A stretch of 36,983 nt of DNA from a virus. Taxonomy: Duplodnaviria > Caudoviricetes. The stretch lies in the IMG/VR virus record IMGVR_UViG_3300020045_019002, positions 1 through 36,983 of that record. The stretch is one strand, 5' to 3'. Below, piece after piece: positions 1 to 36,983 of the stretch. The notes beneath the pieces are model-generated. The model had not been told where the DNA came from and did not search any database. It saw only the letters and a list, made by a program, of their open reading frames with translations. A program made the position numbers and the translations under genes. Numbering within the stretch: the stretch's first letter is position 1; every line of letters starts with the position of its first letter.

Positions 1-792
1 GGCTGTTGCGGAGTCTAAAGGGATTCCGGCTCCTGTATCTACTGTGATAGCACCCGCAGCAGCAGCACCAATTGCAACTGTATGTGCAACACCACCAGCA
101 TTACCTATTCCTATTGCGCGAATAACGTTACCACGACCGATATTAATAGCATCGCCACTGTTATCTGTACCAAGATTGAGGGCGGTTCCCGCTGTATTAA
201 TGGTTGCACTGCCGTTTGCTGTAAAAAGACCGGTTACAGTCAATGTGCCGGCAATAGTTGGGATGCCTCCGTTTGAATCAATAGAAAATACTTCGACGTT
301 TGCTGAATCAGTAAAGGATACCTTGTTTGCTCCAGCTGCGTCGCCCATACGAATTGTAATGTCTCCTCCGGCTGCTGATCGAATCGCTAATCCAGCTGCT
401 GCTGTGTAGATAGGAGATGTTACGCTTGTTGCAAGTGTGATTGCTGCATCAAGATTGAATGTGATCGTGTTTCCAGCTCCTGTAGATCCGATGTTAGTTC
501 CGCCAGCTAGAGTAATATTTCCACCCGCTGGAGTAATGGCTCCGCCCGCATCGCCTGTTAAAGTATCAAGATCGCCTGATCCAGCTGAAGTTATGCTCCA
601 TGTGAAGGTTCCGCCTACGTTCTGTACGAGTTGGTAACCAATGCCTGTTGCGGTATTAATCCAAACATCCCCTATTGTTCCGTGATCGGCTGTCGTAGGG
701 GCTACTGTTGCCCGTGTTACAGCGGGAGCATCTAGTCCAATATTGACGAACGGCGTTCCTACACCGTAACATTTTGCTTTTCTGTGACTCAT
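1..792 (-). CDS. Tail fibre/spike-like Thr/Ala/Gly-rich virion protein, 5' part (runs off the left end of the window)
   Basis: Not in the ORF track because there is no stop in the window. ATG at 792 after GAGG. Translates MSHRKAKCYGVGTPFVNIGLDAPAVTRATVAPTTADHGTIGDVWINTATG...TLTGDAGGAITPAGGNITLAGGTNIG..., open to position 1. Confidence 0.75.
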   Translation of the reverse strand, partial: MSHRKAKCYGVGTPFVNIGLDAPAVTRATVAPTTADHGTIGDVWINTATGIGYQLVQNVGGTFTWSITSAGSGDLDTLTGDAGGAITPAGGNITLAGGTNIGSTGAGNTITFNLDAAITLATSVTSPIYTAAAGLAIRSAAGGDITIRMGDAAGANKVSFTDSANVEVFSIDSNGGIPTIAGTLTVTGLFTANGSATINTAGTALNLGTDNSGDAINIGRGNVIRAIGIGNAGGVAHTVAIGAAAAGAITVDTGAGIPLDSATA

Positions 793-867
793 TTTTTCCT
801 CATATGTTGACGTTAATTCGTGATAGTGGTAATATGTGTACAATACACACTTTCAAACTTAAGCTAT

Positions 868-1029
868 ATGAAAACTGATATAATATCAAAAAAAAGATTT
901 ACAATGCGCGTAACAGCTGAACAATTAAAAGAGCTAAAGGTGATTGCAGCGATTAATAATATGACGATGACGGAATTCGTAGACCGAGCGATTAGGAATG
1001 AGATTTTGAGGATGAAAAAGGAGAAATAA
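868..1029 (+). CDS. Small ribbon-helix-helix (CopG/Arc-like) DNA-binding protein, 53 aa
   Basis: KRFTMRVTAEQLKELKVIAAINNMTMTEFVDRAIRNEI fits the beta-strand/helix/helix RHH pattern. ATG 868 preferred over the track's GTG at 820. Confidence 0.7.
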   Translation: MKTDIISKKRFTMRVTAEQLKELKVIAAINNMTMTEFVDRAIRNEILRMKKEK

Positions 1030-1030
1030 G

Positions 1031-1249
1031 ATGGAATGGACACAGTTTTTAATTCTGCTTGTTACAATTGCAGGATTATTTTTTTGGAATAGATCGGAGT
1101 CAAGGTCGGATGCAAGAAATTTTGATATAAAATTAGAAACATACAGACAAGAAACATACGAAATAATTCGTGCCATTCAAAGCGAAATCAAAGATTTCCA
1201 CGGTAGGCTTTGTGCAATAGAAGAGAAGAAGAATACTAAGGATAAATAA
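1031..1249 (+). CDS. Small protein with N-terminal membrane anchor and coiled coil, 72 aa
   Basis: Hydrophobic FLILLVTIAGLFFW, then heptad-like IRAIQSEIKDFHGRLCAIEE; SD AAGGAG. Confidence 0.8.
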   Translation: MEWTQFLILLVTIAGLFFWNRSESRSDARNFDIKLETYRQETYEIIRAIQSEIKDFHGRLCAIEEKKNTKDK

Positions 1250-1250
1250 G

Positions 1251-1454
1251 ATGGAATGGTTTAAAAAACACGCTGATACGGTGGTTGTTCTAGGGGCAAT
1301 TATTAGCTCGATTGCTTGGATGAATGGCCGCTTTTCTCAAATTGATAAAGAGATTTTAATGATCAAAACAGTCTTGCTAGTTAAGGGTATTTATCCGTCA
1401 GAATTGGCCATTAATAATCAGAAAGATGAGCTTGATATCAAGAAGGAGAAATAA
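1251..1454 (+). CDS. Small protein with membrane anchor and coiled coil, 67 aa
   Basis: TVVVLGAIISSIAWM hydrophobic segment, then FSQIDKEILMIKTVL; SD AAGGA. Confidence 0.8.
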   Translation: MEWFKKHADTVVVLGAIISSIAWMNGRFSQIDKEILMIKTVLLVKGIYPSELAINNQKDELDIKKEK

Positions 1455-1455
1455 G

Positions 1456-1716
1456 ATGGAATTAGAATTTTTAAAAAGCTTGGATTATAATTTAATAGGC
1501 TGTTCGATTGGTATTGTGTCTTTTGTTTATGCCATTATGAGAAATATGAAGGCAGATATTAAACAAGATTTTGAAAGCCGATTTGCAATTTTTGATAAGA
1601 GAATGGATTCATTTGACAGAAGATTAAATAGCATGCAAGAGCAGATGTTTTTGCTCTCAACGGGGAAGACTCTAGCTCAGGCTATATTAGAAGAAAAGAT
1701 GAAGAATAATAATTAG
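1456..1716 (+). CDS. Small protein with membrane anchor and coiled coil, 86 aa
   Basis: ATG 1456 after AAGGAG. LIGCSIGIVSFVYAIM TM segment; heptads FESRFAI-FDKRMDS-FDRRLNS. Confidence 0.8.
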   Translation: MELEFLKSLDYNLIGCSIGIVSFVYAIMRNMKADIKQDFESRFAIFDKRMDSFDRRLNSMQEQMFLLSTGKTLAQAILEEKMKNNN

Positions 1717-1813
1717 AAAATAAGAAGATTATAATGTTAGTTATACTATTTGTTATACTATATATACTTTTGTGCAATATTTACAATGAAAATGAGACTA
1801 ACGAAGATGACTT

Positions 1814-3097
1814 TTAATCTAGAAGGGTATATTTTTGTTTAGTCACTTCTTCCTTTTCTAGGCCCTTGTCGAGTTTTTGAATATTTTTAGAAAACCCCTG
1901 TGCGCTTTCTTTTGCAGCCTCTCCTAGAGACTGTAAATAATATCTTCTTAATGCAGGAGATTGCATGACTCTGTAAAGAATCTTTGCCGATTGATATCCA
2001 GCACCCACGGCAGCTCCTTGCGGACTAAATAAACTACCTAATTTTGCAGCACCAGCAGCGCCTACTCCTCCAAATAAATGCATTAATTGAGGACTCATTG
2101 TACGACCGAAATTTTTTTCTATCCAATTTGTGATTACATTTGATCGCGCGATTGCCCCAAATCCTGTTTGAGCTTCTTTAAATGGCTTTCCAAAACCTGG
2201 ATTTGTTTTTCCGTAAGACTCAAGTTCTTGATTTACTTCTCTAATTATTCCATCATAGAATTTTCTTGCTCGTAGTCTATCCGTATTTGCTCCCGCTGCT
2301 CTTACAGCATCATTTCTTCTTTCATTTAAACTCCTAGTTATTCCCCATAGATTTTCTACTGGAATATCGTCTTGTTTAAAATGACCCAAAGCCCTGTCGA
2401 TATCTTGAACAACCGCAGATTCTGTTTGAGATAATGTGCCCCTAGAAAGGCGCTGTTTTGTGTTTTCAAGGCTATTTCTTAGTCTACTTGCATTTACTAT
2501 AGGATTTCCGCTTTTGGTTAATGCATCTTCGGCTTTCTGAAAAATATTGCTAATATATTTAGCTGCTCCTTGCTTATCTAATAATGACATTGCAAACAGA
2601 GCTCCACTTGAAGCATATGCGCCTTTTTTTTCGTCTCCAGATAAATTCTCAATACCTTTTCCGACTAATTGTGCTCCAATTCCTTTTATTGTTGCTCTTA
2701 CAATAGGACTTGTTTTCATAAACATCCCAACCTTACTCTGGCCGGCAGGTGTTAATAAGGATGTAATAGTTCCAACCACGTCATTACCAAATTTTTGAAA
2801 ATCGTTTTTTGGCTTCAAATATGGCATTGCAGCATGCAGCTCTTTTTCAAGACCTGATGAGGTAGGAAAAATTTTCCCAGGAATTGTTTCTTCAAAAGGA
2901 AGAGGTTCTTTTCCTGTTATTGCTTTTGATAGAGGAGCGGCCACTAAATTAGTTAAAGATAATATATCTCCAGGAAGTCCTATTGCTGTAGTCCCTATTT
3001 TTGCGGCTCCAGAAGCTACGGTTTGCGCTAGTCCAGGAAAAAAACCTTCTTTTTTTTCTATTGGAGCGGGCTCTTCTTCTAATAATGTAAAAGCCAT
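1814..3097 (-). CDS. Probable DNA ejection/internal virion protein, ~427 aa
   Basis: Last of three large genes after the tail genes. Helical and Gly/Ala-rich, with hydrophobic GGVGAAGAA segments. Start at 3097 avoids overlap with the upstream gene. Assigned by synteny with P22-like phages. Confidence 0.55.
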   Translation of the reverse strand: MAFTLLEEEPAPIEKKEGFFPGLAQTVASGAAKIGTTAIGLPGDILSLTNLVAAPLSKAITGKEPLPFEETIPGKIFPTSSGLEKELHAAMPYLKPKNDFQKFGNDVVGTITSLLTPAGQSKVGMFMKTSPIVRATIKGIGAQLVGKGIENLSGDEKKGAYASSGALFAMSLLDKQGAAKYISNIFQKAEDALTKSGNPIVNASRLRNSLENTKQRLSRGTLSQTESAVVQDIDRALGHFKQDDIPVENLWGITRSLNERRNDAVRAAGANTDRLRARKFYDGIIREVNQELESYGKTNPGFGKPFKEAQTGFGAIARSNVITNWIEKNFGRTMSPQLMHLFGGVGAAGAAKLGSLFSPQGAAVGAGYQSAKILYRVMQSPALRRYYLQSLGEAAKESAQGFSKNIQKLDKGLEKEEVTKQKYTLLD

Positions 3098-3104
3098 ATT
3101 TCTA

Positions 3105-4304
3105 TCATTCCTCTGGAATCCATTCTTTTCCATTAGATTTAAAAACTCTTCCAGTTTCTTCATCTTTTATTCGTTTTCCTGAATAAAAAGATGGAACAGG
3201 AAGAGCATTAAATATTTTAGAATCTGGATTTCTATATTGATTTTTCAATGCTTCTAGTTGTGGTTCAATTTTTTTCATTGCTCTTGACTGGGCTTCTGAA
3301 AAAGGAATTCTATGGGGCCCACCGGCTTTTTCAACTTCATCTAATATTGCCTGGTCTCCTAATAGATTAATTTGATTTATTGTAGATATTTGTTTTGCTA
3401 CCCTCTTTCTTCCCTCTGGAGTGTTTAATAATCCAGGCAATCCTTTTAAATATGTTTTTACTTCAAATCCAGTAATTTGGCTTCCAAGGGTATTTTTAAG
3501 TCCTCTTAATTGATTAATTACTATTTTAGAGGCTTCTTGCGCCTCCGTCGATAACATTGACCTTCCAAAATTTGATAGTCCTGATTCTCCTTCTAAATCA
3601 AAAAAGGCAGAAGTAAAAGAAGATGGGAGTTTATCAGAAGCTTCCGTAAAAATATTTTGTAATCTATCAAAATCTAAAATTCGTTCTTTAGTGGAATTTA
3701 TTTTTTCTGATAATTCTTGCAATTTCGGTTCATTTGATTTCAATATATCATTTTCTCTTGCAACGCGCTCTTTTGGGGTAAGCCCTTTAAATATACCTTC
3801 ATCAGGTTTTTTTTCACCTTCTTGTCCTTGTCTAGAATCTCCAAGCGGGAGTTCTCTTCCTGCAGTTTGGCCACCCACATCAGGAGTTACCTGAGGCGAT
3901 GTTGTTCCAGGTTCTTGACTTCCAACTCCTCCTCTTTGAAGCATATCTAACCCAAGTTTAACAACTTCAGTTTGTCCTCCAAGCCCAACACTCGAAAAAA
4001 GTTTTCCCAAAGCCGCTGCCTTATCTTCCGGCATTCCAAGATTTCTCAATAAAGGACTAAGATCTTTTCCTGCTATTCCAGAGGTTCCTCCTAACGCTAA
4101 CTTCTGTAATTCGGGAGAGAGCCTTGAAATGCCTTCAGCTTTTTCCTTAGAGAGTCCAATTTTCTCCAATCCTCCTTGAATAGCTCGTCGATCCTGAAAC
4201 TGCTTAATACCTTCTTGTAGTCCCGAACCAAGACCAGTTCCAAATCCTGTTAATAGCCTAGTTAAGGGTGATGGTATCTGTTCTGGTAAAATCTGGACTG
4301 GCAT
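3105..4304 (-). CDS. Probable DNA ejection protein, 399 aa
   Basis: N-terminal GFGTGLGSGLQEG, helical body, position in the ejection cluster; SD GAGG. Confidence 0.55.
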   Translation of the reverse strand: MPVQILPEQIPSPLTRLLTGFGTGLGSGLQEGIKQFQDRRAIQGGLEKIGLSKEKAEGISRLSPELQKLALGGTSGIAGKDLSPLLRNLGMPEDKAAALGKLFSSVGLGGQTEVVKLGLDMLQRGGVGSQEPGTTSPQVTPDVGGQTAGRELPLGDSRQGQEGEKKPDEGIFKGLTPKERVARENDILKSNEPKLQELSEKINSTKERILDFDRLQNIFTEASDKLPSSFTSAFFDLEGESGLSNFGRSMLSTEAQEASKIVINQLRGLKNTLGSQITGFEVKTYLKGLPGLLNTPEGRKRVAKQISTINQINLLGDQAILDEVEKAGGPHRIPFSEAQSRAMKKIEPQLEALKNQYRNPDSKIFNALPVPSFYSGKRIKDEETGRVFKSNGKEWIPEE

Positions 4305-4332
4305 TTTAATTCCTCTTTTCTATTTAAAATCT

Positions 4333-4947
4333 TTAACCGAATGCGGGACCAGCAAATCTTTGCATTCCTAGCGGAGCCTGAACACCCGAAGCAGGCTTTT
4401 TATTAAACAAAGTGCTAAGTAAACCACCGATGCCGCCTCCAGCAGCTCCTCCCAAACCAAATCCAACGCCTTGACCTAGCCCACCCAATATACCACCCAA
4501 CGCCCCTTCTTGCCCTGGTTGAAAAGCTGTTTCGAATTGTTGGCCTTGTGAAAAACCTAGTAATGCGAGTAGTTGTTGTAATCCTTGTTGTTGCGATTGC
4601 ATCCCTAGTTGCGCTCTTTGAGAAGCTAGATCTTCAGCAAGTCCGGCTCCAGCTGATCCAAGTTGCTGTCCAAAAGCTGAGCTTCCCTGCGCCCCTAGTC
4701 CACTAAATCTCTCCGCGATTCCTGGCAGGATTTGTTCTTGGAATTGTCTTAATGCGGGAGCCTGGAGTTGACTCAAAAAGTCCTGGCTTCCACCTAACAT
4801 AGATTGAATTGCGCCAAGTCCTTGTCCTTGCAAGCCACCTAATCCGCCAAGGATTTGACTAAATAATTGTTGCTGGGCGGGAGTTGTTGTTGAGATTTGT
4901 TTGAATTCGCCCTCTTTGCCAAAAAGAGCATCGCGTAAAGAAGCCAT
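4333..4947 (-). CDS. Probable DNA ejection/pilot protein (gp7-like position), Gly/Gln-rich, 204 aa
   Basis: G/Q/L-rich composition with C-terminal GGILGGLGQGVGFGLGG; first gene of the ejection cluster. Confidence 0.55.
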   Translation of the reverse strand: MASLRDALFGKEGEFKQISTTTPAQQQLFSQILGGLGGLQGQGLGAIQSMLGGSQDFLSQLQAPALRQFQEQILPGIAERFSGLGAQGSSAFGQQLGSAGAGLAEDLASQRAQLGMQSQQQGLQQLLALLGFSQGQQFETAFQPGQEGALGGILGGLGQGVGFGLGGAAGGGIGGLLSTLFNKKPASGVQAPLGMQRFAGPAFG

Positions 4948-5015
4948 TTTTCACCTGTCGGTTTTCTTTTCAGTAAAGAGCTTTTTTTAAAAGATATCAA
5001 GAAATAAATTGAACG

Positions 5016-5513
5016 CTAAGTGCGAAAGTATTCTATTACAACATAAGTCGATGTATAGGCTGTTCTATCGACTCCAGTAACTAATACTACATTTGTCGCA
5101 TCAATATAGAGCTCTACACTAAAGGCTGGTATGGCAAGAGCTAAATATGGAAGCGGGAGAGCAGCGACACCTGGAAATGTTGCGGCACCATAAAGTCTCG
5201 TAACTCTTATTTCTGCAAAGTTCGTGATTCCATGTGCTACAGTTTTAGTTGCTGTATTCGGAAGTGCCCCGCAATCTACAATCTTTCTAAAAATCATTCT
5301 CTTTGTTTGAGGATTTGCCCCAGGAAAAGTTTGGTTATTTTGAATTTCTATGGACTCATACTGCCCATTGTCTTTTCGATTAATAAGCTTAGCATATTTT
5401 TCTAAAGTGTTTTTAAGAAAAGATTGAAATTCTATAGGATCTTGTGGGATTGTGACATCTTCTGGAACAAAATTGCCTTCGGTAAATGATGGCTGAAAGG
5501 ATGGTGTACTCAT
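5016..5513 (-). CDS. Putative virion structural protein, 165 aa
   Basis: Translationally coupled (TAATG) to the upstream tail gene; beta-rich C-terminus (TVAHGI...VVIEY) typical of fibre-tip domains. Confidence 0.6.
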   Translation of the reverse strand: MSTPSFQPSFTEGNFVPEDVTIPQDPIEFQSFLKNTLEKYAKLINRKDNGQYESIEIQNNQTFPGANPQTKRMIFRKIVDCGALPNTATKTVAHGITNFAEIRVTRLYGAATFPGVAALPLPYLALAIPAFSVELYIDATNVVLVTGVDRTAYTSTYVVIEYFRT

Positions 5514-7750
5514 TAAGAAGCTCTCCCCGTGGGGCTTACTACAAGCATTAAGGCGTGGAGAACAATATCTGATTCTTGAATCGCACCATCTCTCATTTGG
5601 CTGTCATCGAGTGTCATCTTTAATTGAAATGAATCCCCTATGACGTTTCTAGAGGTTTTGTGCCAAATTTTTTGTTGGTTGTTAGCGTAGGTATCGTTGT
5701 CTTCTGGACGTGTGTAAATAGTCTTTGTCCCCCAAAGAGGATCAACTCCCGTGCTATTATCTGAGTTTCTATAAACATCTAGAGTAAACTCACCATCTGT
5801 GGTTTTGTTCAGTAAGAAGTGCATTTCTTCTAAGAAATTGTCCGCATTTGCTTGCGTAAAGAAGTCGAATTCTTTAGTCGTGATATTGATGTTATTAAGC
5901 ACGGTTATAGTACCCCCGCCTGGATATGTACCAACAGCGGTTCCATCGATTGTGAATGTGTTAGCTGTCGGAACAGTAAGTACCTTAAAGGTTTGTGTTG
6001 TGTTTGGCGCGATAGGAGTAATCGTTATACCTGTTAAATTATTCAAGGTGACGTATTTACCTATACCTAAATTGTGATTTGGAGAAGTAACGGTTGATGG
6101 GTTACCAGCACCAGGTGTTGATATAGCCGTAACTGAAAGAGTTGGATCATTTCCTAGTGAGTCATCAAATGTTTGAGTAAACCCTTGCTGATTTCCTGCG
6201 ATAATCTGTTTAAAAAGCGATTGGCTTATTCCATTATTCCAAGGAACTGTCCATTCCGACCATGTACGATAAGGTAAGGTTGCCCATGTATAGCCGCTCG
6301 TCTTTTGAAAATATCCGTAGCAAGTAAAAGAGTCGTTGAATATAGCAAATGTATTGTTCCTATAATTATAAACAATAATTTTGTCTGGGAATGTTTTATT
6401 GTTAATAAAGCTTGGAAATGTCCAGTAAACAACTTCTTTATTGTAATCCCTTATCCCATACACTCTTGTCGGGCCACTATTCGCATTAATAATGCGCCCA
6501 ACCTCATCCGGTATCTTCTCATCTATTCGCTTAACTCCACCAGAGTTAGCAAGATGGATTCCTGTGTCTCCCACGCCCAATATTCCATCATCAAAAGGAA
6601 TTTCTGAAAACGTAGATTCTGCGCCAAGTTCCGTGTTAATTTGTTGCCATACAAAAGGAAGAGCAGCATTCCCGATATAGACCAGTTCCCAAGTAGAGCT
6701 CTCAAAAAATACGACCACTCGATCTTTGACATATTGAGCGGATGTGATTCCTTGTGATGTAGGTGCATCGATATAACCACCTCTTCCGATAACATCATCT
6801 CTCCAGCCATTTGCCGTATCTGTCGGATCGCCATTTTGTGAAAACCTACAACGGTTCGGATGTTGTGTTGACCCAGCTAGATTAGGGCCTTCCCATGTAT
6901 TTAATGCAAGTAGTCTGTTCTTGAATGGCAATAAAATCCGGCATTGGTGTAATTCGTTAGCGCCATTTATCGTAGGGGCAAAATTTACCCATGCTGCAGG
7001 GCCGGCAAAGGGATTATAATAGCGAATTGGATCGCCACCACCGACATTTTGATTAAAATTTGTTACCCAAAACATTAATTGAGATGCGGCGGCTCCCCTA
7101 TAGCTAACAGTCCAAAAAAATTGGGAGTTGCTTCCTACCCAAGTTGTTGCTACACCACTTGGCAATTCTTCCCAAGCTCCCGTCAACCTATAAGCATATT
7201 TCGTATCAAAGACAACCGTCTGTTCTTGATTGATTGTTCCTTCTTCACGCGTCCTTAATCCCATCACAGGTAGGGATGGAAAATAGTTAAATGTGACCGT
7301 TATTGCTATCCCGCCAGGATCGGCAACGCTAAAGTTCAAAACAATTTGCCCTGTTGCGTAGTTAATCGTTCCGTCTGCGGCGTTTCCTCCGGTTGCGTTC
7401 ATTACACCAGTTGTCGTCGCATCATCCCATGTATTTGCGCCCGATACTATTGTAATACTTCCTGGCTGTAGTTCTGCATTTGCCTCTGTTGCCCTTAGTG
7501 CAATGACGGCATCGGCTAAAAGATCGACAATTGTTGTGACAACTCCCGCTGCTGTCGTTTGAGCGATAGCGGTTGCCCCGATAACTCTTCGCAATCTGCC
7601 CTGGTTAAAAAAACCGCGACGCCTCTCTACCCTTCCTCTAAAAACAAGTGCATCTTGTAGGTCTGGGAAGGCCTTCTCTGGCAAAATAATCGGATCCAGG
7701 TCTCTTTCTAGACCTACATCGAAGTTAGCGATTAAGAAGTTTTGAGACAT
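5513..7750 (-). CDS. Tail nozzle/head-closure protein (P22 gp10/T7 gp12-like position), 745 aa
   Basis: Size and position after the adaptor. Propeller-like motifs (FKNRLLAL, RCRFSQNGDP, EVVYWTFP, IIVYNYRNNTFA) with inserted beta domains (TVTSPNHNL). Confidence 0.65.
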   Translation of the reverse strand: MSQNFLIANFDVGLERDLDPIILPEKAFPDLQDALVFRGRVERRRGFFNQGRLRRVIGATAIAQTTAAGVVTTIVDLLADAVIALRATEANAELQPGSITIVSGANTWDDATTTGVMNATGGNAADGTINYATGQIVLNFSVADPGGIAITVTFNYFPSLPVMGLRTREEGTINQEQTVVFDTKYAYRLTGAWEELPSGVATTWVGSNSQFFWTVSYRGAAASQLMFWVTNFNQNVGGGDPIRYYNPFAGPAAWVNFAPTINGANELHQCRILLPFKNRLLALNTWEGPNLAGSTQHPNRCRFSQNGDPTDTANGWRDDVIGRGGYIDAPTSQGITSAQYVKDRVVVFFESSTWELVYIGNAALPFVWQQINTELGAESTFSEIPFDDGILGVGDTGIHLANSGGVKRIDEKIPDEVGRIINANSGPTRVYGIRDYNKEVVYWTFPSFINNKTFPDKIIVYNYRNNTFAIFNDSFTCYGYFQKTSGYTWATLPYRTWSEWTVPWNNGISQSLFKQIIAGNQQGFTQTFDDSLGNDPTLSVTAISTPGAGNPSTVTSPNHNLGIGKYVTLNNLTGITITPIAPNTTQTFKVLTVPTANTFTIDGTAVGTYPGGGTITVLNNINITTKEFDFFTQANADNFLEEMHFLLNKTTDGEFTLDVYRNSDNSTGVDPLWGTKTIYTRPEDNDTYANNQQKIWHKTSRNVIGDSFQLKMTLDDSQMRDGAIQESDIVLHALMLVVSPTGRAS

Positions 7751-7757
7751 GGAGTCC

Positions 7758-8351
7758 TTAAGCTAGAATTCCGAAAATAATCACTTCTATTGTTCCTGGA
7801 TCTACAAGATTTCCGGTATTTGTTCTTCTTGTTACAATATTTATATTAGCTGCGTTTTTAGTAATACTATATGTACTTGACATTGCGGTTCCATCATTAA
7901 TGCTAACCGTTGAGCTCACTACAAAATTCGTATTAGCAAAATTTCTTGTAAACGTAATCGTATAACTTCCAAGACCATTCCTAACAACCCCAGTAATGTT
8001 AAAGCTGTTGGCTGATAGAGCACCCGCTCCTGTAAATGTGCAATATGCAGCGGCCGTGATCCCTCCGCCAGTTAGCCGAACGGCCGTACCGTTGTTCTCT
8101 GGACGATAATGTAAATCAGGCTGAGTTCCAGTATCGGCTGAATAAACCGCATTTTCATTTACCGCTGTTGCCGGAGCTGCGCCCTGCTCTGGAAATTGGC
8201 AAAAGTTATGCTTACCATTATTTGAGCCAGCTGTAAAGGTTATGTGATTATTCCCAAAAATAGTGTCTAATTGTTGAAAATTTGTTAAGATCTGACCTTG
8301 TGAGACCGAAGGGTCATCGGTAGAAAGTGGGATATTTGCATTGAATGACAT
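7758..8351 (-). CDS. Short tail fibre/needle-like virion protein, 197 aa
   Basis: C-terminal AAAYCTFTG...SFNITGVVRNGLGSYTITF motif common in phage fibre tips; lies in the tail cluster. Confidence 0.55.
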   Translation of the reverse strand: MSFNANIPLSTDDPSVSQGQILTNFQQLDTIFGNNHITFTAGSNNGKHNFCQFPEQGAAPATAVNENAVYSADTGTQPDLHYRPENNGTAVRLTGGGITAAAYCTFTGAGALSANSFNITGVVRNGLGSYTITFTRNFANTNFVVSSTVSINDGTAMSSTYSITKNAANINIVTRRTNTGNLVDPGTIEVIIFGILA

Positions 8352-8367
8352 TTCGCTTCCTTAAATA

Positions 8368-9297
8368 TTAAACATTCGAAGGGAATGGATTCCTATAACC
8401 TATTCCATCAGAATATATTGTTGGCACTCTGTTTATACTAAGCTGTTTAAGCGTTCTTCTTTCTACGAGTCTTTTTTGTTTTTCAAACAATAACTCAACT
8501 TTTTGGTAGCTTTCCAAATCTAACTCATCTGCGAAAATCTTCATCGCAGCGCCATAAGCAATAAGTTGCCACCATTCGTTAAGTTGTGGTAAATCACCGG
8601 CGTTTACCAAGGCTGTTGGCGTTACATAGGTGTCCATTTCAACTCTATATGCCCTATCCGGAACGGGATAAAGTTGGAATACATCATTGTAGAAAAGCAC
8701 GGCAAATGGTCTTGAAGCCTGGTAATTGATATATTGCACTTGTATCGCAGTTCCCGTTGCCACAACACCGGTCCATGTGATGTTTGCTATGGCTCCAGTA
8801 ATATAATTGATTGTAGAGCCCGCGGCGATATCCCCTGTAAACGATCCTAAGCCATTATCTTGGGCTGTTAGAGAATTTCCGCCATTATCTACGGTTGAGA
8901 GCAAAACTCGGCTTCTTTTGACAGGTGTAGCGCTTATCGTTCCTGAATAGGGGCCGGCAATACCTGTTCCTGTCGTTAAGGTTTCTGTTGCTTGCAATTC
9001 GGGATATTGATCAAAGAAATATTGTCTGCTTTGATACAGTTCTGCCTGGTAGCCCCCAACATAAATCGGCCCCTCAATTGTTACATTTGCATTCGGTGTA
9101 AAATTGTAAAGATCTATATTTGGTGTAGTTATGAAACTGTAAACTTCTTTTAGACTCAATAACCTAAGGTGCTCTGGCAGATCGTATTGATAGAAGGTGT
9201 TTATATACTCATCCAGCTCAGAATTTGTGAGCTGATTTGTAGATGGCTTGGCCGTTACTCTTCTTACCTTTAATCTGATATCTGCTAAATCAGGCAT
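8368..9297 (-). CDS. Head-tail adaptor protein, 309 aa
   Basis: N-terminal LADIRLKVRR...ELDEYIN; C-terminal LYPVPDRAYRV...WWQLIAYGAA is typical of podovirus adaptor proteins. Confidence 0.7.
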   Translation of the reverse strand: MPDLADIRLKVRRVTAKPSTNQLTNSELDEYINTFYQYDLPEHLRLLSLKEVYSFITTPNIDLYNFTPNANVTIEGPIYVGGYQAELYQSRQYFFDQYPELQATETLTTGTGIAGPYSGTISATPVKRSRVLLSTVDNGGNSLTAQDNGLGSFTGDIAAGSTINYITGAIANITWTGVVATGTAIQVQYINYQASRPFAVLFYNDVFQLYPVPDRAYRVEMDTYVTPTALVNAGDLPQLNEWWQLIAYGAAMKIFADELDLESYQKVELLFEKQKRLVERRTLKQLSINRVPTIYSDGIGYRNPFPSNV

Positions 9298-9329
9298 TTA
9301 ATACCAATTTGTTACCAATTACTACCAAT

Positions 9330-9710
9330 TTAACTAAAATCGTTAGAAACAAAGCTATAACGCTCAAATGGCTTGTCTGCGCCAATCATCTTATTTCCGT
9401 CTTTGTCAACGAGCCATTTATGCTTTTTATAGCGACATTGACGGTTAATATGTCGTGCTACTCCTAATGGAAGTTCATATTCCTGTCCATCGATAAGATT
9501 ATAAGTTCTAATTGGATCACCTTTATAAAGACGGATTGAAAATGTTGCGTCTCCATTGGGACACTCATGATTTTTAAAAATCCCCTTCACAAGCCTAGAT
9601 TCTTCCTGTCTGGCTGCTTCTACAAATTCGGAGGCTTTTTTTCGCTCTTCTTCAGAAAGCTTTTTTCTTTTTTCTAGGTGAACTTCTTTTACATAACTTA
9701 ACGCTGACAT
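9330..9710 (-). CDS. Hypothetical protein of the morphogenesis cluster, 126 aa
   Basis: ATG 9710 after AAGGAG (the track's upstream start lies in the promoter region); contains DGQEYELPLGVARHIN. Confidence 0.7.
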   Translation of the reverse strand: MSALSYVKEVHLEKRKKLSEEERKKASEFVEAARQEESRLVKGIFKNHECPNGDATFSIRLYKGDPIRTYNLIDGQEYELPLGVARHINRQCRYKKHKWLVDKDGNKMIGADKPFERYSFVSNDFS

Positions 9711-9744
9711 ATTTCTCCTTGTATTGCCTTTGTATCTAAATTGT

Positions 9745-9773
9745 AAGTTAGTAAAGATGGGTTTAATAGTCAA
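9745..9773 (-). promoter_or_regulatory. Sigma70-type promoter TTGACT-N17-TAACTT
   Basis: Identical hexamers, 17-nt spacer and extended TTGACTATTAA also occur at 14896-14924. Confidence 0.65.
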
Positions 9774-9791
9774 AATTTTAATATACAAAAC

Positions 9792-9814
9792 AAAAAAGGG
9801 CTCCGAAGAGCCCT
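9792..9814 (-). terminator. Intrinsic terminator after the capsid operon
   Basis: AGGGCTC-TTCG-GAGCCCT followed by a T-run on the minus strand. Confidence 0.85.
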
Positions 9815-9847
9815 CTAAATACTCAAAGAATTGAGTAAAATTGAACG

Positions 9848-10786
9848 CTAGACTGTATAGTCTCGGCTAAGTGCAACCCAATCCATGACATTGGTATTTG
9901 CTCCAACAACAGTCGTTCCTAAGGTAAGTCCATAGATACTTCCGTTATCGGTTGGCTGATCAAGTGCAGTTGCTATTTCACCAAAAGGCACAACATGCGG
10001 GAAGCTAATTCCAGCAGCTGCGACAGCTGATGTTGGGAATGCAAATGCAGTGAAAGCGCTAGAGTCAATATTTACCGTAAAAGTACTTGCTGTTATGGCA
10101 GTGATTTGTCCAGTTCTTCCATTGATTTGAGTCATTCCCCATCCAGCAGGAACACGGATAGTTACGAGGTCGCCCACGGTATATCCATGATCTACTGATG
10201 TTGTTACAACTGCGCTAGCAGCGGCAGTAATAGCAGTGATCCATCGACGACGAGGTAAGAACCTAGCATCGTTGATGAGTCTCCAGCTACCCGCTGTTGC
10301 AGCAGCAGCAAATCCAGCTGAGGTTATGTTGGCAAGTTGAAAGCTTACGCCTGCAACTACTGTTCCAACAGTAAACTCTAGCCCTGCAACTTGAAGCATT
10401 CCAGTTGTTCCATAAACACGGACGATTTGTCCGGCTGTAGGAGTTGTTCCAGAAGAAACAACGGCTGGATTTGCTTGGTTGATTGCAGTGATTGCCGAAG
10501 CGGCTCCATCGCTATATGAGCTTTGGTCAACTTCGGTAAAACCGGCTCCACCAGCGGCAACAAGTGTGCCATTGAGTGCGCCAGCGCCAGATTCTGTAAT
10601 TGTCTTAGCTTGGCCAGCGGCATAGCCACGGTACCAGAAAGATTCAATTACAGCATTTGGGTTTGTTCCCCAAGTAGAGCGGTTGGTTACCTTGAAGTAA
10701 TCTACCGATTTTGGGAATGTTATTGTTCTTACAGCTCCATCAGAAGTGAAAGAACCAGAAGCAACTAAAGATAAAGGTGTGCTCAT
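9848..10786 (-). CDS. Virion structural (capsid-associated/decoration-like) protein, 312 aa
   Basis: Directly downstream of the capsid gene, SD AGGAG. Two repeated beta modules (AITAINQANPAVV / WITAITAAASAVVTTSVDHGY). Confidence 0.65.
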   Translation of the reverse strand: MSTPLSLVASGSFTSDGAVRTITFPKSVDYFKVTNRSTWGTNPNAVIESFWYRGYAAGQAKTITESGAGALNGTLVAAGGAGFTEVDQSSYSDGAASAITAINQANPAVVSSGTTPTAGQIVRVYGTTGMLQVAGLEFTVGTVVAGVSFQLANITSAGFAAAATAGSWRLINDARFLPRRRWITAITAAASAVVTTSVDHGYTVGDLVTIRVPAGWGMTQINGRTGQITAITASTFTVNIDSSAFTAFAFPTSAVAAAGISFPHVVPFGEIATALDQPTDNGSIYGLTLGTTVVGANTNVMDWVALSRDYTV

Positions 10787-10797
10787 ATTCTTACTCC

Positions 10798-10902
10798 TTA
10801 TGCGGCTGTGCAGCGAAGATTAAAGACCCAAGAATCATTAGTGATTCGTGGAACTTGTGCAAATCTGCATGCTGCTGTTTGTCTTAATTCTGCTGGGTCA
10901 TC
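10798..10902 (-). CDS. Major capsid protein exon 3 (DDPAELRQTAACRFAQVPRITNDSWVFNLRCTAA*)
   Basis: Follows the intron terminal G at 10903 and joins exon 2 in frame (HPPGHG|DDPAELRQT), resembling the N4-gp56-type C-terminal G-DP-x-Q-x-T motif. Confidence 0.85.
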   Translation of the reverse strand, partial: DDPAELRQTAACRFAQVPRITNDSWVFNLRCTAA

Positions 10903-10940
10903 CAAATTTCTGTTACTTAATGACTTAAATAGACTAATTA

Positions 10941-10949
10941 TGTTATAAT
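10941..10949 (+). promoter_or_regulatory. Extended -10 promoter element (TGTTATAAT) for the antisense LAGLIDADG gene
   Basis: TGnTATAAT ends 7 nt before ATG 10957; no SD, so probably leaderless. Confidence 0.6.
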
Positions 10950-10956
10950 TGCTGTT

Positions 10957-11856
10957 ATGAAAGATGATTTTGATCTTGCTTATGTAGCTGGATATATTGA
11001 TGGAGATGGCTCTTTTTATTGTCGAAAAGAACCTGACAAGAGAAATGGGAAGATCTATTTCCGGTGTGGAATAAGAATTTCTTCTACAAACGTCCAAGTT
11101 CTTCAGGATTTTAAATATCGCTTTGGTGGATCTGTTTCTAGCGGAGCGATTTATAAAAATCGATCCCATCATAAACCGATCTTCTCTTATCATCTTCAAA
11201 ATCAAAAAGCCTTTGCTCTCTCCAAATTGTTGATCCCTTTCCTTACAGAAAAAAAGCAACAAGCCGAAATACTGTGTCAGTTTTTCAAAAGCAAAAATTC
11301 TGATTTTAAAATATCTTGCACAACTAAAATTACAGAATGCAAAAGTCTTTCGAAAGATATTGATAGACCTATAAAAGAACTCATTACTAAAACAAAAAAC
11401 ACGATCGAACCAATAGCTGAAGATTTTTCTTATCTCGCTGGTTTTATCGACGCTGAATGTTGTCTTAAAATTATGAGAACTAGAGGTTCTAAAAAACTCT
11501 CTCAAAAAATTTATCTTTGCTGTAACAACACATCCTATACAGTTTTTAAATGGATAATTCCTAGATTTGGAGGCAATTTGTATTTTGTTTCTAGAACAAA
11601 CAAAAACCCAAGTTGCAGCGATCAACTTTATTGGTATATTTCCAGTAAGGCTCTCGAACTTCTTCTTCCGAAGATTTATCCAGTACTCAGATTTAAAAAA
11701 CCTATATGCAAACAATTGATAAACTTTTCTGAAACAATATTTCCAAATGGAGGAGATCGCCAGTCCAAGCAATTCAAAACTGCTCTGGCTTTTGCTCTTC
11801 TCAAGCGTGAATTTATTATCCAAAAAGTTCATCTTTTAAACCGTAAAGGTTGTTAA
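10957..11856 (+). CDS. Double-motif LAGLIDADG homing endonuclease, antisense inside intron 2, 299 aa
   Basis: Motifs LAYVAGYIDGDGSF and FSYLAGFIDAECCL; RFGG turns; LIPFLTEKKQQAEI. Confidence 0.92.
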   Translation: MKDDFDLAYVAGYIDGDGSFYCRKEPDKRNGKIYFRCGIRISSTNVQVLQDFKYRFGGSVSSGAIYKNRSHHKPIFSYHLQNQKAFALSKLLIPFLTEKKQQAEILCQFFKSKNSDFKISCTTKITECKSLSKDIDRPIKELITKTKNTIEPIAEDFSYLAGFIDAECCLKIMRTRGSKKLSQKIYLCCNNTSYTVFKWIIPRFGGNLYFVSRTNKNPSCSDQLYWYISSKALELLLPKIYPVLRFKKPICKQLINFSETIFPNGGDRQSKQFKTALAFALLKREFIIQKVHLLNRKGC

Positions 11857-12059
11857 CTTATTTAAGCGGGGAAAGTTCTTCGACTCTCCCTCTCGGGGTT
11901 TCCTCCCGAGTTCAGACTATCGCTTCTCTTTTCAGAGTCTCTAGACTTAGTCGTTCACGCTGCAAGAAGCATTTCTGCTTCAGCTTGCGCCTTGTCGCCA
12001 TAGCTTTCGCCGTAGGTGTCCAAGTCAATCACTAGAGATTTATCCACGGCAATGACTTC

Positions 12060-12555
12060 ACCGTGACCTGGTGGATGAAAAATGAAAGCAGCCGATTGGC
12101 TAGTTTGATCAATCACTCCATAAGCTTCTCTACCTGTTACGAATACGTTGTAGATATCCGCTCCAAGTAAGGACGCATTAGTGGTAATGGAACCGCGTGA
12201 AGAGACCATAAATCGGATGTTTCCGACAGATCCCCATTCGGCTGAACCAACACCTTGTTGATTTGGATATTGGGCCTTTTCAATGAATCCAGCTACGTTG
12301 CGAAGCTGACCGATCATGTCTGTGTGAGCCATCCCAAAATAGGCATCCATAATTGGGCCTGTACCAAATTTATCATCCCCTTCTTTCATGGACGTGATAA
12401 AATCAGCATCGTTTGATTGAAGAGTTTGAACTACAGCATCCACATCGGCGGCTGTAATTTCTGTGGGGTTATCGCCGTTTGTTCCATTTACGCAGTTAAC
12501 TACTGAAGCCGTTCCTGCCAGCATATCGCGGCAAAGTTCGTCTTCTGTTTCACGC
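12060..12555 (-). CDS. Major capsid protein exon 2
   Basis: (AT|G)RETEDELCRDMLAG...AYFGMAHTDM...YPNQQGVGSAEWGSVGNIRFMVSS...GREAYG...HPPGHG, an N4-gp56/HK97-fold core pattern. Confidence 0.88.
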
Positions 12556-12704
12556 CAAAATCTGTTACTTTCACCTTTCTGGGCTACTGACCATATTTCT
12601 ATGGCGGAAGGTCTTGTTATTCCCTTCTCCAAATCTTTCGAAATGGGTCGGACTATCGCACATGGTATTTTATAACCATTCAAACCGCTTAGTCTCTGCG
12701 GGTC

Positions 12705-12733
12705 TTGATTTCTTTTCAGTTTCACTGTAAACT
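12705..12733 (+). promoter_or_regulatory. Sigma70-type promoter TTGATT-N17-TAAACT for the antisense LAGLIDADG gene
   Basis: The -10 element ends 7 nt before ATG 12741, the same geometry as in intron 2. Confidence 0.55.
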
Positions 12734-12740
12734 CATTGGA

Positions 12741-13670
12741 ATGAAAGAAGAATTGTTTTATCTTGCTGGCTATTTTGAAGGAGATGGATGTTTTCGAATT
12801 TCTAAATATCTTCAAAAAAAGAAGAATATTTTTGTTTACGAGCGTTCCATGACTATTACAAGTGTTTGTAAACCAACAATAGAATTTTTCTGTAATCAAT
12901 TTAATGGATTTATGCAAATCGTTGCATCGAAAGAAAGAAAAAAAACAGCCTTTGTCTGGACTATAAAAGGAAAAGAATCGGCTTGTCTTGCCAAAAAACT
13001 TCTTCCTTATTTTATTAGCAAAAAAACAGAATGTTCTTTGTTTATAGATATAGACAATTCGGTTGTACAAAATAATTTCAAAAAAGTTTCTAGTAAAATA
13101 CGTGAAAAGCGAGAAGCTCTTTTTGATCAACTTAAAACTGATCGTCACAAAACGTTGCTTGTTATAAAAGAAAAAATAGATGTTATTTCTAAGACTAAAA
13201 AAACTGTCGTACCATTTTGGTATGACTATATTTTTCTTGCAGGTCTTGCAGATGCTGAAGGATGCTTTAGAATTTGTGCTAGGCACCGCAACAGAAACAA
13301 CAAAAAAGAAAAGATTTATAATATCACTTTTGAAATTGGAAATACTAAGATTGCCATAATTGAATGGCTTGTTGATAGATTTGGCGGCAATGTTACCTTT
13401 ATTGAGGCAAAAAAAACATGGAAAGGTAAACGTGCAATTGCCATTTGGGCTATCCATTCTAAATCTCTTTTTCCAATTTTGAATAAAATTCATCCTTTTC
13501 TTAAAAATAAACAAGCTGTTTGTGAAGAGCTTATTAAATTCCAACAAACAATTCTTCCTAATGGAGGCGATAGACACAGCGACTCTTTTAAAAAAGATAT
13601 CGCTCGACGAAAAGCCATAAGAGAAGATATTATTAGCGCCGTTCATATTTTGAATCGCAAAGGAATTTAA
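12741..13670 (+). CDS. Double-motif LAGLIDADG homing endonuclease, antisense inside intron 1, 309 aa
   Basis: Motifs LFYLAGYFEGDGCF and YIFLAGLADAEGCF. Shares the C-terminal TI-PNGGDR-S--FK...VH-LNRKG with the intron 2 enzyme. Confidence 0.92.
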   Translation: MKEELFYLAGYFEGDGCFRISKYLQKKKNIFVYERSMTITSVCKPTIEFFCNQFNGFMQIVASKERKKTAFVWTIKGKESACLAKKLLPYFISKKTECSLFIDIDNSVVQNNFKKVSSKIREKREALFDQLKTDRHKTLLVIKEKIDVISKTKKTVVPFWYDYIFLAGLADAEGCFRICARHRNRNNKKEKIYNITFEIGNTKIAIIEWLVDRFGGNVTFIEAKKTWKGKRAIAIWAIHSKSLFPILNKIHPFLKNKQAVCEELIKFQQTILPNGGDRHSDSFKKDIARRKAIREDIISAVHILNRKGI

Positions 13671-13765
13671 TGTTCAAGTTCCCTCTGGTTGTCATAGGAA
13701 GTTATGCAGCTTCCCTTAGATTTTCCAAGGTATTCAGGTTTGATTTAAAGTCCACACGTATGTTT

Positions 13766-14118
13766 ATGGACTGACCCAATCTTGCAGCAGCGGCATTCAA
13801 AACTGGATCTTCATTGATGGCCGTCACCTGACGGGTCAAAATTACATAAGTTGCGTAGAAATCAATCCGTGCATCCAAGTCCACTGCATTTAATTGTTGT
13901 GCAGGTGGGTTGTTGAATGTTGTATTGAGTGGAACTGGGAATGTATTAAGGCGCGTGTAGCGTCTCATACGCATAATATCTCCGCTTCTGTCCGGCATCA
14001 CATAAGGTGTTGCGAAAGCTTTGTGAATCAATCTCGCTTGAGGAGTTGCTAAAAGCTTTTCGTTGAACCGTTGTGCTACAGGAGGTGGCAAAGATGTGCT
14101 TGTTGTAATAGCACTCAT
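13766..14118 (-). CDS. Major capsid protein exon 1 (N4-gp56-like; spliced CDS 954 nt, 317 aa)
   Basis: After the scaffold gene, SD GGAG. MSAITTSTSLPPPV...MPDRSGDIMRMRRYTRL...EDPVLNAAAARLGQS; AT|G rebuilds a Met codon on splicing. Confidence 0.88.
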
Positions 14119-14134
14119 TTGTTACTCCGTATTG

Positions 14135-14824
14135 TTAATACCCTCCCTGGCCGCATCTCATCATTTCTGCATAGAGTTCATCTTTAGAGTAAGCATTTGC
14201 CTGCGATAACGGACGCTGCTTGCCGAGTGAATTGCTGCTTATTGGCTTCTTGGAGTTTTCATCTATTTTTTCAGCGCTTACCTTATTTGCCTGCTTTTCT
14301 CGAAAAAAATTGGCCTTCTTAATTTCTTTATAAGCCCGCTCGTAAGGATTGCGCGATTTCTGTATGAGATCTTCCAGTTCTGGGTCTTCTTTTACTAATT
14401 GTTCTATATGTTCAGGTGTTACAACTTGTTCATAGTCTTTGTATTGAGACTTGACTTGCGCGGGCTGCTGAGCAACTTCCCTTTTGCGAAACTCTTGTTC
14501 GACTAGTTCACGAGCCTTTTTTTCAGCCATCTTTTCGGTGTATTTCGACACCTGGCCGAATGTGATAAGGTCATCTGCCTGTAGCTGTGAAAACTCGTCT
14601 GGTTCCGCTTGTGGTTTTGGTGCTTGCGCCCTTTGCATCTCTTGCATCAATTCATAATTCTGCTGCTCAAGTTGCTTCATCTTCTGCTCCATTCGCCTGA
14701 AGTTATACTCTTTCGAGCCTGCTTCAGCCTCTTGGGGCTTTTCAGTAGACTGTTTAGCTTCCTCTGGAGCCTCGACGACTTGTTGCTCTTGTTTTACGTC
14801 TTCTTGGGATGCCTCTTCTGTCAT
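14135..14824 (-). CDS. Capsid scaffolding protein (putative), 229 aa
   Basis: Acidic N-terminus, E/Q/K-rich coiled coil, directly upstream of the capsid gene. Confidence 0.7.
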   Translation of the reverse strand: MTEEASQEDVKQEQQVVEAPEEAKQSTEKPQEAEAGSKEYNFRRMEQKMKQLEQQNYELMQEMQRAQAPKPQAEPDEFSQLQADDLITFGQVSKYTEKMAEKKARELVEQEFRKREVAQQPAQVKSQYKDYEQVVTPEHIEQLVKEDPELEDLIQKSRNPYERAYKEIKKANFFREKQANKVSAEKIDENSKKPISSNSLGKQRPLSQANAYSKDELYAEMMRCGQGGY

Positions 14825-14895
14825 ACCACTCCTTTTTGGTTTGCGAGACCAATACGCAAAGAGCCTGTAACGTAGGCAATTCGTATATTAAGCTC

Positions 14896-14924
14896 AAGTT
14901 ATTGAACTAATTGTTAATAGTCAA
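14896..14924 (-). promoter_or_regulatory. Sigma70-type promoter TTGACT-N17-TAACTT for the scaffold-capsid operon
   Basis: Matches the element at 9745-9773. Confidence 0.65.
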
Positions 14925-14947
14925 ATCTTTATTAAATAGGAATAAAA

Positions 14948-15403
14948 TTAGATGAGCAACGGATGTTTTTTTGACTTTGCTTCCAATTCTTTATATTTTT
15001 TGACAGAGAAAACTGTCTGGCTGTCATAATCATTGGGGTGCGACAAAACGTCATTCATACGTCTATATTCAGGAAGCGACCACAAAAGCTCAATATGGCC
15101 AACTCCTTTATCTATATAGTAAACCTCTGTTGCAGGCTCCATTGGGGGAATTGTCGTTCTTTTTACAAAAACAAACGATATTGTTCTACCTTTTTCAATG
15201 GGCGTTTTTTCCCAGATAGCCATAACGTAAAACTGTTCAGGCATTTCGGGTGATTCGGCTGCGTCTATCAATTCGCGCATGTAAGAGCCACCCATTGACT
15301 TGATTAAGTCGCCATCTTCTATCTTATCTCCGACTACATGGGCTTCTTTCGTCTCTGCAAGAAGTGTTCCAAGTGTCTCTCTTTCAGCAAACTGTGATTT
15401 CAC
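14948..15403 (-). CDS. Hypothetical protein, 151 aa
   Basis: GTG after GAGG; globular composition (IELLWSLP); between portal and scaffold. Confidence 0.7.
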   Translation of the reverse strand: MKSQFAERETLGTLLAETKEAHVVGDKIEDGDLIKSMGGSYMRELIDAAESPEMPEQFYVMAIWEKTPIEKGRTISFVFVKRTTIPPMEPATEVYYIDKGVGHIELLWSLPEYRRMNDVLSHPNDYDSQTVFSVKKYKELEAKSKKHPLLI

Positions 15404-15412
15404 TTTACCTCT

Positions 15413-15480
15413 AAAAAAGAGCCGAATTGCAATGGCAACCTAAGGACAGGGGGGTCAACAAGGAGTGTGCAGTTCGGCTC
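15413..15480 (-). terminator. Long-loop stem followed by T6 (terminator/attenuator-like)
   Basis: GAGCCGAACTGCA-N36-TGCAATTCGGCTC-TTTTTT (12 of 13 pairs). Confidence 0.55.
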
Positions 15481-15486
15481 AAATCG

Positions 15487-15651
15487 CTAATATCTAGCGT
15501 CTTTTACGCTTTCTTGTTGTTTGATTACGATTTCAGAAGCGGGGGCAAGTGCTCCAGAATAACGTGTTGGTGCGTTCATCTGCTGCTTGATCACAATTTG
15601 TGAATCAGAAGCAAGCATGCCGCTCTTGCTTTGTTTAATTTTCTTGTCCAT
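15487..15651 (-). CDS. Small protein with an internal duplication, 54 aa
   Basis: Below the track cutoff; SD GAGG. MDKKIKQSKSGMLASDSQIVIKQQMNAPTRYSGALAPASEIVIKQQESVKDARY. Confidence 0.65.
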   Translation of the reverse strand: MDKKIKQSKSGMLASDSQIVIKQQMNAPTRYSGALAPASEIVIKQQESVKDARY

Positions 15652-15995
15652 CTGTTCCTCCATGGATAGTGGTACCGTTAGTTTACGATATATTTAAAAC
15701 AAAATTTTTACGCAAACATAATAATCATTATTTCAGATTTAAAGAAAAGCTGATCCTATAGAGACGCTTTTGGATTTTTCTTAAAAAACATTATATAAGA
15801 AGAATTAGAGATGCCATGGCGCAAATCAGAAAAACAAAGACAATCATCCACATAGTTACTTACCTATATTTTTTGTCGAATGCGAGATGAACAAAGTCTC
15901 GGATCTTTTTAGTCCATTTGCTAAAAAACCCTTCTCTTGGCCTCATAACGTAACAATCTGGATATCTTTTTTCTAACTTTCTTGTTTTCACCCTC

Positions 15996-18008
15996 TTAAC
16001 CGACATTTCCCTCTTCTCCTATAGTTTCATCTCCTCCTTTATTCGGAAAAAGACCCAGTTTTTCAGCCAAATCGACAAGTGCATTAATCTGTGAAATATC
16101 GAGATCTTGAAGTTCCTTGAGTGTTCTTGCACGATTGAGCCTTGCATCCGATATATCCTCGATTGCTTTAGCTCTTCTCTCAATGGCCAATTCCTGATTT
16201 TCGGCAATTCTAGCCTTTCTTTCTAATCCTAGCCCCTTATCAGCTTCCGCCCTCGCATTAGCAAGGTTGATTTGCGCCTGTAGTTGTTGCATTTGAAGTT
16301 GTTGTGCTTGCGCTTGAGCTTCTGATGCAGCCTTTGCTTGTGCTTCCATGGCTGCTTTAAGATCTTTTTTCTCTGGAATCGGAGCCTTATCGATAAGGAT
16401 TTCAGGCGGAATCTGGATGCCAAGCTTTTGCATCTCAAGGAGCGTAATAAAAGAAGCCTTGCGTTGTGTCTCTGTTAGCGTTCCTTCGGTCACGACGGAG
16501 TCATATTTCTGGAATGACTTGTTGAAGAATTGCTCCGATGGGTCTTCTCCAAGAACCCTACGCACTTTTCCATGCTCCCAGTTTTCTTGGATGATCGCCA
16601 TAGTAATTTCCCCTAGAATCTTTTGTGATCGATCTAGGTTGTCGAAAAGAGATTGTAGGGTAGTTAGTCCAGCACCTTGTCGCATCATAGACAAAATGCC
16701 CGCTTTGTCGTCTTGGGCTGATCCTAGTAATTCTTCATTAACCCCAGAAATTTGATTTATTTCTTGCGATAGCATCTCCGAGAGTTGGATCATGGAAGGT
16801 GGGATTTGCGGTGGAATGAGTGATTCCACTGATCCCATGCCTAGGGGTGCGTCTTTTTTGAGAAACAGGGCTCGTCCTTGGCCCGTTAGGAAAGCGTCGT
16901 TATCATCTACGAGACTATCCTCCATTACTTTAAATCCTGAATTTAATTGAGATTCTAGAATGTCTAGTTCGATGATTTTTCGACGGTTATAGAGATACTG
17001 AGCATCTCTAAGTCCGCGGACGATCCCCTGAATTTTCCACTCATAATAAGGAGCTTCTGGCTCAAAATATCCCAGAACTGGAATAAATGGATATGGATCA
17101 ATACCAAGAGGGTTCGGGCCATCAAACATCACTATGTTATTTACAACAATAGCGAGTCTTGTTGTCCTCTTCTCCGTTTTTGTGACCTTGACTTGTGGAT
17201 AATCACGTAAAAATAATTTTAAATTCTTATCTGTTCCTTTCCACTCGAGCACTTCTCCGCTTTGCATATCGACAAGGAGGTTTTGACTCCGAAAGTCTTG
17301 ATACCAATATTCATCGAGTGCCACCAGATTTGTTGAATCTGAGCGAAAGTTCGGAGGAAGCCATCTAAATTTATTGTCCTTAAAAGATCCACTCATCTGC
17401 ATGATTTCTTTTTTTCTCTCAGGGATTAGTGAGGCTGCCTGATCACGCGTTAAAAACTTTCTCGTCCAGATAAATGCGGCATCACTCATATCCGGCTTTG
17501 TAAAATACTGATCGAGAAGCACGTTGTTGTAATTGAGATTATCGATGCGGATATCTCCATTGACAGGATCCGATCTAAAATCAAGCCACACGGACATTAG
17601 ATTTAGGCCTGTTGTCAGCGCTCCTTCAAACGCTTCTGAGATAGTGTGATATGCATTGGTTTGATTGTTTACCCACTGAAGAAGTGTAGAGAATTGATCC
17701 GCCGTTAGCTCGTCTGAACCCTCTTGAGGCATAACGACTGTACTTTTTCTGTTTCGCCTTTGATAACCCGATACCATGTTGACGACACGACGAATCCGAT
17801 TAAAGTTAAACCGCTTCTTGTGAGTATTAATGCCATTTCCATATATCTCATTCCAGAGATTCTGATCGCCTGTTTTAAAGCGTGTATCCGTCGTCCCTTC
17901 GTTCCAAAAAGTTTCATTTGCCTGTGAGTTTTCGGAAAAGCTTTGTGACATTCTTTTTAGAATGTCGTTTCCACCATCAACGTAAAAATCTGGGTTTAAA
18001 AGTGCCAT
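15996..18008 (-). CDS. Portal protein, P22-like, 670 aa
   Basis: FKTGDQ-W...FNRIRRVVNMVSGYQRRNR; YPFIP; GIVRGLRDAQYLYNRR; INQISGVNEELLG; Gln-rich C-terminal barrel helix. Confidence 0.92.
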   Translation of the reverse strand: MALLNPDFYVDGGNDILKRMSQSFSENSQANETFWNEGTTDTRFKTGDQNLWNEIYGNGINTHKKRFNFNRIRRVVNMVSGYQRRNRKSTVVMPQEGSDELTADQFSTLLQWVNNQTNAYHTISEAFEGALTTGLNLMSVWLDFRSDPVNGDIRIDNLNYNNVLLDQYFTKPDMSDAAFIWTRKFLTRDQAASLIPERKKEIMQMSGSFKDNKFRWLPPNFRSDSTNLVALDEYWYQDFRSQNLLVDMQSGEVLEWKGTDKNLKLFLRDYPQVKVTKTEKRTTRLAIVVNNIVMFDGPNPLGIDPYPFIPVLGYFEPEAPYYEWKIQGIVRGLRDAQYLYNRRKIIELDILESQLNSGFKVMEDSLVDDNDAFLTGQGRALFLKKDAPLGMGSVESLIPPQIPPSMIQLSEMLSQEINQISGVNEELLGSAQDDKAGILSMMRQGAGLTTLQSLFDNLDRSQKILGEITMAIIQENWEHGKVRRVLGEDPSEQFFNKSFQKYDSVVTEGTLTETQRKASFITLLEMQKLGIQIPPEILIDKAPIPEKKDLKAAMEAQAKAASEAQAQAQQLQMQQLQAQINLANARAEADKGLGLERKARIAENQELAIERRAKAIEDISDARLNRARTLKELQDLDISQINALVDLAEKLGLFPNKGGDETIGEEGNVG

Positions 18009-18142
18009 AGTTCGCAGCTTGTCGGGGTTTTCTTTTTACATTATCTATAAAGGCTTTTTTTGAATATGGTATATTTATACGGGAAAAACTAGGAATAATT
18101 GAACTGGTATGTTAAGATTACAAGGCAAAAAAAGGACAACCG

Positions 18143-18463
18143 ATGGATGAGTCACCCCATTGGATTTTAAGTTTCATCAACACTCCGTTTCCTCTTTTAG
18201 GCGTCTTGGCTTCTATCATTGGATATTTAGCTATCCATTCGCTTAATAGCATAAGCAGGAAATTCGACTCTCTGGAAAGAAAAATTGATTCCAGTATTGC
18301 AAAACTGGATTCAACCATAGAAAAAATGGATTCAAAGATAGAAAAACTAGACTCTAAAATAGAAAAACAAAATGACGCTATTTTGCAGAATTCTCAGCGT
18401 ATCTCGATGATTGAGGGATATCTATGGTCAGACCTAAATAAAAACAGAAACCTCGATCGGTAA
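18143..18463 (+). CDS. Membrane-anchored coiled-coil protein with heptad repeats, 106 aa
   Basis: TM LLGVLASIIGYLAI; repeats SSIAKLD-STIEKMD-SKIEKLD-SKIEK. Confidence 0.8.
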   Translation: MDESPHWILSFINTPFPLLGVLASIIGYLAIHSLNSISRKFDSLERKIDSSIAKLDSTIEKMDSKIEKLDSKIEKQNDAILQNSQRISMIEGYLWSDLNKNRNLDR

Positions 18464-18471
18464 GGGAAACA

Positions 18472-18654
18472 ATGGAAAAACTCACACTCGACGACCCACA
18501 ACCAACAACGCTAAAGCTATCAAAGCAGCCCGCAACAATCGATTTAATTAATCCAAAACTTAGAGAGCTTTACAAAGAGATTGCTGCGGCCAAAGGGGAT
18601 TACAGCCGACAGAATATTATCCTACTCAAAAGAGACTTCCGATATCCCAAGTGA
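18472..18654 (+). CDS. Hypothetical protein, 60 aa
   Basis: SD AAGGG, follows the previous gene; its stop abuts the tRNA 3' end. Confidence 0.5.
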   Translation: MEKLTLDDPQPTTLKLSKQPATIDLINPKLRELYKEIAAAKGDYSRQNIILLKRDFRYPK

Positions 18655-18727
18655 TGCTGGCAGAAGGATTTGAACCCACAACCCCCTGAGTACAAAACAG
18701 GTGCTCTTCCAATTGAGCTATGCCAGC
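18655..18727 (-). tRNA. tRNA-Thr(TGT)
   Basis: GCTGGCA acceptor, GCTC/GAGC D-arm, anticodon loop TT-TGT-AC, GGTTCAAATCC T-arm. Trailer is TCA rather than CCA; mismatches in the anticodon and T stems. Confidence 0.88.
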
Positions 18728-18796
18728 CAAGGGGGCTGCGCTGTTTTGACGCTCCCCAATCTATCTCTACACAAGATAGAGAAGCAAAGTCAAGTT

Positions 18797-19003
18797 TTAG
18801 CACATTTCGTTTAATTCTTCGATCAAATCGTTTGCATATTCTTCGCATTCATCCGCCGTGCCAAAACAAAGCAGGTGACTATCGTCATAACGACTAAAAT
18901 AACCGCGAACTTCTTTGGTGCATTCATCAATACCACACACGACAGCGATTTCTTCTAAGTGATACGAATTTACCCATTCTGATCCCTCTCCCTTAATCCA
19001 CAT
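18797..19003 (-). CDS. Hypothetical protein, 68 aa
   Basis: SD GGAGG; acidic small protein. Confidence 0.65.
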   Translation of the reverse strand: MWIKGEGSEWVNSYHLEEIAVVCGIDECTKEVRGYFSRYDDSHLLCFGTADECEEYANDLIEELNEMC

Positions 19004-19022
19004 GCCTTCCTCCTTAATTACC

Positions 19023-19202
19023 CTAAGTGTTAATCAAATCGCCGAATGCTTGATATACGGCCCTGGTTTTTTCAGCTAAATCAAGCATCTCTTCTTTTTT
19101 AATGTACTTGGCATCCCCCCCTCCATCTAAATCTACCCAGCAAGGGCGCTGCTGCTTTACAAGTGCTTTTTGAAGTTGTTTGAAGTCGATTGCTCTTTCC
19201 AT
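19023..19202 (-). CDS. Hypothetical protein, 59 aa
   Basis: Below the track cutoff; SD GGAG. MERAIDFKQLQKALVKQQRPCWVDLDGGGDAKYIKKEEMLDLAEKTRAVYQAFGDLINT. Confidence 0.6.
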   Translation of the reverse strand: MERAIDFKQLQKALVKQQRPCWVDLDGGGDAKYIKKEEMLDLAEKTRAVYQAFGDLINT

Positions 19203-19266
19203 AGAATCTCCCCCCTATGTGTTGTTTTAGACATTTAAACTAAGGGATAAAAAAAAGACAAGCTTT

Positions 19267-19461
19267 CTATTTTGGGATAATCGAGAGCGGGATATCCCCC
19301 TTTACATCAACGGTGTTTGATGGACTTTGAGTCTCATCAATAACATCGGAGGCAGTTCCAGCCGTCTCTACAATGTTAACCGAGATTGTCGTGCACATTG
19401 TCATGAATAGGAGTAATATCGGTATTACTAACATTGGTGGGATTATTTGTATTCTTTTCAC
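19267..19461 (-). CDS. Small exported/lipoprotein-like protein, 64 aa
   Basis: Basic N-terminus, hydrophobic stretch, Cys in MCTTISV. Confidence 0.5.
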   Translation of the reverse strand: MKRIQIIPPMLVIPILLLFMTMCTTISVNIVETAGTASDVIDETQSPSNTVDVKGDIPLSIIPK

Positions 19462-19577
19462 AGTGCCGTCCTAACGATTCAAGTTTTTTCTTTATAGTAT
19501 CGACGATAGGATTTTAATTCAAATGTGGGTTGCGTTAATTAAACGCTGCTCTATAATGTATGGAAATCGGAGGCGTT

Positions 19578-19829
19578 ATGGTTAAATTTGGATGGAATGT
19601 GCGATGGTACTTCGGGATGACTCTTTGGGTTTTGATCCTAGTCGGCGTTGTATTGGCTCTTTGCGTGAAGTGTTTTTCATGGACGGGCTTTTTTGAGCCG
19701 CTTGATCTAGAATTCATCTGCCCGTCTCTTCCGCAAGACAATCCAGAAAAACAGCTTTATGACTTAATGAAAGACGACTCTAAGGACAGCAATGACAAGC
19801 AGGAAACTACCTATGACCCACATTACTAG
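19578..19829 (+). CDS. Small membrane protein, 83 aa
   Basis: SD GGAGG; TM LWVLILVGVVLALCV; acidic tail. Confidence 0.6.
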   Translation: MVKFGWNVRWYFGMTLWVLILVGVVLALCVKCFSWTGFFEPLDLEFICPSLPQDNPEKQLYDLMKDDSKDSNDKQETTYDPHY

Positions 19830-19989
19830 AACATGGCAAAGAAGCTTGATAAGCCTTGTCGTTTTTGGATCACTTTGTGGGTGGTTATGTTTCTACATCA
19901 TCTCGCGAGAAGAAAACAAAAACGCTTATCTAACCCCCGATCAAGTGTGGGCACGGGAAATTATCAATAGTATAGATAGGGTGGTTTAG
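19792..19989 (+). CDS. Small membrane protein, <=65 aa
   Basis: TM LISLVVFGSLCGWLCFYII; start uncertain. Confidence 0.5.
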   Translation: MTSRKLPMTHITRTWQRSLISLVVFGSLCGWLCFYIISREENKNAYLTPDQVWAREIINSIDRVV

Positions 19990-20018
19990 TTGTCTGGAAA
20001 TACCGGACAACTAACTAT

Positions 20019-20146
20019 TGAGAGATTGAGGACTCGAACCTCAACCCTGCGCAAGGCCTATGGTCTTATCAGAGCAATCGAGAGTAGGATACGCCTATCT
20101 CGCAGGTCTCTTTGCCATAGGCGGAAACCCATCCGCTATGTCCCTC
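20019..20146 (-). ncRNA. tRNA-like structured element with an elongated anticodon arm
   Basis: Canonical T-arm TGAGG-TTCGAGT-CCTCA, candidate acceptor GAGGGAC/ATCTCTC, D-like GCGG/CCGC, and CTATGG/CCATAG enclosing a ~50-nt hairpin. Confidence 0.45.
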
Positions 20147-20197
20147 TTAATCCAGCCGCATACATTTGGTCTACTAACAGCTTACATTGCTCTATGC

Positions 20198-20237
20198 GGT
20201 GAACACTCCCTCTGCTTTAGCTGAGGGAGTGTTCACC
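20198..20237. repeat. Perfect 15-bp inverted repeat
   Basis: GGTGAACACTCCCTC-N10-GAGGGAGTGTTCACC. Confidence 0.9.
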
Positions 20238-20348
20238 CTTTAATCCAGTGTCTCTATTGTATTGACTTTCATAACCTACCTTAGCATGCTTAACAATAAA
20301 AAGTTTAAGATCGCTAGCCTGTTTTCTAAATTCTTCCTTATCCATTCT

Positions 20349-20549
20349 TTACTCTTTTTCAGGCAACTCAGGCAGATCCATCCAATGCGTAACGCGATCA
20401 TCCACCTCCGTTTCACACGACCACAGTGGAAATCCACTAATATCTTTTGTCACGATACAGTCAATAAGCACACCGCCTCGTAATTCCGTGCACACAAGCT
20501 TAGGATTAAATGGCTCGGGGAGAGAGTTGTTAACGTCGATCCATTTCAC
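20349..20549 (-). CDS. DUF551-family protein, 66 aa
   Basis: KWIDVNNSLPE...VTHWMDLPELP signature. Confidence 0.85.
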   Translation of the reverse strand: MKWIDVNNSLPEPFNPKLVCTELRGGVLIDCIVTKDISGFPLWSCETEVDDRVTHWMDLPELPEKE

Positions 20550-20550
20550 T

Positions 20551-20754
20551 TTAATTCAACTTTTTTGGTGGTTTAGGTAAAGGCATCCAATGAGTTACTT
20601 CTTCGTAGTCGTTATCTATCTGCGAGAGCCACGTAGAATCAGCAAGTCCGTTCTGAACCACAATGCTATTGATATAGATATTGCCATGTTGATTACACAC
20701 AATCACCCGCGCATTTATTTCAGGAAGAGACTCGTTAACGCTGATCCATTTCAC
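20551..20754 (-). CDS. DUF551-family protein, 67 aa (tandem paralog)
   Basis: KWISVNESLPE...VTHWMPLPKPP signature. Confidence 0.85.
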   Translation of the reverse strand: MKWISVNESLPEINARVIVCNQHGNIYINSIVVQNGLADSTWLSQIDNDYEEVTHWMPLPKPPKKLN

Positions 20755-20755
20755 T

Positions 20756-20929
20756 TTAATTTCCTTTATTTTTCATCGGCATCCCCATCATCGACAAAAT
20801 TGTCTCGATTACCGTCACGCGTTTTTCAAGAGACGACACTTTCCTTTTAACATCGTTTAATTGATGTATTAGCCATCCGAAGCCGGCCCCTAGCATACCG
20901 ATAATAGTTAAAAACTGTATATTGTCCAT
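20756..20929 (-). CDS. Small protein with membrane anchor and coiled coil, 57 aa
   Basis: Below the track cutoff; SD AGGAG. MDNIQFLTIIGMLGAGFGWLIHQLNDVKRKVSSLEKRVTVIETILSMMGMPMKNKGN. Confidence 0.7.
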   Translation of the reverse strand: MDNIQFLTIIGMLGAGFGWLIHQLNDVKRKVSSLEKRVTVIETILSMMGMPMKNKGN

Positions 20930-20938
20930 GCTTACTCC

Positions 20939-21661
20939 TTATTCCGCTTTCTTTAACTTAACAACAAACTCCACTTCGAGACCCAATCTAGAAATCACCT
21001 TTTCCATCTGCAATAAAGAAGTATTTCTATCTTTATCAAAAAACACGCGAAGACTTTCTTTTGACAGCCCCGTTAGTTTTTTTATTTCTTCTTTTGAATA
21101 GAATCCCAAGATGCTAGACACAAGTTTTTGCTTCCATTCTAAAGAAGATATCGCTTCTTCATCAGAAACCAAACGGCTCTTTTTCTGTACAGGCAAAACA
21201 ATTTCCCTTGCAGGATTGTTTTTTGCAAGTCCTTCCAAGACGGCCCATTGATAAACAGCGCTGAGATAATGGAGAAAGTGTCTTAATGTAAGTCCAGACA
21301 TGGGTCGATCATATCGTGTGTTCTTGTTTTTAAGATGATTTAGAGCTTTCATTATAATTTTTGGGTTTATTTCACTTAACAATAGCCCCTTTAATTCTTC
21401 TTCCCAAAATCTATAAAATCTGCATTCTCCGGAGTAAAATTTGCTTTTTTTTGCCCTTTCCAAATAACCTTTTAAAACATATGCGAACGGGGCATTAACA
21501 TATTCGCATGATTCAACTTGACTTTCATAAAGATCGGAAAATGTCTTTGCTTCTTGTAGACTTTTGAAAGTTCGATATATCTTTGGAGCTCCCTTTTTCC
21601 TTACACTCATTCGATATGTCTTTTGACCGTTTTTTCCAATTCTCTCTTCAATATGTGCCAT
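20939..21661 (-). CDS. Tyrosine-integrase N-terminal/core-binding domains fused to a C-terminal HTH, no catalytic domain, 240 aa
   Basis: MAHIEER...YRMSVRKKG...RTFKSLQEAK; TLRHFLHYLSAVYQWAVLEGLAKNNP; then IKKLTGLSKESL...NTSLLQMEKVISRLGLEV. No R-H-R-Y catalytic motifs. Confidence 0.7.
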   Translation of the reverse strand: MAHIEERIGKNGQKTYRMSVRKKGAPKIYRTFKSLQEAKTFSDLYESQVESCEYVNAPFAYVLKGYLERAKKSKFYSGECRFYRFWEEELKGLLLSEINPKIIMKALNHLKNKNTRYDRPMSGLTLRHFLHYLSAVYQWAVLEGLAKNNPAREIVLPVQKKSRLVSDEEAISSLEWKQKLVSSILGFYSKEEIKKLTGLSKESLRVFFDKDRNTSLLQMEKVISRLGLEVEFVVKLKKAE

Positions 21662-22862
21662 ATTTCTCTTTAATCTCGTTTAACGTCCTTAGTGTTTCTT
21701 CATAGTCATCCACTGAATCACCAGGCCCATAATATTCTAGGTCACCAAAAATATCTTCCAACAGAGAGATTTTTAGTTCTTTTTGTACCACCCCAGAACC
21801 CAAAAGATCTTCTTGTTCCTTCGCAAGTTCTCCTAACCCGATTCCATTTTTGTAAAACGACATTTTCTTTTTTGTCGAAATAGCGTCTTGTAGGGTCATC
21901 ACATCATAATTTGCGTCCGTATACTCCATTACAGTACAGAATTTCTTGCCAGGGTGTGTTCGCAATCCCCTTCCAAGCATTTGTGTATATAATCCCCTGC
22001 TCATCGTAGGCCGGCACATTAAAAGACATTCGATTGATGGTTCATCAAATCCTTCTGTTAAGATGTTGAAATTAATGAGAACCCGAAGGGGACCGTTCCT
22101 AAAAGAGTTAAGATAATAACTTCTTCTTTCGGGAGAAAGTGCGCCATACAAAATCTCCGCCGTAATTCCCTTTTGTTCAAATATCTTTTTTAGTTCTTTC
22201 CCATGATCAATGGAAGCAGCAAAACAGACAGTTTTTACAGGTTTTTTGAAATGGTCTATATAACTATTTACAATCAACTCGTTCCTGTTTTGTACGTTCA
22301 CAATGGCTGTTAGTTCTTTTAGATTAAAATCCTTTTTATCTGTTTTTTGTAGAATTACGTTTGTTTTAAAATGATAACCAACCGCATCACTAAGATGCCC
22401 TAATTTAATTAAATCATTTATCCCTAGTTTTATAATTGGCAACCCAAATATCGGGGACAATCTTCGTCTATCTAATCTAAAAGGAGTGGCGGTTACCCCA
22501 AGCAACTTTTTGTGCTTAATCTTTTCCAACACGGAAAGATAGCTCTTGGCTGGCGCATGATGACATTCATCAACTATAATTAAATCAACCTCTTGGTTGT
22601 GGCTTCTCCTGGATATTGTCTGTATCATTTGTGCGCGAATAAGATGGTCAGCCCCCATACGCCTAGCTGTTTTTAAAGCCTGGTCAATTAGCTCTTTTCT
22701 ATGACACAGCACAAGAGTTTTCGCGTTCATTCTTTTTGCAATTTCAGAAAAGACGACTGTTTTCCCTCCGCCTGTTGGAATAACAATCAGAGCCTTGTCT
22801 TTTGAGTTGAAATGGGTTATCGCCTTTGAAACAGCTTCTTCTTGAAATGGGTAAAGCTTCAT
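21648..22862 (-). CDS. Superfamily 2 DEAD/DEAH-box helicase, 404 aa
   Basis: Q motif LYPFQ, PTGGGKT, DECHH, TAT, LTEGFDEP, QMLGRGLR. Confidence 0.95.
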   Translation of the reverse strand: MKLYPFQEEAVSKAITHFNSKDKALIVIPTGGGKTVVFSEIAKRMNAKTLVLCHRKELIDQALKTARRMGADHLIRAQMIQTISRRSHNQEVDLIIVDECHHAPAKSYLSVLEKIKHKKLLGVTATPFRLDRRRLSPIFGLPIIKLGINDLIKLGHLSDAVGYHFKTNVILQKTDKKDFNLKELTAIVNVQNRNELIVNSYIDHFKKPVKTVCFAASIDHGKELKKIFEQKGITAEILYGALSPERRSYYLNSFRNGPLRVLINFNILTEGFDEPSIECLLMCRPTMSRGLYTQMLGRGLRTHPGKKFCTVMEYTDANYDVMTLQDAISTKKKMSFYKNGIGLGELAKEQEDLLGSGVVQKELKISLLEDIFGDLEYYGPGDSVDDYEETLRTLNEIKEKYGTY

Positions 22863-23035
22863 CTGGTTTTTTCTTTATATTCCTCGTAGCACTCAAAATG
22901 CTTTCCCATGTAAGAAAGGAAATCTTCTTTCTTTAGTCCAATAAAATGGGCATGGCTTACCGCATTTACAGAGTAAAAAGCTAGCATATCAGTTATTTCC
23001 TGTACTGTTTCTTCTCTTTCTTCCTTAGTATCCAT
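22859..23035 (-). CDS. Hypothetical protein, 58 aa
   Basis: SD GAGGAG; MDTKEEREETVQEITDMLAFY...; ATGA overlap with the helicase start. Confidence 0.65.
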   Translation of the reverse strand: MDTKEEREETVQEITDMLAFYSVNAVSHAHFIGLKKEDFLSYMGKHFECYEEYKEKTR

Positions 23036-23082
23036 GCTTACTCCTCACTTGTTAGTTTTTTGAGCAGCTACAATACTTTCCC

Positions 23083-23406
23083 TCATTTCCTCTGGTATCT
23101 TGTTCTAAGAAGTAAAGCGGTTGTGGGATCTTTTTTAAATCGTCTAGTTAAAAGTCTAGAGATTCGGGGAAATCTTACATTGCATATCTCGGCTGAACGC
23201 CAATTACTCACTATACAACACACTTTCACTTTTCTTTCTTCTAGATTCAAAATGTAGGTCGGCTTGTGCTTATCGTTTCTCCAATGCTCACAATATTCTC
23301 CACCCACAAGGCACAATAACATAAGTGATTTTCTTAAATGTTCGCACATAACGGCCTCTATCATTTCGTGGGAAGAAAGACACTTGTTTGCTTTCTCAAT
23401 ACCCAT
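23083..23406 (-). CDS. Cys-rich hypothetical protein, 107 aa
   Basis: SD GAGGAG, start overlaps the end of TerL. Confidence 0.5.
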   Translation of the reverse strand: MGIEKANKCLSSHEMIEAVMCEHLRKSLMLLCLVGGEYCEHWRNDKHKPTYILNLEERKVKVCCIVSNWRSAEICNVRFPRISRLLTRRFKKDPTTALLLRTRYQRK

Positions 23407-25735
23407 GCTTACTCCTCATCTCCTTAAGTTTTTCTTTCGTCATCCCGCCTGGTGTATTGCCCACAAACTCAAGGGCTTGCGTTAAGTAGCGTAGGCAGTC
23501 TGAGTTGCTAACTAAAATGCCGTTTGCAAAATAACAATGATCGCTTTCGACCTCGATATCAAAAACCTCTATTTCGATGTCCAAGCGCAGCTCCGCAACT
23601 TCTTGAACATGTTGTTTGTATTGAGTATTTAGAAGTATTATAAACGGCTCCACAAAATTCGCATTTTCTTTCTTCGAAATCCATTTTTTCTCTATAACGG
23701 CCTTTCTGTTTACATGCGGAGGAGCAGTATTTTTGGTGATATGTTTTGGCGCCGTATTTTTTTTTACATTGAATGCAAATCTTGGGGATATGAAAAATAC
23801 CAAATCTAAATCTTCGAGCATGTTTTTTATGCCATTTAATGCCTTCCTCACTGCCATGCCACACTTTTGCAAATTCCATGGCTTTATAAATGCCCTTACG
23901 TGAGACTTCTTTTCGTTCTTCGGTTGACATATGCTCCCTGAGATGCTTTCTTTTTTCGATGCACTCAAGATTTTCAATCTGATTATTTCTCGAATTTTCG
24001 TCTTTATGGTGAATATGATGCCCTCTTGGGATCTTTCCATTACGCTTTGCCCAAACTGCTCTTTGTAAATAGGAATGCTTATTAGATGTGGTTGAGCCTC
24101 TTTTATAATATCTTTCATACCATCTGTAATAGTATCCGTCGAAAATGATTTGTTTTTCATCCTCGCTAATAAGAAACTCTCCCGAAACCCTAAATCTTGT
24201 ATCCTTGAGTTTGATCCAAATTGTTTCTGCCATTCATCTATTCCCTCTATAGAATATAGAGGATCATTATATCGTAGAGCATCAGAAAAAACAAGTGAAT
24301 TGCCGCTAAATATCTTGTGATTTTTTGTGCAGATTATTTCACCGTGATCAAATTTAATATTTATTAATTCCTTAACAGTATATCTGAATTTGGTAAGCAC
24401 TTTTCTTTTTCCGGTTGGCGTTAGCACGAAATCCCCCACTAAGACACCTTTTATCGGCTTTTCTCCAAATGGTGTTGCAATAAGGGTTTCTCCTATAAAA
24501 CACGAATGGCTCGACCAATCGTGCCTCGGCCTGCCCCTGAATACCTGAGCCCTGTCATCCCATTCAGCATGGTATTGCAATAAGCACTTGATCAAATATT
24601 CGCATCTCGTCTTGTCAATAAACATTCTGGGCATTGTGGATCGAACTTTTTCAATACCTTCCATAATGGAATACTTGTTTTCGAGGATCGAAAAATCAAA
24701 TCCTGCTTCTCTTGCCGTTTGAACGAAGGTCGTTCCCGTATTGTTGTGGCTTTTCCCGTCGTGGGGCGCGAAATGTTTTCCATAATTATACTTCCTTTCT
24801 CTTAGCACATTTAGATAGTGTGATAAAGCGTACCCCGTGTTCTCATAATGATCAACGATCAAGATTTCATTACCACGTATTTGAAAAAATATGATCACCA
24901 TTGCATCTGTAAAGCCTAAATCCCATACAGTATATACGAGGCGATTTTCTTCAATGGGCACATAGCCAATGCGTCCCTCTTTTTCCATTTGCTCGAGCTG
25001 CTTGCCGTAGTAAGATCCGACAACGCCGGAATCAAATGAACAAAAGTATTCTTGCCTTATCATTTCTTCGGAAATACCCTGGGAACGCTTCCTGTCGATC
25101 TCCTTTAGCTCAATTAGGCCTGTATCCTCGATGGTATATAAAGAAGCATGCCATTCGGGGTCAGTCTTGGCGTATTCATAAAGTTCATAAAAGTGATTTT
25201 TGCTTTGTGGCGTACTGTTGAAAATTGCCCACCCTTTGTTCTTAGCCAGAATAGGATCTAAAATGGCCGTCCATACGAGCGGATGTTGATAAGCGTACTC
25301 TGAAAGAACAACACCCATTGGATTTGTTCCGCGCAGAGCATCATAGTGATCAGAGCCTAGCACTTGTATAATTGAGCCGTTAAATAGCTTGAGTTTCATT
25401 TCGTTGAGCCATTTCTGTTCAAGCGCGTGGGGAGGAATAAAGTCTAGATAGCTCATTCCATCTTCAGTGATGTTATCCCAAAAGGCTTTGCGTGCCTGTG
25501 CGTAGGACGGAAAAACGTAGAAATAGACACCCTTGCGTATGCATGCTTTTTCAAGCAAGATGTTCCAGCACGTGATATCTTTACCGCCTCGCCTGTGATA
25601 GACAATAACAGCTCTTTTTTTTCCCTCGCCTGCTCTGCCATCTACGATCATATCCGAGTCTCTCATAGCCCAAATAACTGGCTCTTGGTGTGGGTATGGC
25701 TCGAATAGATGGGGCAGTTTAATGTCTATAGTCAT
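23396..25735 (-). CDS. terL: Terminase large subunit with intein (779-aa precursor, 446 aa spliced)
   Basis: Walker A HRRGGKD, LRGTNPMGVVLSEYA, FNSTP, QEYFCSF, nuclease WDLGFTD. Spliced HDWSSHS|SDCLRY matches the HDWSSHxxDxxRY motif. Confidence 0.95.
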   Translation of the reverse strand: MTIDIKLPHLFEPYPHQEPVIWAMRDSDMIVDGRAGEGKKRAVIVYHRRGGKDITCWNILLEKACIRKGVYFYVFPSYAQARKAFWDNITEDGMSYLDFIPPHALEQKWLNEMKLKLFNGSIIQVLGSDHYDALRGTNPMGVVLSEYAYQHPLVWTAILDPILAKNKGWAIFNSTPQSKNHFYELYEYAKTDPEWHASLYTIEDTGLIELKEIDRKRSQGISEEMIRQEYFCSFDSGVVGSYYGKQLEQMEKEGRIGYVPIEENRLVYTVWDLGFTDAMVIIFFQIRGNEILIVDHYENTGYALSHYLNVLRERKYNYGKHFAPHDGKSHNNTGTTFVQTAREAGFDFSILENKYSIMEGIEKVRSTMPRMFIDKTRCEYLIKCLLQYHAEWDDRAQVFRGRPRHDWSSHSCFIGETLIATPFGEKPIKGVLVGDFVLTPTGKRKVLTKFRYTVKELINIKFDHGEIICTKNHKIFSGNSLVFSDALRYNDPLYSIEGIDEWQKQFGSNSRIQDLGFRESFLLARMKNKSFSTDTITDGMKDIIKEAQPHLISIPIYKEQFGQSVMERSQEGIIFTIKTKIREIIRLKILSASKKESISGSICQPKNEKKSHVRAFIKPWNLQKCGMAVRKALNGIKNMLEDLDLVFFISPRFAFNVKKNTAPKHITKNTAPPHVNRKAVIEKKWISKKENANFVEPFIILLNTQYKQHVQEVAELRLDIEIEVFDIEVESDHCYFANGILVSNSDCLRYLTQALEFVGNTPGGMTKEKLKEMRSKHGY
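23504..24502 (-). mobile_element. Intein in the TerL nuclease domain (333 aa, residues 412-744)
   Basis: Block A CFIGETLIATPFGEKPI; block B IICTKNHKIF; blocks F/G VFDIEVESDHCYFANGILVSN followed by Ser+1. Confidence 0.93.
23559..24233 (-). CDS. HNH endonuclease with C-terminal CxxC...CSxxC zinc-finger repeats, nested out of frame inside the intein, 224 aa
   Basis: YLQRAVWAKRNGKIPRGHHIHHKDENSRNNQIENLECIEKRKHLREH; CIQC..YCSSAC; CEFC..TCSRSC; SD GAGGG 9 nt before the ATG. Confidence 0.9.
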   Translation of the reverse strand: MAETIWIKLKDTRFRVSGEFLISEDEKQIIFDGYYYRWYERYYKRGSTTSNKHSYLQRAVWAKRNGKIPRGHHIHHKDENSRNNQIENLECIEKRKHLREHMSTEERKEVSRKGIYKAMEFAKVWHGSEEGIKWHKKHARRFRFGIFHIPKICIQCKKKYGAKTYHQKYCSSACKQKGRYREKMDFEERKCEFCGAVYNTSKYSIQTTCSRSCGAALGHRNRGF

Positions 25736-25823
25736 CTAGTACCTAACGATTTAAATAATTTAGTCCATTTGACGAATTGTGTAAATGTGCTTATATGTAC
25801 ATAAAAACCCATAAGGAGGGTAT

Positions 25824-26567
25824 ATGACTAAACATTATTTAACCGCAATCGGTTTGGCTTTAACATGTGCCTCTATCGTTAGCGGATCAGAAGTTGATCA
25901 ACTACAGCCGTCACGCTCTATTTTTACGAATAAAGAGCAAACGGCACATGTATGCTATAGCAAAGAGGACATTTCTTTTGGCAGCGTTAAGCGCGTTTCT
26001 GTGAGCACGTCTGCTCTCATGGAAAAAGAAGAGGCTAACACCATCTATTATGGTATTGATGCATCTTTCGGCGGAGTGTGGAGTACCTATGCTCTAGACT
26101 ATATCCCAGACACCACAGTTACAATTAAGCATTTCGGCCTAGGTGCAACTATCGGTCTTAGAGGTGGATATTCATGGGAGCTGTTTAGCAAGCTCGCGCT
26201 CACACCATATCTTAAGCTAAGCACTGGTTTTTTTGCCCCAGAATCCCAATTCATCAGCAGTTTTGTCAACGGTTATAATTCTGCTATTGGACTCAGGGCA
26301 TCTTACGCCTTTTTAAGTTCACTTACAGCTGGTCTTGACGTGAGTATTTCAAGGCCTCTTGGAAGATATTCTAGGATAACTTACTTAAAAAAAGGATGGA
26401 CTGGGACGGGCAAAGAAAAGTTCGGCTACTCTGCTGCGCTCCCTATCACGTATAAACCGGCTAAGTGGGATCACATCAAGTTCTTTGTTGAGCCTAAATA
26501 TGCAGGCTCTCATCTTGCTCATAAGGGATCTTTTGAGTACGGAATTGGCACAATCTACTGTTTTTAA
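25824..26567 (+). CDS. Outer-membrane beta-barrel protein (moron), 247 aa
   Basis: Signal peptide; alternating strands (GATIGLRGGYSW, LTAGLDVSIS); C-terminal FEYGIGTIYCF; SD AGGAGG; upstream TTGACG at 25769. Confidence 0.75.
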   Translation: MTKHYLTAIGLALTCASIVSGSEVDQLQPSRSIFTNKEQTAHVCYSKEDISFGSVKRVSVSTSALMEKEEANTIYYGIDASFGGVWSTYALDYIPDTTVTIKHFGLGATIGLRGGYSWELFSKLALTPYLKLSTGFFAPESQFISSFVNGYNSAIGLRASYAFLSSLTAGLDVSISRPLGRYSRITYLKKGWTGTGKEKFGYSAALPITYKPAKWDHIKFFVEPKYAGSHLAHKGSFEYGIGTIYCF

Positions 26568-26587
26568 TCATCTCCCCCTGATGGTTG

Positions 26588-26612
26588 GCCCTGCTTTAAG
26601 CGGGGCTTTTTT
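26588..26612 (+). terminator. Intrinsic terminator after the beta-barrel gene
   Basis: GCCCTGCT-TTA-AGCGGGGC followed by T6. Confidence 0.75.
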
Positions 26613-26673
26613 ACTCAGACGAAGAATTCACTTTTACAGATCCTATCGAGGCTGCTAAACATTACGCTTCGGC

Positions 26674-27159
26674 CTAATTTGCCTCTTCGCTATCGGGCTC
26701 GTTTTCCTCAGCGGGCCTTTTTTTATTTGTGATTGTGAGCATATATTGGGCATTTCCACCAGCGTCTTGATCTTTATCCCATCCATATTTCTTTTGAAAC
26801 TTGTTGCGCATGATGGTTTCCCATGTCTTTGGTGAACCACCCTTTATCTCACCATCTACGAGCTTTTCTCCTCTAGCAAACCACTTCTGAAATGACTTAG
26901 CGTAAGCATCCTTAAGCAAGATGGAATCGAAGATCTTATTTTCAATTAGTTTTTCCATTGTCTCCCAACAACAATGATTCCCTTCATCATCTCGGTAAAA
27001 CCATCCATATTTCGGAATTCCGCTAGCAATATGATCGCAATAACTCTTAAAAGCTTTATTCTTAGATTCTTGTGTTTTCAGTCCTTCCCCGAATTTATTT
27101 CCTAATGACGCCTCAACCTGGCGTTTTGCTTGTTCTTCGTTTAGAAGTGGTGATGGCAT
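26674..27159 (-). CDS. Terminase small subunit (putative), 161 aa
   Basis: Upstream of TerL on the same strand; WETIMRNKFQKKYGWDKD resembles the TerS MKNRFGWRD motif. Confidence 0.7.
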   Translation of the reverse strand: MPSPLLNEEQAKRQVEASLGNKFGEGLKTQESKNKAFKSYCDHIASGIPKYGWFYRDDEGNHCCWETMEKLIENKIFDSILLKDAYAKSFQKWFARGEKLVDGEIKGGSPKTWETIMRNKFQKKYGWDKDQDAGGNAQYMLTITNKKRPAEENEPDSEEAN

Positions 27160-27249
27160 CGCGTAAAATCCTTTTTTAACGAATAATTTACTTGCTAAAT
27201 TAATTCTAATCTATAAAATGTTTTGTTAATTTTAAGCAAGTGGGGGATT

Positions 27250-27495
27250 ATGGCAAGATTATTTGAGGAAGTGGAAAGGGTATTGGTAAAGCACTTAATT
27301 TTTTTAGATGAGGAGGAATACGAGGAACTTGGCGTGTTTTTAGAGGCTCTGTTATTAGAAAAGACTACAAAGCTTCAGGATCCAGAGAAGCGCCGGGAAA
27401 TGTATTCGGCAGTGCGTAAACGACAATTTCAACTCGCGGGCGAGCGCTATATAGCTTCGACGAATAGCCCGCACAAATTTGCGAATCGTTTTTGA
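27250..27495 (+). CDS. Hypothetical protein, 81 aa (3' end overlaps RusA convergently)
   Basis: GGGGG SD before ATG 27250; acidic helical sequence. Confidence 0.45.
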   Translation: MARLFEEVERVLVKHLIFLDEEEYEELGVFLEALLLEKTTKLQDPEKRREMYSAVRKRQFQLAGERYIASTNSPHKFANRF

Positions 27496-27802
27496 GCATG
27501 CCTGCTATTTCTAAAATATCCTCGCTGAATTTTCTGCAATTCGTAAGGTCAGGCTTGGCCACGTGCGGAGTCCTTTCTTGCGCCAGAACGGCCCATTTCT
27601 TTTTAGATGTAGACTTGGGTATTGGCATGTAAAAAGTCATATCGACTCTTACAGGTCCGAAAAACTCCCATATCTTTTGCGATTTGACGCATGCAATGTC
27701 TCGTTTTTTCTCTTTATCCTTTGGATTATAATAGATCGGTCCCCGCTTTCTGGGTGGGGTCCATGGTGTCGGTGGGTATGGTATCGTTATTCGGCATTCC
27801 AT
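27365..27802 (-). CDS. rusA: RusA-family Holliday junction resolvase, 145 aa
   Basis: GPVRVDMTFYMPIPKS...KPDLTNCRKFSEDIL...NDSQI...PRVEI. Confidence 0.9.
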   Translation of the reverse strand: MECRITIPYPPTPWTPPRKRGPIYYNPKDKEKKRDIACVKSQKIWEFFGPVRVDMTFYMPIPKSTSKKKWAVLAQERTPHVAKPDLTNCRKFSEDILEIAGMLKNDSQICAGYSSKLYSARPRVEIVVYALPNTFPGASLDPEAL

Positions 27803-28046
27803 CAGAGTTAAAATTATTTCTTAACTCTTTTTTAGTCCAGAGTATTTTCTCGCCGTTTTTCTTCCACCCCAAATCAGCAAAAGTCACCAGCCCGTTCGAA
27901 AAATCTATGATCCTCAAGGCATGATGATAAGATGGCCTAAGTGTTTTCTTGCGATACCTAAATATAAGCGCCTGAGCGATCCCAAGTTTTTCGCAAAAAT
28001 CCCCAATTTTCATTTGAGTCAATTCTATGTATTTTTCTAGATCCAT
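27726..28046 (-). CDS. Cro/YdaS-like HTH regulator, 106 aa
   Basis: FCEKLGIAQALIFRYRKKTLRPS...ALRIIDFSNGLVTFADL. Confidence 0.75.
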   Translation of the reverse strand: MDLEKYIELTQMKIGDFCEKLGIAQALIFRYRKKTLRPSYHHALRIIDFSNGLVTFADLGWKKNGEKILWTKKELRNNFNSDGMPNNDTIPTDTMDPTQKAGTDLL

Positions 28047-28083
28047 ACACTTTTTTTAGATTTTTGGTTATGTTTAGCAAATA

Positions 28084-28235
28084 AGTGTATGATCAAGTTG
28101 TGTTCAAAGCAAGCGAAAACTCAAGAAAGTTTAACGGGATCATATCCTTTTTTCCACTGCAAAGAAAAAATTTGTACACTTTTTAACAATATTTCATTTG
28201 CCTTAAATTTTCTCACTCTGTACACTTTTTAACAA
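28084..28235. promoter_or_regulatory. Divergent control region with back-to-back promoters and a 17-bp direct repeat
   Basis: Minus: TTGCTT-N17-TACACT (28112-28084). Plus: TTGCCT-N17-TACACT (28198-28226). TGTACACTTTTTAACAA at 28173-28189 and 28219-28235. Confidence 0.7.
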
Positions 28236-28240
28236 AAGGA

Positions 28241-28474
28241 ATGCACATGTCAACACAACCTGGCTTTTCAGAACTACTCGACTCTTTCGGAAAGCATTTA
28301 GGCTCTCTTGATCATGCGCTACTACAATTTAAGGAACATCCTATGTACGCAGAATGGCTAGACAACGATGAAGTAAACGTCACGAAATGCATTTGCAACG
28401 AAGATGATTGCAAAGAGTGCAACGATGAAGCTGACGAAATTATTGATGATTTAATAGCTGAGCTTTATGAGTAA
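28241..28474 (+). CDS. Acidic hypothetical protein with a CxC...CxxC motif, 77 aa
   Basis: CICNEDDCKEC; first gene of the rightward operon. Confidence 0.6.
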   Translation: MHMSTQPGFSELLDSFGKHLGSLDHALLQFKEHPMYAEWLDNDEVNVTKCICNEDDCKECNDEADEIIDDLIAELYE

Positions 28475-29255
28475 ACAACAAAAGGGGGAATTTATGGAAA
28501 ATAAGATTGTAAGTATGTCTAACGATATCGAGAACAAAAAGGAGTTGCTCAAGGCAACGATCTGCAAGGGAGCTAGTGACGATGAGTTTGAACTTTTCGT
28601 GCATGCATGTAAGCGCACTGGTTTAGATCCGTTCATGAAACAAGTCTACGCTGTTAAGCGATGGGACAGTTCGCTAGGTCGTCAAGCGCTTACCATCCAA
28701 ACGTCGATCGATGGCTTTCGCTTAATCGCGGAAAGAACAGGTCGTTACTCACCAGGGAAAGAGACAAAGTTCGAGTATGACGAAAATAAAAATCTCATTT
28801 CTGCAACCGCCTACGTCAAGAAAATGACGGCTGATGGAACTTGGCACGAAGTATCCGCGACAGCTTTCTTTGAGGAATATGCACAAAAAAGCAAAGAGGG
28901 AAAGCTAACGTCATTTTGGGCAAAAATGCCAAAAACGATGCTTGCGAAATGCAGCGAAGCTCTTGCCTTAAGACGCGGCTTTCCGGCTGAACTATCAGGA
29001 CTTTATACAACCGATGAGATGCAACAAGCAAATTCAAAAGATCCTGCTATCGAGGTTGTCTCCGCCGTAGAATATTTATCTCACGAGCAACTCGATGAAA
29101 TCGAGGAACTCATCGGAAACGACGCCGCCCTTTTATCCAAGATTCTGGGTTGGCTCAAAATTGAGAGCTTAGCTGCAATGCCAACATCTCGCTTTGCTGC
29201 TTGCAAGGCGTGGGTAGAAAAACAATTAACAACACAAGAGGCAGCTCATGGCTAA
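28467..29255 (+). CDS. bet: Phage recombination protein Bet (RecT family single-strand annealing protein)
   Basis: CKRTGLDPFMKQVYAVKR, IDGFRLIAERTG, WAKMPKTMLAKCSEALALRRGFP, SGLYTTDEM; start may be ATG 28494. Confidence 0.95.
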   Translation: MSKQQKGEFMENKIVSMSNDIENKKELLKATICKGASDDEFELFVHACKRTGLDPFMKQVYAVKRWDSSLGRQALTIQTSIDGFRLIAERTGRYSPGKETKFEYDENKNLISATAYVKKMTADGTWHEVSATAFFEEYAQKSKEGKLTSFWAKMPKTMLAKCSEALALRRGFPAELSGLYTTDEMQQANSKDPAIEVVSAVEYLSHEQLDEIEELIGNDAALLSKILGWLKIESLAAMPTSRFAACKAWVEKQLTTQEAAHG

Positions 29256-30111
29256 CAGTTCACTAATTCAGGGCTCGTCAGAATGGCTATCCTTCCGCAA
29301 AGATAAGATTGGCGCGTCTGATCTGCCCGCTATCATGGGATGCAGTCCCTGGACTACTCCATATCAACTGTGGCAACTAAAAACGGGCCGTATTCCTGAT
29401 AAGAATGTGTCTTTTGCTATGCAACGAGGTGTGCATTTAGAGCCTATTGCCCGCTCGCTTGCTGAGAGCCACTTTAAAACGCCTCTTGAGCCTCTGGTTA
29501 AGATTCACCCCAATGAATGGGCGATCGCCTCTTTAGACGCTGTTTCTATCGACGGCGATCTTGTTGTCGAAATCAAATGCCCTGGCGAAAAGTGGCATCT
29601 TGAGACAATTGAGAGTAAAAAAGTTCCGTATCACTATGAAGTTCAGTGCCAATGGCAGCTTTTTGTAACTGATCTAGATCACATGTATTACATGAGCTAC
29701 TCTGAAGATTGCTATGAGATCATCGAAGTGAAGCGCAATGATATCCTCATCCAAGAGATGGAAGAAAAAGCTTTTGAGTTCTTGCAATGCGTCTTGAATG
29801 ATACACCTCCGGAAGCATCAGAGGGAGATTCTATTTACATTGATACATCTAATCACGAGGAGCTTAAAAAAAGAGCGCGCCACGTCCAGGCTCAATATGA
29901 ACACTTCAAGGCAGAGTTTGAAAAGGTTAAGCAAGAAATCTTAGATCTTACCGATGGCGGTAAATGTGAGAGCGACTTTTTCAGGGTGTGGCAGCAAATC
30001 TCTCAAAGAATTGATTATGAGAAAATGATCAAAGAACTTAAGATCGATCCTTTAACAGTCGAGCTCTACAAAAAACCGCCGACTGTCTCTTCAAGAGTTA
30101 AAATAATCTAG
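29248..30111 (+). CDS. YqaJ/lambda-exonuclease family protein, 287 aa
   Basis: QGSSEWLSFRKDKIGASD, RGVHLEP, ASLDA, EIKCP, YEVQCQWQL. Confidence 0.95.
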   Translation: MANSSLIQGSSEWLSFRKDKIGASDLPAIMGCSPWTTPYQLWQLKTGRIPDKNVSFAMQRGVHLEPIARSLAESHFKTPLEPLVKIHPNEWAIASLDAVSIDGDLVVEIKCPGEKWHLETIESKKVPYHYEVQCQWQLFVTDLDHMYYMSYSEDCYEIIEVKRNDILIQEMEEKAFEFLQCVLNDTPPEASEGDSIYIDTSNHEELKKRARHVQAQYEHFKAEFEKVKQEILDLTDGGKCESDFFRVWQQISQRIDYEKMIKELKIDPLTVELYKKPPTVSSRVKII

Positions 30112-30126
30112 CTTCCTTTCGTTGGG

Positions 30127-30149
30127 GGGCTCTTCGGGGGCCCTTTTTT
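30127..30149 (+). terminator. Intrinsic terminator
   Basis: GGGCTC-TTCG-GGGCCC followed by T6. Confidence 0.85.
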
Positions 30150-30360
30150 CTAAACGACTCACATTCAATTGTTAATTCTAAAAATCAGCCAAAATCGCTT
30201 TGTCTTTTTTGACAAGTAAATTTTTTAGCCTAACGCTTAAATTCTTTTCTAGACTATTTTTTGAAAAAGAAAAGCCCCCGCACAGGGCAGGGGCTAAATC
30301 CTAAAGGTAACCTTCCGAGAAAGTTGTGTTACCTTCAATACCTAACCAAAGGCGGTAGCC

Positions 30361-31239
30361 ATGGTAGCTGATCTTAATAATAATAATCAAACATCTTCAG
30401 AAAAAAATCAAACATCAATTCAAAGATCACTTCATGATCGTCGCAATCCTTATGCTCAGATCAATCGCTCACTTCTACAAAACACAAAGTTGACCTGGGG
30501 GGCGCGAGGTCTTTTAGCCTATCTTCTAAGCCTTCCGGATGATTGGAAAATTTCAATGGTCCATCTTGTTACGCAAGCTCCTGAGGGGAAAGATGCCGTT
30601 CGTTCTCTTTTTAGAATCCTCGAAAGTGAAGGGTATGCCACCAGGGAAAAATTTGCCGACCCTATATTTCCAGGTCTTGTTCGTGAACGATGGATAATCA
30701 GTGAAGAGCCCAGATTCAAAAAATTTTTGCCAGATGCGGGTTTCCCGACGCCGGATGAGCCAACGGCGGATGACCCGCCAGTACTAAAGAAAGAGAGTAC
30801 TAAAGAGATATATACTAAGAAAGAAATCCCCCTAAAGGGGGATAAAGAAAGAAACGACGCTGATGCGTCGGCCGCGGCTAAAGCCGCTCCCTTTCCAATT
30901 AAGAAAAAACCTCTTGATAAGATCAAATTCCAGGAACATGTGTTTCTGACCAAAGAGGAGTATGAGAAGCTCATGAAGAAATTCGGAGAGGCTGGAACCA
31001 AACACAGAATTGAAAAACTTAACGCCTATGTGGGAAGCAAGAACAAACGATATGCCTCGCATTACCATACGATCTTGGCTTGGGACTTAAGAGACGCGGA
31101 AGAAGCTCAAAAAAAGGCTTCAATTGCAAAAAAAGCAGAAACTGATAGACCATCTGGCATAAGTTATCGAGTTCCCAAGTGGGTTCAAGACAAATTCGAT
31201 AAGGAAAAACTAGAAAAAGAGAGAAAAAATGAGCAATAA
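30361..31239 (+). CDS. Phage replication initiator (winged-HTH), 292 aa
   Basis: YAQINRSLLQNTKLTWGARGLLAYLLSLPDDWKIS...; Pro-rich linker; directly upstream of the DnaC-like gene. Confidence 0.85.
   Translation: MVADLNNNNQTSSEKNQTSIQRSLHDRRNPYAQINRSLLQNTKLTWGARGLLAYLLSLPDDWKISMVHLVTQAPEGKDAVRSLFRILESEGYATREKFADPIFPGLVRERWIISEEPRFKKFLPDAGFPTPDEPTADDPPVLKKESTKEIYTKKEIPLKGDKERNDADASAAAKAAPFPIKKKPLDKIKFQEHVFLTKEEYEKLMKKFGEAGTKHRIEKLNAYVGSKNKRYASHYHTILAWDLRDAEEAQKKASIAKKAETDRPSGISYRVPKWVQDKFDKEKLEKERKNEQ
30729..30825. repeat. Candidate replication origin: short iteron-like repeats inside the initiator gene
   Basis: GCCAGATG/GCCGGATGA/GGCGGATGA, then A-rich GTACTAAAGA x2 and TACTAAGA. Confidence 0.45.
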
Positions 31240-31792
31240 ATGGAATCCAGTCGAACGATTCGTAGACTCTAAATATTTAAACGCTTCATTGAGCACTACG
31301 CTATTGACTGAAAAGCATCAGAAGGTTCTAGAAGAATGGATAAAAGAAAAAAAAGGTTTTTTGATATACCTGGGAGTTCCTGGTTGTGGAAAAACATATA
31401 CATCAATAAGTTGTGCTCGTTTTTTATTCAATCAATTGAAAAAAATAGATGTTTATCCTTCTGTTTTTTATTATCCAATAAGAGATCTTTATGCTGAATT
31501 AAAAAACTTATATTCAAATAAACAATCCGACTTCAGTTTAAAGGAAAGATTGAAGACTGCTGATTTTTTAGCTCTGGATGATATTGGTTCTTCACGTCTT
31601 TCGGATTGGGAAAAAGAAATTATTTTAGATGTCATCGATGGTCGCTATTCAAGAGAAAAACATACTATCATAACCTCAAATCTTCGAGCTAGCGATTTCA
31701 AGGAATATTTTGATGAAAGAACATCATCAAGGCTGCTTGATAAAAATAACTTTTACATTGAGGACTGGGAAAATGATTATCGTCGCATGTGA
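31229..31792 (+). CDS. DnaC/IstB-like AAA+ ATPase (helicase loader), 187 aa
   Basis: Walker A GVPGCGKT, Walker B FLALDDIG, TIITSNL, SRL, DYR. Confidence 0.92.
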   Translation: MSNKWNPVERFVDSKYLNASLSTTLLTEKHQKVLEEWIKEKKGFLIYLGVPGCGKTYTSISCARFLFNQLKKIDVYPSVFYYPIRDLYAELKNLYSNKQSDFSLKERLKTADFLALDDIGSSRLSDWEKEIILDVIDGRYSREKHTIITSNLRASDFKEYFDERTSSRLLDKNNFYIEDWENDYRRM

Positions 31793-31855
31793 AAATTTCT
31801 GTAGACGCTATTTTAGAAAAGGGTTAAAAAAGTTTTTTAACTGTGTGTCGTAAAA

Positions 31856-32128
31856 ATGGACAACTTAAACAACCCTTTCTGGCAAAATCTTCAAATAGCG
31901 AGGATCTACCATGATAAAGTCGCTAGCTGCTACAGCGATAGCTTCAGTGCAAACATCGATGAAAAGAGAATCCCCCCGCACATTCTGTTCAAGAAAATCA
32001 TCCCAGATACAACGCCTTGTGATTCGAGCCATCTTAGAGAAATCTCTCTTTCCCTACCTTCGCCAGAATTCGCAAAAAAAGTTGAACGAGCATTCATGGA
32101 ATTTGCATTAGGAGCTAACGATGCTTAA
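31856..32128 (+). CDS. Hypothetical protein, 90 aa
   Basis: ORF whose stop overlaps the next gene's start. Confidence 0.5.
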   Translation: MDNLNNPFWQNLQIARIYHDKVASCYSDSFSANIDEKRIPPHILFKKIIPDTTPCDSSHLREISLSLPSPEFAKKVERAFMEFALGANDA

Positions 32129-32411
32129 CGTGATTAATGTCAGACTTGTCGATAAAGGGGTTCTAGTTGCCTTTTTCGACGTTGAGATACCTCAGTGGCA
32201 CATTACTATCTATGGTTGCCAGCACTTCAAAAAAGAGGCACGCCAATGGGTTTCTTTGCCATCTCGCAAGGTTGATGGAAAGGATGGCAAGACAACTTAC
32301 CTTCCGTACATCAAATTTTCAGATGTTGTAAAGAAAAAATTTGAAGAGGCGTGTTTAGCAGAACTCGCTAAACAATCCACTATGCCAACACAACAAGATC
32401 TAGGTTTTTAG
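32121..32411 (+). CDS. SpoVG-like nucleic-acid-binding protein, 96 aa
   Basis: VAFFDVEI...ITIYG...WVSLPSRK...YLPYIKF; SD AGGAG. Confidence 0.7.
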   Translation: MLNVINVRLVDKGVLVAFFDVEIPQWHITIYGCQHFKKEARQWVSLPSRKVDGKDGKTTYLPYIKFSDVVKKKFEEACLAELAKQSTMPTQQDLGF

Positions 32412-32743
32412 CATCCATTTACACAAAATATTGAGCAATATTCGTATGCGTCGTGCTTTGACTTCTCTTGATCAGATGGTCCTTCTTGTTCCTCGGTCTT
32501 TTTTTCCCTAAGAATCGTTTTTCCGTCTTCCTCGATTACCTCATATTGGGTATTATCTTCTTCGTCAGGAGCCCAGATCGGAAACTTTTCCCACCAATAT
32601 TTCACGATCAGGGGAGGATAGATATGACATAACACACTGTGGTTTAGTAATATTATGATTATAAGAATGGATAAGAAGACAGAGTAAATGATCTTACGGG
32701 CGTTGTATTTCAAGCAATTACGTATTCTGTAACCAATATACAT
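32408..32743 (-). CDS. Small membrane protein with acidic tail (start uncertain)
   Basis: TM IIYSVFLSILIIIILL; follows the fibre gene. Confidence 0.45.
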   Translation of the reverse strand: MYIGYRIRNCLKYNARKIIYSVFLSILIIIILLNHSVLCHIYPPLIVKYWWEKFPIWAPDEEDNTQYEVIEEDGKTILREKKTEEQEGPSDQEKSKHDAYEYCSIFCVNGC

Positions 32744-33585
32744 CCTATGGTCCCAGCTCCTCCGGCAAACGCAGAACCGGAAGAAATATAATTAGAACTT
32801 CCTCCTCCTCCCGCTCCATATCCAAATGCATTAGTTCCATTTGCGCCAAGGCCAGACCAATATCCTGTCCCACCTGATCCAAAAGGAGAATTTCCTCCAG
32901 CTCCACCTAAAACAAGAACTCCTGTGAAGCTCCCTTGTCCTTGCTGGCCTTGCCAACCTTTTACATGATACGTTCCACCTGATCCACCAGTGCCCCCCGT
33001 TCCAGGCCCTGCTGAAGAACTTGCCCCTGCTGCTCCGAATGCTCCTCCTAGTCCTCCTCCTGCCGTCAGCAATGCCCCTAAGCTTGTTGTAGATCCGTTA
33101 TTCCCTGCAGCTCCAGAAACCCCCGTCCCGCCAGCTCCACATGTCACTGCTTGTGATACCCCTATTGTCGCTGCTGAAAAAACTCCCTCTGCGTACTCGC
33201 CACCTCCACCTCCACCACCTACGCTTGTTTGCCCTGCGCCTGTCGCTGCGCATCCACCCCCAGCCCCACCACCCCCAACTAGTTTAACTTCACAATAAAC
33301 CATGCCTGCTGTTGGCGTGTAGGTTCCGTTGGTGATAAAAAATTGCTGCACTACGCTCAATTCTCTCATAGCAAGCGTTCCTGTACTATTCGTAGCTGGG
33401 AATTTGCTGTTAGCTGTAGTTAGCTGTCCGACTACATTTGTCGCAGTAGAGTAAAGAATCTGCTGCGATGTAGTCGTTGCGGGATAAGTAGCCGTTGAAA
33501 ATGCCGATGTTGTTCCAACACCTTGGCCCTGAAGCACTGTTCCGGCTGCTGCTGTTGGTTCATTGATTGAATTGTTTGTGGTCAT
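32710..33585 (-). CDS. Glycine-rich tail fibre protein, 291 aa
   Basis: FITNGTYTPTAG...VKLVGGGGAGG...GGGGGGGEYA...GCILVTEY, a typical phage Gly-rich fibre domain. Confidence 0.85.
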   Translation of the reverse strand: MTTNNSINEPTAAAGTVLQGQGVGTTSAFSTATYPATTTSQQILYSTATNVVGQLTTANSKFPATNSTGTLAMRELSVVQQFFITNGTYTPTAGMVYCEVKLVGGGGAGGGCAATGAGQTSVGGGGGGGEYAEGVFSAATIGVSQAVTCGAGGTGVSGAAGNNGSTTSLGALLTAGGGLGGAFGAAGASSSAGPGTGGTGGSGGTYHVKGWQGQQGQGSFTGVLVLGGAGGNSPFGSGGTGYWSGLGANGTNAFGYGAGGGGSSNYISSGSAFAGGAGTIGCILVTEYVIA

Positions 33586-33621
33586 GAATTTCTCCTAATA
33601 ATTAGCATCTCTCCAAATGCA

Positions 33622-34155
33622 CTACACAATTGTTATATTACCTTGCTTTGCACTAGCTATCCAATGCGTCCCGCTAACATCACAAACGAGCTGTATCCAA
33701 TCCCCTTGCGCCGTTGATGCAAGGCTTCCGCCTACGCCTAGCGTCGTCTGTACATTACCCAATCGGATTCTTTGCCCAGCGCCCTGTGTAATCGTCCAAG
33801 ATGTAGCTCCACTTAAATTTACCTCGATTGTGTCTCCAACCGCCGCCGCCGCCGGAAGAGAAAGCGAGATTGCGCCTCCACCAGTACCACAAATATAACC
33901 TATTCCGTTGACTAAGGCCTGAGAAGCTATAATATACTGCCATGACAAAGAAGAACCAGCTATTCCTATAGTGATCGATCCAGAGCCGTTTGTTATAGAA
34001 ATTCCAGTGCCTGCAGTGATTGTAGCCCCTACAGGATTTAAGCCCGTTCTACCTATAATTATTTTTCCATCTGCATCAAGATCGCCAACAAGGGGTTTTG
34101 TTGCTGCAAAACTGATATTGTTCATCCAGCCAATGCCGTTAATCCATCCTGGCAT
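33622..34155 (-). CDS. Tail fibre-associated protein, 177 aa
   Basis: ITAGTGISITNGSGSITI; LSLPAAAAVGDTIEV; IQLVC...W motifs. Confidence 0.7.
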   Translation of the reverse strand: MPGWINGIGWMNNISFAATKPLVGDLDADGKIIIGRTGLNPVGATITAGTGISITNGSGSITIGIAGSSLSWQYIIASQALVNGIGYICGTGGGAISLSLPAAAAVGDTIEVNLSGATSWTITQGAGQRIRLGNVQTTLGVGGSLASTAQGDWIQLVCDVSGTHWIASAKQGNITIV

Positions 34156-34165
34156 AGTTAATCTC

Positions 34166-34768
34166 CTAAGTTACTAGCGAATATTCGTATGCTATTCGCC
34201 AATTTATGGTTTTTCCGGCTATTCCAAGCACCCTTATGATTCCGTTATTGCCTGATATGACAAAGGTTACGTCGCATGACAACATCGCTGCTTCTTCAAA
34301 GTCTTCAGTTACTTCAGATGCAATCTCAATACCCGCGACTCCTGTTGTCCTAGCCGAAGAACTTACGAAATAGCCCCCACCAGCCCCGTCTGTGGTATTA
34401 AATCCGACAACGTGCCCTTCTAAAACATACACACCAGCTACTGCTCCTAGGTTTATGGTCACTATGTCCGATGTAACAGCGCCTATGGTTTGCGTTGTAG
34501 CGGATGCTTTATAATTATTTGCGTTAAGTTGATAAACTGGAGATGTTACACTTGTTGCCAGAGTGATTGCAGAATCTAGATTTATTGTAATCGTGCTTCC
34601 AGCTCCGGAAGTTCCTATATTTGTTCCTCCAGCTAGGGTAATATTTCCAGCTGTTGGCGATATTGCGCCCCCTGCATCTCCAGTGAGTGTTTCCACGTCT
34701 CCAACAGGCCCAATATCGGCTTCAAAGGCATCTAGTCGTTTTGAGAACGGATTGAGTATAAATCTCAT
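34166..34768 (-). CDS. Tail fibre-associated protein, 200 aa
   Basis: Shares the TLTGDAGGAI-P--GNITLAGGTNIG...AITLATSVTSP-Y module with the protein at 1-792. Confidence 0.7.
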   Translation of the reverse strand: MRFILNPFSKRLDAFEADIGPVGDVETLTGDAGGAISPTAGNITLAGGTNIGTSGAGSTITINLDSAITLATSVTSPVYQLNANNYKASATTQTIGAVTSDIVTINLGAVAGVYVLEGHVVGFNTTDGAGGGYFVSSSARTTGVAGIEIASEVTEDFEEAAMLSCDVTFVISGNNGIIRVLGIAGKTINWRIAYEYSLVT

Positions 34769-34785
34769 AATATTAATACCTTATG

Positions 34786-35076
34786 TTATGCGTAAGTATA
34801 CCCAGCTCTTCCACTCCAAGTAAATTCGTAGTCAGACGAAACAGTTCCATCAGAATTTATCGGATACTCGATGTGAGTAAGATTATTACTGCCATCATAG
34901 GTCATGCGCCTAAGCTGCCATACAGCCTGGGCTTCGGTTGAACCAGGTCTTGCAAATCCAGCATAGATCAGATTTGTGCCTGTGTATGCTCCGCGGAATG
35001 TAGTCCACAATTCCGAATCCTGTATGGGGCGGAAATTTCCATCTGTTTGGGTAAGAGGACGTGATTTACGTGACAT
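34786..35076 (-). CDS. Small putative virion protein, 96 aa
   Basis: SD AAGGAG; YAGFARPGS...AVWQLRRM...W--RA-YTY. Confidence 0.65.
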   Translation of the reverse strand: MSRKSRPLTQTDGNFRPIQDSELWTTFRGAYTGTNLIYAGFARPGSTEAQAVWQLRRMTYDGSNNLTHIEYPINSDGTVSSDYEFTWSGRAGYTYA

Positions 35077-35195
35077 CGCTTCTCCTTTCGGGTTTTCTCA
35101 GCCAGAAGGCTGGTAATTATTTTTTTGATGTGTTATCTCCTTTGTAAAAGAAAAGAATTGTTTTGTAAATAAATTATTTTACTAGGAGTGTCACT

Positions 35196-35432
35196 ATGTC
35201 AAAAAAAGAAAAAGAGAAACAAGAAGATCCTCATTACATTCAAACGCTTACGACTCAACATTATAGTATTTTTTTTAAAGGATCATTGTACGAATTTTAT
35301 TTCAATCCACACAGAACAATCGATGAGAATATCGAGGCATTAGAATATCTTTTAAAGCATGCAAAAAATACACGAGATGTAGTTGAGATTGAAGAACAAC
35401 TCTCAAAACAAGAAGAAGACGTTATCGATTAA
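35196..35432 (+). CDS. Hypothetical protein, 78 aa
   Basis: SD AGGAG; ends at a terminator hairpin. Confidence 0.65.
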   Translation: MSKKEKEKQEDPHYIQTLTTQHYSIFFKGSLYEFYFNPHRTIDENIEALEYLLKHAKNTRDVVEIEEQLSKQEEDVID

Positions 35433-35434
35433 TC

Positions 35435-35462
35435 AAAAAAAAAGGCTCCCGAAGGAGCCTTT
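35435..35462. terminator. Terminator between convergent genes (strong on the minus strand)
   Basis: A9-GGCTCC-CGAA-GGAGCC-TTT, i.e. a TTCG loop plus T9 on the minus strand. Confidence 0.85.
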
Positions 35463-35488
35463 AACCAAAGACAAAGTTAATTGCTTAA

Positions 35489-36881
35489 CTATGCTTGGAA
35501 TCCGCACTTAAACCATACCCATTCAACTGCTCCAGGTGCTACCGCTGCATGAGTTAGCCTAAAGAACGGAACTATAACGTCCGCATTATCAAATGTATAA
35601 GCGCGTGGGGCTGTTGGAGCAACACCATTAATCGTTGCAGTTACAACGCCAGCTGCCGATACTAAAATTCTAAGCGTGTTTATAGTTCCATCACCACCCC
35701 AGTTATCTGTGGTATTAGTGATCGTCTGTCCACCGCTATTCAGCTCGTCAAAGATAACAATTTGTGTAGCTGATGTAGCCGCATTCATGCCCATTGCATA
35801 GTAGTCTGTGTAGTTAGCAAATGTTGCATTATTGGCTTCGGTTTTTCTAAATCCAAAAATGTAAGGATCTGCGCCAGACATATCTGCAATACGGAATCTC
35901 CACTCGCAGAAAAATGCCGCGGATGTTCCCACAGTGAATGCTAGTCTTGAGTTATCCCTTGCAGCACCGAAGTTGTATTCAGCACCTTCTAAAACGGTTA
36001 GATCAAGAGCTACGTTCAATCCATTGGCAGTCATTCTCGGAGCTATAATAGTTTGACCAGCGCCTAAAATGAACTGTTCCATGATCAGGCCATCTTGGCA
36101 AATCATGAGGTTAACATCGCCAGTTGCGCCTGTTGGTGCTACGCCAGTTGTTGCATTTGACTGCAGAATTGGCGATTGCCTAAACGTTATAAAATCACCA
36201 CTGCTTGTGACAAACTCACAGGTGGCTTCTTTAATCGTTCCCGTCATTGTTGTGCGACCTGTACCCGATTGGATTACAGTTGCCGATGCCCCTACTGTTG
36301 AACCAAGTGTTGTTGTATGGGCAGTTGCAGTAGCGCCAAAACTAGCCGCTCCTGTTCCCACATCCACTACAACACTTGTTGCTCCGTTGTTATTTCCGAG
36401 GGTTAATGTTCTAGCAGCCGCGCCCGTTCCCACATTAATATTTTGCGCCACCGCATCATTACCAATATTAATCACTGCCGCTGAAGAATTGAGCGACAAG
36501 ATCCCGCTACAGTCAATATCTAGTGTTCCAGCGGTTACGCTGATTGTAGAATTATCGTCAGCGTTGATGCTGAAGTTAGCATCCGAATCAATTGTGATAA
36601 TACCTGCTGTTGATGAACCAATAGTTACAGCGCCCGTGCTTGTGCCATCATTGATCGTGACAGCTGCATTGACGTTATTGTTGATAGCTACGATAGCATC
36701 AATATTAAGCGTGGTAAGAGCATCAGCATTACCTAGATTTGCCGTCTTTGTGCCCGTTCCCGTCATGACATTTAATGCCATTGTTCCGGCTGCTCTATTG
36801 CCTGTTGCAATCTCTGTAGTATGAGTTCCTGATGTTACAGCGCCAGTTGCTACATTTGTGAGTACTTGGCCTGTTGTGACA
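35489..36881 (-). CDS. Tail fibre/spike protein, 3' part (true 5' end not at this edge)
   Basis: Thr/Ala/Gly-rich beta repeats (INIGNDAVAQNINVGTGAAARTLTLGN) and a globular C-terminal domain. The track's start at 36952 lies in duplicated sequence. Confidence 0.75.
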
Positions 36882-36983
36882 CCACCAGTACCACAAATAT
36901 AACCTATTCCGTTGACTAAGGCCTGAGAAGCTATAATATACTGCCATGACAAAGAAGAACCAGCTATTCCTATAGTGATCGAT
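36882..36983. repeat. Exact 102-nt copy of 33878-33979 at the window end
   Basis: CCACCAGTACCACAAAT...TATAGTGATCGAT is identical at both places. Confidence 0.95.

Follow-up and report, generated by a model that had tools for sequence, protein, structure and literature searches.

Antisense intron endonucleases are already known from the mycobacteriophage LittleE, in which a group I-like intron of the major capsid gene, shown by RT-PCR to be spliced, carries the LAGLIDADG-like gene gp14 on the bottom strand (PMC3706429; JF937101). LittleE differs from the locus described here in its 61% GC and single copy, and its codon-aligned message-strand frame is interrupted mid-gene by TAG TAA (JF937101); the available part of PMC3706429 makes no mention of an open opposite frame. 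The T4 introns in td, nrdB and nrdD (I-TevI/II/III) are likewise group I introns of phage mRNAs, with an early in-frame stop after exon 1 and an endonuclease with its own promoter in a peripheral loop, as far as the available parts of these accounts go (PMC2988022, PMC3984707, PMC3073962). The T4 endonucleases lie in sense orientation, however, and the loop is therefore translatable by default. In T4, ribosome entry to the core is limited, and ribosomes in the td intron core are reported to harm splicing (PMC2988022), whereas here an open frame extends into the core or all the way across it. Antisense His-Cys endonuclease genes with their own promoter also occur inside group I introns of nuclear rDNA (I-DirII), according to the excerpts available (PMC3073962; PMC9548176). 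The host RNA in that case is an untranslated eukaryotic rRNA without transcription-translation coupling, so that no stop-free "filler" frame on the message strand is expected. In leader peptides, uORFs and Rho polarity it is the act of translation that matters, not the peptide; leader peptides and uORFs are short and regulatory, whereas the frames considered here are about 300 codons long, look constitutive and are carved from the antisense strand of another gene. No earlier description of a selected filler frame on the opposite strand was found in the literature searched. The standing question is what allows a kilobase of untranslated intron to persist in a strongly expressed bacterial operon, where transcription and translation are coupled.

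The split capsid gene and its introns

As judged from sequence, the capsid gene in the window (the whole analysed stretch of 36,983 nt) is interrupted by two introns of group I type, each with an antisense LAGLIDADG gene:

13766..14118, minus strand: major capsid protein exon 1, 117 codons plus 2 nt (phrog_1357, major head protein)
12556..13765, minus strand: intron 1, 1210 nt, group I type, final base G, insert in the P6 region
12060..12555, minus strand: capsid exon 2, 165 codons
10903..12059, minus strand: intron 2, 1157 nt, group I type, insert in the P9 region, near the 3' end
10798..10902, minus strand: capsid exon 3, 34 codons plus stop
12741-13670, plus strand: LAGLIDADG endonuclease gene 1, two motifs, 309 aa, antisense to intron 1
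12705..12733, plus strand: predicted sigma70-type promoter of endonuclease 1 (TTGATT, 17 nt, TAAACT)
10957-11856, plus strand: LAGLIDADG endonuclease gene 2, two motifs, 299 aa, antisense to intron 2
10920..10949, plus strand: predicted promoter of endonuclease 2 (ATGACT, 18 nt, TG-n-TATAAT, 7 nt before the ATG)

The three joined exons form a single 318-codon frame without stops, collinear with uninterrupted homologues of 317-318 aa, and intron-less capsid alleles occur. Both introns end in G and their removal restores the capsid frame. A U-G pair in P1 at the 5' splice site is present in 12/12 aligned introns, intron 2 included, as is the P3/P7 pseudoknot with the G-binding G-C pair in intron 2 and 11 relatives. 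The P3/P7 alignment has 97% of cells paired and 7 pairs with two-sided changes, against 34-59% paired in slid controls, and P4, P6, P8 and P9 appear in the consensus fold; this core covariation covers intron 2 and the 11 relatives, the core motifs of intron 1 being placed by sequence only. In intron 1 the P1 U-G pair was read as U(13766)-G(13755) and the P7 strands lie near 12698-12688 and 12659-12650, the helix names following general group I architecture. In intron 2, P1, P3, P4, P6, P7, P8 and P9 are all 5' of the insert. Rfam Intron_gpI gave no match to the window introns at the gathering score or at E<=5, the 1-kb inserts breaking the model, and a weak one to the small relative L012 (E 0.067). 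DNA contigs of four runs hold only short pieces of this stretch, several of them identical to the window, and no RNA run turned up that contains it.

The endonucleases score 42.8 and 42.3 bits with PF00961 (cut-off 23.1), and both LAGLIDADG motifs with the acidic catalytic residue were found in the alignment. In endonuclease 1 the TAAACT lies 7 nt before the ATG, and a leaderless mRNA is predicted from this sequence and the family position profile. The promoter of endonuclease 2 is the top-scoring of 9 sites in a scan whose total is no higher than in shuffles; the family position profile also covers it. The terminal Gly of the endonucleases shows a strong GGY bias (89/92). A conserved hairpin hiding the ribosome-binding site was considered as the cause and rejected, the single-sequence folds being weak and inconsistent.

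Stop avoidance opposite the endonuclease genes

The original prediction held that the endonuclease genes avoid TTA, CTA and TCA and thereby keep the message strand open in both introns, and minus-strand stop-to-stop frames 13673-11955 and 11835-10798 were indeed recovered. From their ATGs these frames are:

11955..13646, minus strand: filler frame A, 563 codons, from ATG 13646
10798..11832, minus strand: filler frame B, 344 codons, from ATG 11832

Frame A comprises 302 codons antisense to endonuclease 1, 62 of ribozyme core, 165 of exon 2 and 34 of intron 2; frame B comprises 292 antisense to endonuclease 2, 18 of linker and 34 of exon 3. Both run on in phase into the next exon, as had been proposed, with the refinement that the 563-aa frame traverses the whole of exon 2 and terminates 34 codons into intron 2. 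The hand counts also stood: Leu codons number 20+27 = 47 and Ser codons 16+25 = 41 in the two genes, and the sole TTA, CTA or TCA in either is the TTA at 11836 in gene 2, upstream of the opposite-strand ATG, gene 1 having none. Both minus-strand ATGs fall on the CAT His codon of VH-LNRKG. From the window's own codon usage, 12.2 and 17.0 stops would be expected up to that His, with P(0) = 2.3e-7 and 5.7e-10. A stop-free codon-aligned opposite frame occurs in 0/25 other window genes, and the remaining two minus frames hold 15-32 stops each.

The avoidance is family-wide: a non-redundant set of 108 antisense genes has 1 message-strand stop among 3692 core Leu/TCN codons. Sense-oriented LAGLIDADG genes of the same phages (16 genes) have stops at 162/399 such positions (41%). 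Three copies outside introns have lost the open frame (stops: L156, 12; L163, 21; L335, 7/33). Two antisense relatives of one clade, with genes of about 470-530 nt, are without a filler frame (L065, 7/18 stops; L231, 8/17). Candidates for dead endonucleases are few (L074, L034 and L123 truncated, L075 with one stop); L074, which is internally deleted, retains the ATG and open frame. In the P6-type introns the promoter linker is open in 43/43, against 14/86 of the other frames. These stop counts, together with the open linker, strongly support selection that keeps the message-strand frame stop-free. Most antisense genes belong to one lineage of the tree, and therefore the antisense cases are not independent origins; the tree and the loss of the frame outside introns support the earlier suggestion of an endonuclease lineage adapted to the antisense position.

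It is scarcely credible that tRNA supply or composition makes the endonuclease shun TTA, CTA and TCA for the sake of its own translation, with the open frame as a by-product. All three codons do belong to A-ending Leu/Ser decoding, but upstream of the opposite-strand ATG they occur freely in the same genes, 60/231 eligible codons there being stops, and other A-ending codons are used throughout. The promoter linker, which is non-coding, is also open, and sense and free-standing relatives use these codons.

Start, extent and amino acids of the filler frame

The start codon of the frame is selected, to judge by an excess of ATG and an enriched Shine-Dalgarno. ATG occurs near the frame 5' end in 101/104 cases against 368/957 control windows (null 38%), and CAT encodes the conserved His in 79/82 against 580/762 His codons elsewhere. 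Shine-Dalgarno energy is -2.4, whereas synonymous resampling gives 0.0 (n = 79, p = 3e-10). In the window, the exon 1 frame, if unspliced, reaches a TAA at 13704-13702 within intron 1, and the ATG of frame A lies 55 nt past this stop with no Shine-Dalgarno (+0.3 kcal); that of frame B is weak (-2.9 kcal). Read-through or frameshifting from exon 1 into the filler frame was considered and rejected, the relative phase being mixed (site 118: 7/14/33; site 145: 16/9/12). In all 43 P6-type introns the frame continues without a stop for at least 57 nt beyond the endonuclease start. Because the start is selected and the frame is open beyond the endonuclease gene, the filler frame is probably translated.

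End points range from -24 to +165 nt, or the frame runs straight through. The frame is fused to the next exon in 28/83 introns and ends within the intron in 55/83. Exon-phase read-through is retained when used (15/25 vs. 0/18, and 13/17 vs. 3/23). The in-frame exon fusion noted originally is true here and is kept above chance when in phase, but two thirds of relatives stop in the intron and it is therefore not the core of the phenomenon.

A further suggestion had been a real overlapping protein with its own function, free or fused to capsid fragments. A long open frame with a translation start is present, as an overlapping gene would need, and the selected ATG with its Shine-Dalgarno and the exon fusion above chance speak in the same direction. 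Four-fold sites resemble one another slightly more than random sites do (0.40 vs. 0.37) and more than those of the capsid in the same pairs (0.51 vs. 0.36, 16 pairs), the latter being ambiguous, as these pairs were picked by endonuclease likeness and homing can account for the excess. However, antisense identity in distant pairs equals that of synonymous resampling (0.25 vs. 0.24; 0.29 vs. 0.28). In 22 independent close pairs (four-fold distance 0.92 at protein distance 0.27), silent transitions have a relative rate of 0.73 where the antisense change is conservative and 0.77 where it is not, and no purifying selection on antisense-frame amino acids emerged. The C-termini and lengths vary among relatives, Pfam and PHROG gave no match in the antisense product outside the capsid part, a protein search found no homologue, and the best hit of an atlas search (0.82) was at chance level. 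By these comparisons the antisense-frame amino acids are unconstrained and the frame is not a functional overlapping protein; such a protein is left unsupported and, as an explanation, highly improbable. Selection for an open frame and selection for a protein, usually confounded in overlapping genes, are thus separable: selection for openness is close to absolute here, and none for a protein can be detected. The roughly 100 diverged copies come with natural controls (sense and escaped copies), and the question of how an untranslated intron survives therefore becomes testable. For annotation, the warning is that an antisense frame may be long and have a good start and yet encode no useful protein.

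Possible roles of translation through the insert

We give about an even chance to a filler frame with its own start and free amino acids that is translated only so that ribosomes occupy about 0.9 kb of otherwise naked pre-mRNA, averting premature termination of the Rho type in the capsid-tail transcript. The endonuclease gene opposes the capsid gene in direction, and one message-strand frame is purged of stops from the conserved ATG as far as the neighbourhood of the 3' splice site or of structured intron RNA, its amino acids drifting freely. The endonuclease is predicted to be made from a leaderless mRNA that starts at a convergent promoter of its own. Exon 1 ribosomes are predicted to halt early in the intron and fresh ones to initiate at the filler ATG; these may follow RNA polymerase across the AU-rich insert and, in exon-phase copies, across the next exon too. 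The unspliced precursor and the downstream tail genes would thereby be completed, the peptide being waste. Each removed stop extends the covered stretch, and the frame could therefore arise in steps, a route closed to a functional protein.

Ribosome coverage, one of the purposes originally offered, is the best fitting, we infer, with Rho specifically as a putative agent. Rho was found above cut-off in 5/5 genomes of the likely host phylum with capsid homologues, and as fragments in 2 more, the likely host being deduced from genome bins, and individual phage contigs turning up in bins of other phyla as well. Textbook Rho sites are C-rich. The covered strand folds more weakly than exon 2, but it is U-rich (36%) with a median C/G of 1.0 (n=108), and is not the C-rich, G-poor, unstructured RNA that a Rho shield would call for. 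Several observations count against a Rho shield: this composition, the missing frame in L065 and L231, the mid-gene stops in LittleE, the missing Shine-Dalgarno of frame A, the grouping of most antisense genes in one lineage, the harm to splicing reported for ribosomes in the td core, the bin-based host assignment, and the frames ending in the intron, which leave the next exon uncovered until splicing. Rho polarity has been reported in Chlamydia, according to the available part of PMC7755916.

The main rival, possible though rather doubtful, is that the same frame meets another threat: ribosomes would guard the AU-rich insert from endonucleolytic decay, block pairing with the fully complementary endonuclease mRNA or push polymerase past the convergent promoter. 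Pairing is meant here as leading to double-strand cleavage of the capsid precursor or to silencing of the endonuclease. All signs of translation without amino-acid selection fit equally, as does a strand that is U-rich and weakly folded rather than C-rich; the extent of the frame nearly coincides with the region complementary to the predicted leaderless mRNA, and tolerance of an uncovered downstream exon is accounted for. Against this, the P6-type frames remain open beyond the complementary stretch, and duplex avoidance needs neither exon-phase read-through nor translated non-endonuclease inserts.

An unlikely alternative is that translation through the insert aids or times intron folding, by stopping mispairing of loop and core or by delaying splicing. 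Ribosomes are described as chaperoning T4 introns in the available parts of PMC3984707 and PMC3073962, and the frames enter the core in all 43 P6-type cases. Their end points vary, however, stop purging is just as strict in P9-type inserts, which lie outside the core, and mispairing would disfavour particular sequences, not every stop.

Returning to ribosome coverage, we lean towards regarding the filler frame as a natural gene of 300 codons whose sole purpose is its own translation. An endonuclease lineage would have flipped antisense in mRNA introns and gained a leaderless promoter from intron sequence, at the cost of an evolved start codon, a ribosome-binding site and a near-absolute purge of opposite-strand stops; the unspliced precursor would give junk-capsid fusion peptides in a third of these phages. 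The general rule would be that loop inserts of bacterial mRNA introns must be ribosome-covered. A design rule for intron-based expression tools is also suggested by these frames. Across 94 capsid introns at least 600 nt long, the longest ORF-free stretch has a median of 94 nt; L081 is only seemingly uncovered, its frame running off the contig. Among mid-size introns, 16/26 contain unrelated sense ORFs, which have a strong Shine-Dalgarno and extend into the core.

Capsid introns of the phage and their inserts

The 37-kb window, the whole virus record, contains P22-like portal, terminase, RecT/YqaJ, DnaC-like and integrase genes. Its major capsid gene (phrog_1357, minus strand) is divided into three exons that join into 318 stop-free codons, separated by introns of 1210 nt (intron 1) and 1157 nt (intron 2). 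Both are group I-type, with a U-G P1 and a terminal G. In an alignment of intron 2 with 11 relatives the P3/P7 core shows two-sided changes and is 97% paired vs. 34-59% in slid controls; the helix names follow the usual group I architecture. Rfam detected neither of the two introns. Each carries a plus-strand, two-motif LAGLIDADG gene, which occupies the P6 region in intron 1 and the P9 region in intron 2 (P6-type and P9-type below). Other features of the window are:

18655-18727, minus strand, tRNA gene near the integrase
23396-25735, minus strand, terminase; its intein-like insert (about residues 410-748) keeps an open frame
23559-24233, minus strand, HNH endonuclease gene nested inside the terminase gene, same strand but different frame
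25824-26567, plus strand, outer-membrane-like protein without Pfam or PHROG match

In the terminase/HNH nesting a mobile element has again forced an overlap, the second such case in this window.

Of 140 distinct capsid introns, drawn from 315 loci, 94 were at least 600 nt long; in these the longest ORF-free stretch had a median of 94 nt and exceeded 400 nt only in L231, L065 and one contig-end artefact. Unrelated sense ORFs of 56-96 codons were found in 16 of 26 mid-size introns; they run into the intron core, which also supplies their strong ribosome-binding site. Nearly all inserts are thus translatable, and the core appears to tolerate ribosome entry. The small-ORF introns, of 310-590 nt (loci L003, L007, L012, L017, L061, L109, L118, L188, L194, L196, L236, L262, L267, L305 and others), are group I introns carrying cargo genes; the ORFs are sited in P6, lack endonuclease likeness and end in QPERLSE or QPERSKRED read through the core.

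Stop avoidance in the endonuclease family

The original observation was that both endonuclease genes avoid TTA, CTA and TCA, leaving the opposite message-strand frame free of stops (the filler frame; A in intron 1, ATG at 13646; B in intron 2, ATG at 11832). Recounting bore this out: among 47 Leu and 41 Ser codons the sole such codon is the TTA at 11836, and the tail His codon (VH-LNRKG) carries both opposite-strand ATGs. The chance of a stop-free opposite frame is small (P(0) = 2e-7 for endonuclease 1 and 6e-10 for endonuclease 2), and none of 25 other window genes has one.

A protein search yielded 194 endonuclease homologues, and an alignment of 58 was used to fetch 165 loci, with 181 profile matches (142 distinct). 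Nearly all members lie antisense inside capsid introns, at several insertion sites. The counting set of 119 genes (>= 600 nt) comprised 114 antisense, two sense and three set apart, namely L156 behind a tRNA, L163 (genome G002) beside a resolvase on a chromosome-like contig and L080 in a distant phage, within a cluster of co-oriented genes; these were separated only after their stops and absent capsid match had been noticed. Dereplication at 90% left 108 antisense genes; for a few, whose short contigs show no capsid exon, the antisense orientation was assumed. Message-strand stops occur at 1 of 3692 core Leu/TCN codons in these 108 genes, vs. 60/231 upstream of the His-ATG and 13/107 in the first ten endonuclease codons. 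More distant LAGLIDADG matches gave 162/399 in sense orientation (16 genes) and 20/874 in antisense (38 genes), with 15 of the 20 from L065 and L231; two further antisense single-motif genes from genome bins gave 0/13 and 0/18. The stop-free filler frame is real, family-wide and strongly selected, and it depends on the antisense-in-intron context. A third escaped copy, L335 (G176), on a chromosome-like contig, has 7/33 stops; in L156, L163 and L335, intron-lineage members outside introns, stop avoidance has decayed to differing extent.

In the domain tree one group (support 0.90) holds most antisense open genes, both single- and double-motif, apart from most sense genes, so they are largely one lineage rather than of many origins. 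L065 (4422-4974) and L231 (intron near capsid codon 88-97) form a single-motif antisense clade without filler frame, either a natural counter-example or a recent inversion. LittleE likewise has a LAGLIDADG-like gene on the bottom strand of a capsid intron (PMC3706429); its aligned message-strand frame contains stops. With L065 and L231 it shows that an antisense insert of ~500 nt can do without the frame.

Probable translation of the filler frame and its product

In both introns here the frame had also been said to run on into the next capsid exon. Across the family it does so, in phase, in 28 of 83 scorable introns. Where its phase matches the exon, it stays open up to the splice site in 15/25 P6-type and 13/17 P9-type introns; where it does not, the exon-phase frame left unused is open in 0/18 and 3/23. 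Relatives are not independent in these counts, though the fused cases are spread over the tree. Exon fusion is therefore favoured once in phase but dispensable.

The start is selected. In 101/104 genes an in-frame ATG falls between -20 and +60 nt relative to the endonuclease stop, vs. 368/957 control windows, and the tail His is CAT in 79/82 vs. 580/762 at other His. Anti-Shine-Dalgarno pairing at the filler ATG, calculated with an assumed anti-Shine-Dalgarno sequence, is -2.4 kcal vs. 0.0 after synonymous resampling (n = 79), with a median of -4.8 at capsid starts. In this window the value is -2.9 for frame B and +0.3 for frame A, whose translation would thus depend on re-initiation 55 nt beyond the stop of exon 1. 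The endonuclease has a predicted promoter (-10 box ~7 nt before the ATG, TTGAC-like -35; profile of 100 genes), and across this non-coding linker the filler frame is open in 43/43 P6-type introns vs. 14/86 other frames. Codon preference of the endonuclease is excluded as the cause of the open frame, because openness extends through the linker. The frame is probably translated for translation's sake. The terminal Gly of NxKG (window 13662-13664 and 11848-11850), ~18 nt upstream of the filler ATG, is under a nucleotide-level constraint: GGT/GGC encodes it in 89/92 genes, vs. 45% usage in the family. In L025 and L030 the filler ATG overlaps the exon-frame stop as ATGA (exon frame estimated from BLAST ends), a classic translational-coupling layout.

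A functional overlapping protein, one reason originally offered for the open frame, is apparently not encoded; its amino acids are free to vary. Among genes of 60-70% endonuclease identity, the four-fold third positions of the endonuclease, which serve as first positions in the antisense frame, have almost saturated (0.40 vs. 0.37 expected). For distant pairs, antisense identity matches what resampling gives. In 22 independent close pairs, silent transitions reach 0.73 of saturation for conservative antisense changes and 0.77 for the others. Two results point the other way: a small four-fold excess over random, and four-fold sites more alike in endonuclease than in capsid for the same 16 pairs (0.51 vs. 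0.36). The second may reflect recent homing and how the pairs were chosen, though weak constraint on the frame could also produce it.

Possible purpose and likely host

The system is a mobile group I intron variant, distinguished by its filler frame. Reviews on the subject cover sense-strand intron ORFs and the limiting of ribosome entry (PMC2988022, PMC3984707, PMC3073962). A full-text literature search, largely of open-access main texts, turned up no description of an intron endonuclease whose opposite strand is selected to stay stop-free, and nothing relevant came from PMC3428280.

Models in which ribosomes cover the pre-mRNA together hold about three quarters of our confidence. It is an even call that such cover would act against Rho-type termination, which we favour because the capsid gene stands early in a long co-oriented structural-gene run, because cover passes the endonuclease gene and, where possible, enters the next exon, and because such a frame can evolve by losing one stop at a time. 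That ribosomes instead guard against decay or pairing with the endonuclease mRNA seems rather unlikely, although absent C-richness and the tolerated uncovered exon fit it. With regard to Rho-type termination, Rho is encoded in 5/5 tested genomes with capsid homologues from the likely host phylum, and Rho polarity is described for Chlamydia (PMC7755916).

This host phylum, that of a Parachlamydiaceae bin, is suggested by capsid homologues in 10 of its 401 genomes, some deep within long contigs; five of those genomes are non-seed (E < 1e-40), and no homologue that strong was found in 400 non-seed genomes from each of two other phyla. Related capsid-scaffold-tail modules deep in long contigs of this phylum (L326 on G287:C1, L325 on G173:C4 and L327 on G291:C1) are either prophages or domesticated modules.

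What the first reader, a model, noticed from the sequence alone, without database searches (positions are those of the whole stretch)
10798..14118. Major capsid gene split into three exons by two group I introns, each carrying an antisense LAGLIDADG endonuclease
Seen: exact P1 (U-G) and P10 pairings, P7 elements and terminal G define introns at 13765-12556 and 12059-10903. Joining exons 14118-13766, 12555-12060 and 10902-10798 gives an uninterrupted 317-aa protein. Established: characterised phage group I introns mostly lie in DNA-metabolism genes and carry sense-strand HNH or GIY-YIG genes, while LAGLIDADG genes are typical of organellar and rRNA introns and inteins. Double interruption of the most abundant virion protein by antisense LAGLIDADG-bearing introns is an unusual combination.
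Basis: partly seen in the sequence, partly recalled or inferred. Interest (0 to 1): 0.82.

Follow-up and report, generated by a model that had tools for sequence, protein, structure and literature searches.

The report
Capsid introns hiding stop-free cover frames
A phage capsid gene is split by two predicted self-splicing introns, each carrying a backwards DNA-cutting gene, and in this phage and over a hundred relatives the mRNA strand across that backwards gene is kept free of stop codons, likely so that ribosomes cover it and capsid-operon transcription is not cut short.

Summary
The joined exons give a 317-aa N4-gp56-family capsid protein, colinear with an intron-less 954-nt allele. Both inserts have covarying group I cores and intact antisense LAGLIDADG genes. 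The combination has a precedent: phage LittleE has a spliced capsid intron with a bottom-strand LAGLIDADG-like ORF (PMC3706429).

Both endonuclease genes avoid TTA/CTA/TCA, so the mRNA strand is an open frame across them. In 115 non-redundant antisense relatives, 3 of 4,384 body Leu/Ser codons are of this kind, against 435 of 1,195 in sense-oriented intron LAGLIDADGs; two same-family genes outside introns regain them. The open frame begins at a conserved start codon (86 of 99) and shows no sign of protein conservation. LittleE lacks it.

Best reading (inferred, untested): a translated 'cover' frame keeps ribosomes on about 0.9 kb of otherwise bare mRNA and prevents Rho-type polarity. No RNA data exist. 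This scan noted the stop-free strand before on other DNA (e1-3413401); nine literature searches did not find it.

The parts
13766..14118 (-). Major capsid protein exon 1 (353 nt)
   Evidence: TIGR04387 E 8e-13; 91% identical to P0001 over 118 aa
12556..13765 (-). Group I intron 1 (1210 nt). IGS 13755-13750; P3 13743-13737/12686-12680; P4 13730-13725/13688-13682; P6a 13678-13674/12708-12704; P7 12694-12690/12655-12651; endonuclease gene in loop L6a
   Evidence: 17 homologous introns: P1 101/101 cells paired, P3 118/119 with 6 of 7 pairs changed on both sides, P7 85/85. A model built without it finds its 3' core at E 4e-9. Coordinates
12741..13670 (+). Antisense two-motif LAGLIDADG homing endonuclease gene of intron 1 (ATG 12741; the ORF finder starts at TTG 12705)
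   Evidence: PF00961 E 1.7e-10; both motifs intact; 0 TTA/CTA/TCA codons vs 13.7 expected
12705..12733 (+). Predicted sigma-70-type promoter of endonuclease 1; -35 overlaps the P6a 3' strand and -10 lies 7 nt before the ATG (leaderless, predicted)
   Evidence: Read from the sequence printed; 8 of 12 matches, below the scan threshold here; same geometry in homologues
11955..13646 (-). Cover frame 1: 563-codon ORF on the mRNA strand. Starts at the ATG antisense to the endonuclease's C-terminal His codon, runs through the gene and the 3' ribozyme core, and continues in frame into exon 2
12060..12555 (-). Major capsid protein exon 2 (496 nt)
   Evidence: phrog_1357 major head E 7e-17; TIGR04387 over cut-off
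10903..12059 (-). Group I intron 2 (1157 nt). IGS 12050-12045; P3 12038-12032/11944-11938; P7 11952-11948/11919-11915; endonuclease gene in the loop of P9.2 (11866-11859/10931-10924)
   Evidence: 36 homologous cores: 94.7% of cells paired, 27 of 38 pairs changed on both sides, 0/500 shuffles as high, slid controls 34-45%. Coordinates
10957..11856 (+). Antisense two-motif LAGLIDADG homing endonuclease gene of intron 2 (299 aa)
   Evidence: PF00961 E 1.1e-10; family profile hits I-MsoI/I-CreI structures; 1 TTA/CTA/TCA codon (at 11836, upstream of the cover start) vs 17.9 expected
10920..10949 (+). Predicted sigma-70-type promoter of endonuclease 2 (10 of 12, extended -10); -35 overlaps the P9.2 3' strand and the ATG lies 7 nt after -10
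10798..11832 (-). Cover frame 2: 344-codon ORF on the mRNA strand, from the ATG antisense to His292, in frame with exon 3
10798..10902 (-). Major capsid protein exon 3 (105 nt with stop)
   Evidence: 100% identical to P0001 over 34 aa

Best explanation
Two group I introns, predicted to self-splice and to home, interrupt the capsid gene; the mRNA strand across each antisense endonuclease gene is a stop-free frame, likely translated as a sequence-indifferent 'cover' that would keep ribosomes behind RNA polymerase and so likely prevent Rho-type premature termination of the structural operon before splicing. Shown: intron boundaries, covarying cores, intact endonuclease motifs, the stop-free frame, its sharp boundary at a conserved start codon, and loss of the constraint in sense-oriented and intron-free relatives. 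Inferred: splicing, homing, leaderless antisense transcription of the endonuclease from a promoter built into helix P6a or P9.2, and translation of the cover frame. Least secure: that Rho polarity is the pressure relieved. The antiparallel frame is the cheap one, because its three stops are removed by synonymous Leu/Ser changes in the endonuclease.
For: Window: 0 and 1 TTA/CTA/TCA codons vs 13.7 and 17.9 expected from 24 other genes. Family: 102 of 115 antisense representatives have 0-1 such codons; 3 of 4,384 body Leu/Ser codons, but 34 of 90 at residue 294, two codons outside the start. Start codon antisense to His292 in 86 of 99 (ATG 72, TTG 10, GTG 4). SD-like pairing upstream is stronger than synonymous resampling gives (-2.89 vs -1.23 +/- 0.14 kcal/mol, n=86). 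Controls: 25 sense-oriented LAGLIDADGs in the same capsid introns use 435 of 1,195. Two same-family genes with no intron core beside them have 12 and 7 spread along the gene; two intron-flanked ones on capsid-less contigs have 1 each at the C-terminal end. Third positions of conserved four-fold codons vary freely (mean 1.5 bits), so stops are purged continually while amino acids are not kept. Coverage is nearly complete: median gap from the upstream exon's stop to the cover start is 50 nt (L6a type) or 151 nt (P9.2 type), and 36 of 37 unfused frames end within 89 nt of the 3' exon. An unrelated single-motif lineage has the trait in L325 (0 of 26). Rho is present in 5 of 5 candidate host genomes, and Rho polarity is reported in Chlamydia (PMC7755916, passages).
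Against: No translation or RNA data. The two window introns themselves have weak SD pairing (0.0 and -2.4 kcal/mol); only 37% of family starts reach -3.4, vs 82% of capsid starts and 11% of internal ATGs. The SD test uses related sequences, and the same bases can form a small hairpin. Five of 6 short antisense single-motif genes keep 7-10 stops and LittleE keeps 2, so antisense introns can exist without the cover. The loss of C-over-G skew on the mRNA strand is not specific: the four-fold-site bias is shared by genes that keep stops. Ribosomes would cross P7-P9 in L6a-type introns, which should hinder folding (PMC3984707, passage). The host is inferred, and phage antitermination could make Rho irrelevant (general knowledge).
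Confidence: 0.45

Rival explanations
1. The cover frame is translated, but its job is RNA care rather than anti-termination: ribosomes stop the 0.9-kb AU-rich insert from misfolding with the ribozyme, from being cut by RNases, or from pairing with the antisense endonuclease transcript.
For: It predicts the same boundaries, start codon and lack of amino-acid conservation. A ribosome-as-chaperone role is established for T4 introns (PMC3984707, passage). An antisense promoter is predicted in 84 of 99 (background 23 of 344), so a complementary RNA would exist.
Against: Nothing here separates it from the Rho model. In L6a-type introns the frame runs through the catalytic core, which a chaperone role does not need.
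Confidence: 0.27
2. The sense frame encodes a functional protein (true dual coding), alone or fused to the capsid C-terminal part.
For: Conserved start, length about 290-560 codons. Four-fold sites are slightly less diverged than in sense-oriented genes at equal protein identity (0.555 vs 0.650 at 60-70%). In phase with the 3' exon in 52 of 109.
Against: Four-fold third positions are near saturation and follow general codon usage. Fusion occurs in only 32 of 69, and the C-terminus is arbitrary. No Pfam or PHROG hit outside the capsid part. The best Atlas score, 0.83, is at chance level.
Confidence: 0.12
3. The frame is not translated; TTA/CTA/TCA avoidance is a by-product of endonuclease codon bias, strand-specific mutation or ancestry, as argued for many long antiparallel ORFs.
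For: Long antiparallel ORFs are common in prokaryotes and mostly unselected (bioRxiv 10.1101/724807, abstract). Most members descend from one clade. The start ATG mirrors a conserved His codon, and CAT is the commoner His codon anyway (565 of 737 in the body).
Against: Genes are about 32% GC, and other NNA codons are used freely. The codons return abruptly outside the start and in same-family genes outside introns. Synonymous sites are near saturation, so ancestry cannot hold them out.
Confidence: 0.1

Closest known systems
Mycobacteriophage LittleE capsid-gene intron with gp14 (Pope et al. 2013, PMC3706429; passages read)
   Same: Spliced group-I-like intron in a major capsid gene with a bottom-strand LAGLIDADG-like ORF; its 5' core matches the model built here at E 6e-8
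   Different: One intron, a 177-aa single-motif ORF, a different capsid family and host; its antiparallel frame has two stops mid-gene, so no full cover frame
Phage T4 td/nrdB/nrdD group I introns (Hausner et al. 2014, PMC3984707; passages)
   Same: Phage mRNA group I introns with endonuclease genes in peripheral loops (L6a position for td recalled, not checked); ribosomes influence splicing
   Different: Their endonucleases are sense-strand GIY-YIG/HNH in nucleotide-metabolism genes (recalled); the review's passages describe early stops that keep ribosomes out of the intron, not a frame that carries them through
LAGLIDADG homing endonucleases I-MsoI, I-CreI, I-OnuI family
   Same: Family profile matches their solved structures (best E 8e-18); two motifs with acidic catalytic positions and conserved Lys
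   Different: These are organellar enzymes (recalled); cleavage and target not tested here
Long antiparallel ORFs such as that opposite dnaK (Moshensky and Alexeevski, bioRxiv 10.1101/724807; abstract)
   Same: Stop avoidance on the strand opposite a gene, without amino-acid selection; the authors speculate that translation itself may matter
   Different: Here the open frame is on a strongly transcribed mRNA strand inside an intron, in AT-rich genes, with a conserved start and context-dependent loss

Membership tests
Group I intron | U at the 5' splice site paired with G in P1 | tested here: met
   Both introns; U-G in 17 of 17 intron-1 homologues
Group I intron | Terminal G at the 3' splice site | tested here: met
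Group I intron | P3-P7 pseudoknot with P4-P6, P8, P9 core | tested here: met
   Covariation; P7 lower (86.7%) because a subgroup has a shifted variant
Group I intron | Match to Rfam RF00028 | tested here: not met
   No hit in the window; one related intron hits below threshold (26.4 vs 50 bits, E 0.006). This is a model limit for long inserts, not a defining failure
Group I intron | Guanosine-dependent self-splicing | not testable with these tools
   No RNA holder listed
LAGLIDADG homing endonuclease | LAGLIDADG helices with catalytic acidic residues | tested here: met
   PF00961 over cut-off; two motifs each; invariant D17, E167, K247 in 50 sequences
LAGLIDADG homing endonuclease | Cleaves the intron-less allele near the insertion site | not testable with these tools
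   Intron-less alleles exist; no assay
N4-gp56 family major capsid protein (TIGR04387) | HMM score over curated cut-off | tested here: met
   Exon 2 85.6 vs 60; P0001 (88% identical to the joined product) 161 bits
Intein | In-frame insertion with Hint domain, open from upstream exon to downstream exon | tested here: not met
   The upstream frame stops inside each intron (13704; 11957); no intein hit on either sense ORF
Dual-coding overlapping protein gene | Amino-acid constraint on the second frame | tested here: inconclusive
   No column-specific conservation; only a small deficit in four-fold divergence

The most novel reading that the evidence does not exclude
Antisense homing-endonuclease introns buy their place in a phage's busiest mRNA by evolving a meaningless but translated 'cover gene' on the mRNA strand: ribosome traffic, not the product, is the function, it is required for expression of the virion operon, and it has arisen more than once (the main two-motif clade, the distant site-210 group, and single-motif L325).
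Probability: 0.5. Interest if true: 0.85.

Novelty: new variant of a known kind. Interest (0 to 1): 0.7.

Why it matters
If the cover frame is translated for its ribosome traffic alone, it is a clean natural case of an ORF selected for being translated rather than for its product. That question is open for long antiparallel ORFs in bacteria, and here it is testable with synonymous changes in one gene. It would also explain how kilobase selfish inserts survive transcription-translation coupling in phage mRNA. The work reveals a large unannotated family of capsid group I introns (at least seven insertion sites) that Rfam misses and that gene callers turn into false N-terminally extended capsid proteins (P0022, P0077, P0079), plus over 100 phage LAGLIDADG enzymes with inferable targets.

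Tried and rejected
Rfam: no group I hit in the window at any setting.

RNA evidence: no RNA holder listed. Four DNA runs laid as contigs covered only fragments and showed no informative joint.

Single-protein locus scans found 1 locus (exon 2) and 0 (endonuclease); alignments were needed.

Cultured phages: no close relative; best capsid match 28%, one weak endonuclease match.

My automatic splice-site inference on relatives had register errors: U..G was among near-best joins in 52 of 84, and it missed this window's join 1. It was used only to pick intron cores for alignment.

Rejected ideas:
- Obligate fusion to the 3' exon (52 of 109 in phase).
- Intein.
- Genome-wide or tRNA-driven codon avoidance.
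- C-over-G (rut-like) skew as specific support for Rho.

Atlas search of the cover frame gave chance-level hits. The tree is the quick version with a long-branch warning, so the number of independent origins is not settled.

Ten loci with endonuclease ORFs under 200 aa were left out of the counts and examined afterwards. All show the same depletion; two with a nonsense codon in the endonuclease keep the cover frame open, and one frameshift breaks both frames.

Literature searches for the stop-free strand found no description. The library lacks most subscription papers, and no supplements were read.
Full report
Setting. The window is a whole 36,983-nt virus record, 99% complete by the source's estimate. 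It encodes a P22-like portal, terminase, integrase, RecE/RecT and a tRNA. The host is not shown. Capsid relatives occur in 29 genome contigs with scattered titles, 4 of them Chlamydiae. In 300 genomes of the phylum of one such record, 5 hold a capsid match. Two of these lie on 137-kb and 223-kb contigs, one beside citrate synthase and malate dehydrogenase. An environmental chlamydial host is therefore an inference.

Observation check. The three exons give 954 nt and 317 aa. An intron-less allele is 954 nt, 73% identical and ungapped at both joins. Protein homologues align through join 1 in 120 of 120; at join 2 all 25 closest do, and 53 of 120 overall share the gap pattern. The family is N4-gp56. 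Both exon ends are U, both intron ends G. Rfam misses both introns, so I tested structure by covariation. For intron 1, 17 homologues keep P1 in 101 of 101 cells with an invariant U-G, P3 in 118 of 119 with six pairs changed on both sides, and P7 in 85 of 85. For intron 2, 36 cores are 94.7% paired, with 27 of 38 pairs changed on both sides, against 34-45% for slid controls. A model from those 36 finds both introns, nothing else significant in the window, nothing in the intron-less allele, and the LittleE intron core. The endonuclease gene sits in L6a in intron 1 and in the P9.2 loop in intron 2. The two enzymes are 36% identical, with intact motifs.

Endonuclease expression. A sigma-70-like promoter of at least 9 of 12 matches lies upstream in 84 of 99 genes, against 23 of 344 internal windows. 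The ATG is 6-7 nt after the -10 box in 66 of the 84, which predicts leaderless transcripts. The -35 box is the reverse strand of helix P6a or P9.2. In the window, intron 2 scores 10 of 12 and intron 1 scores 8 of 12.

The mRNA strand carries ORFs of 563 and 344 codons over the two endonuclease genes. They exist because the endonuclease genes have 0 and 1 TTA/CTA/TCA codons where 13.7 and 17.9 are expected from 24 other genes of this phage. I fetched the best 80 of 99 viral and 80 of 166 metagenomic loci. Of 161 endonuclease ORFs of at least 200 aa, 151 are antisense to a capsid gene, 6 sense and 4 without capsid context. After removal of near-duplicates at 90%, 115 antisense genes have 0 (57), 1 (45), 2 (10) or 3-5 (3) such codons. 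In the body, 3 of 4,384 Leu/Ser codons are of this kind. At residue 294 it is 34 of 90, and at residues 6-10 it is 19 of 93. The 5' boundary coincides with a start codon on the mRNA strand, antisense to residue 292, in 86 of 99. Upstream codon choice gives more SD-like pairing than synonymous resampling (the anti-SD motif is recalled). The window's own two sites are weak, however, and the sequences are related.

Controls. Twenty-five sense-oriented LAGLIDADGs of another subfamily in the same capsid introns use 435 of 1,195. Two members of the same family (48-51% identical to antisense members) with no intron core beside them have 12 and 7; one of these contigs is only 1.1 kb. Two intron-flanked members have 1 each. 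Against universality: 5 of 6 short antisense single-motif genes keep 7-10 stops while L325 has 0 of 26, and LittleE has two. The ten loci dropped for short ORFs also show depletion, including about 150-aa half-length members of the main family, so length alone does not decide.

Is the frame a protein gene? Conserved four-fold codons have near-background third-position entropy. Four-fold divergence is 0.573, 0.555 and 0.526 at 50-60, 60-70 and 70-80% protein identity, against 0.628, 0.650 and 0.544 in sense genes, with similar saturation ceilings. That is a small deficit, not strong constraint. The frame fuses to the 3' exon in 32 of 69; 36 of the other 37 stop within 89 nt of it. In 19 L6a-type introns at this site it runs through P7 without a stop, never in the phase where P7 would give one, across six spacer lengths (weak, as these are relatives). 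No family or Atlas match was found.

Mechanism. Inferred: the late transcript is made through the capsid gene; ribosomes from each exon stop inside the intron; new ribosomes start at the cover codon a median 50 or 151 nt later and follow the polymerase across about 0.9 kb that would otherwise be bare; the intron then splices. The endonuclease is made from its own antisense promoter and homes into intron-less alleles, which are common. I commit to relief of Rho-type polarity as the likeliest purpose (0.45). Candidate hosts have Rho (5 of 5), and Rho polarity is reported in Chlamydia (PMC7755916, abstract and passages). Composition gives no specific support. Protection of folding or stability is the close rival (0.27). 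That the frame is translated at all I put near 0.8.

Comparison with what is known. PMC12350094 (passages) confirms the general preference of phage group I introns for nucleotide-metabolism genes. PMC3984707 (passages) covers ribosome effects on T4 introns and has no occurrence of 'antisense', 'opposite' or 'capsid'. PMC3428280 (passages) was not relevant. bioRxiv 10.1101/724807 (abstract and outline) treats antiparallel ORFs generally. Nine searches found no account of a stop-free mRNA strand over intron endonuclease genes; subscription papers and supplements were not seen. An earlier agent of this scan noted the stop-free strand on other DNA (e1-3413401).

Verdict. Real, with a known headline and a strong, well-controlled, unexplained sequence rule underneath: a new variant of a known kind, interest 0.7.

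Noticed in passing
window 23396-25735 (-), nested ORF 23559-24233 (-): The terminase large subunit carries an intein-like insert (Pfam Intein_splicing, aa 444-744) with a 224-aa HNH endonuclease (PF13392, E 6.5e-14) in another frame of the same strand, so the phage has a third homing-type element.
   Followed up: partly
L003, L283, L284, L068, L031, L046, L191 and other loci: Capsid genes of this phage group carry many further introns: endonuclease-free ones, several per gene, and some with small non-nuclease ORFs of 70-110 aa on the sense strand.
   Followed up: partly
window 12059-11955 and homologues: The upstream exon's frame often reads about 100 nt into the ribozyme's 5' half before stopping near P6/P7, giving false capsid C-termini in databases (P0031, P0044, P0050, P0060).
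   Followed up: partly
L325:2495-2896: A single-motif antisense LAGLIDADG with a stop-free mRNA strand (0 of 26 Leu/Ser) while five 47-71% identical relatives keep stops: a possible independent origin.
   Followed up: partly
alignment A3, e.g. L126, L018, L151, L030, L029, L108: A subgroup of introns has a variant P7 (guanosine-binding helix) with changes on both strands.
   Followed up: no
window 25824-26567 (+): Orphan 247-aa ORF with a signal-peptide-like start and a C-terminal Phe, resembling an outer-membrane protein by eye; no Pfam, PHROG or NCBIfam hit.
   Followed up: no
window 18655-18727 (-): tRNA gene (Rfam) near the integrase; best matches of 84% in two of five candidate host genomes, so no attachment site was identified.
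   Followed up: partly
L201 (G175:C4) about 9200-10400: A capsid match with two in-frame stops on a 223-kb contig among host metabolic genes, probably a decayed prophage.
   Followed up: partly

Follow-up and report, generated by a model that had tools for sequence, protein, structure and literature searches.

An intein in the terminase gene with a nuclease gene in a second reading frame

One strand of the window (i.e. the whole 36,983-nucleotide stretch of viral DNA that was analysed) probably encodes two things, a splicing precursor of the terminase large subunit (TerL) and a separate, self-promoted and self-repressing I-HmuI-like HNH homing nuclease. Direct support comes from the two open frames, the HNH family and its catalytic residues, an empty sister allele, a patchy distribution and, in relatives, selection acting on the HNH frame. 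The relevant features are as follows.

23396..25735, minus strand: terL, terminase large subunit precursor, 779 aa (446 aa minus the intein), matching phrog_2
23504..24502, minus strand: intein, 333 aa, Cys1...Ser-Asn with Ser+1, within the TerL nuclease motif between HDWSSHS and SDCLRY
24317..24328, minus strand: intein block B, T59-K-N-H62
24266..24294, minus strand: predicted sigma-70 promoter, TTGTTT (24294-24289), 17 nt, TATAAT (24271-24266), within intein-N coding DNA
24269..24286, minus strand: target look-alike reading S-D-A-L-R-Y, covering the spacer and -10 box of the promoter; a candidate operator for autorepression
24244..24262, minus strand: 8-bp hairpin predicted to pair the Shine-Dalgarno sequence (SD) on the long terL mRNA
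24243..24247, minus strand: SD GAGGG, 9 nt 5' of the HNH ATG
23559..24233, minus strand: nested HNH endonuclease gene, 224 aa, frame +2 relative to the intein, with its stop within block F
23504..23566, minus strand: intein blocks F and G (V313 to N333)
23396..23503, minus strand: C-extein, 35 aa, starting Ser-Asp (the Asp being that of the nuclease motif)

The terL frame is open throughout its 779 aa, with C1 of the intein at 24502 and N333 at 23504, followed by Ser. All four splicing blocks of the original prediction were located in this frame: A (CFIGET), B (T59-x-x-H62), F (VFDIEV..HCYFANG) and G (ILVSN, then S). Every mark of a Class 1 intein is present (i.e. Cys1, TxxH in block B, Asp in block F, a terminal Asn and Ser, Cys or Thr at +1), and the TxxH is shared by 69 of 72 representatives. 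The penultimate residue in the window is Ser instead of His, and this SN ending occurs in 24 of the 72. The precursor likely self-splices to a 446-aa terminase, for which the presence of the layout in GenBank phage genomes is indirect support. The middle of the intein had been described as devoid of LAGLIDADG and HNH motifs; Pfam searches with the intein frame likewise gave no nuclease match, a departure from the canonical intein with an in-frame homing endonuclease. HMM searches of both frames gave an HNH_3 match for the nuclease (E 6.5e-14) and, for the intein frame, Intein_splicing/Hint_2 matches that fell short of the curated threshold (26.8 bits as compared to 35.8). AlphaFold models of the intein frame from seven sequences had a mean pLDDT of 39.7, low in the C-terminal blocks too, and were excluded from the evidence. 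No intron was matched by Rfam at gathering score in the window, and a group I or II intron is unnecessary because the host frame is open and the intein blocks are present. A split intein with halves on separate ORFs was ruled out for the window by the continuous frame; this layout occurs in relatives.

The HNH ORF lies entirely within the intein, and its 675 nt (24233-23559) are doubly coding, as predicted, with the intein frame open across them; the third frame contains 24 stops over the overlap. When the HNH protein was fixed and synonymous codons were redrawn, only 1 of 300 draws left the intein frame stop-free (mean 4.1 stops), indicating that the open intein frame is more than chance. The HNH stop (23561-23559) was originally placed just before block F; it actually lies within that block, built from the Phe-Asp codons of V-F-D.

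The nested gene encodes an HNH_3 protein

The shifted frame had been read as a complete HNH endonuclease with two Cys fingers, and the encoded protein does comprise an HNH_3 domain (aa 55-98), a helical linker and two Cys4 zinc modules of the form CxxC...CxxxC (C153/156/170/174 and C191/194/209/213). HNH_3 was the only Pfam family found at E 0.01, ruling out an EndoVII-like identity, and PHROG matches were to HNH families. A profile match to I-HmuI (PDB 1u3e) was obtained at E 9.9e-5. The same structure was the top row in Foldseek and VIA searches with the HNH model (pLDDT 93), where the fold match was weak in absolute terms (Foldseek E 0.15, with no match at E 0.001; VIA Z 6.5, rmsd 10.9 over 117 residues). 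In both proteins a long helix follows the HNH_3 catalytic core; they differ in that I-HmuI is encoded by a group I intron and the nested HNH has C-terminal Cys4 zinc modules. In the catalytic region, H76, N84 and N88 are found in 72/72 representatives and H75 and H97 in 71/72. The window's HNH retains all five and differs at position 57, with Gln vs His in 69/72. By its catalytic residues and profile matches, with a modest fold match, the protein is an I-HmuI-like HNH_3 nuclease.

Selection, distribution and origin

In 421 pairs of relatives, dN/dS in the HNH frame was 0.11-0.13 for the +1 class and 0.13-0.28 for the +2 class, as compared to 1.5-1.7 and 0.7-1.3, respectively, in the intein frame; these values describe the relatives and not the window, for which identity to the closest HNH relatives is 43%, falling to 27-32% when the intein frame is compared. 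Purifying selection in relatives follows the HNH frame rather than the intein frame, so the proposed comparison of the two frames favours the nested gene.

In a first HNH scan, 57 of 60 loci lay within inteins. The same HNH family also occurs free-standing, adjoining intein-less terL genes, between the halves of split inteins (L003, L143, L147, L152, L154-L156 and Vibrio 1.238.A, with Lactobacillus CL2 assigned from its N half alone) and as deleted remnants; the mini-inteins L063, L068, L071 and L072 resemble deletion remnants of full elements. A quick, unrooted HNH tree, which omits L054, L056 and L149 and for which the careful search is unfinished, placed the split forms on one side of a branch (support 91) and required three changes for the +1 state and three for the free-standing state. 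L149 was dropped because of a wrong boundary call, and L125 lacked a start under the rule applied. Colonisation of a mini-intein by a free HNH gene, as originally proposed, agrees with the free-standing kin beside intein-less terL; its direction is inferred from the unrooted quick tree. The most likely source of the cassette would be an HNH gene standing free downstream of terL; the overprinted form may later decay to mini-inteins or split inteins.

A predicted promoter within the intein

No position in the host ORF scored higher than the predicted promoter, and comparison with synonymous shuffles gave it a z of 1.8 (p 0.046). A simple consensus scan of the window did not list the TTGTTT-17-TATAAT site, and for the window alone the -10-only shuffle gave p 0.31 and the SD p 0.23. 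Across the family, the promoter fell within the top 10% of host positions in 40/57 elements of the +2 class and 8/14 of the +1 class. Mean z-scores were 1.47 and 1.28 vs -0.13 and -0.26 for controls under synonymous shuffling (p 1e-15, inflated like the other family p-values because the elements are related), indicating a signal beyond what the amino acids force. Mini-inteins were uninformative as a negative control, as 8 of 12 rows were still in the top 2%. Promoter matrices and an anti-SD sequence were used for the scoring.

A target look-alike over the -10 box

The sequence overlying the promoter reads S-D-A-L-R-Y, as compared to S-D-C-L-R-Y at the start of the C-extein. In post hoc tests, the codon-level look-alike ranked in the top 10% in 30/56 (+2) and 7/13 (+1) elements, and it fitted the element's own site better than the sites of other elements in 17/56 of the +2 class (p 2e-5) and 0/13 of the +1 class. 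Tracking of the own site was seen in diverged elements (DEACHI, DALSQA, DACVWA and AGYFI). The look-alike is often read in a non-intein frame, indicating a DNA-level feature. At the nucleotide level, the window matched its target at 12/20 positions (percentile 0.34) and the family in only 13/57 (+2) and 1/13 (+1) cases. A homing-site-like sequence thus overlaps the nuclease promoter at the codon level and weakly at the nucleotide level. The D-x-L match may stem in part from the intein's own post-block-B motif.

The main alternative, which we consider rather unlikely, is that the look-alike is a relic of HNH entry into the intein and not an operator, the nested HNH being functional. Entry could have followed cleavage at a target-like intein sequence, or a terL tail could have been carried over from the free-standing state. 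Free-standing L167 and L168 read D-T-I-R-Y and D-I-I-S-Y directly 5' of the ATG, HNH-less remnant mini-inteins retain D-x-L-R-Y, and the match is weak in nucleotides. Introns were also reportedly invaded at target-like sequences, in work by Loizos from 1994. A neutral remnant would, however, be expected to decay at 40% protein identity, whereas the copy follows the host's own site in the diverged elements, overlies the promoter and appears in different frames. The operator reading is preferred on these grounds. It forms part of a broader and more tentative proposal, for which we see a slightly less than even case: that overprinting is a stable, selected design, in which ~60 nt double as promoter, host-site-coevolving operator and hairpin, and a route to natural split inteins.

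Proposed expression of the nested nuclease

On the long terL mRNA, pairing of the HNH SD in the hairpin would restrict ribosomes to the precursor, with the ~225-aa intein middle acting as filler that is kept stop-free and removed with the intein. A short transcript from TTGTTT-17-TATAAT would start within the 5' arm of the hairpin (predicted start ~24259-24257), removing this arm and freeing the SD. In the window, the predicted probability of an unpaired SD was 0.01 on the long and 0.75 on the short mRNA, and in post hoc tests the SD was more open on the short transcript in 16/20 elements (p 6e-4) as compared to 52/112 controls. The window hairpin had a z of -0.37 vs dinucleotide shuffles. The SD ranked in the top 10% in 21/57 (+2) elements and leaderless spacing was found in 11/14 (+1), suggesting that the +1 class may mostly use leaderless initiation instead of SD-hairpin control. 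The gene's own SD and ATG, noted originally, were recovered (GAGGG, 9 nt 5' of the ATG), but the same SD also lies 5 nt 5' of a third-frame ATG (24237, 15 codons).

A further alternative is translation of the HNH from the polycistronic terL mRNA instead of its own transcript, by internal initiation or by a programmed frameshift yielding a TerL-intein-HNH fusion; the SD is present on the long mRNA as well. We regard this as improbable: in the HNH frame a TGA stands immediately 5' of the ATG, offsets of +1 and of +2 exist, the amino acids do not account for the full promoter signal, and the SD is predicted to be paired on the long mRNA.

A proposed homing role for the nuclease

The nuclease would bind the TerL nuclease motif D-A-L-R-Y at the DNA level and nick empty terL alleles, and repair would copy in intein and HNH together. 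Binding of the HNH protein to the target copy over its own -10 box may then limit its synthesis, as for I-TevI. An empty allele is represented by P0029, an intein-less 446-aa TerL that is 86% identical to the window's TerL and aligns as 1-411 and 412-446 with nothing between, indicating a precise insertion; in the extein tree it is the empty sister (support 100). Intein presence is patchy: an extein tree of 33 rows required eight changes of label, which is not below the count for shuffled labels. A metagenome scan with P0029 for close empty-allele DNA returned one locus only, at 43% identity.

Alternatively, the window's HNH could be an intact but inactive passenger, or could serve packaging, as an HK97 gp74-like terminase cofactor, rather than homing. 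The His57Gln change in the window is compatible with this, and HNH genes adjacent to terminases can help packaging, according to the accessible parts of two reports (PMC3592412; PMC11855218). The catalytic residues are nonetheless intact, the 224-aa protein is I-HmuI-like, its presence is patchy and the 86%-identical TerL, compared as TerL protein alone, lacks intein and nested HNH, leaving this explanation marginally weaker than translation from the long mRNA.

The overlap as real sequence

Independent public contigs matched 23627-23847, 23761-23911 and 24112-24262 exactly and without gaps, covering the overlap, HNH start included, in part only. The layout recurs in 109 distinct phage inteins (72 in +2, 37 in +1), among them those of four GenBank phages (TJE1, Highwayman, phiCDHM19 and LS06). 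No in-frame version of the nested HNH in TerL was found among 138 inteins scanned, or among 20 longer homologues, for which such a blank is weak evidence; these 20 are distant HNH_3 domains, mostly of other inteins, with 13-49% query coverage and no terminase Pfam family. Although the window is a metagenomic virus record with partial contig coverage, an assembly artefact, in which compensating frameshifts displaced an in-frame HNH, is refuted in practice by the exact contig pieces, the shared layout and the missing in-frame form, and we give it almost no credence.

Comparison with known systems

Out-of-frame intein nucleases are already known, and the following comparisons draw on the accessible parts of each report. 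Gosselin, Arsenault and Gogarten (10.1101/2025.01.02.630785) described actinobacteriophage inteins with an EndoVII-like endonuclease in frame 3. These resemble the present element in the contiguous phage intein, the same-strand shifted-frame nuclease, the open intein frame, TerL among the hosts of non-canonical inteins, the proposed invasion by a free-standing endonuclease and its probable omission by annotation. In that set the out-of-frame nucleases are of the EndoVII-like type and HNH nucleases are encoded in frame, whereas the nuclease here is I-HmuI-like (HNH_3/Cys4) in +1 and +2; promoter, operator and hairpin are not described in the accessible text and are predicted here. The cyanobacterial dnaX intein of Phillips, DeSimone and Gogarten (10.64898/2026.09.14.751524) carries a LAGLIDADG ORF in +2 with a putative SD. 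Omega there is <1 for the endonuclease frame as compared to >1 for the intein frame, alleles come in full, mini and empty forms, and a secondary invasion of a mini-intein is proposed. It differs in its chromosomal host gene and nuclease family, and internal promoter, operator and split forms are not described in the available portion.

ShiLan-type insertions (2025, PMC11855218) likewise hide an HNH with zinc fingers in an open host frame, to which the methylase-hosted L055 is a counterpart among the present loci, but, as far as the accessible text goes, have no splicing domain and a non-essential host, unlike an intein at the TerL nuclease motif; this type was ruled out for the window by the intein blocks flanking the hidden HNH. 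T4 I-TevI/II/III and Aeh1 mobE (PMC2988022) have the arrangement predicted here, in which transcripts from an internal promoter lose a hairpin that masks the RBS and a homing-site-like operator lies over the promoter; in the parts consulted, they are intron-encoded or free-standing with T4 middle/late promoters, as compared to predicted sigma-70-type boxes in intein-coding DNA. In the fractured genes of Dassa et al. 2009 (PMC2677866), a free-standing endonuclease lies between split-intein halves, as in relatives here, although the enzymes are GIY-YIG or Vsr-like; in the model, as accessible, invasion is followed by fracture or by insertion in frame, and no contiguous overprinted stage appears.

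The additions made here are the predicted sigma-70 promoter, SD-hiding hairpin and target copy over the -10 box within intein-N DNA. Searches of open-access article texts gave no paper on TerL inteins with an out-of-frame HNH gene or on intein-borne operators. How hidden nucleases are expressed may be explained by an internal promoter, used together with either a hairpin or leaderless initiation, and by a candidate operator. If overprinting is the selected design tentatively proposed above, the dose of nuclease would be independent of how much terminase is made, a single HNH family would span free-standing, overprinted (+1 or +2), split-intein and mini-intein states, and many of the TerL inteins now classed as degenerate would be mobile. 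These states would supply intermediates for models of nuclease gain and split-intein origin, and each step is testable given the 86%-identical empty allele and cultured carriers, e.g. TJE1.

Annotation of the nested gene

Standard annotation was expected to miss the nested HNH, and did so. An exact look-up in a 15-billion-protein collection returned the window's TerL and not its HNH, a conclusion that rests on the window only; the HNH proteins of L064 (coordinates unchecked) and L005 were also blank. In the records of TJE1, Highwayman, phiCDHM19 and LS06, terL alone is annotated over the HNH. A common class of phage terminase inteins would thus conceal its nuclease from gene callers, so that such inteins are likely misfiled as degenerate.

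An HNH gene overprinted in the terL intein

The 36,983-base virus record contains P22-like portal and RecT/YqaJ genes (Pfam). The original prediction of an intein in TerL with an HNH endonuclease encoded in another frame was borne out by recovery of the splicing blocks and a Pfam HMM match of the nested ORF to HNH_3; Pfam intein matches in terL were beneath the curated cut-off. The HNH stop had been placed just before block F, but is formed from the Phe-Asp codons of this block and so lies inside it. The features are:

25735-23396, minus strand: terL, 779 aa
TerL residues 412-744, minus strand: intein (Cys1, T59xxH62, VFDIEV..HCYFANG, ILVSN|S)
24233-23559, minus strand: nested HNH ORF, 224 aa, wholly within the intein, frame +2 relative to the intein frame (HNH_3 E 6.5e-14)

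When synonymous HNH codons were redrawn, the intein frame lacked stops in 1/300 draws. Three pieces of the overlap, including the HNH start, were identical in public contigs, which cover the overlap only in part.

Selection on each frame was estimated from relatives, the nearest relatives of the window being too distant (43% identity for HNH, 27–32% for the intein frame). For 421 non-independent pairs of the same offset and 55–99.5% identity, dN/dS was 0.11–0.13 (+1) and 0.13–0.28 (+2) in the HNH frame and 1.5–1.7 (+1) and 0.7–1.3 (+2) in the intein frame; conservation followed the HNH frame rather than the intein frame. The overprinted intein-HNH is real and under selection.

Comparisons of exteins and inteins suggest that the element is probably also mobile. 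P0029, a 446-aa TerL 86% identical to that of the window, is empty at exactly the same site and was the sister of the window in a 33-row N-extein tree (support 100), on which full, mini (i.e. short intein without HNH) and empty labels required 8 changes versus 9.0 when shuffled. Locus L173 has the nearest intein-bearing extein (59%), but its intein is far removed from that of the window (N-domain identity 30%); L069 has a 45% extein and a nearer intein (52%).

Distribution and annotation

The overlapping frame was open in 59/60 viral loci from an HNH-query scan; 57 of the 59 were inteins (two truncated by contig ends), with one methylase insertion and one GC-rich chance frame. An intein-query scan, biased because the query contains the filler opposite HNH, provided the best 80 of 256 loci: 63 were assigned automatically, three (L081, L085, L140) by eye and L114 under table 25, and 12 others were short inteins of 125–192 aa. 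The combined census comprised at least 141 elements, of which at least 109 (72 in +2, 37 in +1) were distinct after removal of duplicates and one mis-cut. Among 72 representatives at <70% HNH identity, insertion was near the TerL C-terminal nuclease motif in 69 and at upstream sites in three, TerL identity being assigned by PHROGs for five loci and by motif reading for the others. The expectation that standard annotation overlooks the HNH held: GenBank phages TJE1, Highwayman, phiCDHM19 and LS06 carry it in +2 with terL as sole annotation, and the window HNH is missing from the protein collection containing the window TerL.

Several other layouts were observed. L114:2902-4050 has the same overprinted intein, with TGA codons in both frames, which are open only if TGA encodes Gly (table 25). 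The intein site at the TerL P-loop holds a different HNH of more remote relationship, overprinted in +1 in L056/L057 (L056:2406-4721) and placed between split-intein halves in L097/L098 (L097:1337-1885), which suggests the same layout of independent origin. In L055:2542-3165, a distant HNH is out of frame within a DNA methylase without an intein, an arrangement resembling the ShiLan domain. Antisense open frames of 100–268 aa over many inteins (L004, L045, L091, L159, L164 and others) gave no HNH match and likely follow from both sense frames being open.

Out-of-frame intein nucleases as a kind have recently been described, with EndoVII-like examples in frame 3 in actinophages (bioRxiv 10.1101/2025.01.02.630785) and a +2 LAGLIDADG in cyanobacterial dnaX with SD and two-frame omega (bioRxiv 10.64898/2026.09.14.751524). 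The ShiLan domain (PMC11855218) is a hidden HNH without intein. New here are the HNH, TerL, the two frames and the embedded predicted control cassette; searches of an open-access library, preprint supplements aside, gave no report of an out-of-frame HNH in TerL inteins or of an operator inside intein DNA.

The nuclease

An AlphaFold model of the HNH (19 sequences) had pLDDT 93 and pTM 0.57. I-HmuI was the closest solved structure by three methods (profile E 9.9e-5; Foldseek E 0.15; VIA Z 6.5, rmsd 10.9 over 117 aligned). The 72 representatives hardly vary at H75, H76, N84, N88 and H97 or in the first Cys4 module, all of which are intact in the window; the family His57 is Gln in the window. By analogy with I-HmuI and Mob enzymes (PMC2988022), we infer that the HNH would nick DNA.

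Predicted expression signals

All expression signals are predictions that depend on the promoter matrices and anti-SD assumed.

24294-24266, minus strand: predicted promoter TTGTTT-17-TATAAT, 32 nt ahead of the HNH ATG, top score in the host ORF

Predicted promoters ranked in the top 10% for 40/57 (+2) and 8/14 (+1) elements and exceeded intein amino-acid constraint (mean z 1.47 and 1.28, against -0.13 and -0.26 for controls; p 0.046 in the window). A consensus scan of the window did not return TTGTTT-17-TATAAT, and the window -10 alone and SD alone were below significance. Predicted SDs, towards which the +2 class tends, were in the top 10% for 21/57 (+2) and 0/14 (+1) elements. The +1 class is likely leaderless, because its promoter lies 3–10 nt from the start in 11/14 and none has an SD.

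In the window, a predicted 8-bp hairpin of unremarkable folding energy pairs the HNH SD. Because the expected start falls downstream of the hairpin's 5' arm, which follows the -10 box, pairing of the SD would occur on the terL mRNA and be relieved on the short RNA from the internal promoter (predicted unpaired probability 0.01 and 0.75, respectively). The same shift occurred in 16/20 elements picked for strong promoter and SD (controls 52/112).

A 15-codon third-frame ORF (24237-24190, minus strand), with its ATG 5 nt past the same SD, overlaps the HNH start and could divert ribosomes. A weak terminator-like stem (23552-23539, minus strand) lies directly past the HNH stop in block F DNA; the scan covering it found 3 such stems versus 2.3 expected by chance.

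A target look-alike over the predicted promoter

The window spacer and -10 box DNA reads S-D-A-L-R-Y, compared with S-D-C-L-R-Y at the start of the C-extein and A-D-A-[LM]-R-Y in other empty alleles. Scored by codon, target matches fell within the best 10% of the host's windows for 30/56 (+2) and 7/13 (+1) elements, and tracked the host's own site in 17/56 and 0/13, respectively (e.g. NEACHI/DEACHI, DCLSQA/DALSQA, DSLVWA/DACVWA, ADGYFI/AAGYFI); in several clades the look-alike is in a frame other than the intein frame. Nucleotide-level matches were weaker (13/57; 12/20 positions in the window, 17/20 in L036). The target copy is a likely operator, by analogy with T4 I-TevI, for which PMC2988022 describes a homing-site-like operator over the promoter as well as an RBS hairpin that is lost when transcription starts internally. 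The rival explanation is that the copy is a relic of invasion.

Free-standing, overprinted and split states

The same HNH family is free-standing just past intein-less terL in L167, L168, L052, L183 and PAE1 (TTGACA-17-TACAAT 7 nt ahead of the ATG in L167) and ahead of terS in BP10. It lies between split-intein halves in L003, L143, L147, L154-L156, L152, Vibrio 1.238.A and CL2, in agreement with the split-intein layouts of Dassa 2009 (PMC2677866). The split-form filler frame has 3–8 stops, close to the unconstrained expectation of 5.3 (L003, L143, L147, L154-L156). HNH partial-deletion remnants occur in L063, L068, L071, L072 and L074, and no in-frame TerL form was found among the inteins scanned and longer homologues. 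Split forms clustered (support 91) in a quick HNH tree; as this tree is unrooted, we only infer an order from free-standing through overprinted to split or mini. Tentatively, the overprinted state may be both a stable self-regulated design and a route to split inteins.

Other features of the window

A tRNA-Thr(TGT) is present at 18655-18727 (minus strand). A non-coding segment at 20010-20150 (minus strand) has tRNA-like acceptor and T-arm ends with a long middle (fold z -1.45) and received no call by ARAGORN or Rfam. Directly upstream of terL on the opposite strand, a 247-aa gene (25824-26567, plus strand) had no match in Pfam and PHROG searches; in the Atlas, outer-membrane beta-barrels are its neighbours by feature and by structure (TM 0.77), and the product is possibly a lysogenic-conversion or receptor-blocking protein. 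A helicase (ResIII/Helicase_C) and an integrase-SAM-like gene (20939-22862, minus strand) lie between terL and portal, so that the packaging genes are not adjacent.
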